The notes beneath the pieces were generated by a model, which worked only from the letters and a program-made list of their open reading frames with translations, did no database searches and had not been told where the DNA came from. The translations under genes and the position numbers were made by a program. A stretch of 59,615 bases of DNA, the filler included. It is 9 parts of 9 records of this genome, joined end to end, with 100 filler letters (N's around TTAATTAATTAA, not from the genome) between each part and the next. Parts side by side here need not be neighbours in the genome. Positions count along the whole stretch, not along the records: positions 5,473 to 10,986 come from SRR31156797_55753; 8 more parts are not named here. The stretch is one strand, 5' to 3'. Of this stretch, positions 1 through 59,615 are shown piece by piece. Within the stretch, counting starts at the first letter, position 1. Each line of letters begins with the position of its first letter.

Positions 1-279
1 GAACGGAGATGAAATAAATTACCCCTAATTAATAAAATTTCCGTTCCTAAGCGGGGCTGCTTTTTTTGCAAGCGTTTACAGGGCACCGCATCTGCCTTGT
101 TGCCGGGCATTTACGGCACCCTGCAAACGCATGCAATGCAGTGCTTTTTTGCACAATTGTTCGCTCAACCCCGTGAATGGTTACCTTTTTATGTGCTCTG
201 ATCCCCATTGATTTTCCTACCCATTTAGACAAGTCCATCAATCCCTGCTTGTAGATCCGTTTGCGTCCAAGATTTGGCC

Positions 280-309
280 TTGACAAACTGTTTTGGCAGG
301 CATAAGAAT
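280..309 (+). promoter_or_regulatory. Putative sigma70 promoter of the TetR gene
   Basis: TTGACA at 280-285, then 17-18 nt, then TAAGAAT; about 95 nt upstream of the likely ATG. Confidence 0.45.
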
Positions 310-402
310 AGGCCGTATTACGACTGAGCGTTCGTTCGGAATCGTAGTTTGGGTATTATTTTAAATTATTTCAATAATTTATGTCTATTTTTGGTAAAAA
401 AT

Positions 403-1035
403 ATGGCCAAAGGCGTCCCAACACAGGTTAAGAATCAGGCGTTGGTTAAACAGCGACGACGCCAGATCGTGGATGCAGCAGTCAACCTGTTCATCGAAAA
501 CGGCTTTCACAAGACCACCACACGGCAGATTGCCCGTGAATCTGGAATTTCCATAGGTTCCCTGTACGAGTATATCGCGTCAAAGGAAGATGTTCTTTAC
601 CTGGTCTGCGACGCTATCCACGCGGAGATCCGCCGTGGTGTGGACGAGGCTTTGAAACGTGCAAGCAAGGGAAGGAATTCCCTATCCGAAGTGATCCGGG
701 AATACTTTTATGTTTGCCACCGAATGAGCGATCATATCCTGTTGATTTATCAGGAAACACAGTCACTTCCACCCAAATGGCGACAGGTTGTTCTCGAAAA
801 TGAAATCCGGGTTACCGGCATTTTTACCGGTGTACTGGCCGATCTTATGGCCGCGGGAGAATTGCCTAAATTTTCGCCGTCCCAACTCGATCTTGTTGCC
901 CATAACATATCCGTTCTTGGGCACATGTGGACGTTCCGCCGTTGGTACCTGGCGAACCATTTCAGCATTGAGGGGTACATCGATTTTCAGACCAAAATCA
1001 TTTTGGGTATGTGTGGGGAGAATGTGACAGATTAG
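403..1035 (+). CDS. TetR/AcrR family transcriptional regulator
   Basis: N-terminal HTH 'IVDAAVNLFIENGFHKTTTRQIARESGISIGSLYEY'; ATG at 403 preferred over TTG at 349. Confidence 0.9.
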   Translation: MAKGVPTQVKNQALVKQRRRQIVDAAVNLFIENGFHKTTTRQIARESGISIGSLYEYIASKEDVLYLVCDAIHAEIRRGVDEALKRASKGRNSLSEVIREYFYVCHRMSDHILLIYQETQSLPPKWRQVVLENEIRVTGIFTGVLADLMAAGELPKFSPSQLDLVAHNISVLGHMWTFRRWYLANHFSIEGYIDFQTKIILGMCGENVTD

Positions 1036-1141
1036 GGTTCAATGGTTTGCGTATAATGGATTCAAGGAGGCACAAAGGAATTTAGATTTCATTAAAATAG
1101 AAGGTCGATACTAAATTTTACACGTCATGGAGGAGCAAAGC

Positions 1142-2296
1142 ATGGAATTTGAACTCAACAAAACCCAGAAAGACATTCAAAAGGCGGTAAGAGATTTCGT
1201 GAAAGGGGAGTTCGACAAAGAACTTGCCTATGAATTGGAGAAAAAGCATGAGTTCCCCCGAAAAATATGGAAAAAGGCATGTGACCTTGGATTGATCGGT
1301 GTTCATTATCCGGAAGAATATTCGGGGCAAGGGCTGGGTTCGTTGGAAGACATCCTTGTGGTGGAAGAGTTGTGCCGGGGTGATTCCACCATCGGCAGCG
1401 CCATCGCACTCTCCTCTTTTGCGTCTGAAATTATCATGCATTACGGAACCGATGAGCAAAAAGAGAAATACCTTCCGGCCGTTGCCGAGGGAGAGATGCT
1501 CTCCGCCGGTGCCTTCACGGAACCGGATCACGGTTCGGATATTACCTATATGGACACCACGGCTGTCAAAGATGGCGACGAGTGGGTGGTCAATGGTGGA
1601 AAGACGTTTATCACCAATGGTGGACTGGCCGGTTTTTACAATGTTTTGTGCCAGACCGATCCGGATGCAAAACCGGGATATCGAGGCCAGAGCCTGATTC
1701 TGGTGGAAGCGGATCGGGAAGGTCTTACCACGTCCGACGTGGGCGATAAGATGGGAATTCGCATGATGGCAACGGCAGAGGTTGTTCTCAAAGATGTGCG
1801 TGTGCCTGCAAAGAACCTCATCGGTGAGGAGGGCAAAGGCTTTTACCACGTGCTGCACTTTTTCGATGAAAGCCGTATCCAGATCGCCGCCCAGGCATTG
1901 GGGACCGCTCAGGGCGCTTTTGATAGGGCTCTCGCCTATGTGAAGCAGCGTGAACAGTTTGGTAAGAAAATTGCTCAATTTCAGGTGACCCAGCACAAAC
2001 TGGCGGACATGGCAACAAAGATCGAATTGGCTCGTTTGATGACCTACAAAGCAGCCTGGAATTTCGATCAGGGGCGCATCGATCCCAAACTTACCTCCAT
2101 GGCGAAAATGTATGCGGCACGCACCGCCGTGGAGGTTGCTGACGAAGCCATCCAGCTTCTCGGTGGGTACGGCTACATGACGGAATACGAAGTGGAGCGG
2201 TTCTATCGCGATGCAAAAATCACTGAAATATACGAAGGCACCAAGGAAATTCAGAAAAATACCATTGCCAGTGCATTAATAGGAAAACTGAAGTAG
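1142..2296 (+). CDS. Acyl-CoA dehydrogenase
   Basis: Motifs 'FTEPDHGSD', 'NGGKTFITNG', 'REQFGKKI', 'GGYGY..EY.VERFYRDAKITEIYEGT'; GGAGG RBS before ATG 1142. Confidence 0.95.
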   Translation: MEFELNKTQKDIQKAVRDFVKGEFDKELAYELEKKHEFPRKIWKKACDLGLIGVHYPEEYSGQGLGSLEDILVVEELCRGDSTIGSAIALSSFASEIIMHYGTDEQKEKYLPAVAEGEMLSAGAFTEPDHGSDITYMDTTAVKDGDEWVVNGGKTFITNGGLAGFYNVLCQTDPDAKPGYRGQSLILVEADREGLTTSDVGDKMGIRMMATAEVVLKDVRVPAKNLIGEEGKGFYHVLHFFDESRIQIAAQALGTAQGAFDRALAYVKQREQFGKKIAQFQVTQHKLADMATKIELARLMTYKAAWNFDQGRIDPKLTSMAKMYAARTAVEVADEAIQLLGGYGYMTEYEVERFYRDAKITEIYEGTKEIQKNTIASALIGKLK

Positions 2297-2299
2297 TTG

Positions 2300-2438
2300 A
2301 AACGTCTAAAAAATGTCTTCCAGCCCAATATCTTCGTTGGATTCTCATTTCAAATCCTCGACATATTTCATATATGCCTGCGGTCTGAAACGCGAATCCG
2401 CCTCGATCTTGAACCGGAATCTTAATTTTTAGGCGCTT
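2300..2438. repeat. Palindromic intergenic REP/MITE-like element
   Basis: Imperfect terminal inverted repeats AAACGTCTAAAAAAT / AATTTTTAGGCGCTT (12/15) with nested internal stems GGATTC..GAATCC, TTTCA..TGAAA, CATAT..ATATG. Confidence 0.55.
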
Positions 2439-2574
2439 ATAGGAATGAAACCCTTGTGACCGCTGGATCAGCAGCTTTCAGGACCTGTTTGGCAGACACC
2501 TACCGGTCTAAACCGAATAGGAGAAAGTAACCCGCTCGGCGGAACGGATCAACCGAAACTATCAAGGAGATCAC

Positions 2575-5372
2575 ATGAACGATACTATCTCTGCATACAA
2601 ACCCGTCAACAATGTCCGCGTTGTAACGGCAACGTCTCTTTTCGATGGGCATGATGCATCCATTAATATTTTCCGCCGAATCCTGCAAAGCACGGGAGTA
2701 GAGGTCATCCATCTCGGGCATAACCGTTCGGTCAAAGAGATTGTGGATGCCGCCATTGAAGAGGATGCCCAGGGAATCGCCATATCCAGCTACCAGGGCG
2801 GGCACATCGAATTTTTTCAATACATGATCGACCTGCTGCAAGAGGGAGGTGCCTCGCATATCAAGGTGTTCGGCGGCGGTGGCGGTGTCATCGTACCGGA
2901 GGAGATCAAGGAACTTCAGAATTATGGTGTCACCCGGATCTATTCCCCGGAAGACGGTGCGGCCATGGGGCTCCAGGGGATCATCAACGACATGGTCCAG
3001 CGGATGGATTACTCCCGCGCACAGGATGTCGACTTGGATCTGTCCGACCTGACCACGGATAACAAGCTTCGCGTGGCCAACCTGATTACAGCCCTCGAAC
3101 AAGCCAAAGCCCTGGAAAACGGACATTTGGCAAAATTCCGAAAGGATTTGAAGGAGAAGGTCGGAGCACGCAAAATACCGGTTATCGGCATCACCGGTAC
3201 GGGCGGCGCGGGCAAATCCTCCCTCACCGATGAACTGATTTTGCGTTTGCTTCACGATCTGAAAGAACTTCACATCGCCATTGTCAGTGCCGATCCTTCC
3301 CGCCGGAAAACAGGCGGGGCGCTTTTGGGAGACCGGATTCGCATGAACGCCATTGACAACCCGAGAGTGTATATGCGTTCCATTGCCACGCGGCGTTCAC
3401 ATACGGAGATTCCGGAATCCATGGGCGAGGTCCTGGAGGTGGTCAAGGCGGCCGGGTACGATCTGGTTATCGCCGAAACCGCCGGTATCGGACAGGGCGA
3501 TTCCCATATTATCGATCTGGTTGACGTTGCCATGTATGTGATGACCAGCGATTTCGGGGCCGCATCGCAGTTGGAGAAGATCGATATGCTGGATTTTGCC
3601 GATCTGGTCGTTGTGAACAAGTTTGAAAAGCGTGGCGGGGAAGATGCGGTACGCGATGTGAGAAAACAGGTCCAGCGGAACAGGGAAGCATTTGGGGCAA
3701 TGCCGGACGATATGCCCGTCTACGGAACGATCGCTTCCAAATTCAACGATGATGGTGTCACCGCTCTGTACCATGCGCTGCTGGATATCATCAAAGAGAA
3801 AACCGGTGTTTTTTATGAGTCGAGCCTCCCACGGGTCGACTCCAAGCAGTCTACGTCCAAAACCATCATCATTCCGCCCGAACGCACACGGTATCTTTCC
3901 GAAATCGCCGATACGTTGCGCAATTACCACAAGGAGACACAAGAGCAGGCCAATGCCATCAGGAGGGTCTGGCACCTGGAAGAGGCGGCGAAGTCCCTTG
4001 ACGATGGGAATCTCGAGGGCGATACGGATGCATTGTTATCTCAATTGAAAAAGGGGATTGAAGCCGCCCGTAAAGATTTGGGCGAAGAGACGGAAAAGTT
4101 GGTCGAGGCGTGGGCGGACACGAAAGCGGCCTATTCCGGTGACGAACTGGTCTACACGGTTCGCGGAAAAGAAATCCGGGTGCCTCTGTACAGCGAATCC
4201 CTCTGCCACCAGAAAATTCCCAAGATTTCTCTTCCGCGCTATACGGATCCCGGCGAGGTCTTCAGTTGGCTGAGACGTGAGAATCTGCCCGGGTTTTTCC
4301 CCTACACGGCCGGTGTTTTTCCCATGAAGCGAGTGGGGGAGGATCCCACCCGCATGTTTGCCGGTGAGGGGGACCCTGCACGTACCAATCAGCGATTCAA
4401 ACTGCTTTCTTCCAACAGCGACGCGAAACGACTTTCAACCGCCTTTGATTCGGTAACTCTGTACGGTTACGACCCGGACCGTAGACCCGACATATACGGA
4501 AAGGTAGGAAACTCCGGCGTGAGCGTCTGCACGCTGGACGATGTGAAAGTTCTATACGGCGGTTTCGAACTGTGCGCGCCCAGCACATCGGTTTCCATGA
4601 CCATCAACGGACCTGCGCCCATCATGCTGGCCATGTTCCTCAATACGGCCATTGACCAGCAGGTAGAGAAATACACCGATGAGAAAGGCCATCAGCCCTC
4701 CGATGAAGAGTACAACAAGATCAAGAACATGGTGCTGGAAAATGTGCGTGGCACCGTACAGGCGGATATCCTAAAAGAGGACCAGGGCCAGAACACCTGT
4801 ATTTTTTCCATTGATTTCGCCCTGAAAATGATGGGAGATATCCAGGAGTATTTTATTGAAAAGAATGTTCGCAATTTTTACTCGGTCTCCATTTCCGGTT
4901 ATCATATTGCTGAAGCAGGGGCCAACCCCATCAGCCAGCTGGCTTTTACACTGGCCAACGGTTTTACTTACCTAGAGTACTACCTATCCCGTGGAATGCC
5001 GCTGGACAGTTTTGCACCGAACCTCTCCTTCTTTTTCTCCAACGGGATGGATCCTGAGTTCACGGTGATCGGTCGGGTTGCCCGTCGAATATGGTCCGTT
5101 GCGCTTCGGGAAAAGTATGGCGCGTCCGTACGCAGCCAGATGCTCAAGTACCACATCCAGACGTCGGGCAGGAGTCTGCACAGCCAGGATATCCAGTTTA
5201 ACGATATCCGGACGACCCTGCAGGCCCTTTGTGCCATCTATGACAATGCACAAAGCCTGCACACAAATGCGTTTGATGAGGCCATCACTACCCCCACCGA
5301 AGAGTCGGTTCGACGTGCACTGGCCATTCAATTGATCATTAACCGGGAGTGGGGGCTGGCCAAAAACGAGAA
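2575..5372 (+). CDS. icmF: Fused isobutyryl-CoA mutase / MeaB-type GTPase (3' end cut by contig end)
   Basis: B12-binding 'FDGHDASIN', P-loop 'GTGGAGKSS', '[10 protein letters not shown]', 'ETAGIGQ', mutase domain '[13 protein letters not shown]', 'QADILKE', '[10 protein letters not shown]'. Confidence 0.92.
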
Positions 5373-5472
5373 NNNNNNNNNNNNNNNNNNNNNNNNNNNN
5401 NNNNNNNNNNNNNNNNTTAATTAATTAANNNNNNNNNNNNNNNNNNNNNNNNNNNNNNNNNNNNNNNNNNNN

Positions 5473-5505
5473 TGTGGATGCGCAACGGTTACTTTTGTTA
5501 GCATT
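5473..5505 (-). repeat. Partial attC-like site (inverse core of cassette 5), cut by contig end
   Basis: GTTAGCATT (5497-5505) is the exact reverse complement of AATGCTAAC (6216-6224). Confidence 0.65.
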
Positions 5506-5514
5506 TCGGTTTTT

Positions 5515-6192
5515 TTAATCTTTTTTCTTAAGGTCTTTTGTTTTAATTATTGATACAAAATGACTGAAGGAATTTCCAGCAAGATAGGTTATTCTCTGAG
5601 TAGCTGCCAAATGCAGTGATACTGCGAAAAATATTAAGATTGTTAGCGAGAAGTAAAATAAAATACTACTGGAAGTAATCATGGTCTTTAGAATAGAATT
5701 AGAAAACAAACTAAATGAACTAAGTATTAAGAGTAGTAACCAATATACAACTATCAAAAAAGATGTTCTCGACATTCTATAAAGCCTCATTTGATAATTA
5801 TAATCATGATTATATGATTCGCTTTGTTGCACCACATAATTATGCATTAAGTAATTCAGTTTTTTTAAATCATCTGTATTATCATTTATTTCTATTCCAA
5901 ATGTATTTTCAATTTCTTCTTTGGCTAATAAAATATAAGGTCTGTTTTTTATTAGATATCTTTTCCTAATTTTCTTTTCTATAGCCCAGAAAAAATATAT
6001 AGATGCAATGGAATTAAAGCTTAATCCACATAAATAAGCTCCACTAACAATAACTAATCCAAAAAATAAATTATTCTTGATAGCAAACATTTGAGTTATT
6101 ATTGTTTCGGGAATTAAGAATAAAAATGAAGCTTCAATTAAAACTCCAGCTAGAATGAATTCTATTAAATTTGAAGGATATTCAATTTTCAT
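5515..6192 (-). CDS. Cassette 5: hypothetical membrane protein (about 4 TM, 225 aa)
   Basis: Intact ORF with N- and C-terminal hydrophobic helix pairs; fills the cassette. Confidence 0.75.
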   Translation of the reverse strand: MKIEYPSNLIEFILAGVLIEASFLFLIPETIITQMFAIKNNLFFGLVIVSGAYLCGLSFNSIASIYFFWAIEKKIRKRYLIKNRPYILLAKEEIENTFGIEINDNTDDLKKLNYLMHNYVVQQSESYNHDYNYQMRLYRMSRTSFLIVVYWLLLLILSSFSLFSNSILKTMITSSSILFYFSLTILIFFAVSLHLAATQRITYLAGNSFSHFVSIIKTKDLKKKD

Positions 6193-6217
6193 AACATATT
6201 GTCTTTTTTTAACTGAA

Positions 6218-6346
6218 TGCTAACGTTCTTGCTAAAAATTGAGGGCGATATACAACTACCGCCTTATTAAAACCGCTAGCGTTTATTGTTTTTATTAACT
6301 TATCTAATTGAGCATCACCGTCCATTGATTTTAATTTTTGTTAGGC
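6218..6346 (-). repeat. attC-like site (129 bp)
   Basis: Minus strand GCCTAAC...GTTAGCA with imperfect arms TTAAAATCAATGGACGGTGAT / ATCGCCCTCAATTTTTAG. Confidence 0.7.
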
Positions 6347-6360
6347 AATCGTTTTGTTTA

Positions 6361-6657
6361 TTACAGCATGGAAATAAATTTTAATATAACACCTGCCATT
6401 AAAATTAGTAAGTCTATTACTATTCCTACTTTGATTTTGAATTTAAGCCTTATTACTCCAACTCCAATTAAAATACCAATAGCTCCAAGGATTGAATTAA
6501 ATAGTAAAACCCAATCTGGATACATTGAATAAAAGTAAATTCCAGTAGAATGATATAAGTATAACAAATATAAATTATCCCAAATCCAGTAAAGATTAAT
6601 TCCAATTATTACTAATCCTGTTAGGAGATTCCATTTTAATTGAATTACCTTATTCAT
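6361..6657 (-). CDS. Cassette 4, ORF b: small membrane protein (98 aa)
   Basis: Three hydrophobic segments; overlaps the upstream ORF by 8 nt. Confidence 0.65.
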   Translation of the reverse strand: MNKVIQLKWNLLTGLVIIGINLYWIWDNLYLLYLYHSTGIYFYSMYPDWVLLFNSILGAIGILIGVGVIRLKFKIKVGIVIDLLILMAGVILKFISML

Positions 6658-6961
6658 TCTTTAGTTTTTTATTTATCTCTGCTTCCAAATTCTTCCAAAT
6701 TTCTAAAATTATATTTGTCTTGGAATTGGCGATGCTTATCAGCTTTTCCCCATAATTCGAAAGAAAAATTTTTTTATTTTTCTCTAAAACAATTCCTTTT
6801 TGTATCAACCATTTTATTGATTCTTCTAATTCTCTATTCGTCGGAACGGCATGATTTATTCCGTCTGCAATTTCAGATATTTCTTTTCTCGCTGCTGGGG
6901 ATTTTTGAGAGGCAAAAGCTATCGCCAAAAGAATCCATGATATGGTCGTTGTTTTTTTCAT
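6650..6961 (-). CDS. Cassette 4, ORF a: hypothetical protein, possible winged helix (103 aa)
   Basis: ATG 16 nt after the GTTAGGC core; 'ELEESIKWLIQKGIV...IFLSNYG' resembles a wHTH helix and wing. Confidence 0.6.
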   Translation of the reverse strand: MKKTTTISWILLAIAFASQKSPAARKEISEIADGINHAVPTNRELEESIKWLIQKGIVLEKNKKIFLSNYGEKLISIANSKTNIILEIWKNLEAEINKKLKNE

Positions 6962-6970
6962 TTAAATGTT

Positions 6971-7026
6971 GCCTAACAGTAAATTGCATGCACCATAAGG
7001 GAGTTCGTGGTATTCCTTGGTTGCCA
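6971..7026 (-). repeat. Short atypical recombination-type site (56 bp)
   Basis: Minus strand TGGCAAC...GTTAGGC; weak hairpin; shares ATGCACYATAAG with the site at 10941. Confidence 0.55.
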
Positions 7027-7033
7027 GCAGTTA

Positions 7034-8077
7034 TTAATTAAGCTTTTTAATTTTTGCTTTTATTAATTCAAGATCCGTGTCTTTAAGTTCTAGTTTTATT
7101 TTCATATCCAATGAAATTGTGATGTCAGATTTTATGTCAAAATAATGATTGTTTTTATCAATACTTAAGCCAATTAATGTTATTTTTTCTCCAATTGGTA
7201 CATTTATATTTTCAATACTTTCACTTAGTGATATTATACTTTTATAATTTTGAAAAACACAAAAGTATTTCACATTTGATTTTTTATTTGAGGATATTTC
7301 AAGTGTAGTAATGTTTTCAAAATCTAGAAATTTGTCGAGGTTTATCCAATTTATTTTTAAAGAATTATACACTAATCCAATATCACTACTATATTCCAAA
7401 CCTGCCTCAGTATATATATCACCATAATATATAGTGTCAATTTGCTCTCCTGAAAAATAAGTAATGATCGAATCAATCTTTGTATAATTTCTAGTCCATA
7501 AAATTGAATCTAATGAAATCTTTCCAATCGGAATTTTAAAATTTCTATCATTGTTTATTTGAAAATAATCACTGATTGTCAGTCTATTATTTAGGAAAAC
7601 TCTATAATTTGCAGTTATTGTATCTGGAGTCCAGTTTATAGTATTTTCTAAAACTTGTCCATTAAAAATTTGATAATCTACATAATCGGTGTTTTCAATA
7701 AATTTTACGGAAATAGGCTTATTAATTCTTTCAATTTTTGTTGAGTTTCTAAATAACTCGATACAAATCATTCCTTTGGAGTCTAGAATCCTATCGTTTG
7801 AAGTTGTACTTAAGCCAGCAAAAATCATTTCTGATTTATTATAGTATTCTGCCAATTTTACTTTTATTGTATCAGTCGGATTTATATTTTTTACAATATC
7901 TTTTGGTAGATGAATTAATGTTCCCTTAATACCTGTCAATATTGTATCATTATTACCAATCATTTTAAATTCTTGTTCATTTTGATACCTCTGTGATTTA
8001 ATAAAATCGTCCGTAGTATATTCAACATTACATCCTATCAAAAGTCCTAAAATGCATACTATAAATGCTTGTTTCAT
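7034..8077 (-). CDS. Cassette 3: putative lipoprotein (347 aa)
   Basis: Lipobox-like signal 'MKQAFIVCILGLLIGC'; intact ORF filling the cassette. Confidence 0.75.
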   Translation of the reverse strand: MKQAFIVCILGLLIGCNVEYTTDDFIKSQRYQNEQEFKMIGNNDTILTGIKGTLIHLPKDIVKNINPTDTIKVKLAEYYNKSEMIFAGLSTTSNDRILDSKGMICIELFRNSTKIERINKPISVKFIENTDYVDYQIFNGQVLENTINWTPDTITANYRVFLNNRLTISDYFQINNDRNFKIPIGKISLDSILWTRNYTKIDSIITYFSGEQIDTIYYGDIYTEAGLEYSSDIGLVYNSLKINWINLDKFLDFENITTLEISSNKKSNVKYFCVFQNYKSIISLSESIENINVPIGEKITLIGLSIDKNNHYFDIKSDITISLDMKIKLELKDTDLELIKAKIKKLN

Positions 8078-8103
8078 ATTTTTTCAAGGTTAGTTTAAAT
8101 TAC

Positions 8104-8290
8104 TGGTAACGGCAGTCTGTCTAATAATTATTTTAAAGTCTCTGAGAATTGATTATTTTATAATTTCAAAAACTCTTGTTCAAATGCTTTAAAGTAACCT
8201 TCTACTTTTTAGACAGTCTGACGTTCAGTATAAATGGCTAGCCTTATGTTGCGCCCGCGGCAAGGCTATGACATTTATACATTGTTGTGC
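8104..8290 (-). repeat. attC-like site (75 bp once the MITE is removed)
   Basis: Minus strand GCACAAC-AAT-GTATAAATG..TAGCCTT-loop-AAGGCTA..CATTTATAC-TGAAC-[MITE]-GTTACCA. Confidence 0.75.
8113..8220. mobile_element. 108-bp MITE-like insertion
   Basis: TIRs CAGTCTGTCTAA / TTAGACAGTCTG (11/12, or 15/18 when extended); flanks ACGG and ACGT resemble a 4-bp target duplication. Confidence 0.7.
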
Positions 8291-8302
8291 TGTCGAGGTT
8301 TA

Positions 8303-8941
8303 TTATTTACTTAGCCTTTTTACTGTCAATACAAAACTATTTGCGAACTGAATGGCTCGAAAATGACACATAAACATTAACCCACCAAAAATCAAACAAA
8401 GAATCCAATTATCAACGGTCAAGCAGATAATTGTTCCCAAAAGTGTCGTAGTATATAATCCCTTAAACAAATCATTTAATGTATACCAATAATTTGCAGG
8501 TCCAAAGTTGTCCTTAATCTGTAATTGCGCACATGATTCCCAAAAGTGCTCGACACTATTCCATGTCTGATTAGTTTTATTCTCAAGTACTACAGAATTT
8601 ATAACCTTATTCTTATACATAAAGAAGTGAACCATTTTTCTAATAAACTCAACAATCCAATACTTTCTAATATTCCATTTTGTCAGTTTGGAGTGAAACG
8701 CTTTATACGTTTTCAGAGATAGGAAACCTAATCCGTGAAGTAGGTGTCCCAGTATATAAATTAATGGAATAACTATGATTACTAGAAGTCCTGCAAACTC
8801 CTTTATAAAAGTATGTTTCGAAAAGAAATCTTCAGTGATATTCAAAATAGATTCGAAGAAAATTAAATCCAAGGCTAATAATAGAAAAGCTCCTGAAGAG
8901 AAATAAACTAGAAAATCTCGAAGTGTAAAATTTGTTGTCAT
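8303..8941 (-). CDS. Cassette 2: hypothetical membrane protein (about 4 TM, 212 aa)
   Basis: Intact ORF; 2 N-terminal and 2 C-terminal hydrophobic helices around a soluble middle. Confidence 0.75.
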   Translation of the reverse strand: MTTNFTLRDFLVYFSSGAFLLLALDLIFFESILNITEDFFSKHTFIKEFAGLLVIIVIPLIYILGHLLHGLGFLSLKTYKAFHSKLTKWNIRKYWIVEFIRKMVHFFMYKNKVINSVVLENKTNQTWNSVEHFWESCAQLQIKDNFGPANYWYTLNDLFKGLYTTTLLGTIICLTVDNWILCLIFGGLMFMCHFRAIQFANSFVLTVKRLSK

Positions 8942-8999
8942 TAGCTATGATTGTTATTGTTCTGTTAATTATGAATTTAGAAGTCGTTCCCTCCATGCA

Positions 9000-9080
9000 G
9001 CACAACGGCTAGGCTATGAAGCGTACTTTTTTGTGTTGCGCCTGCGGCAAAAAAGTATGATTTATGAGCCATTGTTACCA
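9000..9080 (-). repeat. attC-like site (81 bp)
   Basis: Minus strand TGGTAAC-AAT-GGCTCATAAATCATACTTTTTTG-loop-CAAAAAAGTACGCTTCATAGCC-TAGCC-GTTGTGC; loop 16/17 identical to 8247-8263. Confidence 0.8.
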
Positions 9081-9094
9081 TTCGTTATTTCTAT

Positions 9095-10903
9095 TTAAGG
9101 TTTACAAATTATATAAGTCTCTGCACTAACCTCATTACAACTTGAAATAAGAGATGAGATAAACCATAAAATCTGTATGACCTCATTACGCTCTTTGAAT
9201 GTCTCATTATTTTTCAGTTTTTGAAGCCTATCTGTCAATTCTAATTTTGATATGAAATTAATAACTAGGTATACTTTCTTTGTTAAATTAGGCTGTGATT
9301 TTAGATTTTTAAAATAGTCTATCGCATCATCAGAATTACTTCCTTTCCTTATCCTATGAATTTGTGTCGTTGTTTTATCTAATACATAATCTCTATCCCA
9401 AAACTTTTGTTTCATTTCCCATTGGTTATCTGCTGGACTTAAATTTCCGAGATTCTTTTGAGCTTGCCCAACAATGTCTTGAAATGCTGATGCTGAAAAT
9501 TTAGATTCCTTGTACTTGGAATGGAAAAATGAAATGTTATTTTCGTCAAGACCTATATGGTCAGCCCATTCTTTCCCCAAATCATCGCAAATAAAGAACT
9601 TAAAACTTGAAAGGTATTTATCTTCAACGAACCCGAATATTGAACCTGCATTGAATTCTGTTGAAGTCGGAAGAACACTTCCTTTTTCACTAGAAACACT
9701 ACTTAAATCTGTGCTAGGCTTGAAAACGCTCAAAAATGCATCCGTATTTGCCAGCAATCTACTATCCTTAAATAATTTACGATGGCTGTAAACAAGTTCA
9801 ACCCTGTCAAAATTAATTATGTAACTACTGGTTCTATTAAAGAAATCAATAATAGACAATTCTGTTCCATCTGTAAGTTTTATCATTAATTTTTTCAACT
9901 TACTTGAACGTAGAGTTATCGATTTTGGATTTATTGACAGAGACAAATCATTAACAAAAGGATTAAGTATTTTAAAGTAAGAGTTACCTTCATTGCTAAC
10001 TAATTCTTTCACCTCCATAAGCCTAGAGAAATTATTTAGAATTGAGATAACATCAATTTCTTTTTCATACTCTTCAAATATAAGTTTTGTAGATTCAATT
10101 CTATTTGCCTCATATTCATCATATAATTTCGTCAATAAAAGCAAAATAGCTATAGGTTTTAATGAGCTATTTTCTTTCTCAAAATCTAGAGGTGTAGCAA
10201 AAGATGTAAGGAAATTTTCAGATGCTTTAAAGTTCTCAATTTTATCAATGATATTGTCAGACCACGATATAAAGAAATCAATATTACTTTTCTTTCCAAA
10301 TTTATTAATTCTTGATGAGCCCAATGAAAGAGAAACTTTATCATCGTCGTTACTAACTCTTAAATTGCTTGGAATATATGTTTGTAAACCTAACGAAGAG
10401 ATACTCTCTTTTAAATCAACAGCTTCAACACTTTTAGAACGAACAGCATTATCTGAAATATTCATATTGTTCATTGATATTTTTTCAAATGCAGTATCTT
10501 CATCAATAAATAATGAGGAAATTGTATTATAGTCTAAAGGGAAAATCCTTTTACTTAATTCCTTTGTTCCAGATATATTTCTTTTTGATACAGCTATATA
10601 GTTTTCAAAATCTACAATTACAATATAAGCGAGTTTAACTTCTTCCCAATCTTTCAATTCTTCATCTATAAAACTTGGTTTTTTAGGATATTTAAACACA
10701 CAAATAGAATATTCTACATCCTTATTGTTCACTTTCGTTTTACTTTTTATTACTCTTAATAAGTAATTCCCCATTTTGTCAGAAGAAGCTTCTTTAAATG
10801 TTGTATCGATTAATTTTTTAGATAAAATCCCCTTTTTTATCTTTTTGTAGAAATAAGCATTTTCATTTAAAGTAAGATTATTTATAAGTTCATTTTCTGT
10901 CAT
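9095..10903 (-). CDS. Cassette 1: 602-aa protein with a putative C-terminal PD-(D/E)xK-like nuclease domain
   Basis: Intact ORF; C-terminal 'CDDLGKEWADHI...FFHSK...SASAFQDIVGQAQKN' resembles a restriction-endonuclease-fold active site (function inferred). Confidence 0.65.
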   Translation of the reverse strand: MTENELINNLTLNENAYFYKKIKKGILSKKLIDTTFKEASSDKMGNYLLRVIKSKTKVNNKDVEYSICVFKYPKKPSFIDEELKDWEEVKLAYIVIVDFENYIAVSKRNISGTKELSKRIFPLDYNTISSLFIDEDTAFEKISMNNMNISDNAVRSKSVEAVDLKESISSLGLQTYIPSNLRVSNDDDKVSLSLGSSRINKFGKKSNIDFFISWSDNIIDKIENFKASENFLTSFATPLDFEKENSSLKPIAILLLLTKLYDEYEANRIESTKLIFEEYEKEIDVISILNNFSRLMEVKELVSNEGNSYFKILNPFVNDLSLSINPKSITLRSSKLKKLMIKLTDGTELSIIDFFNRTSSYIINFDRVELVYSHRKLFKDSRLLANTDAFLSVFKPSTDLSSVSSEKGSVLPTSTEFNAGSIFGFVEDKYLSSFKFFICDDLGKEWADHIGLDENNISFFHSKYKESKFSASAFQDIVGQAQKNLGNLSPADNQWEMKQKFWDRDYVLDKTTTQIHRIRKGSNSDDAIDYFKNLKSQPNLTKKVYLVINFISKLELTDRLQKLKNNETFKERNEVIQILWFISSLISSCNEVSAETYIICKP

Positions 10904-10923
10904 AGGGTTTGTTTTTTAATGAA

Positions 10924-10986
10924 TGGTAACTAGTTAGGAAATGCACTATAAGTGCACAATACATACCCTATAGGTCAGTATTGTGC
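10924..10986 (-). repeat. Array-proximal recombination-type site (attI-like or second attC class), cut by contig end
   Basis: Core GTTACCATTC is complementary to 9074-9083; followed by ATGCACTATAAG and a 9-bp inverted repeat GCACAATAC/GTATTGTGC around CCTATAGG. Confidence 0.5.
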
Positions 10987-11087
10987 NNNNNNNNNNNNNN
11001 NNNNNNNNNNNNNNNNNNNNNNNNNNNNNNTTAATTAATTAANNNNNNNNNNNNNNNNNNNNNNNNNNNNNNNNNNNNNNNNNNNNG

Positions 11088-11345
11088 CCGACGATTGCGG
11101 CCGGCATCGGTGTCGCCTGTTTCTTCTGTTTCATGTTCTCCTGGGTCGAATTGTTGTTGGCGAAAACGCTGACATCGGTCGCCGCCAAGCCGATTGCCGC
11201 GACCATGACCCGGACGGCCAGCACCGCCGGCTACGAGTTGGGGCTTCTGGCGGCGGCCGGCACCCTGACCATCATTCCGGGCGCCTTCGTGATTTATTTC
11301 GTTCGCAATTACATCGCCAAGGGCTTTGCCCTCGGGCGCGTTTAA
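11088..11345 (+). CDS. Carbohydrate (glycerol-type) ABC permease, C-terminal fragment
   Basis: 'FMFSWVELLLA..LT...KPI', C-terminus 'VRNYIAKGFALGRV'; followed by a DUF2160-like gene. Confidence 0.8.
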   Translation, partial: PTIAAGIGVACFFCFMFSWVELLLAKTLTSVAAKPIAATMTRTASTAGYELGLLAAAGTLTIIPGAFVIYFVRNYIAKGFALGRV

Positions 11346-11369
11346 CCGGCCGAAGGGAGGGATCGCGAA

Positions 11370-11651
11370 ATGGGTTTGTCCTGGATGGCCTGGACCTGGC
11401 CGACGGCGGCATTTTTCATCTTCATTGCCTGTGCCATTGGTTGCATGGGGTTTCTCGAATGGCGCCGTCCCGGCGGCGCGCCCCGGCGCGGTATCCTGAC
11501 CCTGGATACGACGCGCGGCGACCGGTTGTTCATTTCCATCTTGGGTAGCGCCTTTATTTTCCTCGGCTGGCTGGCGGTGATGGGAACGCCGATTTGGGGC
11601 GCTCTGGTGATTTCCCTGGTATTTGCATTCGCCGTCTTCCGCTGGGTCTAG
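11370..11651 (+). CDS. DUF2160-type small integral membrane protein (glycerol ABC transporter associated)
   Basis: 'WMAWTWPTAAFF', 'RRGIL.LDTTRGDRLFIS'; GGGAGG RBS. Confidence 0.8.
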   Translation: MGLSWMAWTWPTAAFFIFIACAIGCMGFLEWRRPGGAPRRGILTLDTTRGDRLFISILGSAFIFLGWLAVMGTPIWGALVISLVFAFAVFRWV

Positions 11652-11797
11652 GCAAACTCGCCAATTTCTGCGACGGTCCGGTCGGGCCGCACGGATTGTC
11701 CTGTGCCGATGCCAATCCCATTCCGTGATCGCTTGTGCAAGAGCATGCCGCCCCACTTATAAAGGGCCGGATCGACACAACCCGCGAAGGCATGGAA

Positions 11798-12781
11798 ATG
11801 AAGGCAGCCGTCTACAGGAACTATGGCTCCCCCGACGTCGTCGAGGTCAAAGAGGTCGAGAAGCCCGCCATCAAGGACGACGAAGTTCTGATCAGAATCC
11901 GGGCGACGACCGTTTCGTCGGGGGACTGGCGGGCCCGAAGCCTCGACGTGCCGTTCGGATTTAAGCTGCTGTCGCGATTGATGTTCGGTTTTTCCGGCCC
12001 GAAACAGCCGATACTCGGCACCGAGTTGGCCGGCGATATCGAGGCCGTCGGCAAGGACGTCACGAAATTCGATGTCGGCGACGCCGTTTTTGCCTTTCCC
12101 GGTGCCGGTCTGGGGTGCCATGCCGAATACAGGGCGATGTCCGAAGACAAACCGATTGCCCTGAAACCGGCCGGCCTGTCCTACCGGGAAGCCGCCGCCC
12201 TGTCGTTCGGCGGCACGACGGCGCTGGATTTTCTCAAGACCAAGGGAAATATCCGGCCCGGCGAAAAGGTCCTCGTCATCGGCGCATCGGGAACGGTCGG
12301 AAGCGCCGCGGTACAGCTTGCCAAGCATTTCGGGGCGGAGGTGGCCGGGGTGTGCAGCGCCGCCAACCTGGGGCTGGTGACATCCATCGGGGCCGACAGG
12401 GTCATCGACTATGGCAAAGAGGATTTCACCAAAAACGGCGAGACCTACGACATCATTCTGGTTGCCGCCGGTGCGACGTCGTTTTCACGCTGCAAAGACG
12501 CGCTCAGGCGAAACGGCCGCCTTTTGATGGTCGTTGCCGGGTTGCCGGAAATGGCTCAGATCCCGTGGGCGGCGTTGAGCAGCAGCAAAAGGGTCTTCGC
12601 CGGGCCGGCGGCCGAGCGCCTGCAGGATTTGCTCGTCCTCAAGGAACTGGCCGAGGCGGGGGCATTCAAACCCATCATCGATCGGTACTACCCGCTCGAC
12701 CGGATTGCCGAGGCGCATGCCCATGTCGACAGCGGGCACAAAAAGGGAAGCGTCGTCATCGACATCGATCGTCACGACTGA
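11798..12781 (+). CDS. NAD(P)-dependent alcohol dehydrogenase / quinone oxidoreductase (MDR superfamily)
   Basis: 'MKAAVY..YGSPDV', 'ILGTELAG', 'GASGTVGSAAVQLAK', 'GHKKGSVVI'. Confidence 0.9.
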   Translation: MKAAVYRNYGSPDVVEVKEVEKPAIKDDEVLIRIRATTVSSGDWRARSLDVPFGFKLLSRLMFGFSGPKQPILGTELAGDIEAVGKDVTKFDVGDAVFAFPGAGLGCHAEYRAMSEDKPIALKPAGLSYREAAALSFGGTTALDFLKTKGNIRPGEKVLVIGASGTVGSAAVQLAKHFGAEVAGVCSAANLGLVTSIGADRVIDYGKEDFTKNGETYDIILVAAGATSFSRCKDALRRNGRLLMVVAGLPEMAQIPWAALSSSKRVFAGPAAERLQDLLVLKELAEAGAFKPIIDRYYPLDRIAEAHAHVDSGHKKGSVVIDIDRHD

Positions 12782-12968
12782 ACCGGGGTCGTCGGGACCG
12801 GATTCTGCCGCTTTCGGAAGCCTAAAAAAATATTTTTTATTTGCACATGCCGGTTCTGGCGCCGGCTCTCGCATCTACCCATATTGTCGAACGCTGGATC
12901 GAATGGTTCGGGCCAGAACGACCACATTCGTGTGGGTTTTTCCCCAGCGAGGGAAATAGGGGTAGGAA

Positions 12969-13865
12969 ATGCAGACAATACGTAAACTTGTGGCCTTAAG
13001 CGTCGTTGCCCTTGGCGTTGGCGCTTGTTCATTGTGGGGCCTGGAACTCGGTCCGACGAAGAAACTGAGCCCGCAGGGCGATCCGTTCTCGATCGGCCTG
13101 TTCACCGAATACCTGAACCTTTCGCAGATCGAATACGACGAGGGTCACTACGGGGCATCGGACTATTTCGCCCGCAAGGCCCAGGCCGCCGCCCGCGGCG
13201 AGACCGTGCTGCCGACCGAGATGTCGGAAGTCAGCCTGCCGGCCGCCGAGGCGCCGGTTCTTGCCGAGCAACGGGGCCGGTTGATGGCTGCGCTCGATGC
13301 GACGGCGCGGACCAAGGCCCCGAAACTGGCGGCCCGTACGCAGGCGATGTTCGACTGCTGGATGGAAGAGCAGGAAGAAAACCGGCAGCCTCACGACATC
13401 GGCCTGTGCCGCGACGAATTCATGGGCCTGATGAACCGGCTTGAAGCGGTCATGGCGCCACCGAAAAAGGTGGAAGCGCCGATGCCGGCTCCGGCTCCGG
13501 CCCCGGCTCCGCAGGTTAAACCGGAACCGCCGGTCCAGAAGAGCTTCCTGGTCTTTTTCGATTGGGACAGCGCGACGGTGACGCCGCAGGCCGCCGACAT
13601 CCTGGCCGAGGCGATCAAGAACGCCATGCGCAGCAAGGCCGGTTCGGTTCAGTTGGTCGGTCATGCCGATACCTCCGGCCCGTCGGTCTACAACCAGGGT
13701 CTGTCGTTGCGGCGGGCCGATGCGGTGCGCGCGGCATTGCAGGCCATGGGGCTGAATAAGCCGGCCTTTGACGTCGTCGCCAAGGGTGAAACGGATCCCC
13801 TCGTTGCGACCGGCGACGGTATCCGCGAGCCGCAGAACCGGCGGGTTGAGATCGTCCTGCCGTAG
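12969..13865 (+). CDS. OmpA-family lipoprotein
   Basis: Lipobox 'LGVGAC', Pro/Ala linker, OmpA C-domain 'VFFDWD', 'GHADTSG...YNQGLSLRRA', 'QNRRVEI'. Confidence 0.9.
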   Translation: MQTIRKLVALSVVALGVGACSLWGLELGPTKKLSPQGDPFSIGLFTEYLNLSQIEYDEGHYGASDYFARKAQAAARGETVLPTEMSEVSLPAAEAPVLAEQRGRLMAALDATARTKAPKLAARTQAMFDCWMEEQEENRQPHDIGLCRDEFMGLMNRLEAVMAPPKKVEAPMPAPAPAPAPQVKPEPPVQKSFLVFFDWDSATVTPQAADILAEAIKNAMRSKAGSVQLVGHADTSGPSVYNQGLSLRRADAVRAALQAMGLNKPAFDVVAKGETDPLVATGDGIREPQNRRVEIVLP

Positions 13866-13887
13866 CGGCAATCGTTGTTATCAAGGG

Positions 13888-13920
13888 AAGGGGCGGCGCC
13901 GGAAACGGCCCGCCCTTTTT
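13888..13920 (+). terminator. Rho-independent terminator, possibly bidirectional
   Basis: GGGCGG..CCG-GAAA-CGG-CCCGCCC followed by TTTTT, between convergent genes. Confidence 0.65.
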
Positions 13921-13924
13921 CGTT

Positions 13925-14470
13925 TTAGCGGGCTTCGATCGGGCCGAGAGCGCTTTGAATCGCCGCCGACAGGTTGGCTTCGCGCTGCCAGGCCGGGGCA
14001 ACCGCCCGTTCGGCGGCAAGCACGCTCAACCTGGGATCCGGTTCGCTCAGGGATTTTTTCAGGATGGCCCGAAGGTTCGGGCAAAAGGTCTGACTGTTGC
14101 GAATGCTGATGGTCGACGCCGCATTGGCCAGTCGCGTCACGAACGCATCCAGTCGGCTGCCGGCCTTGGCGCCGTAGTTTTTTCGAAAGTGCTGGCGCAG
14201 CAGCCGGCCGTTGTCGGCCAATTGTCCCGAGAACTTGCGGACGAAGGCGTTGTACTGGTTTTTCGCCTGGCAACTCAAAGCCGCCACCATCAATTCGGTC
14301 TGCAACATGCGAACCTGCATCGCCGATACGACCGGATGGGGCGCCGGTTCCCGGGCCGAAGCCCCGGAAGCCGGGGAAACGATCAGGATCGCCATGACCA
14401 TCCATATGGCTGAAACGGCGACCAATCCGGGTCCTCGACGACACTTTTCCGAAAGCGATTGTTTTCGCAT
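13925..14470 (-). CDS. Hypothetical exported protein
   Basis: Signal-like hydrophobic stretch, then 'LQTELMVAALSC...LDAFVTRLAN', a pattern recalled from alphaproteobacterial hypothetical proteins; start uncertain. Confidence 0.65.
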   Translation of the reverse strand: MRKQSLSEKCRRGPGLVAVSAIWMVMAILIVSPASGASAREPAPHPVVSAMQVRMLQTELMVAALSCQAKNQYNAFVRKFSGQLADNGRLLRQHFRKNYGAKAGSRLDAFVTRLANAASTISIRNSQTFCPNLRAILKKSLSEPDPRLSVLAAERAVAPAWQREANLSAAIQSALGPIEAR

Positions 14471-14767
14471 GCCTTGTTTTGTCTTTCTGTTGGCAAACGA
14501 CGTTGCCGGCCGTGCGGACCGGCCACCGGACTATACCGATATTTTGTCTGGCGAGGTACGAAAATCGCATGCTGGACCGGCCCGAAATCCGGAAGGCTCT
14601 GCCTTCCCTCCGCTACCGGAATAAGGCGGTACACGCCATCGATGTCGATACCCCATTGGCGCAACCCGGTCGAAACACCTAAATTCATTCATTGAAAAAG
14701 GATGGCTGACAATCACGTCATCCTCCTGCCCAAATGTCGTTGGGTTGCAAGCTGATGGAGTCAGGCT

Positions 14768-15673
14768 TTGGCGGAAGAACTTTATGAGGTGCTCGGCGTC
14801 AAAAAAGACGCATCACCGGACGATATCAAAAAAGCGCACCGCGTGCTGGCGAAGAAACACCACCCGGATCTCAATCCCGGTGACAAGGCGGCAGAGGAAA
14901 CTTTCAGGAAGATTCAGGCAGCCTACTCCATACTGTCGGATGACGATCTGCGCCGCCAATACGATGCCGGCGAAATCGACGCCGAGGGCAAGGAGACGCC
15001 GCGCCAATTCTACCGCGAATACGCCGACGCCAACGGCGGCCAGAGATACGCGTCGAGCGCCGGCTTCGACGATCTCGGAGACATCTTTTCCGATCTTTTC
15101 CAGGCCCGGCAGGCCGGCGACCGCACGGCCCATGTACGCATGCGCGGCGGCGATGTCGGCTATCGGATGGAGGTGTCTTTCCTGGAGGCCGTCAACGGCG
15201 CCAAGAAACGCATCACCATGCCCGACGGCAAGACCCTCGACATCACCATTCCGGCGGGCCACCGCGACGGCCAGATGCTGCGGCTGCGGGGCAAGGGTAT
15301 GCCGGGGCTCGGCGGCGGTTCGCCCGGCGATGCGATTGTCGAGGTTACGGTCAAGCCGCACAAAACGTTCCGCCGCAGGGATCGTGATATCCTCATCGAT
15401 CTGCCGATCGCGCTTCATGAGGCCGTGCTCGGCGCCAGGGTACGCGTGCCGACCGTCCGGGGAGCGGTGTCGATGGCCATCCCACCCGGTTCCAATACCG
15501 GCGATACGCTCCGGCTACGGGGCAAGGGCGTGGCGGGCGGCGAGGCGGCCGGCGATCAATTCGTCACGCTCACTGTCGTGCTGCCGAAGAAAACGGACGA
15601 AAAGCTCGGTGCCTTCCTCGAGGACTGGGCCAAGGATCACAGCTACGACCCGCGCCAAGGCATGGAGGCATAA
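14768..15673 (+). CDS. cbpA: DnaJ-class co-chaperone, CbpA-like
   Basis: J-domain with HPD, no zinc finger, DnaJ C-domain; TTG start after GGAG; followed by a cbpM-like gene. Confidence 0.85.
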
Positions 15674-15677
15674 CGCC

Positions 15678-16004
15678 ATGATGAGAGAAAAAGAAATTCT
15701 CGGCTTCTACGCGGGCCTTCGACGCGAGACGCTCCATGTTTGGGTAGAGCGCGGCTGGGTGATGGCGGAACGTCGCCGCGACGGCTATCGCTTCCGCGAG
15801 ATCGATGTTGCCCGGGTCGGGCTGATCCACGAATTCTCGACCGAGCTCGAGTTGGACGAGGACGCGATGGAAGTGATCCTGCCGCTGATCGATCAGGTGC
15901 ACGGGCTGCGGCATCAATTGCGATGTCTCGCCGACGCCGTCAACGCCCAGCCCGAGGAGGTGCGCCGACGGATTGCCGCGACGCTGGCAAAATCCACGGG
16001 CTGA
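15678..16004 (+). CDS. cbpM: Chaperone modulator CbpM-like protein (MerR-like)
   Basis: 'WVERGWV...FREIDVARV.LI...LELDEDAM.VIL.LIDQVHGLR'; immediately after cbpA with GGAGG RBS. Confidence 0.8.
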   Translation: MMREKEILGFYAGLRRETLHVWVERGWVMAERRRDGYRFREIDVARVGLIHEFSTELELDEDAMEVILPLIDQVHGLRHQLRCLADAVNAQPEEVRRRIAATLAKSTG

Positions 16005-16276
16005 GTGCGAAAAGAGCGGCGCAGCGAAATCGATCCGGCCGGGAATCAACCGCCGGCATCAGGCCTCCCGGCCGGCGGTTCGCCGATCGATCCGGCCGTC
16101 CGGTTGATGACGCCGTCCCGGCCGGGACGCCCGCCAGTGCGACAAGGCTTTGTCATAGCCCGTGCCCGCGACCTAGTTTAAGCTGTGGTTGTTGTCACGG
16201 CATACGGCCGGGGGCCGTTAGGGTACCGGACCGCTCACGTAAGGCCGGTCAAACAACAAGGAAAGGCGAAGACGAC

Positions 16277-16480
16277 ATGACAAAAGCCAAGGCCCGCCTG
16301 CGCGCAAAGGCGAAAGCGTCACAGAAAGCCAGAAAGCGCGCAGCCAACGCCGATCTGCCCGGCCAGAAAATCCGGCCGGGGCAATTCGACCCGGGGACGC
16401 AATCGATCAAACGCCCGGTGGTGAATGCCCATGCCAATAACTTCGCCGGGGCAAAACGGGGCTCGGCGCGCTCGAACTAG
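16277..16480 (+). CDS. Small basic hypothetical protein (67 aa)
   Basis: 'MTKAKARLRAKAKASQKARKR...RGSARSN'; purine-rich leader. Confidence 0.55.
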   Translation: MTKAKARLRAKAKASQKARKRAANADLPGQKIRPGQFDPGTQSIKRPVVNAHANNFAGAKRGSARSN

Positions 16481-16862
16481 GGCCCCGCATGGGTGGGTCC
16501 GACGCGCAATCCGATCGGTCGCCAATTGGTGGCGGATTGCCTTGCATGCCGGAATCGCGTCGTGCCCGTATATCGGGGGCCGCCGTATCCGGCCGATTGC
16601 CCGGTCGAAGACGGGGCAATTTCGCTTAACGTCTTGAAATATTAGTGAAGTGTCACATCAATAGGCGGTAAGCTGCGCAATCCGACAATTATAATGTGTT
16701 GTGCCTAAAAGTTGATTTGTACGACACGATGAGAAATCACTACTATTGTAGCTCTCTGTGTTAAGCTTTCTAAAATATTAATTGTATGCTGCCTATTGCG
16801 TTCGCTCCGGGCCGGTGACAAGATTTGAATTGGTTAAAATACAAAAGAGCTAGCATGATAAA

Positions 16863-17978
16863 ATGCTACGGTTCCTTTCTCTAGCGGTTGCCATTCTCCT
16901 CATTCTCGGCGGTCCGGCTTCGGCCAACGCGCCGTTGGTGTTGCGCGTCGGCTATTACGAGGGAGGCCCCTTCGTCGATTACCACGCGTCCCTGCGTGCC
17001 ATCGCCGAAGCCCTGGTCGAGCGGCAGATGATCCCGCCGGTGGATTTTCCGCCGCCTTCCGACGCCGACTCCAACGAAGCGATGTGGGCGGCACTGGCGA
17101 CGGCGAGCCGGGTCGGTGCCATCCGCTTTGTCGAATCCGCTTTCTGGTCGGCCGACTGGCAGGACGACAAGCGGATGGAAACCCGCCGCCAGGTAATGGC
17201 GGACCTCAGCGGCGGTTCGATCAACCTGATGCTGGCCCTGGGAACCTGGGCCGGCCAGGACCTGGCCAACGACAGCCATTCGGTCCCGACCCTGGTTATT
17301 TCGGCGTCCGATCCGATCGCCTCGGGCATTGTCGAAAGCGCCGAGGATTCCGGACGCGATCACATCCATGCCGAATTCGACCCGGAACGCTACATTCGGC
17401 AGATCAGGCTGTTCCACGGCATTGTCGGGTTCAAAAGAATCGGCGTTGCCCTTGAGGATTCCGATGACGGCCGGGCCTGGAGCAATCTTGGCGTTCTGCG
17501 CGACGCCGGACAGGATCTAGGATTTGACGTTGCCACCTGTTTTACGCCGGATTCCAACGTGTCCCTGGAACAGGCCCGCGTCGGCGTCATGCGCTGCTGG
17601 TCGGAACTGGCGCCGCGGGTTGACGCCGTGTGGGTGGGGGTCCATCGCGGCGAGGGGCCCGAGTTCATGCCGGCAATCCTCGAACCGCTTTTCGCCAATA
17701 AAATTCCGACATGGTCGCAGTTGGGCATTGAAGCGGTCAGGCGGGGCGTTGTGTTCAGCGTCGCGCGCCGGGACCATCGGGACCTGGGGCGGTATTACGC
17801 CGATGTCGTTTCGCAGGTCCTGGCCGGCGTCAAGCCGCGGCAGATAGGGCAGGTTTTCGTTCACGACAAGGCCATCGTCATCAATGCCCGGACCGCACAA
17901 ATCATCGGCAGGGACATTCCCCCGGGCCTGCGCAGCGCAGCCGACACCGTCTTCGAGCGGATCGAGGGGCGTCCATGA
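16863..17978 (+). CDS. Periplasmic ABC-type substrate-binding protein (ABC_sub_bind-like)
   Basis: Signal peptide; 'LALGTWAG', 'ASDPIASGIV', 'IVINARTAQIIG'; ATGA overlap with the kinase gene. Confidence 0.75.
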   Translation: MLRFLSLAVAILLILGGPASANAPLVLRVGYYEGGPFVDYHASLRAIAEALVERQMIPPVDFPPPSDADSNEAMWAALATASRVGAIRFVESAFWSADWQDDKRMETRRQVMADLSGGSINLMLALGTWAGQDLANDSHSVPTLVISASDPIASGIVESAEDSGRDHIHAEFDPERYIRQIRLFHGIVGFKRIGVALEDSDDGRAWSNLGVLRDAGQDLGFDVATCFTPDSNVSLEQARVGVMRCWSELAPRVDAVWVGVHRGEGPEFMPAILEPLFANKIPTWSQLGIEAVRRGVVFSVARRDHRDLGRYYADVVSQVLAGVKPRQIGQVFVHDKAIVINARTAQIIGRDIPPGLRSAADTVFERIEGRP

Positions 17979-19765
17979 AATCGCGTTCGGTCTGGACCGC
18001 GCTCGGCTTGGCGGCGGCAATCGGCGTCGTCTATTGGATTGTCGACGGCGTCGTCGGCTATATCACCTATCGCGACTATCTGCGCGAGATCATCTTCCAG
18101 GAGCCGATCGATCTGTGGGACAGCCTTTTCCTAAGGATTCCGGCCCATCATCTGTCGAATCGGATTTCCGTCCTGTTGGCCTGTCTGGCTGGCGGCGGCG
18201 TTGCCGCCTACTTGCTGAACCGCCGGGAAGAAGCAAAAAGGGCCTTGCGCGAGAGCGAAGCCCGCTTCCGGTACATGGCCAACGCCGCACCCCTGGCAAT
18301 CGCCTTGAAGGACCTGGATCGGCGCTTCACCTGGTTGAACGAGGAAGCGCTCGCCCGCAGCGAAATGACCCTCGACGAGATGGTCGGCAAGACCACTTAC
18401 GACATTTTGGCCAAGGAAACCGCCGATCAGATCACCGCGCTGGAGGATGCCGCACTCGAATCGGGCCAGCCGCAGATGCGCCAGATCCAGACCCAGTTGC
18501 CCGACGGCATTGCGCGGACCGAAATGATCATCCGCTATCCGATCCTCAATACCGATGGCGTCGCCGTCGGCATCGGCGGCATGGGCATGGACGTTTCCGA
18601 GCAACGCCTGATCGAACGGCAGTTGCTGCAGGCGCAGAAGATGGAAGTCGTCGGCCAACTGACCGGCGGCATCGCGCACGATTTCAACAATCTGCTGCAG
18701 GTCATCGAAACCAGCCTGGACCTGGTCAGGAAGAAATTTCCTCAGGACGACAAGCTCAGAAGGATGGTGGAAAACGCCTTCAACGCCGGCCGGCGCGGCG
18801 CAAAACTGACCCAGCAACTGCTGTCGTTCTCGCGCAAACAGGCACTGAGCCCGAAGACCCTCGATCCGAACGAAACGATCGACGGCATGCTCAAGCTTCT
18901 GGGCCGGACCCTGGGCGAGGATATTCGCATCGAAACCCGGCTCGATCCCGAAATCGGTTCGGTCTTCGCCGACGAGAACGCGCTCGAGAATGCCGTTTTC
19001 AATATCGTCCTGAATGCCCGGGCGGCGATGCCCGACGGCGGCACCCTGACCTTGAGCACGGCCAGTAAAATCATCGGCGCCGATTCGATCCCGGATGAAA
19101 ACGGATTCCTGATCCCGGCCGGCGACTATGTCGAAATTGCCGTCGCCGACAGCGGACACGGCATGTCGGAAGAGGACCTCAGCCGGGCCTTCGAACCGTT
19201 CTTCACGACCAAGGAGGTCGGCGAGGGAACCGGCCTCGGCCTCAGCATGGTCTACGGATTTGCCTGTCAGTCCGGCGGCATCGCGACATTGGAAAGCGCG
19301 GCCGGCAAGGGAACGACGGCGCGCATCCTGCTGCCCGAGGCTGCCTCGCTGGACGAAGCCGTCTCCGAACCGGCGAAACCTTCGATGACGTCGGTAAAAT
19401 GCGGAAAAATCCTTGTCGTCGAAGACGATGCCGTGGTCCGCGAATCGACCGTGATGCTGATGGAATCCTTTGGCTACACGGTCCGCGAGGCGGAAGACGC
19501 AGGCGCCGCCCTGAAAGCCATCGACCGGGAACCGGATATCGCGCTTCTGATGACCGACATGGTCATGCCAGGCGACATGAGCGGCCTCGATTTGGCACAC
19601 GAAGCAACCCGGCGCAACGGCGCCCTGAAGGCCGTCATCGTTACCGGTTACTCCGAAAACGACCTGAAAAAGAAGGGCCTGTCCGCCGGCGGTTTCCGGG
19701 TCCTCAGCAAGCCCTTCACGGCTGAACAGCTCGATTCCCTGCTCGGCGCCGCTTTCGACGACTGA
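17975..19765 (+). CDS. Hybrid sensor histidine kinase (2 TM-PAS-HisKA-HATPase-REC)
   Basis: '[11 protein letters not shown]', '[15 protein letters not shown]', receiver 'VVEDD...TDMVMPG...SKPF'. Confidence 0.92.
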
Positions 19766-19774
19766 GCGGCGCTT

Positions 19775-20542
19775 TTACACCCAACCGCCGTCGACGATGT
19801 ATTCCTGGGCCGAACACATGCGCGAATCGTCGGCCGCCAGGAACAGCACCATGCGCGCCACGTCCGGCGGCAGGACCTTGTCCTTCAGGCACTGCTTCTC
19901 GGCGATCTCGCGCTCGCCTTCGGGCGTCAGCCACAGCTCGACCTGGCGCTTCGTCATGGTCCAGCCCGGCATCATCAGGTTGACCCGGATGTTGTGTTCG
20001 CCGAGATCGCGGGCGAAACAGCGGGTCAGGCCCCAGATGCCGGCCTTGGCGGCCGAATAGCCGGGAAAACCGCCCTCCAGCCGATAACCGGTGAAGGACC
20101 CGATATTGACGATGGCACCGCCGCCGGCCTTTTTCATCTGCTCGACCGCGGCCTGCGTCGCGAACAGGCAGGGCCTTAAGTTTATGGCCATGCGGTCGTC
20201 CCAATACTCGACCGTGACGTCCTCCAATTTGTGCCGGGTGTCGTTGGCGACGTTGTTGACCAGCGCCGTGATCGGTCCGTGTTTGTCGCCGGTATCGCGA
20301 ATCGCCTTCTGCAACGCTTCGACGTCGCGCACGTCGCACTTGATGTAATCGGGAACCGTATGGCCGGCTTTTGAAATGCGTTCGATCAGTTCGGCCGCCG
20401 CCTCGTCGGAAATATCGACGAAGGTGACCTTCGATCCCTGCTCGCAGAAATGCTCGACGATGGTCTCGCCGATGCCGCTGGCGCCGCCGGTAACGAAGAC
20501 GACCTTGTCCTTCAGGCTCGGGTAGCTGGCAAAATCATTCAT
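19775..20542 (-). CDS. SDR family oxidoreductase, D-xylose/sugar dehydrogenase-like
   Basis: 'YPSLKDKVVFVTGGASGIG', 'NNVANDTRH', YxxxK 'YSAAK', 'VDGGW'. Confidence 0.85.
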   Translation of the reverse strand: MNDFASYPSLKDKVVFVTGGASGIGETIVEHFCEQGSKVTFVDISDEAAAELIERISKAGHTVPDYIKCDVRDVEALQKAIRDTGDKHGPITALVNNVANDTRHKLEDVTVEYWDDRMAINLRPCLFATQAAVEQMKKAGGGAIVNIGSFTGYRLEGGFPGYSAAKAGIWGLTRCFARDLGEHNIRVNLMMPGWTMTKRQVELWLTPEGEREIAEKQCLKDKVLPPDVARMVLFLAADDSRMCSAQEYIVDGGWV

Positions 20543-20683
20543 TCCAATCCCCTTGGTTTCAAAATTTGCTTTTTTCCTATGCCGATCGGCCGGCCGCCGG
20601 CCGGCTTAATTTAGGTTGCCGATTGCCGAACGGCAATCGGGGGCCCCGATAAGGGCCCCCGAGAAAATACTTCGCCGGAAAGC

Positions 20684-22055
20684 TCAAAGCGTGATGCGAT
20701 ACTGCGCGAAGCCTTCCTTGCCGTCGCCGGCGGCCTCGATGGTCACGCCCTTGACGTTCGCCATGTGCGCCTTCGCCGCCGGTCCGGTCTCGAACAGGAC
20801 CGTCGTGCCCGGGATCGGCTTGAAGGTCCAGTTGGCGTCGGCCGACGGGTTGATGGTGCCGCGATCGACGATGTAGCGCACGATGACGTCGCGGTTGGTG
20901 TCGGGCCCGATGAAAATGACGACGTCGCCGCCGATGCCCGGGAAATTGCCGCCGCCGCCGGCCCGGTAGTTGTTGGTGGCGACCACGAACTTCTGGTTCG
21001 GATCGATCGGCTTGCCGTCGTACTGCAGGTCGACGATGCGACTTGCGCCGGCATCCAGCAGCTTGCCCTTGGGATCGAACTTGGACGGCTGGGTCAGATC
21101 GATCCGATACGTCACCCCGTCGATGACGTCGAAATTATAGGACGGGAACTTCGGATTGATCAGCGGCTGATCGGCCTTGCCGGCGGTAACCTGGTTGAAA
21201 ATCCCGGCCGATCGTTCCAGCCAGTCCTTGACCTGGGCACCGGTGATCAGCACGGCGCGCACGGTGTTGGGATAGAGGTAGAGGTCGGAAACGTTCTTGA
21301 TGGCCACCGCGCCGGGCTTGACGTCGGTGTAATATTCCGGCCCGCCGCGGCCGCCCGCCTTGAACGGGGCCGCCGCCGACAGGATCGGCAGGCCTTCCCA
21401 TTCGGTGCCTTTCATCATGTCGCCGATGTACCAGGTCTGGGCCTGGCTGACGATCTGTACCGAGGGATCGTCGGCGACCAGGGCGAAGTACGAATGCAGC
21501 GCCGCCGAGGTCTTGCCGACCGGGCGGCGGATGTAGGCCAACGTCGCTTCGTGTTCCTTGGTCACAGAATCAAGCACGTCTTGCTGGCTGTCGACCAGCG
21601 GGATTTTCTTGCGGCCGTCGCGCTTGTAGATCGGCCGGGCTTCGGTGGTGAAACCGGCGACCCGCCAGGACGACCCGTCCTTCTCCAGCATCAGGTCGAG
21701 CAGGCCCAGGTGCGATCCCCAGAAACCGGCCATGACGGCGGGTTTGCCCATGAGCGTGCCGGCCTTCGCGTCGATGCCCGGCAGATCGGCGTACTTCGGC
21801 CCCGGAAACACCAGGTGATGGTGGCCGGTCAGGATCGCGTCGATGCCATCGATCGCCGCCACATGCAGGGATGCGTTCTCCATGCCGTCCGAAGCGGACG
21901 CGGCGTCGATGCCGGAATGCGACAGGGCGATGATGATATCGGCCCCGGCTTCCTTCATCTCCGGCACCCAGGCTCGCGCCGCGGCAACGATGTCGCGCGT
22001 ATTCGCCTTGCCCTCCAGATGGCGCCGGTCCCAGTTCATGATCTGCGGCGGCACG
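20684..22055 (-). CDS. cpdB: 2',3'-cyclic-nucleotide 2'-phosphodiesterase/3'-nucleotidase (5' end missing)
   Basis: 'PPQIMNWD', 'LSHSG', 'GHHHLVFP', '[11 protein letters not shown]', 'DLYLYPNT', 'YNFDVIDG', 'ATNNYRA'. Confidence 0.9.
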
Positions 22056-22155
22056 NNNNNNNNNNNNNNNNNNNNNNNNNNNNNNNNNNNNNNNNNNNNT
22101 TAATTAATTAANNNNNNNNNNNNNNNNNNNNNNNNNNNNNNNNNNNNNNNNNNNN

Positions 22156-22897
22156 AATCATCGATGTTTTTTTCGTCAAATGTTCCGACCAGGGTGATGC
22201 AGGCGACCAGCTCATCCCGGTAGTTGAATATAGGCGAACTGACGGCGTTTATGCCGGTAGTAATTTCTCCCTTGTCCGTTGCATATCCAAGTTTACGGGC
22301 GAGCTGAAAGTCATTTTCGAGTTTTTCAAAATCTATCGGCGTATTGGGGCCGTAAAAATGAAGGTCGGGCAAGGAAAGAATCTTTTCCCGCTCGTCTGGT
22401 TTCATAAAGGCGACCAGGGTTTTTCCATGGGCGCCGTAAGTCAGGCCAATCTGGCTGCCCGGTTTGGCGGATACGGTAAGGTCGGCTTCACATTCTTCCC
22501 TGACGGCAATGAACAACTTGTAATTACTGATAACTGCCAACAAGGCCACGCTTTCAGTTTCCAGGGCAAGTTTTTTCATGTACGGAGCGGCCAGGGCGGG
22601 TAGATCTCCACGGTCAAGGAAGCTCCGGGCCAGGGGCGTCAGGCCGGGCCCGAGGCTGTAGAGTTTTGATTGCGGGTCTTTTTCCACGAAATTGAAAGGC
22701 GCAAGCGAGTTAAGGATGGAATAGCCTTTACTTTTATGGATGCCCACCTGTTCGCATATTTGCGTAAGGGACATCCGGCGTCCGGGATTTTCCCCCAGGG
22801 CGAGCAGGATTCTGCAGGCCTGTTCGACTGCAGGAGCGACTGGTTTGTACTTGCTTTTCGTCTGTTTGTCCGCGTGGGCCTTATTCTTTTCGGCCAT
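22156..22897 (-). CDS. IclR family transcriptional regulator (3' end missing)
   Basis: HTH 'LTQICEQVGIHKSKGYSIL', 'YSLG', 'GAHGK', 'GYATDKGE..GINAVSSPI'. Confidence 0.9.
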
Positions 22898-22933
22898 GGC
22901 CTTGTTCTTCTTTATTAATAGTGGTCAAGATTG

Positions 22934-22966
22934 TTCTGTATATAGAATATGGTTCTATATTTTGAA
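22934..22966. promoter_or_regulatory. Tandem palindromic operator, candidate IclR autoregulatory site
   Basis: TTCTGTATATAGAA (22934-22947) and TTCTATATTTTGAA (22953-22966), 37-69 nt upstream of the IclR start. Confidence 0.5.
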
Positions 22967-23159
22967 TAGTATATAGGCCAAGATAGGCGAATGGTCAAGA
23001 GTAAAATGACGGGGAAGGGTGAAAAATACATAATGCTGCAAACAATAATGATCAGCAAAAAAAACGCGCCCGCCAAGGGGCGCTATGATTTTCTGCGGAT
23101 CAATCTATAAAAAGGTATACGCTTTAGGAAGGTTATGTATGCCTGAATAAAGTTATGTT

Positions 23160-24323
23160 TTAATCTATTTGAGCAGGATTCTTGGGCTCTTTCATCCTGC
23201 CAAGTACACGGGAGTTGTTGCCGACCAAACGCTGGAAAACGCGGCCCAGTTCCGGATTGTCCTGGACGCGCATGGTAGTGTCGTTTTTCCGCTGGCCGTC
23301 GTTACGCCAGGCTTCGTTCCACCAGCAGAAGCCTATAAGCCCGGGCCAGCGGCCGCTGGTCAAGTCGGTCAGGGCGCGTTCGGCCCAGTCAGCCTGATCC
23401 ATGCGCGGATTGTTTTTGGCGCAGCCGAATTCAAGAATGGCGACAGGTTTGGCCGGGCTCATGGCTTTGATACGCTTATACACCGGGTCCAACATTTCCC
23501 TGAATTCCAATATCTCATCTTCCATGGGAGTTGGCGGGCCGTAAACGCTGATGCCGATCCAGTCGATATAATCGTCGCCCGGATAATAGTATTCAAATCG
23601 GTTCCAGTCTTCTTCAGGATTGTCTTCCCGGTCGATATGAAAGACCCAGGTTATGTTCGAGGCGCCTTCTTTGTTCATTATATCAATGATGCGACGATAG
23701 GCGTCTCTGAATCGTTCCGGGCCGTCCGGATAATCGGGATCGCCGTAAGCCGATGTTTCTCCTCGACCGTTCCACCAGCCGTTCCATGGGAACCAGCGTC
23801 CATTGACCTCGACACCGAATTCGGCGATTAGAGGCGAACCGAACTGTTTGGCGGCCCGTGCCCAGGCCCTGAAATCATCGTCGAATTCTCCACTGATTAT
23901 CCGGTCATGATTATAGGCCGGATCAGCTCTTCTTTTGTGGCCGGAACTACTCCACAGCATGAGGCGGACATAGGGTATGGCCCCGGTTTTACGTATCCAG
24001 GTCGCGTTTTCAAGGGGAAATGAGCGGCCATTAAACCAATTGTGGGAAAAATAAACCCAGGCTGCTGTTTTTCCGACCGCTTTTTCGTAGGATCTTAATT
24101 CGGAAAGGGCGACTTCATCTTCTTCCCGATCCGATCCGCCCGGGAAAACAGCATGGTATAGAAGTTGGCGACCGGATTCCGGCGTATTAGCCTGTACGGC
24201 CGGAGTTGTTCCACCGCCTCCGATCCGGCAGGCTGAGAAAAGAAGCGTCATAAAGATAGAGACAGCTGTTATAATAAGATAAGTTGAAGTTTTAGAACCC
24301 TTGCCTGTTTTTTTATTAGCCAT
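23160..24323 (-). CDS. Glycoside hydrolase family 26-like lipoprotein (beta-mannanase-like)
   Basis: 'EVNGRWFPW', 'YYPGDDYIDWIG', 'ILEFG'; lipobox 'LFSAC'. Confidence 0.8.
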   Translation of the reverse strand: MANKKTGKGSKTSTYLIITAVSIFMTLLFSACRIGGGGTTPAVQANTPESGRQLLYHAVFPGGSDREEDEVALSELRSYEKAVGKTAAWVYFSHNWFNGRSFPLENATWIRKTGAIPYVRLMLWSSSGHKRRADPAYNHDRIISGEFDDDFRAWARAAKQFGSPLIAEFGVEVNGRWFPWNGWWNGRGETSAYGDPDYPDGPERFRDAYRRIIDIMNKEGASNITWVFHIDREDNPEEDWNRFEYYYPGDDYIDWIGISVYGPPTPMEDEILEFREMLDPVYKRIKAMSPAKPVAILEFGCAKNNPRMDQADWAERALTDLTSGRWPGLIGFCWWNEAWRNDGQRKNDTTMRVQDNPELGRVFQRLVGNNSRVLGRMKEPKNPAQID

Positions 24324-24422
24324 GGCTCCCCCCATTTTTCAAACAGGATAATCGGGAATTGCCAGGATTGTTTTGTTGGCGGCCGAGTTGTATACACGGC
24401 CGGCGCATCGGATTATATACGG

Positions 24423-25076
24423 TTATGACGTCCAGATGGAAAAAGCGATGAGGAATTGTCCACAGTAGTACATGGGCAGGCCGATGTATCGGTTGATTAA
24501 TCCGGGTTTTACAAAACGGTTCCTGGCCACGAATAGATCTGAAATATAGAATAATATGGCGCCGCTGAAAATCATGCCTGCGCCGATTCTGGATATGCCG
24601 GTGTCCCTGAGAATTGCATAGGCCCCGGAAACCATAAGGGTTATGATAATTATATAAGCGATTACAGGGCCGGTCATGGAATTAAGGTGCGGTTTGAGCC
24701 AGATAAACGCGGCCAGGCTTATGATAAATATTGCAAGTGTGCCCAGGTTAACCCAGGAAGCGGGCGCGGCCAGTCTTGAAAAGGCAATTATGTAAAGTAC
24801 ATGACCAAGCAGGAAGGAGACAAGTCCGAACAGGAAAGCCCGGTTTGACGGTATAGCCAGGAGAACGTCGCCGCCAAGACACAAAACCAGGCCTATTATG
24901 ATAAGGATTGAATATCCTGCGACCATGGATTGGGGAGTTGCCAGGGCTGCCGTGATGAAAAGCAATGAGCAGACGGTTTTGGTTGCCAGAGCCCCTATGA
25001 CATTATTCTTATTTTCCAGGTAAAAATGTATTAACAAAAATAATACAGCCAGCCCGATTATTGAAACGCTCAGCAC
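24423..25076 (-). CDS. YhhN / lysoplasmalogenase family membrane protein
   Basis: 'GDVLL', 'GLVSFLLGH..Y', 'FYISD..VA', 'YY.GQFLIA'. Confidence 0.85.
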   Translation of the reverse strand: MLSVSIIGLAVLFLLIHFYLENKNNVIGALATKTVCSLLFITAALATPQSMVAGYSILIIIGLVLCLGGDVLLAIPSNRAFLFGLVSFLLGHVLYIIAFSRLAAPASWVNLGTLAIFIISLAAFIWLKPHLNSMTGPVIAYIIIITLMVSGAYAILRDTGISRIGAGMIFSGAILFYISDLFVARNRFVKPGLINRYIGLPMYYCGQFLIAFSIWTS

Positions 25077-25247
25077 TAGTCGTTCCCCTTTCAGCTTTGA
25101 TCCTGAATCAGCTTCCGGTAATTAATACAATATGACTGCGTATGTATTCCGATTATACGTATAGCGCCCCTATGAGTCAACAAGGACAGGCGCCCTGGGG
25201 TGATCTGATTATTATCAAAAATAATTTCCGTTCGAAGGGCGTTGTTA

Positions 25248-26078
25248 TTACAGGTTAAAATATTGTTTTAGCGCTGAAGACACTTCGACGGGATCGGCGC
25301 CCGGGCCGAACGTGATTGCATTGGGGCCGGAGGGGATTGCATTTTTGAACCAGCTGAAAACAAGGCGCGGTTTTTTAAGGCCGTCGGCCAGGGCGGCGGC
25401 CGCGCTTTGGACCCCGATGAAGCAGCGGGATTGGTTTATGAGTTCCGCGCTTTCCAGAAGTGTGGCCGGACAGATTATTTCGGCGTCGAATTCGGAGTAG
25501 TAATCTTTTTGATCGGGACCGGTTATGATGATTATTTCACGGTCGAGGCGCTGAAGAAGTTCGCACCAGAATGATTCGAGCCATTCTCTGGTCTGCTGGT
25601 CGATCAGGTCCATGAGGGTGTGCCCCCAACCTTGAAATACTACCTTATCCCTGGCTATTGAATTCAGCGTTTTGGAATTGTTCAGAAAAATATAGGATTC
25701 GCCGTCGTATGGAGCCAACCGTACGTTGTAAACACGGCTTAAGGTGAAGAAAAAAGTATCGATAAGGGGCCGGGTGAGAATTGATCTTCCTAGCAGGTCC
25801 GGCCTGAATCCAAGGTGATAGATGTGGTCAAAGCCGTCCGGCTCGCTCATGATGTAGGGCTGCAACCCAAACCTTGTATCGGCGGCGATGTACGTCCGGT
25901 CTATCAGGCAGCCGTTTATATAAGGCTGAGTTGACAGCAGGTTCAGGGCGGAGAGGCAGTAATCGCCGGTTTGATAGTAAATCGCGGCGTTGGTTTGCCT
26001 TTTCAAATTAATAACCGCGGGCAGGGAATATATGAGATCTCCCAATTTTCCGGGAAAGGTGATTAGAATCCGGTCCAT
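25248..26078 (-). CDS. Glycosyltransferase family 9-like protein
   Basis: N-terminal 'GKLGDLIYSLPAV'; C-terminal 'LLESAELI...FIGVQS....A...KP'. Confidence 0.6.
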   Translation of the reverse strand: MDRILITFPGKLGDLIYSLPAVINLKRQTNAAIYYQTGDYCLSALNLLSTQPYINGCLIDRTYIAADTRFGLQPYIMSEPDGFDHIYHLGFRPDLLGRSILTRPLIDTFFFTLSRVYNVRLAPYDGESYIFLNNSKTLNSIARDKVVFQGWGHTLMDLIDQQTREWLESFWCELLQRLDREIIIITGPDQKDYYSEFDAEIICPATLLESAELINQSRCFIGVQSAAAALADGLKKPRLVFSWFKNAIPSGPNAITFGPGADPVEVSSALKQYFNL

Positions 26079-26185
26079 GGTTTTGGGCTGGTAATATCCT
26101 GTTGGTTATAACCAATGGTAATGATGCTATACACAGTGCGGGGGCTTATTCCCCCTTTGATTAATGGCGGGCGGCCCCGCTTTTT

Positions 26186-26347
26186 CTATAGATATGTGTC
26201 GACAACCCACTTGGCCACTTTAAACCCGGCAATGGTCAAGGCGGCCAGGGCCGCTAGACCGAAGATTCCCAACAGGATGTCGGAAACGCTCCACTGGTCC
26301 GGTTTTTTGGCTTTTCTCTTTTTTTTGTCATCATCATTATCGTACAT
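26186..26347 (-). CDS. Small single-TM hypothetical protein (53 aa)
   Basis: ATG preceded by GGAGA; charged N-terminus and one TM helix. Confidence 0.45.
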   Translation of the reverse strand: MYDNDDDKKKRKAKKPDQWSVSDILLGIFGLAALAALTIAGFKVAKWVVDTYL

Positions 26348-26504
26348 TACGCCAACTCTCCCGTAATAATAATTAAGGTCCGCGATCAAGATGTCTCCCC
26401 ATAACTTACTGCGGAATAATTTATTTTAACATCACCGGGTAAAAAAAAACAATGTAAGTTTAGCAGGATTCACGGGCTGATTCCCTTCTAAGCCATGTTC
26501 TTTT

Positions 26505-28265
26505 TTATTCCGGCTCCAGCGATAAGGTGTGGTCTTCATTTTGCCGAACCTGCTCTTCGGAAAAAGCCAACATGTGATATCCGGATGAAAACCACGTTAA
26601 TACCTGGCCCCGGTAGCGTTTTGAAGCGACCTGACCGGATTGGCCGGGAACTATGCAACCAAGGCTTTGGTCCCAATCGGAAAGATCGTAAAAGTGACGG
26701 TTGGATGCGGCTTGGCCTTTTTGCTTGAAATTTAAACCGGGGGAAACGGTTGATTGTAATACTGTAGTAAAGGAGCCTCGGCCCATAAAGGGGCCGGAAT
26801 TGAAAAGGCTTTTAAACGGTCCTGTTTTAACCAGGGAATGGTCAAGGTAAATCTGGTGCAGGCGGCCCCATTGCCAATTTTCAGGCTTTTCTCCAAACTT
26901 TTCCGTTAAAAAAGATTTTGTTTCCAGAAGGCTTTTTTCCATTAAGATAATAAGGTTCTCCCTGGCGGGAGTGTTGATGTCGTCGTGCCAGTCCGAATCG
27001 GGCTGTTCCAGGAGACGCAACATGACCACACGGCTGTGAAGGGCGAACTGGTTGAGAGGAGTTAAGGAAGTCAGGCCTTTGCCGAAAAAATAGTCAGTGA
27101 CGATCCCAAGGTCGTCGCGAAAGATATTTTCCATAAGCCGGCTGCACAACACCATGTAAATAGATGCTTCCGGGCTTTGGATGGACATGTTCCGATCCCA
27201 GTTAAGAAGCCTGACCTGGATGTTCATTGCTTCAGGATCGGTCAGTTCGAGTTTCTCCAGCGATTTTATGAGCAGGTCAGCGGCTGCGTCGTACACGTCA
27301 TTTTGAAGTTTGGTCATTTCCCCTGAAGCCAAAATCTGTTTTTCGGAAAGAACCTGGTTTATACGCGCGGCCCGGTATCCTGGAGCGTAATCGGCTGACA
27401 GGTATGGTCTGTTACCCGCACCGGCTGGTCGCTGGTTGGCGGCGATGAGAAAGCCGTTTGCCGGATTTGATCGGGCTGGTTTTTCATCCGGAGAGATATA
27501 CCCCTTCCATTCATAGCGGCCGGACCACCCTGGAAATGGTCCTAAGCCGTGTCCTCCCTGGCGGACCGGAATCCTGCCCGCGGTCAGATAGCCTATTTGA
27601 CCGTTTTTATGGGCATAGGTGATGGTTATTCCCGGTTCGGCCCATTTGGCGGCCGCTGACTTCAATTCGGGAATGTTACGGGCGGAATTAATGCGGAGCA
27701 AAGCGGGCATGGTTTCACCCGGTTCAAAGCCGCTCCATTTCAAGGCGACGGCTCTTTTCAGGGAGCGGGCTTCCGGCACGACCGGCTGGATTATGGGGCC
27801 GTGCCTGGTGACCCAATATTCGTGAATTACGGGTTTAGTGGTTCCTTTAACTTTAATGGCCCCTCTTTTTTTGACGGCGTCAAGCCACTTGTTTTTGAAC
27901 AGATATTGTCCACGTTTATTGGGATTTATTTTTTCAAGGAACAGATCCTGGTTATCAATAAGGGCGGAGGCGACGCCCCAGGCCAGATCATTGTTATGTC
28001 CGGCGATGACAAAGGGCAGCCCGGGAGTGGATAAGCCGATAACGTTAAGGCCGCCTCCGCTAAGATGGATTTCATACCAGGGCGAGGGGGTCCCGATCGG
28101 TAAATGAATATCGTTGGCCAAAAAAGGCAGGCCGGTTTCGGATTTTGCTCCGCTTACCGCCCATGAGTTGCTGGCCGACGAAGGAGCGCTGAAAATGTAA
28201 TCGCGATAGACTTTTTTCGGGTCATTTTCGGCGGCGCCGAATATGACCGGCCGAAGGTCTAATGA
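26505..28265 (-). CDS. Penicillin acylase family Ntn-hydrolase (5' end missing)
   Basis: Frame stays open upstream of the listed ORF and reads 'ASNSWAVSG.KS.TG.P.LANDIHL' (nucleophile Ser); 'TRHGPI', 'WQWGRLH', 'PGQSG'. Confidence 0.9.
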   Translation of the reverse strand, partial: SLDLRPVIFGAAENDPKKVYRDYIFSAPSSASNSWAVSGAKSETGLPFLANDIHLPIGTPSPWYEIHLSGGGLNVIGLSTPGLPFVIAGHNNDLAWGVASALIDNQDLFLEKINPNKRGQYLFKNKWLDAVKKRGAIKVKGTTKPVIHEYWVTRHGPIIQPVVPEARSLKRAVALKWSGFEPGETMPALLRINSARNIPELKSAAAKWAEPGITITYAHKNGQIGYLTAGRIPVRQGGHGLGPFPGWSGRYEWKGYISPDEKPARSNPANGFLIAANQRPAGAGNRPYLSADYAPGYRAARINQVLSEKQILASGEMTKLQNDVYDAAADLLIKSLEKLELTDPEAMNIQVRLLNWDRNMSIQSPEASIYMVLCSRLMENIFRDDLGIVTDYFFGKGLTSLTPLNQFALHSRVVMLRLLEQPDSDWHDDINTPARENLIILMEKSLLETKSFLTEKFGEKPENWQWGRLHQIYLDHSLVKTGPFKSLFNSGPFMGRGSFTTVLQSTVSPGLNFKQKGQAASNRHFYDLSDWDQSLGCIVPGQSGQVASKRYRGQVLTWFSSGYHMLAFSEEQVRQNEDHTLSLEPE

Positions 28266-28365
28266 NNNNNNNNNNNNNNNNNNNNNNNNNNNNNNNNNNN
28301 NNNNNNNNNTTAATTAATTAANNNNNNNNNNNNNNNNNNNNNNNNNNNNNNNNNNNNNNNNNNNN

Positions 28366-28614
28366 GGCAAAAATGGTATCAAAGGCCAGGCTGGATTTGC
28401 CCGACCCGGAAACCCCCGTCACAACCACCAGCTTTTTCTTGGGGATTTCTACATCAATATTTTTAAGGTTATGTTCCTTGGCACCCCGGACAATGATCCG
28501 GTCCAGCTCCTTGGACCGGGAATCATCTTCCGGGGGGGACAGGGGCGTCAGGCTTTCAGCAGCATCATAATTATCAGCTGTCTGGGTTACAGCGGCAGCA
28601 ATATTCTTTTTCAT
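28366..28614 (-). CDS. uvrA: Excinuclease ABC subunit A, N-terminal fragment
   Basis: '[19 protein letters not shown]...[19 protein letters not shown]'. Confidence 0.9.
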
Positions 28615-28735
28615 GGGTCACCAGGTTTGTTTTAGGTTACCCTAACAACAATAATCACCGGCCTTGGAAAGTAAAGTCCGGGTAACAGGATCTTAACCTG
28701 CGCCGGATTATCCGGACTATGAGGGGCATTTCACA

Positions 28736-30205
28736 TCATCGGCTCTTAACCACGCGATTTCTTCCTTCTTTTTTTGCTATATATAGCGCAGCATCTGCCC
28801 GCTGTATGATATTTTCAAGCGTATCAGATTCTATCTCAAACGTTGACAAACCAATGCTTACCGTAAACTGGACAGGCCCCTGGTCCGAGTCAACAACAAT
28901 ATCGGAAAGAACCATGCGAAGACGTTCACAAACCTCCAGTGCGGTCTCAACGTTTGTTTCAGGAAAAATGATTGCAAACTCCTCACCTCCCAGGCGGCCC
29001 ATAATATCGTTGGCCCGTATCATTTTATTGCTCTGCAAAACCAGTTCCTTAAGAACCTCATCACCGACTTGATGTCCATAGGTATCATTAACTGTTTTAA
29101 AATGGTCTATATCCATCATGAGCAATGAAAATGGATGATTGTAGCGCTGTGCACGACTCAACTCGTTGGCTCCTTTTTCCCAAAAGCTCCTTCGGTTATG
29201 CGCGCCTGTTAACGTATCCGTTAGAGCGAGCCGTTTTAGTTCCTGTTCCATCTTTTTTCTTGCGGCAATTTCCTTTTGCAGCTTTCGGTTCCATATTAAA
29301 ATAATTATAAGAACCATACCCGAAGTCATTCCAATTCCGATTATCCATTTGATAATATCTTTGAGTCTAAGTCCGTGTTCATATCTGACAGACAACCATT
29401 TGTTTCTGATCTGCATATGCTGCTCGGGGGAAATCCACGTGATAATCTTATTAATAATTCCCTGTAACTCAGGCAAATCTTTCCTGATTCCCATGTAAAG
29501 GTTGTAATTTCCATAAGGTGTGGGAGCCGCAATTTTTATATTTGTAAGCCCGTATTGCTGTATGATGTAGCCGGTGGTAGCCAAATTCTCTATTCCTGCA
29601 GTCACGTCCCCAAAAGAGACGGCTTTTAGCCTTTCAAGTGGGGAATTGACATAATAGGGTTCATAGTTAATATTATCCTGTTTTAACCATTCAATAATTG
29701 CGTTTTGTTTAATAACGGCCAGTTTCTTTTCGTGAAGATCTTTTATACCACTGATAACCGGTGCATCTTTACGGGTCAATATTACAAGGGGAAAAGAGAG
29801 ATAAGGTATAGAATAATTTAAATACGAATCCCTGTCATCTGTCTTTGCCAGGCATGGAATCAGATCAATTTTTCCAGAGTGAATTTCCTCCAGCACCTGG
29901 GACCAAGGTTGCGGCCCTTGTATTTCTAGAAAGAGCCCCATCTGATTTGCCATCATTAATATATAGTCTACAGCAATTCCCTTCAGAATTCCTTTTTCAT
30001 CATAAGAATGAAAAGGCGGAAAATTTTGCGGACCTGCAATTTTGATGGATTTATGTTCTTTTAACCATTTTAGTTCAATGGGGGTTAACTTAAGTTCACC
30101 AAGGGATGGTTTCACGTCGTGCGCATCACACGGATTTGACATAAACAGGCAGGTAATCGAAAAAATGAAAATAATCGCACGCTTCACAAAAATTGTCCTC
30201 GACAT
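28736..30205 (-). CDS. Diguanylate cyclase with a periplasmic substrate-binding (PBP2) sensor domain
   Basis: Signal peptide, SBP_bac_3-like domain, TM helix, 'DIDHFK.VNDTYGH', 'RLGGEEF'. Confidence 0.92.
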   Translation of the reverse strand: MSRTIFVKRAIIFIFSITCLFMSNPCDAHDVKPSLGELKLTPIELKWLKEHKSIKIAGPQNFPPFHSYDEKGILKGIAVDYILMMANQMGLFLEIQGPQPWSQVLEEIHSGKIDLIPCLAKTDDRDSYLNYSIPYLSFPLVILTRKDAPVISGIKDLHEKKLAVIKQNAIIEWLKQDNINYEPYYVNSPLERLKAVSFGDVTAGIENLATTGYIIQQYGLTNIKIAAPTPYGNYNLYMGIRKDLPELQGIINKIITWISPEQHMQIRNKWLSVRYEHGLRLKDIIKWIIGIGMTSGMVLIIILIWNRKLQKEIAARKKMEQELKRLALTDTLTGAHNRRSFWEKGANELSRAQRYNHPFSLLMMDIDHFKTVNDTYGHQVGDEVLKELVLQSNKMIRANDIMGRLGGEEFAIIFPETNVETALEVCERLRMVLSDIVVDSDQGPVQFTVSIGLSTFEIESDTLENIIQRADAALYIAKKEGRNRVVKSR

Positions 30206-30571
30206 TGTCCCCAGCCTTAGTGTTTTTATAAATAAGATTGTTTAAATGGTATAGTATTTTCTAATAGATGTCTATCAGGTAAACCGTTTGCTATGGTTGA
30301 CTTCCGGGATAGGATTAACATTTTATAATTGATGACAATAAATCAGGAAGACTTGAATAAAATCCGAAGGAGTTGCAGGGTTTACGTGCTTTCGGTCTGT
30401 CCCCTTTTCAAGGTAGGTACGATTCCAAAGCAATGATACAAAATATATTTTGCACTAATTTTTTTTGTGCTATATATATTTTGTACTAAGGGATATAGTA
30501 CGACACTGCCGAGATTTTATATATTAAAGCAATCTCAAATTGCTGCATACTCAAATGTTTAGGAACATATC

Positions 30572-30898
30572 ATGAAAAATATATCAGGCCCACCGGTTGA
30601 GGGCGAAAATTTTTTTGGCCGTTGTAAGGAGTGTCAGGAGATGAGTGCCCTACTCGAAAATCATGATGTCTTGTTATTGGGGCCTCGTCGCACCGGAAAA
30701 ACTTCTATTGCCAGGAAAATAATGGCAGGAAGGGTGAAAAGTGACTGGCGGGCGATTGAAGTGAATGTCGCTTCCTGTACAGATGAAAAGGCTTTGCTTG
30801 AGAAGATGGCAAAAGCAATGGCCCAAGAGTTTGCAAGTGTCACCGGCAAGACCAAAATAACTTTGCGGCGCTGGTGGCAGGGGAGGAACAGTCTATGA
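30572..30898 (+). pseudogene. Truncated or internally deleted P-loop ATPase (108 aa)
   Basis: 'GPPVEGENFFGR' and Walker A 'GPRRTGKTS' but no Walker B; ends 'LRRWW'; ATGA-coupled to the next gene. Confidence 0.6.
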
Positions 30899-33495
30899 GC
30901 GCCGGCACTGTAATGCACCACTACAACCCGGACTGGTTAAGTGATGAAGATCTGGTTGCGGGCTTTGTCGCAAGACAGGGCGACTTTTCATTTCTGCGCG
31001 AAGAACTGGCACAAACCCCCTGCCAGGGCAATACCCAGCACTACCTGCTGGTGGGAGTACGCGGCAGCGGCAAGACCACTTTATTGAAACGGCTTGCTGT
31101 AGCCATCCGCAAGGACGGCGACCTCTTAGGTCACCTTATTGCGGTTTCCTTTCCCGAAGAATTGTACCAGGTAAAAAATCTGGCGGATTTCTGGCAGGTT
31201 GCCTGCGAGAACCTGATAGATGAGTTTGACCGGCTTGGTATGGAAGAAGAGGCTAATCAGTTGCAAAACGATCTTGATCATTGCCCGGGGGGGGGAGACC
31301 AGAACCCTCTTTCCGATCAAGCCCTGCAGCTCCTGCTCAAGGCCTGCGCTACCCTGGACAAGAGGCCGGTTTTGCTGGTGGATAATCTCGATATGATCCT
31401 GCAGCGGATCGGTTCATCAGGCCGTAAAAAGAATGACCCCCATTCTCCGGCCTACTGGGCTTTTCGCGAAGCGCTGTCCACCAATGCATCACCGGTTATC
31501 ATCGGCAGTTCGGTGCGTTTGTCCGAGCCCTTTACCAACCATGACAGGGCATTTTACGATTTTTTTGTTCCCAAGCGTCTTAGCAAGCTTGATCTGGCAG
31601 ATGTGGAGAGGGTGCTTAGGCATTTAGCCCAGGCCCGGAATCTTCCAGACATACAAAATCGGATAGAGGAACATCCCGGCCGAATCAAAGCCCTTCACGA
31701 ACTGACCGGAGGCAACCCCAGGGCGCTCGGCCTCATCTTTGAGATTTTGCGTAACGGCCCCAATGGCCGTGCCATTGAAGACTTCAAGCAGTTGATGGAT
31801 ATCACCACCCCCTACTACAAGGCAAGGTTTGAGGATCTGGCAGATCAGGCCCAGGTTGTCATGCATGGGCTTGCTGTCTGTCGTTTCGGATTGACCGGGC
31901 TTTGTTTTGGTCATACAGCAGCAAAAATCGGCGAACACAGCGGCCTGCAGACCAGAACGGTCTCAGCACAGCTGGACATACTGGTGCGGGAAGGACTGGT
32001 GGAGAAAAACGGCGATTACGGCCGTACCCAATACCGTATTGCTGAGCAGCTGTTCCGGTTATGGCTGCAAATGCGGGGCAGCAGGCGTATCCGTAAAAAT
32101 GTTATAGGTCTTACGGAATTTCTTGAAGCCTTGTATGAACCAGAGGAGCTAAAGCAGTGCCTGCTGATGGACGGACAGGGAAGCCCCCTGTCACAGGCGC
32201 AAATCGCATTTGCCGTGGCCGACACCCGCCATGCCGGGGAGATGAGGTATGGGTTCATGGCCCATGGAACAGATGCAACCTTACAGCATGCCTGGCAGCA
32301 AGGCGGTGAGGTTGAGGCGTTTTTGCACCAAGGTGACTTGCCGGAATCCCTCAAGGAATTAGCCGACTTGAGAGACCGGCTCCACCGTTCCCAGCAGGTT
32401 GAGATGACAGAGGAGGAAATGGATTGGCTGATTGGTTCCTTGTGGCTTGAGCATGCTGACAAAAAAAAAGCGGTACAGGCGCTTTGTTGCCGGAAAAGTT
32501 CAAGGTCCGAGCTCAGCAGGCTTCAATCGCTTCAAGAACAGGAATATGCTCACCTGCAGACTTGGGGGCTTCTGTCTGCTGACCTGCCCCTTTTTTACCG
32601 TAAACGTGCCCGTGGCTTTTTGCCGCTTCCCCGCCTGACACCTGATGATGCTAAAAATGCCTGCCTCAATGAGCAGGATGATCAGCGCTGCAGAGGAATG
32701 ATCTGGCGAGTGCTTGGTATGAGGAGACTCATCCAGGTAAACGGTGAAGAAGATGCTGGGGCGTGGATTTTATGGGGGAAACAACACCAGGACACCGCCT
32801 CTCCTGATGAATGGGCCAATGTTGCAGGTACAATGCGGCTCAACAGATGCTTTTCAACAGCTGAACTGGCTTTATTGCAATCAGAGCAAAGAGGGGCGTC
32901 TGCACGCGGGCTATATGAAAAAGCTGTCTGGTTGATGGATATTGCAAAAGATTATCCAAAGGCAGAAAAAATTTTTCAAAAGGCTATTGAGCTTGATCCG
33001 AAATATCACTTCCCATGGTTTAATCTAGGGGAACTTTTACATGTACACCTTGAACGACCTGAGGACGCCGCAAACGCATACGCTGAAGGCACAAGGTTGG
33101 TAGAAGAGCTCCATCCATACTGGCGCAGGCAATATGTTGCACTGCAAACACGACTCGCTGTGGATAGGGCCAAAGAGGCGGTAGAAGGAAAAAATTCTGA
33201 TCTGCTCAAGACTATTCTCAAGGATCTGGTGCATGAATCTGTAGATCTTGCCGCCGCATTGGTGAACAAAGCCTTTATTAAAGACTTTTTATCCTGGGTC
33301 TTGAACGAACATGAGGATGTTGCCCCGACCCTGCTCTCCGCACTGCGAAACACCGGATTTGCACGGCATGCCCGTCCTCTATTGTTGGCTTTTGAAGTGG
33401 CAGTGACAAAGAGAGATAAAATACTCAAAGACCTTGAACCAGAAGTGCAAAAAAGTGTACAGGAAATATTCAAGAGGTTGAAAGCTCGTTCATAA
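30895..33495 (+). CDS. STAND-like AAA ATPase with winged helix and TPR (866 aa)
   Basis: Walker A 'GVRGSGKT', Walker B 'LLVDNLD', 'TGGNPR', wHTH 'TVSAQLDILVREGLV', TPR 'AEKIFQKAIELDPKY..PWFNLG'; GGAGG RBS. Confidence 0.8.
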   Translation: MSAGTVMHHYNPDWLSDEDLVAGFVARQGDFSFLREELAQTPCQGNTQHYLLVGVRGSGKTTLLKRLAVAIRKDGDLLGHLIAVSFPEELYQVKNLADFWQVACENLIDEFDRLGMEEEANQLQNDLDHCPGGGDQNPLSDQALQLLLKACATLDKRPVLLVDNLDMILQRIGSSGRKKNDPHSPAYWAFREALSTNASPVIIGSSVRLSEPFTNHDRAFYDFFVPKRLSKLDLADVERVLRHLAQARNLPDIQNRIEEHPGRIKALHELTGGNPRALGLIFEILRNGPNGRAIEDFKQLMDITTPYYKARFEDLADQAQVVMHGLAVCRFGLTGLCFGHTAAKIGEHSGLQTRTVSAQLDILVREGLVEKNGDYGRTQYRIAEQLFRLWLQMRGSRRIRKNVIGLTEFLEALYEPEELKQCLLMDGQGSPLSQAQIAFAVADTRHAGEMRYGFMAHGTDATLQHAWQQGGEVEAFLHQGDLPESLKELADLRDRLHRSQQVEMTEEEMDWLIGSLWLEHADKKKAVQALCCRKSSRSELSRLQSLQEQEYAHLQTWGLLSADLPLFYRKRARGFLPLPRLTPDDAKNACLNEQDDQRCRGMIWRVLGMRRLIQVNGEEDAGAWILWGKQHQDTASPDEWANVAGTMRLNRCFSTAELALLQSEQRGASARGLYEKAVWLMDIAKDYPKAEKIFQKAIELDPKYHFPWFNLGELLHVHLERPEDAANAYAEGTRLVEELHPYWRRQYVALQTRLAVDRAKEAVEGKNSDLLKTILKDLVHESVDLAAALVNKAFIKDFLSWVLNEHEDVAPTLLSALRNTGFARHARPLLLAFEVAVTKRDKILKDLEPEVQKSVQEIFKRLKARS

Positions 33496-33783
33496 GGCGC
33501 CTTTTACAGTAGTAGACATCATCTGTGGAAGGCTTTAGTCTTTTACTGGAAGGTTAGAATGAATTAGATCGACACAGAATATCTAACGCCAACAAAAACA
33601 TACTTCGGGCCAGCCGTAGATGTAGTGTAAGTATTTGAATTTAAAATATATATTCTCTGTGGGCCATTTGAAATTGATAGTAAACTACGGACAAATGATA
33701 TCGTCTATCAATCCATTTCAATGGGTTGACTTCCGGAATCTGATTAGCATCCTATAATAGACGACAATAAAAATAAGGATGTA

Positions 33784-34175
33784 ATGATGAGCCGAGACTA
33801 CTCGTTTGAAACCGGCGTATACCGCCCGCCCAGTGAAGGGGGCAGCGCGTCCCTGCTGGTCCGCTTTACCCGTAACTGTCCCTGGAACCACTGCGCCTTT
33901 TGTTCGATGTATAAGGGAAAAAAATTTAACTTAAGGCCCCTGGAAGAAATTAAAGCAGACATCAATGCCATGGCAAACCTTGTGGTTGACCTCCAGGCAG
34001 AATCAAAAGCCCTTGGGCACGGCGGCCAGGTCACCCGGGACGCCATTTTGGCAGTGCTTGAAAAAGCACCCGGCTTAAACCGGCATCCGGGTGCCGACAT
34101 GCTGATCCAGTGGGTTGCGGTGGGCGGAAAGACCGCATTCATACAGGACGGCAACTCCATGATCATGCCGCCCCA
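33784..34175 (+). CDS. Radical SAM protein, N-terminal fragment
   Basis: 'YRPPSE..SLL', CxxxCxxC 'CPWNHCAFC'. Confidence 0.88.
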
Positions 34176-34275
34176 NNNNNNNNNNNNNNNNNNNNNNNNN
34201 NNNNNNNNNNNNNNNNNNNTTAATTAATTAANNNNNNNNNNNNNNNNNNNNNNNNNNNNNNNNNNNNNNNNNNNN

Positions 34276-34304
34276 CCGCGGTTCAAGTCCGTGCTGGGGA
34301 GCCA
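34276..34304 (+). tRNA. 3' fragment of a tRNA, probably tRNA-Asn
   Basis: T-arm CGCGG-TTCAAGT-CCGTG, acceptor strand CTGGGGA, G discriminator, CCA; anticodon not in the window. Confidence 0.7.
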
Positions 34305-34313
34305 AGCAAATAC

Positions 34314-34345
34314 AAGCTCTTACGAGAAATCGTAAGAGCTTTTTT
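34314..34345 (+). terminator. Rho-independent terminator after the tRNA
   Basis: Perfect 12-bp stem AAGCTCTTACGA-GAAA-TCGTAAGAGCTT plus T-tract. Confidence 0.85.
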
Positions 34346-34503
34346 GTTTACTCATCTACTACAATCCTTCTTTTGATTCCTTCCTAAACACGTACCCCCT
34401 CCCCAATCCGGCCTGCCAATCCGAACCATAAACCTGTTTACTTTGCCTCCATGCCAAACTAAGAACGTAATATCGATGAATTGCAAGGAGCTATGAACCG
34501 ACT

Positions 34504-36162
34504 ATGATCTTTTCACTTGGAGCCGGTCTTATCGGCGGACTGGGACTTTTCCTTCTCGGCATGAGGCTAATGACCAAAGGACTGCGCAATGCAGCCGGTA
34601 ACGCCCTGCGTTCCATACTTGGTAAATGGACCAAAACTCCTCTCAGAGGACTTGCTTCCGGCTTCATGGTTACAGCTCTGGTCCAATCATCCAGCGCCAT
34701 AACAGTAGCGGTCATAGGTTTCGTCAATGCAGGACTCATGACAATGCCGCAATCTGTAGGTGTAATTTTTGGCTCCAACATAGGCACGACTGTGACCAGT
34801 TGGATCGTTGCTGCAGTCGGCGTCAGTGTCAAAGTTAAAGCTCTGGCTCTCCCCCTCATCGGCTTAGGCGCAATTCTCAGACTCACAAGTGCTCATTCTC
34901 GACGCAAACATATTGGTGACGCCCTCACCGGCTTCGGCATCTTCTTTCTCGGTATTGAAATTCTACAATCCACCTTTCAAGACTTGGGCACGGCAGTTGA
35001 TCTTGCTTCATTCAACATAGGTGGCATCCCTGGCATTCTGCTTTTTGTAACCCTTGGTGCCATCCTCACCTTACTAATGCAAAGCTCCAGTGCTGCCATG
35101 GCCATCATCCTCACAGCCGCAATGTCAGGAATCGTCACGCTGGAAAGCTCTGCGGCTGCGGCCATTGGCACCAATATAGGCACGACGTCAACGGCCCTTT
35201 TTTCGGTTATTGGTGCAACTTATAATGCAAAAAAAGTTGCAGCTGCACACATTATTTTCAATATGGTGACCGGCATTGTCGCCATCATGACCATCCCACT
35301 TCTCCTCAAGGCTGTTAGCGTCTTGTCCTCACTGAATGGAGACTATAATTTAGCAACAACACTCGCAGTTTTTCATACAGTATTTAATTTACTCGGAGTT
35401 GCCATTTTTCTCCCTTTCACCTCAAAACTCGTTAATTTCCTGAATCGACATATTGGTCGGGAAGTCTCCGAAATGGGCAAACCTAAGTATCTTGACAACA
35501 ACGTCTTGAGCACTCCCTCACTTGCAATGGACGCTTTATTTATGGAATTGGGTCGTTTGGGCGAAATGACTCGTGAAGTTTGTCAAAAAGCAGTGACTTC
35601 TAAATTCCGCCACACGGATTTTATCAAAGATAAAACCGTCCTCGACACATTAATTGTTGCCATCCGTGGATACTGTGTCAAAATTCAACGACTCGACCTA
35701 CCAGATACTGTTGCACTTAGGCTCCCGGCGGCACTCAGGGTCATTCAGTACTATAGAAAGGCCATCAACATTATTACTGAAGTTTCTCAGCAACACACCC
35801 TTCTGGATCACTCTCTTCCAGAGGCAACAACAGAAACAGCACGTGCATTCAGACGGGAAGTCCGGGACATCATCAATGTGGCACACACCCCCTGTTCACC
35901 GGAATTTGTCGACCTCAAACAACAATTGCACCAGCTTGACGATTTGTATCACGACCTCAAAGACGATCTTTTGCGTACCGGAGCTCAAGGGCATATAGAG
36001 TTAAACACCATGGTTTCGCTTCTCGAATACTACTCCAGCATGCGACAAATGTGCGAACAGGCAGTTAAAGGAACGACCTATTGGGCGTTGTTACGAGATA
36101 TCGATCTCACTTGTGCAAACGCCGACGAAGACAATGAATACAGCTGGAAACAGGATGCATAA
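34504..36162 (+). CDS. Na+/phosphate cotransporter family protein with PhoU-like C-terminus
   Basis: Two 'QSSSA' repeats and 'G.NIGTT' motifs. Confidence 0.9.
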   Translation: MIFSLGAGLIGGLGLFLLGMRLMTKGLRNAAGNALRSILGKWTKTPLRGLASGFMVTALVQSSSAITVAVIGFVNAGLMTMPQSVGVIFGSNIGTTVTSWIVAAVGVSVKVKALALPLIGLGAILRLTSAHSRRKHIGDALTGFGIFFLGIEILQSTFQDLGTAVDLASFNIGGIPGILLFVTLGAILTLLMQSSSAAMAIILTAAMSGIVTLESSAAAAIGTNIGTTSTALFSVIGATYNAKKVAAAHIIFNMVTGIVAIMTIPLLLKAVSVLSSLNGDYNLATTLAVFHTVFNLLGVAIFLPFTSKLVNFLNRHIGREVSEMGKPKYLDNNVLSTPSLAMDALFMELGRLGEMTREVCQKAVTSKFRHTDFIKDKTVLDTLIVAIRGYCVKIQRLDLPDTVALRLPAALRVIQYYRKAINIITEVSQQHTLLDHSLPEATTETARAFRREVRDIINVAHTPCSPEFVDLKQQLHQLDDLYHDLKDDLLRTGAQGHIELNTMVSLLEYYSSMRQMCEQAVKGTTYWALLRDIDLTCANADEDNEYSWKQDA

Positions 36163-36192
36163 ACTGATAGAAACCTCTCAGGAGATATCACC

Positions 36193-37248
36193 ATGAAAGA
36201 ACGCCAAACTGCCTTAATCCTCATTGGATGCGCCATATTGCTTGCCCTCGGCTCATATCTGCTTCTGTCTGATTCCCCGGATGAAACACCGAAGAATACA
36301 GCTCAGATCAAACAACCAGTAGAAAAACCAGCACAAGCTCCCGATTGGGTCAATGGAGGCCAGAAGGCTACCCCGGACTACTCGCCCTCTACAGCTACTC
36401 CAGTAGACACAACTCCACCAACAGAGCCAGAGCCAGTTCCGACTCCTGTCGTAAAAGAACCGCAGACCATCGAAGTATCAGAGGACAAAATCGTTACTTT
36501 TACATTTGTAGAATCATTGGCTGATTATTTCCTGCATCGCTTCCTCCCCTCTGGTCCCAATGGTAAACCAGCCTCACTGGCCTCAGCCATGACGTTGAAC
36601 AAGTATTATGGCCGAGAACTCGATGGTTTTGCAGTTTCAGGCAATAACATCCGTGCATCACGCCAAGCAGTCCTTGACTATGCCTTCACTCCCACTATGC
36701 TCAAGACGCTTTATGGACTTTATGCTGACGCTTTTGTTGTTCACTTAGCTGACACAGCAGCTACAGATGACCGCCAATATATTGAAGGCAAAACTCAAAC
36801 CATGCGTACACTGACAAATGCTGAAATTGCAGTCATGCTCCGACTGAATAGTCGCCGAATTGAACGCACTGCGACCGTATTCAGAGCCATCGCCCAAAAA
36901 CCCCATCTAACAGAAATGGCTGGCCGATATCTTCGAGCAGTCAAAGCTGTAGAACGAGCAAACGGGCAAATGCAAGTCGCGCTTGCTGACGAAAAAAACA
37001 CGAAAAAAGCCGGCGCCGACCTGAAAAGAGCTATCTTGCAACGCCAACAGGTCAAGGCGGAACTGCTTACTCAATTAAAGCAAATTTGCCACTCATGTAC
37101 TGAAGCCGAACTTTTCTATCTGGCCCAATGGTCATATCGTCGAACTCTCAACGAACCGGAAAAGAAACTTAAAACGTTCGACACAGCTGCTGAAATCATG
37201 GATGACCTTGCAACTCGATTTATCAAAAAGGCTGACGAGTTAAAATAA
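36193..37248 (+). CDS. Hypothetical membrane-anchored protein
   Basis: N-terminal TM, Pro/Thr-rich linker, helical C-domain; GGAG RBS. Confidence 0.7.
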   Translation: MKERQTALILIGCAILLALGSYLLLSDSPDETPKNTAQIKQPVEKPAQAPDWVNGGQKATPDYSPSTATPVDTTPPTEPEPVPTPVVKEPQTIEVSEDKIVTFTFVESLADYFLHRFLPSGPNGKPASLASAMTLNKYYGRELDGFAVSGNNIRASRQAVLDYAFTPTMLKTLYGLYADAFVVHLADTAATDDRQYIEGKTQTMRTLTNAEIAVMLRLNSRRIERTATVFRAIAQKPHLTEMAGRYLRAVKAVERANGQMQVALADEKNTKKAGADLKRAILQRQQVKAELLTQLKQICHSCTEAELFYLAQWSYRRTLNEPEKKLKTFDTAAEIMDDLATRFIKKADELK

Positions 37249-37330
37249 TCATTCTCACTTGTTGCCACGGCTTCGTTTTCGACTTATCGTCTTATGAAAT
37301 ATAAGAAGAGTGTTGAAAAAGGAGCCACTT

Positions 37331-38713
37331 ATGTATTTCAAACAGATCACCACTCCCGGACTAGGGTGCTTCTCTTACGTCATAGGTTGTCCTGCGGCCG
37401 GAGAAATGGTTGTTGTCGACCCCAAACGCGATGTGCAGGATTATTTAAACATCTCGCGTGATGAAGGGATGAAAATCGTCCACGCCATTGATACCCATGT
37501 GCATGCTGACCATGTCTCAGGTGCTCAGGAACTTAAATCTCATACCGGTTGTGATGTCATGGTCTACGAGACTTCACCGGTTACATACGACTTCACTTCA
37601 CTCAAAGAAGGCGACAAACTGACCATTGGCAATGCAGGTCTCAAGGTATTGCATACCCCCGGTCACACCCCGGACGCACTGTCCTTGCTCGTCACGGACT
37701 TTTCGCGCGGCAATGAGCCGTGGATGTTACTCACAGGTGACGTTTTATTCGTCAATGATATTGGTCGCCCTGATCTGGTCGGCGACGCTAAACTTGATGA
37801 ACAAATTCAAAACCTCTGGAATACGCTTTATATCAAATTCAATAAATTCCCGGATAGTCTAGAAGTATTCCCGGCCCACGGAGCTGGCTCTCTGTGTGGA
37901 CGTGGCATGAGTTCCAAGCCCAGTTCAACACTTGGTTTTGAACGTCGCCATAACGCCATGCTCGGCTTTGATAGCTATGAAACTTTTCACCTCGCCATGA
38001 GCCAGGAATTCCCGGCCCGTCCCAAGAGTTTCACACACATCATCTCAACAAATGCCCATGGTGCCCCCCTGCTTGAACGGTGCCCCATGGACCTCGCCAT
38101 GGACCCATTCAAATTCGAAGAAAAGATGCAGGATGGCGCTGTCGTTATCGATGTACGAGACGCGGCTGCCTATGCCGGATATCACATTCCCGGCTCCATC
38201 AACATTGGATTTGAACCAAGTCTCGCCAATTGGGTTGGCATGGTCGTCGACCCCAAGGCGGACATATTGCTCGTCGTGGATTCCAAGGAAGGATATGATC
38301 GTATGAGGACGGAATTACACCGTATTGGATACGACAGAATTTATGGTTACTTATCCGGCGGTATTCAATCATGGGTCTTCAGTGGTCGTCCGGTAAACAA
38401 ATTATCCATTGATTCGGCTCAGGACCTTCAAAATTGTCAGGCTGACAATAAGCCACTGAGTCTCGTGGATGTTCGCACCCCGGCAGAATGGGAAGGCGGA
38501 AGAATCCCCGGAGCAAAGCACATCCCGCTGGCCGATATACTGAACGGCAAATATGACTTGTCCGAAGACGATCATCATATCCTCTACTGTGCAGGCGGTT
38601 ACCGTGCCAATATCGCAGCTTCATACCTACAAAAACATGGTTTTTGGAATGTTCGCAGTTTGGCAGGAGGCTATATCGCCTGGAACAAGGCTGGCTACGA
38701 CACAGAAAAATAA
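37331..38713 (+). CDS. MBL-fold hydrolase with two rhodanese domains (persulfide dioxygenase-like)
   Basis: 'THVHADHVSG', 'HTPGHT', 'PAHGAGSLCG', rhodanese 'DVR..EW..G.IPGA', 'CAGGYR'. Confidence 0.9.
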   Translation: MYFKQITTPGLGCFSYVIGCPAAGEMVVVDPKRDVQDYLNISRDEGMKIVHAIDTHVHADHVSGAQELKSHTGCDVMVYETSPVTYDFTSLKEGDKLTIGNAGLKVLHTPGHTPDALSLLVTDFSRGNEPWMLLTGDVLFVNDIGRPDLVGDAKLDEQIQNLWNTLYIKFNKFPDSLEVFPAHGAGSLCGRGMSSKPSSTLGFERRHNAMLGFDSYETFHLAMSQEFPARPKSFTHIISTNAHGAPLLERCPMDLAMDPFKFEEKMQDGAVVIDVRDAAAYAGYHIPGSINIGFEPSLANWVGMVVDPKADILLVVDSKEGYDRMRTELHRIGYDRIYGYLSGGIQSWVFSGRPVNKLSIDSAQDLQNCQADNKPLSLVDVRTPAEWEGGRIPGAKHIPLADILNGKYDLSEDDHHILYCAGGYRANIAASYLQKHGFWNVRSLAGGYIAWNKAGYDTEK

Positions 38714-38732
38714 TCATCCTATAATACACATC

Positions 38733-38762
38733 AAAGACCCTGATATTCAGGGTCTTTTTTTT
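38733..38762 (+). terminator. Rho-independent terminator
   Basis: AAAGACCCTGA-TAT-TCAGGGTCTTT plus T-tract. Confidence 0.85.
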
Positions 38763-38866
38763 AAGCGCATTTATATCGAACGGATACCTCTTGCCCACCT
38801 TCTTTTAACTAGGGTAATAGTCAAATAGGTTTAATCTGTTGACAACTATCAAGACGGAGAAAAGAC

Positions 38867-39229
38867 ATGATCACCATTATTGAAATCCCTTCTACAAAGA
38901 CTGTCGGCATGAAAGTATCTGGCAAAATTACCAAAGAAGGCATGGAAGATGTCATTGAAAAGGTCAAAGCAACAATGGAAAAAACGGATGAACGATTAAA
39001 TATATACGTCGAGCTCGACAAATGGGAAGGATTTACTCTTGCAGCTCTCTACGAAGATATCAAATTCGCTCTTCCAAATATGCGGCGTTTTGCCAAAGAA
39101 GCCATCGTAACTGATAAGGCATGGATTAGTAATCTAGTCAAAGCCGGTGACAGACTCTTCCCAAGTATCGAATTACGAACATATACAACTGAAGAAAAAG
39201 GCGAGGCATTGATGTGGATTCAGGAATAA
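38867..39229 (+). CDS. STAS/SEC14 (SpoIIAA-like) domain protein
   Basis: 'VSGKIT', 'ALYEDIK', 'AIVTDK.W', 'EALMWI'. Confidence 0.8.
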   Translation: MITIIEIPSTKTVGMKVSGKITKEGMEDVIEKVKATMEKTDERLNIYVELDKWEGFTLAALYEDIKFALPNMRRFAKEAIVTDKAWISNLVKAGDRLFPSIELRTYTTEEKGEALMWIQE

Positions 39230-39429
39230 CGCAAAAGTATAAAGGCTCTGACAGGCATTTTATTTTAGAACTTTTTCTTTGATGAGTGTTAAATAAATTA
39301 TATATAAATTAGTGTGAATTCTCCCCAACGAGACGAGCTGTTGCTTCGAATGGTATGACATCTTGAAAATGCTGTGTGACACGCATATTAAAAGATGACA
39401 GAGGAACTCTTTTAGTCGGCAATCCAGTA

Positions 39430-39447
39430 ATGTGAATTATATCACAA
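39430..39447. promoter_or_regulatory. CRP/FNR-family or Rex-type operator upstream of PFOR
   Basis: Exact TGTGA-N6-TCACA (39431-39446). Confidence 0.55.
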
Positions 39448-39694
39448 TAGTATCTAAAACGTTTTTGAGTGGAATTAATCGGTAAGTGGCGTACATTCAT
39501 CGGGGAACGGAAGCCAAAGCCCTTGACCCGGCTCCCATAAATCGAGACAAAAGTCATAACGATGCGCGGATATAGCCCGAGCACGATATCATGGCAAAGT
39601 AACCCTATTCACCGCTCTACTGTAGAAGATGAATATCGGATACTTTGCAAAAAATAATTCTGGCAATTGATTTCAGAAATTATTGGCTAATTGA

Positions 39695-40411
<717 letters not shown>

Positions 40412-40511
40412 NNNNNNNNNNNNNNNNNNNNNNNNNNNNNNNNNNNNNNNNNNNNTTAATTAATTAANNNNNNNNNNNNNNNNNNNNNNNNNNNNNNNNN
40501 NNNNNNNNNNN

Positions 40512-40828
40512 AGATAACTGGCCAATCCGAGCTGCGCGATCGCGAACACGATGATCAGCGCGCTCTTATGCCTGATACCGAAATAAAAGATCAGGGCAAG
40601 CAGCAGGAAATCTGCGACCTGAATGACTTCGCGAACTCCGACGCCGAGAACGGTCTCGGGTGTAAACGTCGTCGGCGCCTCGAACAGGAGCAGGATGAAG
40701 GCGACTACCAGCAATGCGCTGGTGGCCACGATGATCAGTGATCGAACTGCGCTTGCACGAACGGCAAAGCAGCCCAAAGCCGCCAAAAACGGCAGCACGA
40801 TCAGAATAAAAGCCAGCGTATCGAGCAT
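40512..40828 (-). CDS. Antiporter-like (NuoL-family) membrane subunit, EchA-like, N-terminal fragment
   Basis: Hydrophobic N-terminus 'ILIVLPFLAALGC...DFLLLALIFYFG.RH...AQL' recalled as similar to Ech hydrogenase subunit A. Confidence 0.5.
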
Positions 40829-41789
40829 CTCAGATGAGCCTCGGTTCAATTCCGTTCAGGGATTTTTTGAAGAACAAAGTTTTCAACGGCCACACATCGG
40901 GCTCTATGGTTGGTGTTTCCTCGCGGCAATTGTTTACAGAAAAACTCTATGTGTTTCAAGTTAGATCTTTTCTAAATTACTGTTTTATGTTGCGAATAAT
41001 TCTAAACATAAAGTCTTTTGAAATAAAAGTCTTTAGCAACGCAAAGAGAAGAAACATTCGGACAATAATTCCGACGACTTCCGTGGGATATTTCGTTTTC
41101 CACGATCCGAATTCGACGCAAACCGTACTCAAAATCCCTTAAAAACCAGGTTTTTATTGCGAATGATTTTCTTTTTCACAAAAACCGAAACGCCGGACCG
41201 AACGAGTCCGGTTTAAAACCCTGCTTTGCCCCTCTCCGACCGTTTTCGTCCGGCACACCGGCCCGATAACGGCTGAATCGGCCTGTTTTCGGCCCCCGGT
41301 TCGGCCGTTCCAGGAAAACAGTGAAATTAAATTATCCGACGGCTCGCCCCTGTGCGCCGCCACCTGGTCCGTGATTGCTGGAGCTTCCCTTGTTGTGCAT
41401 CATGTAACCGCTAACTCCGGCCGCCGTCAGCCCGGGACACCCAGAATATCCGGTCTCTGGATTGCCGGGGATTCTCCGGGCAATGACGATGGAGAAGAAG
41501 GCCGGTCGCGGCACATTGGGGGGATCGACGGCGATCGATCCGATGGCAAACGGCAACGTGCGGGCCCGGGACATTCCGCCGAGTTCGCGCCTGAATGATG
41601 GAAAACTGTGGATAAACCGCAAGGGACAAAGTATTCTCATGAATAATCAAGATAAATATATAACGTAATACTCAAGATTTTTTACCTTCCCTTCAAATAA
41701 CTTTGTTTTAATTATGAATACATGTCTCGTCTTGGCGATAATTTAGTTAATTTCGCACATCATTTTATTTTATTTCTTTATCTGTATTT

Positions 41790-41817
41790 TTGACAAATCT
41801 AGAAAAATTTGTATGGT
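41790..41817 (+). promoter_or_regulatory. Putative sigma70 promoter of proXWV
   Basis: TTGACA-16 nt-TATGGT at the end of an AT-rich tract. Confidence 0.5.
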
Positions 41818-41946
41818 TGTTATGGAAGTTAGATCGGACTTTCGCTTTCGTCTTTGGGGAAGACGAATCCATTGGCTGGGTCCGATGTCCTTTCCGTTAT
41901 CCTCGGACAAGGACACTCAAAAACTGTTTAGACGGGAGCTCATTAT

Positions 41947-42972
41947 ATGCGTTTGAAAACGTTTGCCGCGTCTGCGGCCGCACTTGTTTTTGCCTGGACC
42001 ACCGCGCCGGGTTCATCGCAAGCCGCCGAATGCGAGGTTGATCGTCCGATTGTGTTCGCCGGTCTTGATTGGGATTCGAACTCTTTCCATGTGGCGCTGG
42101 CCCAATTCATTATGAAGAACGGGTACGGTTGTGAAGTGGATACGATCCCCGGCTCGACGATTCCGATGTTGAACGGCATGATCCGCGGCGACATCGACGT
42201 CACCATGGAAATGTGGGTCGCCAATGTCCAGGAAGCCTGGGAAAAAGCCCTGGACGGCGGCAAGGTCGTCAATCTCGGCGTCAACTTTCCCGATGCGATT
42301 CAGGGATGGTTCGTGCCGAAGTACCTGACCGAAGGCGCCGATGCGCCCGCCAAGGGACTGAACGCGGTTGCCGATCTGCCGAAATTCAAGAAGGTGTTCT
42401 CCGATCCGGAAGAGCCCGAAAAAGGGCGTTTCTATAACTGCATCGCCGGCTGGGGCTGCGAAGTCATCAATACCAAGAAGATGAACGCCTATGGCCTGAA
42501 CGATCATTTCACCAACTTCCGCCCGGGTACCGGCGCCGCATTGTCGGCGGTGATCGAAGCCTCGATCAAGCGCAAGAAGCCGATCGTCTTTTATTACTGG
42601 GGTCCGACCTGGGTAATGGGCAAGATCGGCGATCAGGTCAAAATGCTTGACGAGCCGGCCTACGACGAGGCGATCTGGAAAGCGATGAACGACGAGAAGG
42701 ACGACACCAAGGTGACGAAAGTCACGGCCTACCCCGTCGTCAAGATCTTCATTGCCGCCAATAGCGAATTCAGCCAGAAAGCGCCGACGCTGGTCGCATT
42801 CCTGAAAAAGTACGAAACCACCAACGCGCTGGTTTCGCAGGCCCTGGCCTACATGCAGGATACCGGCGGCACGGCCGAGGAAGCCGCGATCAACTTCCTG
42901 AAAACGCAGGAAGCCCTTTGGTCGACGTGGATTCCGGCGGATATCGCGACAAAGGTTAAATCCGCGCTGTAG
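41947..42972 (+). CDS. proX: Glycine betaine/proline-type ABC transporter substrate-binding protein
   Basis: Signal peptide; 'LDWDS', 'EMW', 'GWFVP', 'GWGC', 'YYWGPT'. Confidence 0.85.
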   Translation: MRLKTFAASAAALVFAWTTAPGSSQAAECEVDRPIVFAGLDWDSNSFHVALAQFIMKNGYGCEVDTIPGSTIPMLNGMIRGDIDVTMEMWVANVQEAWEKALDGGKVVNLGVNFPDAIQGWFVPKYLTEGADAPAKGLNAVADLPKFKKVFSDPEEPEKGRFYNCIAGWGCEVINTKKMNAYGLNDHFTNFRPGTGAALSAVIEASIKRKKPIVFYYWGPTWVMGKIGDQVKMLDEPAYDEAIWKAMNDEKDDTKVTKVTAYPVVKIFIAANSEFSQKAPTLVAFLKKYETTNALVSQALAYMQDTGGTAEEAAINFLKTQEALWSTWIPADIATKVKSAL

Positions 42973-43054
42973 CGGTTTGTTTGATCAAGGGACGGGGGGG
43001 CATCGACTTGCCGCCCTGTTCCCTTTTTCTCCATAGATAGAGAGAGAACAGGTC

Positions 43055-43912
43055 ATGTTCCCCGAAATCGGAAAGCCAATCAAACTTGGTACGAATGAAT
43101 TTATCGATTGGCTGATAATCAATCATGGTGACTTTTTCGAAGCGATCGCCAATTCGATCCTTGTCGTGCTTGTCGCCATGGAGAAAATTCTACGCGGCAC
43201 GCCACCGTGGCTGACCATCGCCATCATCGGCTTGATTGCGTTCGCCGCCAGCCGGCGCGTCGGCCTGACTTTCGCGATGATGGCGGCGATGTACCTCATC
43301 GGCATGCTTGGCCTTTGGGAAAAGGCCATGCAGACCATCGCCATCATGCTGGTTTCGATCGGCCTGTCGGTGATTATCGGTATACCCATGGGCATTATGT
43401 CGGCACGGTCGAACCGGATGCGCCTTATCGTCAATCCGGTCCTCGATTTGATGCAGACGATCCCAAGCTTCGTCTATCTGATACCGGCGGCCATGCTGTT
43501 TGGGCTGGGCAAGGTGCCGGCCATTCTGGCCACCGTGATCTACGCGACGCCGCCGCTTATCCGGCTGACCGACCTGGGCATCCGCATGGTCGACAGCGAG
43601 GTTGTCGAAGCCAGCCGCGCCTTCGGGGCGACCCGCTGGCAACTGTTGCGCGGTGTTCAAATTCCACTGGCCCTGCCGTCGATCATGCAGGGCATCAACC
43701 AAACCACGATGATGGCGTTGGCGATGGTCGTCATTGCATCTATGATCGGTGCCCGCGGTGTCGGGGAAACCGTGTTGCTCGGCTTGCAACGGAACGATTC
43801 GGGCGAAGGTCTGATCGGCGGAATGGCGATCGTCTTCCTGGCCATCGTCTTCGATCGAATAAGCCAGTCTTACGGCGCCCGAAAACAAGCTTTCCGCAAT
43901 GTCGCCCACTGA
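43055..43912 (+). CDS. proW: Glycine betaine/proline ABC transporter permease
   Basis: 'PVLDLMQTIPSFVYLIP', EAA loop 'EASRAFG', 'QTTMMAL.MVVIASMIG'. Confidence 0.9.
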   Translation: MFPEIGKPIKLGTNEFIDWLIINHGDFFEAIANSILVVLVAMEKILRGTPPWLTIAIIGLIAFAASRRVGLTFAMMAAMYLIGMLGLWEKAMQTIAIMLVSIGLSVIIGIPMGIMSARSNRMRLIVNPVLDLMQTIPSFVYLIPAAMLFGLGKVPAILATVIYATPPLIRLTDLGIRMVDSEVVEASRAFGATRWQLLRGVQIPLALPSIMQGINQTTMMALAMVVIASMIGARGVGETVLLGLQRNDSGEGLIGGMAIVFLAIVFDRISQSYGARKQAFRNVAH

Positions 43913-43921
43913 GGTCCAGGA

Positions 43922-45127
43922 ATGACACAGATAGAAGTCAAAAATATTTATAAAATCTTCGGCGAAAAACCGGAGGAGGCACTGTCCCGAGTCCAAAAAG
44001 GCGAGGGCAAGGACGACATTCTGGCCGCCACCGGCAACACCGTCGGCTTGAGCGACGTCAGCCTGGACATCAAGGAAGGAGAAATCTTCGTCGTCATGGG
44101 GTTGTCGGGATCGGGAAAATCGACCCTGATCCGGCATTTCAACCGGCTGATTGATCCAACCAGCGGCCACATTCTTGTCGACGGCATCGATGTCATGACG
44201 TTGAACAACGACCAGCTCATAAAATTCCGACGCGAAAAAATGAGCATGGTCTTCCAGCGATTCGGCCTGCTTCCGCACCGAACCGTCGTGCAGAACGTCG
44301 GATACGGGCTGGAGATCCAAGGCGTTGAGCGCACGAAACGGGAAGAAAAAGCGCGCGAATGGATCGATATGGTCGGGTTGTCGGGATACGAGGACAGCTA
44401 TCCGAGCCAGCTGTCCGGGGGCATGCAGCAACGTGTCGGGTTGGCGCGCGCGCTGTGCACGGATCCGGAAATCCTTCTGATGGACGAAGCCTTTTCGGCC
44501 CTGGATCCCCTAATCCGGTCCGATATGCAGGACCTGCTGCTTTCGCTTCAGGCGAAATTGAGCAAGACCGTCGTCTTTATCACCCACGATCTCGACGAGG
44601 CGCTTCGGATCGGCGACCGCATCGCCATTCTGAAGGATGGGGCGCTGTCCCAGGTCGGAACGCCGGCCGATATCCTGCTCAATCCGGCCGACGATTATGT
44701 CCGCGCCTTCGTCAAGGACGTCAACCGGGCTCGCGCCCTGAATGTCGACGTCATCATGCGGCCGCCCGCCCTGCGCCTGACCAACGAAACCCTCGAAGAG
44801 GCGTTGGCGCAAATGCGCAAGGCCGGCGAAGAATATGGCTATTGCATCTACGACAACGAATATCGCGGCGTCGTCACGCAGAAGGCGATCGAAGAACACG
44901 CCGACGACGGAATCAAGTGGGCCCGCGAGATTGCCGACAGCACCCACAAGGTGCTTCCGGACGAAGCCATCGAAGAAGCCGTGCCGGCGGCGTTGACGGC
45001 GGATTATCCGATCCCGGTCGTCTGCGGCGAGGGGGAACTGCTCGGCATCGTTTCAAGCGAGGACATGGTTTCGGTCCTCGATCAGCCGGAAAACGGCAAG
45101 GACGCCGGAAAGGAAGCCCGGCACTGA
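43922..45127 (+). CDS. proV: Glycine betaine/proline ABC transporter ATPase with CBS domains
   Basis: 'GLSGSGKST', 'LSGGMQQRVGLARAL', 'MDEAFSALDPLIR'. Confidence 0.92.
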   Translation: MTQIEVKNIYKIFGEKPEEALSRVQKGEGKDDILAATGNTVGLSDVSLDIKEGEIFVVMGLSGSGKSTLIRHFNRLIDPTSGHILVDGIDVMTLNNDQLIKFRREKMSMVFQRFGLLPHRTVVQNVGYGLEIQGVERTKREEKAREWIDMVGLSGYEDSYPSQLSGGMQQRVGLARALCTDPEILLMDEAFSALDPLIRSDMQDLLLSLQAKLSKTVVFITHDLDEALRIGDRIAILKDGALSQVGTPADILLNPADDYVRAFVKDVNRARALNVDVIMRPPALRLTNETLEEALAQMRKAGEEYGYCIYDNEYRGVVTQKAIEEHADDGIKWAREIADSTHKVLPDEAIEEAVPAALTADYPIPVVCGEGELLGIVSSEDMVSVLDQPENGKDAGKEARH

Positions 45128-45191
45128 CGCCCAAGAGCCTTTGAGCCCCGAATCCGGCCATTTTCCATTTGCGTGAAAATCAGGTCCGCGA

Positions 45192-45878
45192 TCAGGTACG
45201 GTGGCGCCACCAGTAGGTCGTGTTGATCGAAAACACCGGCTGATAGTGGCGGACCTTCTCGGCGTCGATCACCTGCTTGATCTGGTTGTCGAGGACCAGG
45301 GTCTTGCCTTCGACAAAAACGACCAGGATGGCATGGCCGACCTTCAGGTTCAGGTCCTTGACCGCGACCACGCGCATGTCCTTGTCCTTGAAACCGAGCA
45401 GACGCAACGACATGAATTTGGCGATGGCGTAATCCTCGCAATCGCCGTACTTGGCCATGAACTCGCCCGGCGTCGCCCAGAAATCCTTCTTCCCCCAGTT
45501 GGTCGAATCCTGGATATACTTGGACTTGTTCATGTATTGGTTGATGGCCTTGACCTGCGTCAGGCGGTCCTTGCCCTTAATGCTGATCAGGAATTTGACC
45601 CATTTCTGATAGTGGCACTTGTTGAACGTCTGGGACTTGCAGTCGCCGGCCGCGGTTTTGGCTTTTTTCTTTTCGCCGGAATAGCGTTTGACCGCCGTCG
45701 TCCATTTTTTGAACGGCTTCATGTTCTTCGAACGGACTTCGGTGCTTTTGAAAAAACTGGGCGCGGCCTTTGCCTTGGCTTCGGCATCGCCGGCGACACC
45801 GACAACGACCGAAACGGCAAGCGCCGCCGTCAGCAGAACCCTGCCGAAACCGAAAAGCCGGTCGTTTGCGATGCCCAT
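45192..45878 (-). CDS. Transglutaminase-like cysteine peptidase (BTLCP, LapG-like)
   Basis: Signal peptide; 'W...DFWATP.EF', triad motifs 'GDCEDYAIAK', 'HAIL', 'LDN'. Confidence 0.88.
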   Translation of the reverse strand: MGIANDRLFGFGRVLLTAALAVSVVVGVAGDAEAKAKAAPSFFKSTEVRSKNMKPFKKWTTAVKRYSGEKKKAKTAAGDCKSQTFNKCHYQKWVKFLISIKGKDRLTQVKAINQYMNKSKYIQDSTNWGKKDFWATPGEFMAKYGDCEDYAIAKFMSLRLLGFKDKDMRVVAVKDLNLKVGHAILVVFVEGKTLVLDNQIKQVIDAEKVRHYQPVFSINTTYWWRHRT

Positions 45879-46155
45879 GGTACCGCCCGTAAATACCCGA
45901 TCAATCGAAGCATTCAACCCGGCGATAATACAGCCTCGGGGACCCCAATCGCAACAAATCGCCACCGCTTCACCGCTTCGTGATGACGCGCCTGGGACAA
46001 TGTAAAACCGCCCAATCCATCGCCCGAAACCGGCAAGACGAAAACCGATCCGCCATTCGATTCGACGATTCCTCCTTGCGTCGGAGACGGGATACCGCAA
46101 AAATCCCGATTAACACGGTTTTTCCGGTGCTTACGGTTCTGCAGGAGGGGGCAAC

Positions 46156-48637
46156 ATGAACACGAACGCCGACGCCGAGGCTCAGGACGAAGCCGCCGAA
46201 CCGGCACCGAAGCGCAAGGTCAACTGGATTGTCGTCGTATGTGCGGTCGGCCTGGTCATCGGCATCGCCCTTTCCGTGGTGTTTGCCTTCCGTTTCGTCG
46301 AAGACGAACGCAAGCGCGATCTGCAGGAATGGCAGATCCGCCTGGGCATCGTCGCCGACAGTCGGGTCGCCGCTGTCCAGGACTGGATCGAGCGGAATTT
46401 CTTTACCCTGCGCGAACTGACCCAGAATGCATCGCTGCAGCTTTACATGACCGAACTGGGGATGGCCGAGGAAGGCGGTGCGGAAGCCGCCCCGAGCCTG
46501 GAAGCGCCATCGGATCTGGGCTCCCTGCTCGACGGTGACTCCGACAGCGAACTCGGCCTGGAAACCGAAGACGCGCCTGAAGAGGAAGAAGAGGAAGCAC
46601 CCGAACCGGTGGATACCGCCGCCGTTGCCGGATACCTGCGCAACCTGTTGGTCGCGACCGCCGACCGCACGGGATTCAAGCCACCCGAGGACGATACCGA
46701 TGTTGCCGCCAATATCGAGAAAGTCGGCGTTGCCGGCCTAGGCTTGGTCGATGCCGATGGCAAACCCATCGTCAGCACGCCCGGCATGCCGCCGATCACC
46801 GGCAAGATCCGCGCCGCGATTGCGCAGGCGCTGGAGGGCGAACCGGCGTTGATCGACGTCTTCATGGGCGCATCGAACCTGCCGACGATCGGTTTCGCCT
46901 TGCCGGTTTACGGCATTCAGCAGGATGAAGGGGCGTCGGGAATCGGTGCCGTCATCGGCATCCGCGTCCTCGACGAGGACCTGTTCAAGGCGCTGGTCCA
47001 GCCCGGCGAAACGTCGGAAACCGCCGAAACCTATCTGGTCCGGGGCAAGGCCAACACGGTCGAATACCTGTCGCCGCTGGCCGACGGAACGCCGGCCCTG
47101 AAACGATCCCTCGCCGCCGATACGCAGGATCTGGCGGCGGCATTCGCGGTCGAAAAACCGGGCGGATTCGGGATCAAGAAGGACTACACCGGCGAAGAGG
47201 TGCTGGCCGTGTCGCGCCCGGTATCCAACGCGCCCTGGGTGTTGGTCCGGAAAATCCCGCGGGCCGAGGCCTTGGCCGCCAACGAGACACGGCTGAAGAC
47301 CATCCTGATCGTCTTCGTGCTGATCATCGTCGGCGTCACCATCGCGATCATCGCCGTCTGGCGTCACGGCACGTCGGTGCGCGCGGCGCAGGCGGCCGAG
47401 CGGTTCCGGGTTTCATCGGAGCGGTTCGAGAACATCAGCAAATTCATGCGGGTGGTAACGAACAGCCAACCGCTCAGCATCGTCGCGGTGACCGGCGAGA
47501 CCGTTTATACCTTCGCCAACGAACCGGCTGCTCGCGAAGCCGGGATCGAACCCGCCGATATGATCGGCAAGACCATGGCCAGCGTCATCGGCCCGGTCCA
47601 AGCCGCCGCCTACGCCAAGATCAATCGCCAGGTCCTGGCCGATTTCGAGGTCGCGGACAGGGAAGACCCCGACAGTTCGCGGGACACGACCAAGCAGTCG
47701 CACCTGCACGAATTCGGCGAGGGCGACGACATAAAGGTCATAAAATCGGACCATGTTCCCTTGCGAGGCGACCGCGACCACCCGCCGGGCATCCTGATGG
47801 TATTGAACGACATCACCGAATTGACGGTGGAGAAGCGCCGCAGCGAGCGCATGCTCGGCCAATTGATCGACACCCTTGTCGGCGTCGTCGACCGGCGAAA
47901 CCCGTTTTCCGCCCACGTTTCGGCTCGCACGGCCGAGGTCGCCCGATCGATCGCTGCCGAAATGGACATCCCCGAGGGCGAAATCAAAACCGTCGACGTT
48001 GCCGGAAAGCTGGCCGGCGTCGGCACGGTCTTCGTTCCGACGGCGGTGCTGACCAAGCCGACCAAACTGACGCCCCCGGAACGGCAGAGGATCGAGGGGG
48101 CCTACCGGGTCAGTGCCGATATCCTGCGGGAAGTTCCCTTCGACGGACCGGTCGTCACGGCCATCCGGCAATCCGGCGAGCAATGGGACGGCAGAGGACC
48201 GATGAAAATCCAGGGCGAGGATATCCTGCGCGAGGCACGTATCGTATCCGTCGCCATCCGGTTCATGGAGATGGTCTCGCCCAATGCCCGACGCAACGCC
48301 CTGTCCTTCGACGAAGCGGCACAACAGCTTTTGGACAACGCCGGAATTCGCTTCGACCGGCGCCCGGTTTCGGCCTTGATCAACATCCTTCACAACCGCG
48401 ACGGCCTCCGCAAATGGGCGCATTTCCGCAAGCGCCCGGAACCGCCTGCCAAGGGTCCGGCACCGACGGCGAAGGCCCCGACACAAGCGGTCGAACGCCC
48501 CGCCCCGCCGATCCGCCGTCCGCAACCCGCGGCAAAGGATCAGGCTCCGGCAACAAAAGGCCCGGCACTGGCGGTTACGCGCGCCGCCCCACCGGTCCGA
48601 CGACCGCAACCTGCGGCAAAGGATCAGGCTCCGATAA
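46156..48637 (+). CDS. Membrane sensor: TM-Cache-like-TM-PAS-degenerate HD-GYP (3' end missing)
   Basis: HD-GYP scaffold 'VLTKP.KLT..E', 'WDG.GP', 'GEDI..EARI', 'G.RFD' with the catalytic residues replaced. Confidence 0.8.
48487..48633 (+). repeat. 84-bp period coding tandem repeat (28 aa, Pro/Ala-rich)
   Basis: AV.R.APP.RRPQPAAKDQAP at 48487-48549 and 48571-48633. Confidence 0.85.
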
Positions 48638-49032
48638 NNNNNNNNNNNNNNNNNNNNNNNNNNNNNNNNNNNNNNNNNNNNTTAATTAATTAANNNNNNN
48701 NNNNNNNNNNNNNNNNNNNNNNNNNNNNNNNNNNNNNACACATAAAAGTGACTCTTTGTCAGGAAAAGTGTGTTATGTTTAATTGGATTTTTGATAAGTA
48801 TGATTTGTTTGTTTTATCATAATTTCTTATTTTAAAAATACCAAAACAAAATCCTATACATCAATAAAACCAGACAAAACAATTTAAAACCTTCAAACAT
48901 GACCTTAAAAAGACGATCCTTACCTGAATTCTTACCGCATTTAATAGCAAATCATTTATATCCACTATTCTTCATTATTCATTTAATCTGATTGACACAA
49001 CTATATAATCAGATCCAAAAACTTTATTTAAT

Positions 49033-49677
49033 ATGAGTGATTCATTAGAAAAAGAACTGGAACGAAATCGTATTCTGGTTCAGGGAGTAATGGGCAGCAG
49101 CGAAATAAAAGAACGTATTGCGCCTATTTATCCTGAAGAAAAACTGGCACAGGGAGTTGAATTGTATACAGCTGCCTGTAATGCATTTCAAACCCAGGTA
49201 ATAGAAGTAGGGGAGAGCAGAGCAACTACCCGGGCTTTTAATGACGAAAAAGACCGCATACATAACTTGTTAATAAAAATAAGAAAAACCTTAAGGTATT
49301 TCTATAAAAACAACCTTCAGCAGGAAGAGCTATTACAGTTTAATAAGGCTGTGCCAACCAATTACGCTGAGTGGGGAGATATGATTCGATTAATGGCAAA
49401 TGCCATTATTTCGCGCGAAGAGGTATTGACCAAACTTAATTTAGTAGGCATTACTTCCGGGGAGCTAGAATCGTTGAAAACCGATTTGGATGCTTTGGAT
49501 GAATTGCGTTTAACTGCCGTAAAAGAAGACGGAGAATCGCAAATAGCCACAAAAAACAAAGAAGCTTCCTTTAACGAGTTAAAAAGTTATTGTATTGACT
49601 TAAGAGAATGCCTGGACTTATTCTTTGAAGGAAGTGAACGTCAGGTGTTAGAAAAAGTAGGTATAACCGTAAAATAG
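49033..49677 (+). CDS. Hypothetical all-helical protein (214 aa)
   Basis: Intact ORF followed by a terminator. Confidence 0.7.
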   Translation: MSDSLEKELERNRILVQGVMGSSEIKERIAPIYPEEKLAQGVELYTAACNAFQTQVIEVGESRATTRAFNDEKDRIHNLLIKIRKTLRYFYKNNLQQEELLQFNKAVPTNYAEWGDMIRLMANAIISREEVLTKLNLVGITSGELESLKTDLDALDELRLTAVKEDGESQIATKNKEASFNELKSYCIDLRECLDLFFEGSERQVLEKVGITVK

Positions 49678-49712
49678 TAAGCTATAGAATAGGGTATAAT
49701 GATATGCTATGT

Positions 49713-49746
49713 AAGGGAAGTGTTGAAAAATGCTTCCCTTTTTTTT
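49713..49746 (+). terminator. Rho-independent terminator
   Basis: AAGGGAAG...CTTCCCTT plus T-tract. Confidence 0.75.
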
Positions 49747-50096
49747 ACGAATTCTTTTTAGGTATTAAGTTGGTGAGGATCTGCTGGTGGATTATCATCC
49801 AATAAAACTATATGGCACCGTCTTACGGCTATTTGCCGATACAAAATTTTCTAAATGGTGAAAATGAGGGTGTTGTATGATTTTTGTTAAAAAAATACAG
49901 TAAAGAATATATTCCTCTCAACTGTTGTGAAAGTGCTGTATTTATTTGGCTTTCCAACTGTTTTTATAGTATTTAAAGAACTTTTAGGTTTTTCAATAAA
50001 ATAGTGTCTTTACTACTCAAATATCGCAAAAGTAATAGACTATTTTTTTAGTATATCAGGTTAACCTATGGTAAGTAGCATTTTATTAAAAAATAG

Positions 50097-50104
50097 TATC
50101 TTTG
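50097..50104 (+). promoter_or_regulatory. Bacteroidota-type -7 promoter element
   Basis: TATCTTTG matches TAnnTTTG, 18 nt upstream of ATG 50123. Confidence 0.5.
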
Positions 50105-50122
50105 TTTTTAAGATGATACATT

Positions 50123-50410
50123 ATGAATACTGAAGCAACTAAAATAAGACCTAATATTTCGAGAAGAGCATTCTGGGATATCGATTATAATACCATCGAT
50201 TGGGAAAATAATAGTCAGTATTTAATAATAAAGGTTATAGAAAGAGGTAAGCTGCAAGATCTTTTTGAGTTAATAAAGTACTATGGAAAAGAAAAGATTA
50301 AGAAGGAATTGTTAGGTGCTTCAAAACTACCACAAAGAACATTTGATTTCGCCAGAACTTATTTTGCAGCTAATAAAGAAGACTTTCAATGCTCCATTTC
50401 GAGACTATAA
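50123..50410 (+). CDS. DUF6922-like small protein (putative antitoxin partner)
   Basis: 'FWDID', 'IIKVIERG...D......YG'; overlaps the AbiEii-like gene. Confidence 0.7.
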   Translation: MNTEATKIRPNISRRAFWDIDYNTIDWENNSQYLIIKVIERGKLQDLFELIKYYGKEKIKKELLGASKLPQRTFDFARTYFAANKEDFQCSISRL

Positions 50411-51006
50411 TTCCGGAAACCAGATTTATATTAGAAGATTTAATGAGACGGGAAGAGTTAAGAAATTACCGTTTGGTAGGAGGAACCGCACTATCTCTTT
50501 ACAAAGGTCATCGTGTTAGTGATGATATTGACTTGTTTTTGGATCCTGTAAAAGAATTCGATAAACAACAAATAAAGAGGGTTCTAATATCATTGGCAGA
50601 TAGTTCTGGAGACATAGAAATTTCAGATATGACTTTTGGCTTTTCTTCATATCTGACCTATAATGTAAGTGGGGATGAACTACATATTATTAATGGCATT
50701 AGGTTAGCTTCTACTCGTGATATTTCTGCAATGAAGTTGAATGCCATTACAAGTCGCTCTGAGAAAAAGGACTTTATTGATATTAATGAATTATTATCAG
50801 AATACTCAATTAAGGATATGTTAGAGCACTACAAAAAGAAATACCCATACAATGATCCTAAAGATGTCATCTTCGCTTTTTCTGCAATAGATAAAGCAGA
50901 TAGTTCATATATGCCTCAAATGTTTTTAGAGTTGAGTTGGGAGCAGGTTAAAGAGAATATTAAACAACATTTTAGAAAGTATCTGGATCAGGAAGCAGAG
51001 TTGTAA
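50389..51006 (+). CDS. AbiEii/AbiGii-family nucleotidyltransferase toxin
   Basis: 'LVGGTAL', 'HRVSDDIDLF', 'MKLNAI', 'KDFIDI'. Confidence 0.85.
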   Translation: MLHFETIIPETRFILEDLMRREELRNYRLVGGTALSLYKGHRVSDDIDLFLDPVKEFDKQQIKRVLISLADSSGDIEISDMTFGFSSYLTYNVSGDELHIINGIRLASTRDISAMKLNAITSRSEKKDFIDINELLSEYSIKDMLEHYKKKYPYNDPKDVIFAFSAIDKADSSYMPQMFLELSWEQVKENIKQHFRKYLDQEAEL

Positions 51007-51464
51007 AAAGAAATTGTTTGAAAATATTCCTCGAAATAAAACTTATTATACAGAATTAATATAAAGATGCAATCTTTACAAACTAAGCATCATGTAAATC
51101 CATAACTCGTTGTCGTCGTACGACTACTTTCCGATACAGAAAGTAATATATACTGATAATCAGGAATATAATAAAATGTGATACAAATGTGATACAAATG
51201 GGTCGCAAACAAACACAAACAAACGCAAAGCAAATCTAATGTTTAAGATGACATTTTAGGAAATATTTTCAAAACTTTCCATCTAACACTTCAACCTAAT
51301 TTTATTTCATATACCCTTCCGATACTTTCAGGTCTTCTAATATTTCAATCTTTCCGATTTTAATTGGTAAGGCAGATACCATTTTACCTAATAAGTGCTA
51401 ATTTTAGCCTTTTTATAGTTTAAAATATTACTTAAATACTATATCGGGTTGATATACAATATAT

Positions 51465-53027
51465 ATGACAATTAACAAACTAACATTAGATACATTAGAA
51501 TCTTGGCTGTGGGATTCTGCAAATATTCTTCGTGGTTCAATTGATTCATCAGATTTTAAGAACTACATCTTCGGGCTACTTTTCTTAAAACGTTCCAATG
51601 ATGTTTTTGAAGAAGAAGTAGAAAACAAAATGGAAGCTGAAAAGATTAGTCGTGAAGATGCGGAAGATGAAAGCTTCTTTCAACTACCTGAAGAAGCTAG
51701 ATGGAATAACATCACCAAGATTACTGAAAATATTGGTATCGCTTTAGATAAAGCATTTGCATCAATTGAACGTGAAAATACCAATCTTGAAGGTGTAATG
51801 ACTGCAACCAAGTTCGGTGATAAAGAAAAGCTTTCGGATGATGTATTACAGCGTTTACTAAGACACTTTAATCAACATTCATTGCGTAATGACCATCTTG
51901 AAAGTCAGGACTTATTGGGTGACGCATACGAATACTTAATTAAGCAATTTGCCGATGATGCAGGGAAAAAGGGTGGCGAATTTTATACACCATCGGGGGT
52001 GGTAAAGCTAATTGTAAACTTAATTAAACCACAACCAAGGCAAAAGGTATATGACCCGACTTGTGGTAGTGGGGGTATGTTGATTCAGGCATCTAAGTAT
52101 GTTTCAGAATTACCCGATGGGAAAGTTAATAATAACATCAACCTTTCTATTTACGGTCAAGAAAAGAATCTTGGAACATGGGCAATCGGTAAATTGAATA
52201 TGTTACTTCATAATTTTACTGATGCTGATTTACGTAAAGGTGATACATTGGTACAACCAAAGCATCTTGATGATAACAATGAATTGATGTTGTTTGATAG
52301 ATGCCTTAGTAATCCACCATTTTCCATCAGTGAATGGTGGGGGCCTGCTGAAGCTAATATTGAAACCAAGCTTGATAAGAACGGTAAAGAAAAGAAAGTA
52401 ACACCGAATTACGCTAAGGAAGTAACAGACCCATATGGTCGTTTACAATATGGAATACCACCACGTGGTTATGCAGACTTAGCATTTCTTCAACACCTTA
52501 TTGCAGTGCTAAAGCAAGATGGTAAAGCAGGTGTAGTTCTTCCACATGGTACATTATTCCGTGGTAGTAGTGAAGGTAAGATTCGCCAAGGTTTATTAGA
52601 AGCCGATTTAGTTGAAGGTATTGTTGGTCTGCCTAGTGCCTTGTTTTATAACACAGGTATTCCTGCTTCCATATGGATTATCAATAAAAACAAAACAGAA
52701 GCACAGAAAAACAAGGTTGTTATTATTGATGCATCAGGTGATTATAAGGAAGGTAAAAATCAAAACCAACTTCTTCAGGAACACATCGACAAGATTGTAA
52801 AGGCTTATGATGGATACACCGATGTAGACAAATATATGCGCATTGTTGATGTAGCGGAAATAGCTGAAAATGATTACAACCTTAATATTTCACGTTACAT
52901 TGATACATCTGAACCTGAACCCGAAGTGGATTTAGCACAAGTGAAAACTAACATTGCTAAACTGGAAGAAAAAGAAGCTGAAATTGATGCTAAGTTAGCT
53001 GAATACTTAAAGGAACTTGGGGTATGA
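51465..53027 (+). CDS. hsdM: Type I restriction-modification methyltransferase subunit M
   Basis: 'LW..A.ILRG', 'GEFYTP', 'DPTCGSGG', 'NPPF', 'YNLNISRY'. Confidence 0.95.
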   Translation: MTINKLTLDTLESWLWDSANILRGSIDSSDFKNYIFGLLFLKRSNDVFEEEVENKMEAEKISREDAEDESFFQLPEEARWNNITKITENIGIALDKAFASIERENTNLEGVMTATKFGDKEKLSDDVLQRLLRHFNQHSLRNDHLESQDLLGDAYEYLIKQFADDAGKKGGEFYTPSGVVKLIVNLIKPQPRQKVYDPTCGSGGMLIQASKYVSELPDGKVNNNINLSIYGQEKNLGTWAIGKLNMLLHNFTDADLRKGDTLVQPKHLDDNNELMLFDRCLSNPPFSISEWWGPAEANIETKLDKNGKEKKVTPNYAKEVTDPYGRLQYGIPPRGYADLAFLQHLIAVLKQDGKAGVVLPHGTLFRGSSEGKIRQGLLEADLVEGIVGLPSALFYNTGIPASIWIINKNKTEAQKNKVVIIDASGDYKEGKNQNQLLQEHIDKIVKAYDGYTDVDKYMRIVDVAEIAENDYNLNISRYIDTSEPEPEVDLAQVKTNIAKLEEKEAEIDAKLAEYLKELGV

Positions 53028-53743
53028 AAGAAGGGTATAAAGATTCAGCTTTAGGTGAAATACCTGTGGAATGGGAAGTTAAGAAACAAGTTGAAGTTGC
53101 GTCCTTTTTTAATGGACGTGCTTATAAATTAAGTGAATGGGAAAAGGAAGGTACACCAGTAATTCGATTGCAAAATCTTACTGGTAATGGTAAAGATTTT
53201 TATTATTCAAATCTAAAATTACCTGACCACCAATATTGTCATAATGGCGACTTATTATATATGTGGTCTGCTACTTTTGGTCCCGTGTGGTGGAAAGGTG
53301 ATAAAGCAATATACCATTATCACATATGGAAAATTGAACATGATGAATCAAAGCTTGATGCTAATTTTCATTATTACCTTTTAGATGAAGTAACACGTAG
53401 AATGAAAAATGAATCACATGGTTCAACAATGCTACATGTTACTAAAGGTGGTATGGAAAAATTAATTATACAGCTTCCACCCCTTCCCGAACAACAAAAG
53501 ATAGCATCAATACTTTCAATAGCAGACCAAAAGATTGAACTAATTGACCAACAAATTGCAGAAACACTGGAATTAAAAAAAGGGTTGATGCAAAAGCTAT
53601 TGACCAAAGGTATTGGTCATACCAAGTTTAAAGATTCTGCATTGGGTGAAATACCTGAAAGTTGGGATGTTGAATCAGGTGAAAATATCACTAAGAAAAT
53701 CACGAAGGGCGCATCGCCCAATGTCATTAAGATAAGGATTTGT
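53024..53743 (+). CDS. hsdS: Type I restriction-modification specificity subunit S (incomplete)
   Basis: Repeated 'KDSALGEIP..W', 'LPPLPEQQKIASIL', 'KKGLMQKLLT'; ATGA overlap with hsdM. Confidence 0.92.
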
Positions 53744-53945
53744 NNNNNNNNNNNNNNNNNNNNNNNNNNNNNNNNNNNNNNNNNNNNTTAATTAATTAAN
53801 NNNNNNNNNNNNNNNNNNNNNNNNNNNNNNNNNNNNNNNNNNNAAGCGATAAGGCCCAATCTTGGCGGTAAAAGATGGATAAAGTTTTTTTATTTGGTTT
53901 TTTATTGTAGCTTTGAGACGCATCCGAATATGGTTTAACCTTATT

Positions 53946-54893
53946 TTACATCCATTCAGACCACTCAGAAATTTGTTTCTGGCAGATCGTTTTCAGCCTC
54001 TGAACGTGAGGTTCATACATCTTTATAAGCTTTTGTTTAGTGGATTCCTTCATTTTTATCTCTTGTTGAGGCATTCGAAATAGCGATTCTGCTTTTAATT
54101 GCCAGCTTTTTCTTTTTTTGGGATCTTCAATGCATCGTCTGCCCGCGGCCCGTATCATTCTTACAAGCATCAGGTCCACCAAGCGCAGTCCGGAAAGCAT
54201 AGCCCAGGTTCTTGGCAGGGTAGTCCAGTTTTTGTTCATTCTTTTCAAATAGGAAAGATCGGGACGAATTTTGAGATCAAGGAACGAATAGATTTTTTCC
54301 AAGTTTACGATTGGATTGTTTTTAAATGACTCAAGCGTCACAAATAAAACGTTCTCTTCGCCGAATGCCTTTAAAAACCGTACAGCGGACTCATCGTAGA
54401 ATCCTCTACGCACGTAAGAAAGATGAAGCCGTGCATAGGCACTTTTCTTGCGTCGGTCTTCTTCCGTTTTGATGGCCTTCTCGAAAGTTAATTTTTCCCG
54501 CCCCTTACCGACTTCGTTCCAGTAGTGGGACCAGGCACGATCGATTGGATTCCTGAGGATAACGATAAACTTCGTATCCGGCAAAAAGTCTGCCATTCGC
54601 TTGTGGGCTGGCTGCCAGAAAAAATAGTCGGCACTTTTCTCACCGACGATCTTCTTCCCATTGGCACCGTTGAACACATTGGCATATTCATCAATACTGT
54701 GTTGTTGAATCCAACGATCAGGGTCAACCTCACCTTCCATCCATTTTTTCCGCCCTACCAGTTCATCGTCAATAAAATATGCCATATCGGTATGGGGATG
54801 CATAAATACCATCGGTTCATTCATAAAGTAGTACGCCAGCGTAGTGGTTCCGGATCGTCTTTCGCCTGCAATGATGAATGAAGGTAGTGGCAT
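53946..54893 (-). CDS. Sulfotransferase
   Basis: 5'-PSB-like 'GERRSGTT', 'GEKS', 3'-PB 'LRNPIDRAWSHY'. Confidence 0.88.
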   Translation of the reverse strand: MPLPSFIIAGERRSGTTTLAYYFMNEPMVFMHPHTDMAYFIDDELVGRKKWMEGEVDPDRWIQQHSIDEYANVFNGANGKKIVGEKSADYFFWQPAHKRMADFLPDTKFIVILRNPIDRAWSHYWNEVGKGREKLTFEKAIKTEEDRRKKSAYARLHLSYVRRGFYDESAVRFLKAFGEENVLFVTLESFKNNPIVNLEKIYSFLDLKIRPDLSYLKRMNKNWTTLPRTWAMLSGLRLVDLMLVRMIRAAGRRCIEDPKKRKSWQLKAESLFRMPQQEIKMKESTKQKLIKMYEPHVQRLKTICQKQISEWSEWM

Positions 54894-54946
54894 GGTACTT
54901 TGCTTTTAGAAATCAGATATAGCCTGATAAGGATTGATTTGTTATG

Positions 54947-56110
54947 CTAATAGGTTAATATCTTTTCAATTGACAGCTTCTGCTCGGCAACAATGCCCGC
55001 AATGCAAGTTCCAGCCTCTCCATCGCCATAAAGATTATCTGTAGACGGGCGGCCATTGTTGAGATGGAAACGGACGGCTTCGGTAATCACCTCTCGACGA
55101 TAATCCACATCGATCACATTTTTACCTCGTTCACGGGAATTCTGCCGGGAGCCGATATTGACGGCCGGCACGCCGAGAAAGGAGCATTCCCTGATGGCAA
55201 CGCTCGAGTTGCCGACGATCCCCCTGCTGTTATACAGAAGACGAAGGAAATCGTGGGGTTCCATATTCTTGAAATAGTGGATATTGGTCGGATTGTACTC
55301 TTCGCGAAACCATCGAATTCCTTTGGAAGTGCCGTCCGAACCGGCATCCACGTTGGGCCAGAACCAAAATGTCGGCATACCCAGATCATAGACAGCGGAC
55401 AGGGTTTCAATGACGAATTCCCGGGAACGCAGGTATTCCGTGGTCACCGGATGCTGCATCACCACCAGGTATCCATCCGAAATCGAGGGCATGGCGCCGA
55501 CACCTCCGTATTTCTCATACGGGTCGAAATCCAGTTCCGGTGATTGCAGTACCTGGGCGGCCAGGTCAATGGATGGGCACCCGGTTACGAACACCCGCTG
55601 CTCGTCCTCACCCATGCGGACGACCCGCTCTCTGGACTTCTCCGTGGATACCAGGTGCAGGTCCGCCAGTTTGGTAATGGAATGACGCACCTTCTCATCG
55701 ATGCTTCCGGTCACTTCGCCACCCTGAATGTGTATTAGCGGGATGTTCATGAAGCTTGCCGTCACTGCCGTCGCCATGGTTTCGTATCGATCGGCAATGG
55801 TGACAACACAATCCGGTTTGAGATTTCCAAACACGTTGGCCAGTTCCATGATCCCCAAACCCGTTGTGCGGGCCATGGCGTTCAGGTTCTCTCCCTCGAG
55901 CACATTGTATACTTTCGCAGCAATATCGAAGCCGTCTTTTTCGATAACGCGAACAGCTTCTCCATATCTGTCAAGCAGGGCCGATGCCGCTACAACAAGC
56001 AACAATTCGAGATCGGGATGCTCGACAATCGCCTGTAAGGCGGTTTTTATTCTTGAATAGCTCGGTCGAGCCGTAACCACAACGGCAACTTTTCGCTTTG
56101 GTTTATCCAT
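54947..56110 (-). CDS. neuC: UDP-N-acetylglucosamine 2-epimerase (hydrolysing)
   Basis: 'TARPSY', 'ADRYE', 'HIQGGE.TGSIDEKVRH.ITKL', 'HPVTTE', 'GNSS', 'YGDG'. Confidence 0.9.
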   Translation of the reverse strand: MDKPKRKVAVVVTARPSYSRIKTALQAIVEHPDLELLLVVAASALLDRYGEAVRVIEKDGFDIAAKVYNVLEGENLNAMARTTGLGIMELANVFGNLKPDCVVTIADRYETMATAVTASFMNIPLIHIQGGEVTGSIDEKVRHSITKLADLHLVSTEKSRERVVRMGEDEQRVFVTGCPSIDLAAQVLQSPELDFDPYEKYGGVGAMPSISDGYLVVMQHPVTTEYLRSREFVIETLSAVYDLGMPTFWFWPNVDAGSDGTSKGIRWFREEYNPTNIHYFKNMEPHDFLRLLYNSRGIVGNSSVAIRECSFLGVPAVNIGSRQNSRERGKNVIDVDYRREVITEAVRFHLNNGRPSTDNLYGDGEAGTCIAGIVAEQKLSIEKILTY

Positions 56111-57143
56111 CGAGATCTTCCTTTTTTAGCAACTCTCCCTTACGAACGGAATGCCTCAACACGCTTCCGATGACGCTTTCATATTCTTTGGCCGGAATGC
56201 CAACACCCGGCTTTTTGTATGTTAGATCACTCGGCTCCAAGCGCACATTGGCGTCCAAATCCTTGGCAGCAAAAATACTTTTGCTGAAAAGCTGCAAGGT
56301 ATCCGTCAATTGATCCGCTTGTTCGGCCTTTTTCACGGGATGGTGGATGGCTTTTCGAATGTCGCGAACGCCTTGTGACAACACCTGAAATTCATCGATC
56401 GTTACCGAAGCCGGGACATCCGGTCCAAAACAATCCTTTGAAAAAACCACATGCACTTCCACAAGATCCGTGCCGTACGCCGCTGCGGCCATACCCGCAG
56501 CAATGGACCCGGAGTGGTCGGAAAAACCGACCGGACATTCGTATCGATTGCGTAGGGTTTCGATGACATTGAGTCCCCATTTTTCAGGAGGGCACGGGTA
56601 ACTGGTCGTGCATTGAAACAGGGCAAAGGGACATCCCCACTGCCGAAGCCACCCCACGGACTCATCGATCTGCTCCCAAGGCGCCATGCCTGTGGAAAGC
56701 AGCACCGGTTTTCCGGTTTCGGCCATCAAGCGAAGCATCGGCTTTGTAGCAATCTCTCCCGAGGCGACCTTCCAGGCTGGCATACCGATATGATCGAGAA
56801 CGCGTACAGCCGGCTCCGAGAATGCCGAGGAGAGAAAAATCAGCCCGCATTCTCTTGCGTGGTCTGCCAACCCGGCCCATTGTTCAGCAGAAAATTCCAT
56901 TCTTTGCCAATAATCGAAACGGGTCTTGTCCTGATAGGAAAACCGGACCCGGAATGTTTCCAGGTCGGAAGACTCGGCTTCAGCGATATGTGTCTGAAAT
57001 TTAACGGCGTCCGCACCGGCCTTGGCCACTGCATCGATGTAGGCGTGCGCCGTACCCAGGCTTCCGTCGTGCGACAATGCAACTTCTGCGATCATCAGGC
57101 ATGGAAATGACGGTCCGACTTGTTTTTCCGCGATTGTTATCAT
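56103..57143 (-). CDS. neuB: N-acetylneuraminate (nonulosonate) synthase family with SAF domain
   Basis: 'IAEV..SHDG', 'VKFQTH', 'KVASGE', 'LSTGM', 'CTTSYP', 'GFSDHS', 'KKPG.GI'. Confidence 0.9.
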   Translation of the reverse strand: MITIAEKQVGPSFPCLMIAEVALSHDGSLGTAHAYIDAVAKAGADAVKFQTHIAEAESSDLETFRVRFSYQDKTRFDYWQRMEFSAEQWAGLADHARECGLIFLSSAFSEPAVRVLDHIGMPAWKVASGEIATKPMLRLMAETGKPVLLSTGMAPWEQIDESVGWLRQWGCPFALFQCTTSYPCPPEKWGLNVIETLRNRYECPVGFSDHSGSIAAGMAAAAYGTDLVEVHVVFSKDCFGPDVPASVTIDEFQVLSQGVRDIRKAIHHPVKKAEQADQLTDTLQLFSKSIFAAKDLDANVRLEPSDLTYKKPGVGIPAKEYESVIGSVLRHSVRKGELLKKEDLDG

Positions 57144-59335
57144 TCTTTCACCAGCACCCAGTCCTCACCCTGTTTCACGTGAGTTTCGCTCTCCTTGAAG
57201 ATTCTTTTTACCGGCACACCTTTCTCATAGAACCAGTGATCATATTCGATGGCCTTTTGTTCGTTTGGATATTTGTAATAAATAAATTCAGTAACAAAGC
57301 CAGCCTGATCGAAGTACTCCATGCTTATTCGGCGGCCATCCCGGTCAAAATGTAACCGTTCGGTAAGCTTACTGTTTTGATAGGTCCATTTTCGTGTCGT
57401 CTTGCCTTGAAAATTCAGATCTTCTCGTTGGGTCATATCCTGGCCGCGATATGCCTCCCTTTGAATCAGACCGTCATATCGGTGAACAACTTCTTTGGAC
57501 GCATGTTCTGCCATTGCCGCCTCTTCGGTAGTTACCTCTTTTCCATTCAGGATCCATCTTACTTGGGTCCAGGAGAAATCTGCCGGTTTTTCGTCAAGCA
57601 CCTGCAATACAGATGGTTTCGTGATCAGAACCGATGTGCTTAATGCACTTTGAAGCCCGCTCCACTCCACGGCCATGGCTTGATACGTACCCGCGTTTTC
57701 AAGTTGAAAAGTCTGGCCGGTTTGAATCGGCTCCTGCGTAATCCGTTGTCCATTTCTGAAGATGTGATAGCCAACGGTTTCAAAATGAGATTCACCCGGA
57801 ACTAATTGCAGGTTTTCTCCATTGGATTGAAGCCACGGTCGGTCCGGCTGACGGATGACAGCCACATATACATCGGTCTGGCGCTGATGCATCAACGGTG
57901 ACTCCTGATCCTGAATAACTTTGGACATGGTCTCGGATGGGACAAGCGAATCAAGATGCTTCTTTTCAAGGATGGCTGCATCGAAGGACTTGACATAGAG
58001 CCCTTTTTTTACCTGCATGATGCTGGTCCCATACAAACCGCGGGTAAGTTCAAGGAAGCGATTCACGGTTTTTTTCTTATATTCAATCACCTCGGCATGA
58101 ACGAGCAAACGGCCTGATTCGGCGAAACCATTGGTCGACGCCACCTCAATCAGCGTGTCCGTTGGCTTCACTGCCGATTCCAGCGGGGACGCCGGCCCCC
58201 CGGAGATGGGATAGTTGGATACAAAACATATCTTGGTACCGTCAGGGCTTCCCTTGGGATCGGGATCGTAGATATTCGAATTATCTCCTGCATCCTGCGG
58301 CAATGCAATCATGGACAACGGCTTCATGTACACCCAAGCATCACCGGATCGGAGATCGGCAACCACTGAATTGCTACAGACGAACCGCCCGGCTTTCCCG
58401 CAGGCAGAAATATCTCCTACGGATCCGAACGATAGAATATTGAGATTGCTTGGGTACGGCTCGCTCCACAACCGCCCACGGATCAACCCATCCCCCAGCA
58501 TCAAATACTCCCCGTTTCCCAACCAGGACATGTGGCTTTTTTGAATCATCGGAACAAATATCTTCTCCTGTCTGCCGTCAAGATCATACCACAGCCGAGT
58601 TGCGGAAAAAGGGGCATCACTATTACTTTGCCGGATAAACAGAACCGGGTTCTGGGGGTTCGGCATCGGTTGCGACCCTGTGATGGCTGAAAGGATTTCC
58701 ACTTCTGCATCCGCTTTGATTGGAACACGTAGCGTAGTATACGACCACGGCATTTCACAGGAACGCCGCTTGGCGTAAACCCACCGGTCTTCATTGTCGG
58801 TTTCGCCCTGACGCTCGACACCATAGGCCAAACGCCGCATTTTTCCACTGTTCACATCCATCCACATCAAGGCTGTTCCCATATTGCAAAGTTTTCCGAG
58901 ACTGTGATCATAACGCGTGTAAAACAACCAGTTGTTTCGGTTCGCCCAACGGGGATCGATGCCTTTACCGATCAAACGGTCCTCATGTTGGTTCAGATCA
59001 TACAGACGGATTGTTGCCGCAGAAGAATTCCCCGGAGCCTTACTACCCTCCCCCCCCCAATGGGTGTAGCACACATAACGTCCGTCGGGGCTCCAGCAAT
59101 CCACCGAGTGATAATTGGCGTGGTCTCTTACTGTGGGATCATCAGTAATCTTCCAAAGGGCTATATGGTGTCCGAGTTCAGGGCGCTGGAAAGCGACTAT
59201 GTTAGAAGCCTCCTGATTGAAAAATGCGATGATACCCGAAGGTGGGTCTGATGCAAATGCCGTTTTTTGAGCAAAGCAAGGAGTGACCGACAGGGATAGA
59301 AAGAAGAACACGAAGAGTTGCACAGGTCTGATCAT
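57140..59335 (-). CDS. Exported TolB-like beta-propeller protein with a repeat-rich C-terminus (731 aa)
   Basis: Signal peptide 'MIRPVQLFVFFFLSLSVTPCFA'; 'WSPDGRY', 'SPDGTKICFVSN'; ATGA overlap with neuB. Confidence 0.7.
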   Translation of the reverse strand: MIRPVQLFVFFFLSLSVTPCFAQKTAFASDPPSGIIAFFNQEASNIVAFQRPELGHHIALWKITDDPTVRDHANYHSVDCWSPDGRYVCYTHWGGEGSKAPGNSSAATIRLYDLNQHEDRLIGKGIDPRWANRNNWLFYTRYDHSLGKLCNMGTALMWMDVNSGKMRRLAYGVERQGETDNEDRWVYAKRRSCEMPWSYTTLRVPIKADAEVEILSAITGSQPMPNPQNPVLFIRQSNSDAPFSATRLWYDLDGRQEKIFVPMIQKSHMSWLGNGEYLMLGDGLIRGRLWSEPYPSNLNILSFGSVGDISACGKAGRFVCSNSVVADLRSGDAWVYMKPLSMIALPQDAGDNSNIYDPDPKGSPDGTKICFVSNYPISGGPASPLESAVKPTDTLIEVASTNGFAESGRLLVHAEVIEYKKKTVNRFLELTRGLYGTSIMQVKKGLYVKSFDAAILEKKHLDSLVPSETMSKVIQDQESPLMHQRQTDVYVAVIRQPDRPWLQSNGENLQLVPGESHFETVGYHIFRNGQRITQEPIQTGQTFQLENAGTYQAMAVEWSGLQSALSTSVLITKPSVLQVLDEKPADFSWTQVRWILNGKEVTTEEAAMAEHASKEVVHRYDGLIQREAYRGQDMTQREDLNFQGKTTRKWTYQNSKLTERLHFDRDGRRISMEYFDQAGFVTEFIYYKYPNEQKAIEYDHWFYEKGVPVKRIFKESETHVKQGEDWVLVKE

Positions 59336-59416
59336 CAAACCCGCAAGTATCCTTTTGGGTCCCTGTGAACAAACGATTTTTATGGATCGATGTAATTCGA
59401 AATCTTGAGAAACATT

Positions 59417-59560
59417 GTAGAAGTTGTCGATGTCATCCGTGTTGAAAAGAGATTCCCGAGGTTTAATACCATGGGCTTGGTCGTCTTCCTCCAGCAGCGG
59501 ATCTGCGAAGCAGGCACCGTCTATCCCTGTCATGCCGGTTATGAGGTCTTTTCTTCTCAT
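59417..59560 (-). pseudogene. gmd: Degenerate N-terminal relic of GDP-mannose 4,6-dehydratase
   Basis: 'LITGMTGIDGACFADPLLE....HGIKPRESLFNT..ID..Y' matches the Gmd start 'LITG.TGQDGSYLAE.LL.KGY.VHGIKRR.S.FNT.R.D..Y'. Confidence 0.7.
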
Positions 59561-59615
59561 ATTTCCATATACTTGATGGGGTTGCCGAAGGAGCGATGAT
59601 CAGTTGAAAAACGGT

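What the first reader, a model, noticed from the sequence alone, without database searches (positions are those of the whole stretch)
5473..10986. Integron-like cassette array in an AT-rich, Bacteroidota-like contig, with cassette-specific complementary cores
Seen: all six ORFs are on the minus strand and fall into five units. Each unit is bracketed by its own inverted pair: GTTACCATTC (9074-9083 / 10921-10930, 10/10); GTTGTGCTG (8284-8292 / 8998-9006, 9/9); GTTGCCAG vs GTTACCAG (7020-7027 / 8103-8110, 7/8); GTTAGGCAA (6340-6348 / 6969-6977, 9/9); GTTAGCATT (5497-5505 / 6216-6224, 9/9). The cores match within a cassette but not across a junction. ATGs lie 16-65 nt after GTT and stops lie about 7-13 nt before the inverse core, leaving little room for promoters. 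Established: this is the signature of integron cassettes, whose core and inverse core pair in the excised circle after G/TT crossover. Inference: the cassettes were shuffled as circles by a tyrosine recombinase. Low GC and A-rich leaders mostly lacking Shine-Dalgarno sites suggest Bacteroidota, where, to my knowledge, integrons are rarely annotated. This may be an under-described cassette system.
Basis: partly seen in the sequence, partly recalled or inferred. Interest (0 to 1): 0.92.

Follow-up and report, generated by a model that had tools for sequence, protein, structure and literature searches.

The report
Integron-like cassette array, Bacteroidota type
This small AT-rich contig is the start of a row of swappable gene cassettes built like an integron, but it belongs to a Bacteroidota system whose recombinase lacks the protein segment thought to define integron integrases.

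Summary
The window is nine unrelated contigs joined by N/TTAATTAATTAA linkers. The finding is one whole contig, 5473-10986, GC 0.29. Six minus-strand ORFs form five units. Four units are bracketed by an exact GTT-led 9-10-mer and its reverse complement; the fifth matches 7 of 8. None of 20,000 shuffles reached two such units.

Two units recur in other genomes, and likeness stops exactly at these boxes. The junction sequences belong to conserved hairpin-site families of the family of Ancylomarina euxinus, which has at least 65 copies of one family in one genome.

That genome and five relatives have no classical integron integrase. Instead, a 360-400-aa Xer/IntI-like recombinase heads such arrays. 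It has no I2 insertion, has an extra N-terminal domain, and is co-oriented with the cassettes. An insertion point lies 30-130 nt after its stop codon.

The window's right end matches that post-recombinase region, so the PDC-S71 defence-candidate gene is probably cassette 1.

The system corresponds to "rAID-1" of gut Bacteroidales (Ross et al. 2019). Earlier agents of this scan met it repeatedly on other DNA.

One thing is unusual: gene units and hairpin bodies reassort independently.

Verdict: real, a new variant of a known kind. The mechanism is inferred.

The parts
10947..10986 (.). Hairpin at the contig end. [quoted passage not shown]
   Evidence: It folds at -10 kcal/mol, z -2.9. It is 98% identical to G154:C58:3498-3537. 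It is 86-92% identical to the stretch starting about 10-45 nt after the recombinase stop in L063, L065 and L069. Three more copies lie in contigs of run X1. In G154 no recombinase follows it.
10921..10946 (-). Inner part of the attI-like region ending in the first-cassette boundary: ...CTAACTA then GTTACCATTC on the minus strand.
   Evidence: Likeness to A. euxinus and to metagenome contigs stops at 10930/10931. The layout matches L063: hairpin, a second short palindrome, then GTT.
9074..10930 (-). Cassette 1: gene 9095-10903 (602 aa), PADLOC phage-defence candidate PDC-S71, bounded by GTTACCATTC and its complement.
   Evidence: PDC-S71 E 6.7e-220 over the full length. It is 98% identical to G001:C48:407-2265, with both flanks unlike. 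It is 95-99% identical in X2 and X3, with breaks at 9075-9077 and 10931.
8998..9083 (.). Site B, an attC-like hairpin site of ~75 nt between AAC and GTT. On the + (bottom) strand it reads AAC GGCTA [stem...loop...stem with one extra G] ATT GTT.
   Evidence: It folds at -15.1 kcal/mol, z -2.0. A body 89-96% identical, with unrelated boxes and flanks, occurs in 5 related genomes and in at least 5 contigs of X3. The bottom strand is more stable than the top, -15.1 against -12.7.
8284..9006 (-). Cassette 2: gene 8303-8941 (212 aa, unknown, hydrophobic), bounded by GTTGTGCTG and its complement.
   Evidence: It is 88% identical to G212:C1:1738977-1739710 over exactly 8284-9006, with unlike flanks. 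No Pfam match.
8103..8292 (.). Site C, a B-related hairpin site sharing the central motif at 8244-8263 with 9031-9050, split by insertion D.
   Evidence: Direct repeat D9, 90%. The core 8215-8295 folds at -13.7 kcal/mol, z -2.3. Without D it reads AAC GTTCA stem...stem ATT GTT.
8111..8229 (.). Insertion D: a ~119-nt element with 13-nt terminal inverted repeats, lying inside site C just after the AAC(GG).
   Evidence: Inverted repeat I7. It folds at z -4.1. An 88% identical copy sits at the same relative place inside an F-type site in G218:C15.
7020..8110 (-). Cassette 3: gene 7034-8077 (347 aa, unknown, N-terminus looks like a lipoprotein signal). The boxes match 7 of 8.
   Evidence: The atlas neighbours are unnamed Bacteroidota clusters.
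6969..7027 (.). Site E: boxes are present, but the 42-nt body has no convincing hairpin and no relatives were found.
   Evidence: It folds at z -0.33, and 74 of 200 shuffles fold as well. No match in 97 family genomes.
6340..6977 (-). Cassette 4: two overlapping genes, 6650-6961 (103 aa) and 6361-6657 (98 aa, hydrophobic).
   Evidence: The only matches are weak winged-helix hits, E 0.004-0.008.
6216..6348 (.). Site F, a 133-nt member of a widespread site family that is a shorter relative of the ~190-nt A. euxinus repeat.
   Evidence: It is 75-88% identical to sites in many genomes of the family, in arrays and singly. On its own it folds no better than shuffles, z +1.3. The related ~190-nt family has a conserved R box, spacer, L box and central hairpin.
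5497..6224 (-). Cassette 5: gene 5515-6192 (225 aa, unknown, hydrophobic).
5473..5505 (.). Site G: only the gene-proximal end of the next site (...TTAC TTTT GTTAGCATT on the + strand), cut by the contig end.
   Evidence: A look-alike with a different neighbour occurs in X1 (record 2).

Best explanation
The contig is the recombinase-proximal start of a gene-cassette array of the integron-like system of Bacteroidota, the system first noticed as rAID-1 in gut Bacteroidales.

Each cassette is one or two promoter-poor genes. A cassette starts at GTT plus about 6 cassette-specific bases and ends with the complement of those bases plus AAC. Cassettes are separated by imperfect hairpin sites with the layout AAC, unpaired spacer, long stem, loop, stem, spacer, GTT.

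A Xer/IntI-like tyrosine recombinase is encoded just upstream of the array and points the same way. I infer that it inserts circular cassettes at a fixed point after its own stop codon, and that it excises or reshuffles them by recombination at the AAC/GTT boxes of the folded sites. This is inferred, not shown.

The cargo is accessory. Here one cassette is a phage-defence candidate (PDC-S71) and five are small unknown proteins, mostly membrane or secreted.

Shown: the anatomy; the box logic; the recurrence of units with exact boundaries; the conserved site families; the link of arrays to the recombinase in relatives; and that the recombinase lacks the I2 insertion.

Inferred: that this recombinase does the job; that it works on single-stranded hairpins; and that a recombinase gene lay just beyond 10986 in this organism.
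For: **Boxes.** 4 of 5 units have exact pairs, and none of 20,000 shuffles reached 2 or more. In arrays of four related genomes, 26 of 34 adjacent site pairs are complementary at 6-7 of 7 positions, against 1 of 43 within one site and 70 of 2000 random pairs.

**Mobility.**
- Window 9072-10930 equals G001:C48 at 98%, with both flanks unlike.
- Window 8284-9006 equals G212 at 88%, with unlike flanks.
- In X2 and X3 likeness breaks at 9075-9077 and 10931.

**Sites.**
- The 22-nt end of the repeat occurs 65 times in A. euxinus, against 0 for the control, and in 34 of 97 family genomes.
- The consensus fold of 41 copies has an R box, a spacer, an L box and a central hairpin. 6 of 34 pairs have compensatory changes, for example CG in 20 copies and AU in 14.
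- The strand antisense to the genes folds better in 32 of 43 sites.

**Recombinase.**
- No match over the TIGR02249 cut-off in A. euxinus (0 of 8 matches) or in five other repeat-rich genomes (0 of 5).
- The array-side recombinase scores 193-204 bits on TIGR02249 (cut-off 265) and 209-225 bits on NF040815 (cut-off 220).
- It lacks the whole insertion that the classical IntI of G128 has, and it keeps the R, K, HxxR, H and Y residues.
- Its model is closest to VchIntIA 2a3v (Foldseek E 7e-16), then XerA.
- It is next to arrays and co-oriented in G152, G157 and G156.
- In 13 of 26 recombinase loci a GTT-led 9-mer within 140 nt of the stop has its complement downstream. The figure is 0 of 26 on the other side of the gene, and 0.47 is expected from shuffles.
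- Three recombinase genes 97-99% identical share 41 nt after the stop and then diverge exactly at AAC.

**Window end.** 10947-10986 matches the post-stop hairpin of L063, L065 and L069.

**Literature.** rAID-1 is defined as a 5' XerD-like recombinase, co-directional low-GC genes and integron-like intergenic repeats, found in 226 of 423 Bacteroidales genomes (passages of the bioRxiv version).
Against: - The contig holds no recombinase gene, and a tblastn of the whole window finds none.
- In G154 the 98% identical hairpin is not followed by a recombinase within the 1.4 kb that remain. The hairpin also has at least 3 more copies in run X1. The head-of-array reading of the window end is therefore probable, not certain.
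- Sites E and F of the window do not fold better than shuffles, and for F the top strand folds better.
- Covariation in the ~190-nt family is thin, because the copies are 80% alike.
- Small clusters of sites lie far from any recombinase, at G001:C47 near 123 kb and 200 kb.
- 10 of the 34 genomes with the repeat showed no recombinase at E 1e-50, and 14 of the 38 with the recombinase showed no repeat of this family (my count). Related genomes share labels, so the association (24 with both, 49 with neither) is not independent evidence.
- No excised circle or recombination event was seen. Only contigs could be laid.
- IntegronFinder's attC model could not be run.
Confidence: 0.8

Rival explanations
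1. The array is an ordinary CALIN: a decayed or split classical integron whose IntI lies elsewhere in the genome or was not assembled.
For: Classical IntI does exist in the order. 2 of 151 sampled genomes score over the TIGR02249 cut-off (G128 at 433 bits, G025 at 326 bits), and there is one broken copy in G079. The window contig has no recombinase. Draft assemblies break at such repeats (IntegronFinder 2.0 paper, passages).
Against: 0 of 6 repeat-rich genomes have an IntI over the cut-off. Only 7 PF00589 genes occur in A. euxinus, and none has an insertion. A different recombinase sits at the array head, with a variable junction after its stop. G128 and G025 carry both enzymes.
Confidence: 0.06
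2. The system is the same, but the recombinase works on double-stranded half-sites with ordinary two-strand, Xer-like exchange at either end of a site. It does not work on folded single strands.
For: The recombinase lacks the I2 helix. The abstract of Escudero et al. 2020 (search listing) credits that helix with the move to single-strand recombination. The closest sequence relatives are XerA-type enzymes. Crossovers on both sides of a site would explain why gene units and site bodies reassort.
Against: The stems are conserved as pairs, with compensatory changes and five conserved G-T pairs on one strand only. That strand folds better in 32 of 43 sites. This is hard to explain unless one strand folds. 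The boxes next to AAC/GTT are cassette-specific, so a double-stranded arm would lack a fixed recognition sequence.
Confidence: 0.2
3. The intergenic elements are REP/MITE-like repeats or terminators that spread on their own. The gene order is not made by site-specific cassette recombination.
For: Body families are 80-96% conserved with unrelated flanks and also occur singly around chromosomes. A small element (D) does insert into them. One recombinase neighbour has a weak IS200-like Y1 transposase hit of 23.7 bits.
Against: This does not explain the cassette-specific complementary boxes bracketing each gene, the units shared between genomes with exact box boundaries, or the variable first unit after 97-99% identical recombinase genes.
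Confidence: 0.05

Closest known systems
rAID-1, recombinase-associated acquired interbacterial defence clusters of gut Bacteroidales (Ross et al. 2019; bioRxiv 10.1101/471110, passages read)
   Same: [quoted passage not shown] A motif lies right after the recombinase stop, and the system is widespread in the order. The Marinifilum-type recombinase is 47-49% identical to one whose exact sequence is named from Bacteroidales, including Bacteroides thetaiotaomicron.
   Different: This case comes from a marine family, not the gut. The cargo is one phage-defence candidate plus unknowns, with no T6SS immunity gene recognised. In the passages I read, the paper does not describe hairpin structure, box complementarity, a crossover point or the missing I2 segment. 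Its Fig. S4 and Tables S6-S7 were not visible to me.
Sedentary chromosomal integrons and CALINs (IntI, attI, attC; for example the Vibrio cholerae array with its uniform repeats, which I recall rather than tested)
   Same: Cassettes are promoter-poor genes followed by an imperfect hairpin site with AAC...GTT boxes, an unpaired spacer and a variable loop. The box at a cassette's start is complementary to the box at the start of its own site. Site families are uniform within a host. An insertion site lies beside the recombinase gene. Defence genes occur as cargo (bioRxiv 10.1101/2024.07.02.601686, abstract and one passage).
   Different: The recombinase has no I2 insertion, has an extra ~90-aa N-terminal domain, and is co-oriented with and upstream of the cassettes. 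Sites reach ~190 nt. Many small clusters are scattered over the chromosome. The site downstream of a gene does not stay with it.
Archaeal and bacterial Xer recombinases (XerA, XerC/D)
   Same: The best sequence matches are XerA structures 4a8e and 5hxy and NCBIfam NF040815 at about its cut-off. The catalytic domain has the same length, without an insertion.
   Different: It is not at a dif-type single site. There is one copy at the head of a variable array. A. euxinus has separate XerC/D-like genes of 306 and 296 aa.

Membership tests
Integron (IntI + attI + attC cassettes) | An integrase of the IntI family: TIGR02249 over its cut-off, with the extra segment (I2 helix) inside the catalytic domain | tested here: not met
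   The window has no recombinase gene. In relatives, the array-side recombinase scores 193-204 bits against a cut-off of 265. It has gaps across the whole insertion that the classical IntI of G128 carries. 0 of 6 array-rich genomes have any match over the cut-off.
Integron (IntI + attI + attC cassettes) | attC: an imperfect hairpin with R boxes ending in AAC / starting with GTT, an unpaired central spacer, an L-box stem and a variable loop | tested here: met
   Sites B and C of the window meet this, as does the ~190-nt family to which site F is related. Sites E and F of the window taken alone are inconclusive, z -0.33 and +1.3.
Integron (IntI + attI + attC cassettes) | The box at the start of a cassette is complementary to the inverse box of its own site and not to the box across the junction (crossover at G/TT) | tested here: met
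   In the window, 4 of 5 are exact and 1 is 7 of 8, with 0 of 6 within a junction. In relatives, 26 of 34 against 1 of 43.
Integron (IntI + attI + attC cassettes) | The site downstream of a gene is part of its cassette and moves with it | tested here: not met
   The PDC-S71 unit has three different downstream site bodies: B-type in the window and X3, a ~185-nt variant in A. euxinus, and another in X2. Likeness ends at the box each time.
Integron (IntI + attI + attC cassettes) | An insertion site (attI) beside the integrase gene, with a variable first cassette | tested here: met
   This was tested in relatives. Recombinase genes 97-99% identical in L075, L076 and L077 share 41 nt after the stop and then differ from AAC on. 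13 of 26 loci have a first unit with matching boxes, against 0 of 26 on the other side. The window holds only the matching hairpin and junction.
Integron (IntI + attI + attC cassettes) | Sites score with the IntegronFinder attC covariance model | not testable with these tools
   The model is not in Rfam (0 matches at E up to 1) and is not installed in the script box.
rAID-1 (Ross et al. 2019 criteria) | A 5' XerD-like recombinase at least 44% identical to the B. fragilis NCTC 9343 reference | not testable with these tools
   There is no recombinase on the contig, and the reference sequence is not held. Indirect evidence: the Marinifilum-type recombinase is 47-49% identical to recombinases found in gut Bacteroidales.
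rAID-1 (Ross et al. 2019 criteria) | Two or more co-directional downstream genes with GC of 41% or lower | tested here: met
   Six co-directional ORFs; contig GC 0.289.
rAID-1 (Ross et al. 2019 criteria) | Cargo of orphan immunity genes against interbacterial toxins | tested here: inconclusive
   0 of 6 ORFs match Pfam at E 0.1. One is PDC-S71. The others are unnamed.
HARP / UvsW-N / XPB-DRD branched-DNA-binding fold (N-terminal domain of the recombinase, in relatives) | Fold likeness of residues 1-72 | tested here: inconclusive
   The model has pLDDT 80. The best VIA rows are T4 UvsW N-terminus at Z 7.0 and 6.7, and XPB at Z 5.2 and 5.0. SMARCAL1 HARP appears only at Foldseek E 0.42. The tool states that Z 7-8 is the usual best score for models without a true match.

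The most novel reading that the evidence does not exclude
A tyrosine recombinase without the I2 helix carries out integron-type recombination of folded single-stranded hairpin sites, perhaps using its extra N-terminal domain to read the hairpin. It has weak strand choice, so it cuts at the AAC of either strand. As a result, gene units and hairpin bodies are two independently reassorting kinds of module. This would be a second, independent way to build an integron. It would be common in Bacteroidota and invisible to IntI-based searches.
Probability: 0.3. Interest if true: 0.85.

Novelty: new variant of a known kind. Interest (0 to 1): 0.6.

Why it matters
Integron surveys define the element by IntI and report Bacteroidetes as almost free of integrons. 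The IntegronFinder 2.0 paper names one complete integron there, in Salinibacter ruber (passages). The acquisition of the I2 helix is presented as the step that made single-strand cassette recombination possible (abstract of Escudero et al. 2020 in the search listing).

Here, arrays with the full cassette logic of integrons are common:
- One Ancylomarina genome has at least 65 sites.
- The repeat occurs in 34 of 97 family genomes.
- The recombinase occurs in 77 of 201 sampled genomes of the order.

These arrays sit beside a recombinase that lacks that helix. If this enzyme does the job, cassette capture is wider and mechanistically more varied than thought, and gene pools such as phage-defence candidates in marine and gut Bacteroidota are being missed by standard tools.

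The independent reassortment of genes and hairpin bodies, if confirmed, would be a new rule for how such arrays evolve.

The window itself adds one more instance, a head-of-array piece. Earlier agents of this scan had already met the system on other DNA.

Tried and rejected
- **Whole genome of the window:** none is held, so I worked through A. euxinus (G001) and its relatives.
- **Rfam on the contig:** nothing at E up to 1.
- **Pfam and NCBIfam on the six ORFs:** nothing usable.
- **The GC-rich neighbours** are other contigs and were dropped.
- **The second AT-rich contig (48738-53743)** has no such sites and no recombinase.
- **Recombinases next to the two small site clusters on G001:C47:** none among the 10 ORFs scanned.
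- **A naive count of GTT/AAC 9-mer pairs over whole loci** is too noisy in AT-rich DNA, so I replaced it with position-aware tests.
- **Reading 8103-8232 as a separate site or an empty cassette:** rejected in favour of an insertion, because the same element sits inside another site family in G218.
- **Search for more cassettes shared between the loci in hand:** only two short partial matches, too few to test whether bodies travel with genes.
- **Reads for circles or deletions:** all four runs are kept as contigs. One joint in X1 (5884 to 7354) has only 21 letters on one side and is probably a repeat artefact. No circle junction can be seen this way.
- **N-terminal domain:** no Foldseek match at E 0.001.
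- **Literature:** no paper among those listed links integrons with Marinifilaceae, Ancylomarina, Labilibaculum or Marinilabiliales. 'Integron' occurs 0 times in all 15 papers listed of the 36 found. Searches found no description of an I2-less cassette recombinase. Only the held library was searched, and supplements are closed.

Full report
**What the window is.** The 59.6-kb window is not one piece of DNA. Eight TTAATTAATTAA linkers inside N runs cut it into nine contigs with GC from 0.29 to 0.62. The finding is exactly one contig, 5473-10986 (5514 nt, GC 0.289). The GC-rich flanks say nothing about it. No whole genome is held for the window.

**Checking the observation.** The six ORFs are all on the minus strand.
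- In the intergenic stretches, 4 of 5 units have an exact GTT-led 9-mer on one side and its reverse complement ending in AAC on the other. The fifth matches 7 of 8.
- In 20,000 composition-preserving shuffles of those stretches, no shuffle gave two or more such units.
- No junction holds a matching pair within itself (0 of 6).
- Start codons lie 16-65 nt after GTT, and stop codons end 6-12 nt before the inverse box.
- A blind count over the whole contig is noisy, with 8 pairs of which 4 are AT-rich chance ones. The signal lies in the positions.

**Whose DNA it is.**
- None of the six proteins matches Pfam at E 0.1.
- The 602-aa protein is a full-length member of PADLOC's untested defence candidate PDC-S71 (E 6.7e-220). 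It is 99% identical to a hypothetical protein of Ancylomarina euxinus. The next relatives are named from Labilibaculum, Prolixibacter, Algoriphagus, Lutibacter and Chryseobacterium.
- The DNA match in A. euxinus strain M1P (handle G001) is a 2389-nt contig.
The host is close to Ancylomarina/Marinifilum.

**Cassette boundaries are real.**
- Window 9072-10930 aligns to G001:C48:407-2265 at 98%. The alignment starts at GTTACCATTC and ends at GAATGGTAAC, and both flanks are unrelated.
- Window 8284-9006, again box to box, aligns at 88% to G212 with unlike flanks. There the boxes have partly decayed.
- In contigs of other public runs, the PDC-S71 unit recurs at 95-99% and likeness breaks at 9075-9077 and 10931.

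**The junctions are members of conserved site families.**
- Site F (6216-6348) is a short relative of a ~190-nt repeat of A. euxinus.
- The 22-nt end of that repeat occurs 65 times in the genome with up to 3 mismatches, against 0 for the reversed control. It occurs in 34 of 97 genomes of the family. It is found in long arrays on short contigs and in small clusters scattered over chromosomes.
- An alignment of 41 copies folds into AAC/GTT boxes, an unpaired spacer of 6 against 4 nt, a 16-bp L stem and a central hairpin. 6 of 34 pairs show compensatory changes, and several G-T pairs are conserved on the strand antisense to the genes. That strand folds better in 32 of 43 sites, by 1.7 kcal/mol on average.
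- In those arrays, the 7 bases after GTT of one site are complementary to the 7 bases before AAC of the next in 26 of 34 adjacent pairs (6 or 7 of 7). The figure is 1 of 43 for the two ends of one site and 70 of 2000 for random pairs. The 8 misses mostly span gaps over 2 kb, where my pattern missed variant sites.
- Site B (8998-9083) folds as a hairpin (z -2.0) with a spacer of 5 against 3 nt and one extra G in the 3' arm of the bottom strand. Its body recurs at 89-96% in five genomes with unrelated boxes, and in at least five contigs of run X3 with likeness limited to 9004-9077.
- Site C shares B's central motif. It is split by a 119-nt element with 13-nt terminal inverted repeats. An 88% identical copy of that element sits at the same relative place in an F-type site of G218.
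- Site E has the boxes but no convincing hairpin and no relatives.
- Site F alone folds no better than shuffles.

**No classical integrase, but another recombinase at the array head.**
- A. euxinus has 7 PF00589 genes, and none reaches the TIGR02249 cut-off. The same holds for five other repeat-rich genomes.
- Classical IntI does occur in the order, in 2 of 151 sampled genomes, so the search can find it.
- The best TIGR02249 scorer is a 360-400-aa protein matched in two pieces that skip profile positions 181-239.
- In G152, G157 and G156 this protein lies directly upstream of an array and points the same way as the cassettes. The first unit begins at a GTT 30-130 nt after its stop codon, and that unit's inverse box matches.
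- In 13 of 26 such loci (only about 1.5 kb held downstream), a GTT-led 9-mer within 140 nt of the stop has its complement further down. The figure is 0 of 26 on the other side of the gene, and 0.47 is expected from shuffles.
- Three recombinase genes 97-99% identical (L075-L077) share 41 nt after the stop and then differ from AAC onward.
- The protein scores 209-225 bits on NF040815 (XerA type, cut-off 220), 193-204 on TIGR02249 and 176-193 on XerC/D.
- Aligned with the classical IntI of G128, it has gaps over the entire IntI insertion and keeps the catalytic R, K, HxxR, H and Y.
- By sequence it is nearest to XerA structures, then VchIntIA. By fold it is nearest to VchIntIA, then XerA.
- It has an extra N-terminal domain of about 72 residues (pLDDT about 80-90). 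Its best fold matches are the N-terminal domains of T4 UvsW (Z 7.0) and XPB (Z 5.2), which is within the noise range the tool gives.
- The family occurs in 38 of 97 genomes of the family and in 77 of 201 sampled genomes of the order. It is often at contig ends. NCBI names some members 'site-specific tyrosine recombinase/integron integrase'.

**Where the window contig sits.** Its right end (10947-10986) is a hairpin that, in L063, L065 and L069, starts about 10-45 nt after the recombinase stop. It is followed, as in the window, by a second short palindrome and the GTT junction. So the contig most likely begins just after a recombinase gene, and PDC-S71 is cassette 1. In A. euxinus the post-stop junction is followed by a unit starting GTTATGTAC. 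The site upstream of PDC-S71 there ends with the complement of that box, so PDC-S71 may be cassette 2 there. Two cautions apply. In G154 a 98% identical hairpin has no recombinase within the remaining 1.4 kb. Run X1, the likely source, has three more copies of the hairpin, which also explains why the contig ends there.

**What is not like an integron.** In a classical integron the crossover is only in the R' box, so the site downstream of a gene moves with it. Here the PDC-S71 unit has a B-type body in the window and in X3, a ~185-nt variant in A. euxinus and a third sequence in X2. Its upstream neighbour also differs. Conversely, body families are conserved across genomes while their boxes and neighbours vary. 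Gene units and bodies therefore reassort separately, which needs crossovers on both sides of a site. I cannot tell whether this comes from use of both strands, from double-strand exchange at either half-site, or from mobility of the bodies (note 3).

**Comparison with what is known.**
- The IntegronFinder 2.0 paper reports one complete integron in Bacteroidetes proper (passages).
- Ross et al. 2019 described rAID-1 in 226 of 423 Bacteroidales genomes: a 5' XerD-like recombinase, co-directional low-GC genes and intergenic repeats reminiscent of integrons. The passages I read contain no structural analysis of the sites.
- A recombinase 49% identical to the Marinifilum type is a widespread gut Bacteroidales protein, which fits one family.
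- I found no paper linking integrons to Marinifilaceae and none describing an I2-less cassette recombinase. Only the held library was searched, and supplements are closed.
- Earlier agents of this scan reported the same system on other DNA many times. I reached the Xer-like recombinase before reading them. The rAID-1 paper and the HARP idea were their leads.

**Verdict.** The contig is a head-of-array fragment of the Bacteroidota integron-like cassette system. It works like an integron but fails two membership tests: there is no IntI, and the site does not travel with the gene. It is best filed with rAID-1. The enzyme's role and the single-strand mechanism are inferred, not shown.

Noticed in passing
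window 8111-8229; L037 (G218:C15:41958-42080): A ~119-nt element with 13-nt terminal inverted repeats is inserted just after the AAC(GG) of a recombination site, in two different site families in two genomes (88% identical). It looks like a small mobile element that targets these sites. From memory, IS1111-attC elements and group IIC-attC introns do the same in integrons.
   Followed up: partly
window 1-59615: The window is nine unrelated contigs (GC 0.29-0.62) joined by N runs with a TTAATTAATTAA linker. A second AT-rich contig (48738-53743, GC 0.336) holds none of these sites and no recombinase.
   Followed up: partly
L094 (G154:C58:3380-3700): The same attI-type hairpin (98% identical) next to a 448-aa ATPase-like first gene, but with no recombinase gene beyond it. 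The recombinase was either lost, or the hairpin has a life of its own. Run X1 has three further copies.
   Followed up: partly
L007 (G001:C46:2119-2552): Beside the A. euxinus array recombinase lie a truncated second copy of the recombinase N-terminus (105 aa, then a stop) and what looks like the end of an IS transposase gene. The recombinase contig is only 2.5 kb.
   Followed up: no
L031 (G239:C33), ORF 8257-8979: The gene just upstream of the array recombinase has a weak IS200-like Y1 transposase match (PF01797, 23.7 bits, cut-off 23).
   Followed up: no
G128 and G025 (L025, L026, L082, L086): Two genomes of the order carry both a classical IntI over the cut-off and the Xer-like array recombinase, so the two systems can coexist.
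   Followed up: no
L015:10493-10784 and L017:5396-5584: Cassette genes in A. euxinus arrays contain tandem 21-nt (42-nt) repeats, which suggests repeat proteins as cargo.
   Followed up: no
L018, L019 (G001:C47 near 122.8-124.2 kb and 199-201 kb): Small clusters of three sites lie inside a 315-kb chromosomal contig, far from any recombinase, among housekeeping-type genes (radical SAM, pseudouridine synthase, histidine kinase).
   Followed up: partly

Follow-up and report, generated by a model that had tools for sequence, protein, structure and literature searches.

Do the imperfect palindromes that separate small ORFs in this stretch of DNA act as recombination sites of an integron, and if so, are they the sites of a classical integron? 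The window, that is the whole stretch of 59,615 nt (59.6 kb) that was analysed, consists of nine unrelated contigs with a GC content of 29%-62%, joined by eight linkers (runs of N around TTAATTAATTAA). One contig of the nine, at positions 5473-10986 (5514 nt, 28.9% GC), is relevant to the attC-like sites. Our reading as a whole is that this contig is a fragment of a cassette array from a marine member of the Bacteroidota, with non-classical attC-type sites that are served by a Xer/XerA-like enzyme, and we consider this reading reasonably probable. The host is probably close to the Marinilabiliales.

Layout and boundaries of the cassette array

We observed six ORFs on the contig, all on the minus strand, and a site bounded by AAC and GTT after each of them. 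At the contig start lies the truncated 3' end of an attC-type site (5473-5503, + strand; inner core GTTAGCA at 5497-5503), followed by an ORF of 225 aa with no Pfam or PADLOC match (5515-6192, - strand) and an attC-type site that lacks the conserved loop described below (6218-6346, + strand; cores TGCTAAC at 6218-6224 and GTTAGGC at 6340-6346). Two overlapping small ORFs of 98 and 103 aa form the next cassette (6361-6961, - strand; no family match). A short site with a weak fold (6971-7026, + strand; cores GCCTAAC at 6971-6977 and GTTGCCA at 7020-7026) lies between this cassette and an ORF of 347 aa, also without a family match (7034-8077, - strand).

The two sites with the conserved loop, here called A and B, lie on either side of an ORF of 212 aa with no family match (8303-8941, - strand). 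The outer core of site A, TGGTAAC (8104-8110, + strand), is parted from the remainder of the site by a 112-nt MITE-like element (8111-8222, + strand) with inverted-repeat ends (GGCAGTCTGTCTAA / TTAGACAGTCTGAC) that begins directly after AAC. Site A proper (8223-8290, + strand) comprises a GTTCA spacer, a stem, the loop (8247-8260, with closing bases to 8263, + strand), the returning stem, an ATT spacer and the inner core GTTGTGC (8284-8290). Site B (9000-9080, + strand) comprises the core GCACAAC, a GGCTA spacer, a stem with one bulged G on its 3' arm, the loop (9034-9047), an ATT spacer and the core GTTACCA. Beyond site B, an ORF of 602 aa (9095-10903, - strand) matched PDC-S71, a candidate defence family of PADLOC, along its full length (E 6.7e-220), and the contig ends within the 5' part of a further attC-type site (10924-10986, + strand; outer core TGGTAAC at 10924-10930). 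Pfam matched none of the six ORFs, and an Rfam scan of the window gave no matches.

In all six sites, AAC and GTT stand at the two ends in inverted 7-nt cores. At four of the five junctions of the contig, the inner core and the outer core of the site that follows are perfect reverse complements over 7 nt; at the fifth they match over 6 of 7 nt. Three of the perfect junctions extend to 9 nt, including that between the core and flank at 5497-5503 and those at 6218-6224, and one extends to 10 nt (9074-9080 with 10924-10930). The same rule was observed in a related genome, G223, which carries 77 loop sites on one strand within 77 kb: 68 of its 76 consecutive junctions were perfect by core complementarity. 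Such complementarity between neighbouring sites is expected if each cassette closes into a circle. We conclude that the hairpins are genuine sites of cassette recombination in an integron-like system.

The cores themselves depart from the GTTRRRY consensus, as the earlier note had pointed out. Four of the five distinct cores on the contig deviate (GTTACCA, GTTGTGC, GTTAGCA and GTTGCCA) and GTTAGGC fits; among the inner cores of G223, GTT was kept in 77 of 77 and the full consensus was matched in 12 of 77. The same note had read both clear sites on the ORF strand as AAC-AAT-stem, then stem-5 nt-GTT. This holds for site B, where TAGCC is followed by GTT; at site A, TGAAC is followed by GTC, because the 112-nt element is inserted right after AAC, and the true outer core is the one at 8104-8110 (GTTACCA on the ORF strand). 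With the insertion removed, site A has the layout of site B: AAC, GTTCA (5 nt), stem, ATT (3 nt), GTT.

The 112-nt insertion is a member of a MITE family. Of ten loci of this family that we read in the genome G001, eight carry MITE copies of 113-115 nt. Each of the eight follows xxxxAAC immediately, and in seven an attC arm clearly comes next. Two longer copies open with the same terminus; L220, the one that we examined, codes for a DDE transposase.

Folding, covariation and geometry of the sites

We folded both strands of the two clear sites as DNA. The + strand folded better than the - strand at site B (-15.1 vs -12.7 kcal/mol) and at site A (-13.7 vs -11.5 kcal/mol), with z-scores of -2.8 and -3.6 for the + strand and -2.1 and -2.4 for the - strand. 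The better folder is the strand opposite the ORFs, as in the classical criterion of bottom strand over top.

We collected all distinct loop-bearing hairpins and counted pairs by their distance from the loop. An alignment of 39 sites with MAFFT and RNAalifold had aligned only the top of the stem because arm lengths differ, and the loop-anchored count was therefore used. The 207 distinct contexts were reduced to 119 with at least 8 of 10 pairs beside the loop, and these to 52 distinct pairs of 20+20-nt arms. In the 52 arm pairs, 93.6% of positions 1-14 were paired, compared to a mean of 60% with shuffled partners (maximum 67%, 500 shuffles), and pairing fell to 31-46% when the register of the arms was slid by 1-2 nt. 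Positions 3-16 showed 2-6 pair types each. This filter raises the pairing counted at positions 1-10; positions 11-16, which it does not touch, were still 81-94% paired. The stems thus covary across homologous sites (94% of positions paired vs 60%), and the arms beside the loop differ between sites A and B yet remain complementary, both as the earlier note had supposed. Its further statement that structure is conserved without sequence holds for the pairing and was overstated otherwise: the loop, AACG by the core and TATG in the arm are conserved in sequence.

G.T wobbles occurred almost only as G on the 5' arm with T on the 3' arm, and GT pairs far outnumbered TG pairs, so the complementary strand would carry A.C mismatches at these positions. 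A strand skew of the G.T type is described for classical attC sites (PMC5027507). The one-sided wobbles and the better fold of the + strand fit a substrate that is folded as a single strand.

We compared this geometry with that of classical attC sites, for which the account in PMC5027507 gives a spacer of five to six bases per arm and, on the arm opposite AAC, two or three extrahelical bases that lie 6 bp apart (positions 16 and 23/24). The rule of about 5 nt on both sides that had been taken as the classical standard is therefore roughly right. The spacers of 5 and 3 nt are real at sites A and B, and the relatives have 4-5 vs 0-2 nt. The single bulged base of site B is a G at position 15; site A shows no more than a small, asymmetric internal loop after about 9 bp of stem, and the G223 sites have no bulged base. 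An irregular spot 9-10 nt into both stems, reported as a TCA-containing mismatch (TGA on the + strand), does exist at A and B; it is not a conserved unpaired feature, since relatives of site B show a G.A mismatch or a G-C pair there.

By script, the site B type reads as spacers of 4/2, 4 bp and one bulge, the G223 type as 5/2 and 20-21 bp with no bulge, and the Chitinophaga-labelled type as 4/0 and 23 bp. Two controls read with the same script were aadA2 (5/4, 3 bp, bulge, 6 bp, bulge) and dfrA25 (2/2, 5 bp, bulge, 6 bp, bulge). They come from two class 1 integrons found by tblastn with a Bacteroidota IntI; the automatic pick for dfrA12 failed. Because classical sites can pair part of the spacer, as the 2/2 of dfrA25 illustrates, the difference in arm length is the firmer measure. 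In 71 of 102 family sites the 5' arm was the longer one, by 1-4 nt. The automatic choice of core is noisy in these scripts: the other 31 of 102 sites mostly reflect a wrong automatic choice of GTT, and the arms were implausible in about a quarter of sites. The arms measured 25 vs 22 nt in 77 of 77 G223 sites, and in both class 1 controls it is the 3' arm that is longer. Site types without the loop in the same arrays likewise have an asymmetric spacer and a single bulge. Because relatives and loop-less sites share the asymmetry, the 5/3 spacer is a property of the system and not just of sites A and B. Two observations point the other way: the bulged G of site B lies on the expected arm, 1 nt off the classical position (15 vs 16), and some 120-nt sites in related arrays have a bulge at the classical distance. 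An energy-threshold scan for AAC...GTT hairpins caught only the strongest sites and missed weak ones. The non-classical geometry of the sites is real.

The apical segment common to both sites, first noticed as a near match of 17 nt, is an exact match of TGTTGCGCCYGCGGCAA at 8247-8263 and 9034-9050 on the + strand. The window holds three matches to this 17-mer with up to three mismatches (0.41 expected). Its invariant part is a 14-nt apical loop, TGTTGCGCCYGCGG, kept by one family of sites that includes A and B. Within the loop, fold prediction gives a mini-hairpin of 3 bp that has a 2-nt bulge; it is predicted for the + strand only.

We scanned one genome per species with the 17-mer and obtained at least 120 loci. 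Among the 120 matches listed, 64 lay in unrelated GC-rich contexts (≥45% GC), which is accounted for by the hundred or so chance matches that we calculate for that much DNA, and 56 lay in AT-rich DNA. Of these AT-rich matches among those listed, 44 of 56 parse as AAC...GTT hairpins, almost all in Bacteroidota. The hosts among the matches listed are Saccharicrinis, Carboxylicivirga, Marinifilum, Labilibacter, Putridiphycobacter, Flavobacterium and Chitinophaga-labelled MAGs, and a few bins that bear sites under other taxon labels are probably mis-binned. A site in Marinifilum sp. RC60d5 (L110) is identical to site B apart from the outer cores, and one in Putridiphycobacter roseus (L023) matches it except for the outer cores and one spacer base. 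In an even sample of 301 Bacteroidia genomes, the 14-mer loop was present in 26, and a reversed-pattern control was present in 2. A search with a 14-mer of the 3' arm and one mismatch gave chance-level results (229/301 genomes, with similar counts for controls), and only exact matches were kept.

Is the loop functional? We give real but lesser weight to the possibility that it has no function of its own and is conserved by recent descent from one array, for example that of G223, followed by horizontal spread. In G223, whole sites and not loops alone are nearly identical. The relatives were found with the loop as the query, which guarantees identical loops, so loop identity among them is partly a product of the search. 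The same lower stem also occurs with other apical parts, and stem and loop are therefore separable modules. The identity nevertheless extends to an exact 14-17 nt on at least 52 stem pairs from several Bacteroidota orders, with 2-6 pair types per stem position, and one would expect drift in unpaired DNA to be no slower than in paired DNA. The terminal structure of classical attC sites is described as variable (PMC5027507), in contrast to the 14-nt loop seen identically on those stems, a comparison biased by the use of the loop as the query. Common loop variants in G223 are limited to position 1 (T in 51 of 77 sites, G in 21 of 77), and the other five sites carry rarer single or double changes. 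A function in nucleating the fold of the correct strand, or as a protein contact, is a guess.

The recombinase beside related arrays

Neither a recombinase nor an attI was found on the 5.5-kb contig (5473-10986), which is cut at both ends. The link to a Xer-type enzyme is therefore drawn from relatives, to which the contig is tied by shared site types: the site B type occurs in the arrays of the genomes G001 and G002. A recombinase of different specificity had been proposed from the sites; this claim is supported in the relatives, whose arrays adjoin a Xer-type protein without the IntI-specific insertion, and finds no gene to attach to on this contig.

In G223, G003 and G002, and twice in G001, an ORF of about 470-680 aa that encodes a recombinase lies directly upstream of the array. 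The tyrosine recombinase ORF of G223 (543625-545148) lies directly beyond the last site, on the cassette strand. Between this gene and the array lie the motif AGCTTCGCCTCCTCA and a short hairpin preceded by AAC, at which the first cassette starts. The motif AGCTTCGCCTC follows the recombinase in four of the five platforms, with the junction right after AAC. It was not found at the G002 platform, where an IS91-like element sits at the corresponding point. Up to AAC the two copies in G001 have the same sequence; past it their cassettes differ, which marks the junction directly. The order of Xer-type recombinase, attI-like site ending in AAC, and cassettes was thus observed in G223, G003, G002 and both copies of G001.

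We aligned these proteins with IntI1 and the IntI of G001. The catalytic residues and a C-terminal SPLD motif were kept, the IntI-specific insertion was absent, and an extra N-terminal region of about 200 aa was present. The best NCBIfam model was the XerA-like NF040815 (242 and 241 bits against a cut-off of 220; 198 bits for the G002 protein). Scores against the integron integrase model TIGR02249 were 178-188 bits, below its cut-off of 265 (178 for the whole G223 protein). A structure model of the recombinase had a low mean pLDDT of 62, and Foldseek matched only its catalytic part, to 5hxy (XerA) and then 2a3v (VchIntIA). The family of the C-terminal part occurs in 134 of 301 Bacteroidia genomes (a tally in which the unpublished G099 is counted). 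The N-terminal domain, searched with a single sequence, was found in one of 301 genomes (G223) and in five metagenomic proteins, so the platform is either rare or too divergent for the query.

Could a classical IntI act on the sites instead? On this explanation, which we regard as unlikely, they are ordinary attC sites, and the spacer, the single bulge and the loop are a lineage flavour, like VCR in Vibrio. Three features are classical, namely the AAC/GTT cores, the rule at the cassette boundaries and the fold into a hairpin, and taxon-specific attC sequence is known (PMC8352920). A bona fide IntI is present in Bacteroidia, in G001 (383 and 356 bits) and G285 (422 bits). G001 also carries seven loop-bearing sites together with the Xer-type enzyme, so a classical IntI could act on sites there. 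The distance from these loop sites to the IntI genes is, however, 55 kb to 1 Mb, and their orientation is wrong for those genes. TIGR02249 matches above the cut-off were found in 2 of 301 sampled genomes, in a census that in some genomes scored only the best few candidates, as against 26 of 301 for the loop, and in one of five genomes holding loop sites. G223, with its 77 sites, had no match above the cut-off; its best match consisted of two partial segments, at 97 and 88 bits. The single clear site beside the IntI of G285, read by eye, has the classical layout, with spacers of 6/5 and a bulged G and T 6 bp apart.

The many tyrosine recombinases of 286-309 aa inside the G002 and G003 arrays were considered as array enzymes, and this was rejected for the 295-aa type of G002 (scored as a 308-aa frame), which belongs to a 2465-bp IS91-like element at the inner GTT; one 286-aa copy adjoins the end of a similar IS91-like element. 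The regions by the classical IntI genes of G001 showed a different repeat of 150 nt flanking the IntI gene on both sides and no clear cassette array.

The hairpins are found a short way past the ORF ends, as transcription terminators or generic intergenic palindromes might be, but that reading of them is very improbable, given that the cores of neighbouring sites are complementary, that two identical platforms diverge exactly after AAC, that two kinds of mobile element (MITE and IS91-like) insert precisely at cores, and that the better-folding strand is opposite the ORFs and not the mRNA-sense strand.

Overall, the link between these arrays and a different recombinase is well supported in the relatives, and the array enzyme is most likely not a classical IntI and probably Xer/XerA-like.

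Proposed mechanism and comparison with known systems

Our preferred reading, non-classical sites served by a Xer/XerA-like enzyme, suggests the following mechanism. The + strand, opposite the ORFs, would fold into a hairpin, and a tyrosine recombinase would cut at the conserved AAC at its base. Cassettes would then leave as circles and re-insert. The sites differ from classical ones in four respects: 4-5 unpaired nt on the AAC arm vs 0-3 on the GTT arm, at most one bulged base where classical sites have two or three, a strand asymmetry that stems in part from the one-sided G.T wobbles and, in one family, the invariant 14-nt loop. The putative enzyme would be Xer/XerA-like, without the IntI-specific insertion and with an extra N-terminal domain of about 200 aa, encoded upstream of the cassettes, co-oriented with them and followed by an attI-like site.

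An extra helix, I2, which reads extrahelical bases, is proposed to have given integron integrases their capacity to recombine attC sites folded from a single strand (PMC7790495). The system described here has sites without the extrahelical bases typical of attC and a neighbouring recombinase without the I2 helix. One speculative extension is that the 14-nt loop and the asymmetric spacer replace the extrahelical bases as the signal for strand and orientation and are read by the N-terminal domain, in an enzyme that never acquired I2. This would be a second, independent solution to single-stranded DNA recombination and a distinct class of integron; we consider it doubtful in this full form.

We found no description of such a Xer-type cassette system of Bacteroidota in the literature searched. 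According to the IntegronFinder 2.0 paper, Bacteroidetes have very few integrons (PMC9024848), and Bacteroidetes is never mentioned in a study of taxon-specific attC sites that covers 11 taxa (PMC8352920). If confirmed, our reading would mean that the integron way of life runs on different hardware and that integrons reach a phylum with almost none in the surveys reported there (PMC9024848). It would also bring to light a large reservoir of cassettes, candidate phage-defence genes among them, that tools based on IntI and classical attC may overlook, and the conserved loop would offer a simple handle for such cassettes in metagenomes.

The elements inserted at the sites have counterparts in known systems. 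In classical integrons, the insertion elements that target attC include the IS1111-attC group and the group IIC-attC introns. These likewise have a fixed insertion point and orientation, as do the MITE, which has a DDE-transposase parent, and the IS91-like element here. The elements here belong to other transposase families (DDE_Tnp_1_6, and Y2_Tnp with a tyrosine recombinase), and their insertion points are also different, namely directly after AAC for the MITE and at the inner GTT for the IS91-like element.

Among integrons, the arrays resemble the sedentary chromosomal integrons, such as the VCR arrays of Vibrio cholerae. Both have a long array of mostly uncharacterised one-gene cassettes, each ended by an imperfect palindrome with AAC...GTT whose core pairs with the far end of the cassette, and in both the sites are near-identical within a host (as in the 77 sites of G223) and one strand folds better. 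They differ in the apical loop: different hosts share it here, and the corresponding terminal structure of classical sites is described as variable (PMC5027507). Further differences are the asymmetric spacer of the sites here, their 0-1 bulged bases (2-3 in classical sites) and a platform recombinase that reads in the cassette direction, carries an N-terminal extension and is without the IntI-specific insertion.

A co-oriented integrase is also a feature of the 'inverted integrase' group of integrons, found in Spirochaetes, Chlorobi and others, in which the integrase is transcribed in the cassette direction. The integrases of that group generally still carry the additional domain of IntI, whereas the proteins here are without it. 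The closest curated family is the XerA-like NF040815 and the closest structure, by a low-confidence model, is 5hxy, which relates the enzyme to XerA and to XerCD at dif. Xer proteins resolve chromosome dimers at one duplex site; the gene described here instead heads a cassette array bounded by hairpins, and its product has an extra N-terminal domain.

Composition of the window and its cassette ORFs

The window is a composite of joined contigs rather than an unbroken region of a single genome. Its nine contigs have very different GC contents (29–62%), and N-linkers containing TTAATTAATTAA lie at positions 5373–5472, 10987–11086 and six further places.

We observed that a 602-aa cassette ORF on the cassette-array contig (9095–10903, minus strand) matches PDC-S71, a PADLOC candidate phage-defence family, along its full length (E = 6.7e-220). 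The cargo of this cassette is a candidate defence gene. Another cassette (6361–6961, minus strand) carries two small ORFs of 98 and 103 aa that overlap by 8 nt. Overlapping pairs of small ORFs are a layout typical of toxin-antitoxin pairs. Neither the 98-aa nor the 103-aa ORF had a family match.

Mobile elements and a repeated cassette at attC-type sites

Copies of a ~113-nt MITE family were found inserted directly 3′ of the outer-core AAC of attC-type sites, always in the same orientation (window 8111–8222; L005 5863–5975; loci L218–L227 of the Bacteroidia genome G001). G001 also holds two long MITE copies; the one examined (L220) encodes a DDE transposase (PF13751).

In one Saccharicrinis genome, five different attC-type sites each carry, inserted at the inner GTT, one of five sequenced, near-identical copies of a 2465-bp IS91-like element (L077 1317–3781; L133–L136), and every copy terminates in its own attC-like hairpin. 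Besides a Y2_Tnp + Zn_Tnp_IS91 transposase, the element encodes a 295-aa tyrosine recombinase of its own. In another Bacteroidia genome, G223, the array is bordered on its left by an end similar to that of this element.

The G223 array (L170–L173; G223:C1:466000–543400) contains many copies of a ~376-bp cassette, whose core, GTTGTGC, is present at 35 of the 77 loop-bearing sites, often in tandem runs. This cassette has no obvious long ORF.

Surroundings of classical IntI genes in Bacteroidia

On either side of the classical intI of G001 lies a ~150-nt repeat that itself contains an inverted repeat (L129, at about 4120, 6130 and 8990); this ~150-nt repeat does not clearly qualify as an attC site. 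In another Bacteroidia genome, G285, a site of classical layout (L228 114–186; G285:C40) adjoins a classical IntI. Its spacers are 6 and 5 nt, and its bulged G and T are 6 bp apart. Because this classical-layout site lies beside a classical IntI, the class Bacteroidia holds both kinds of system.
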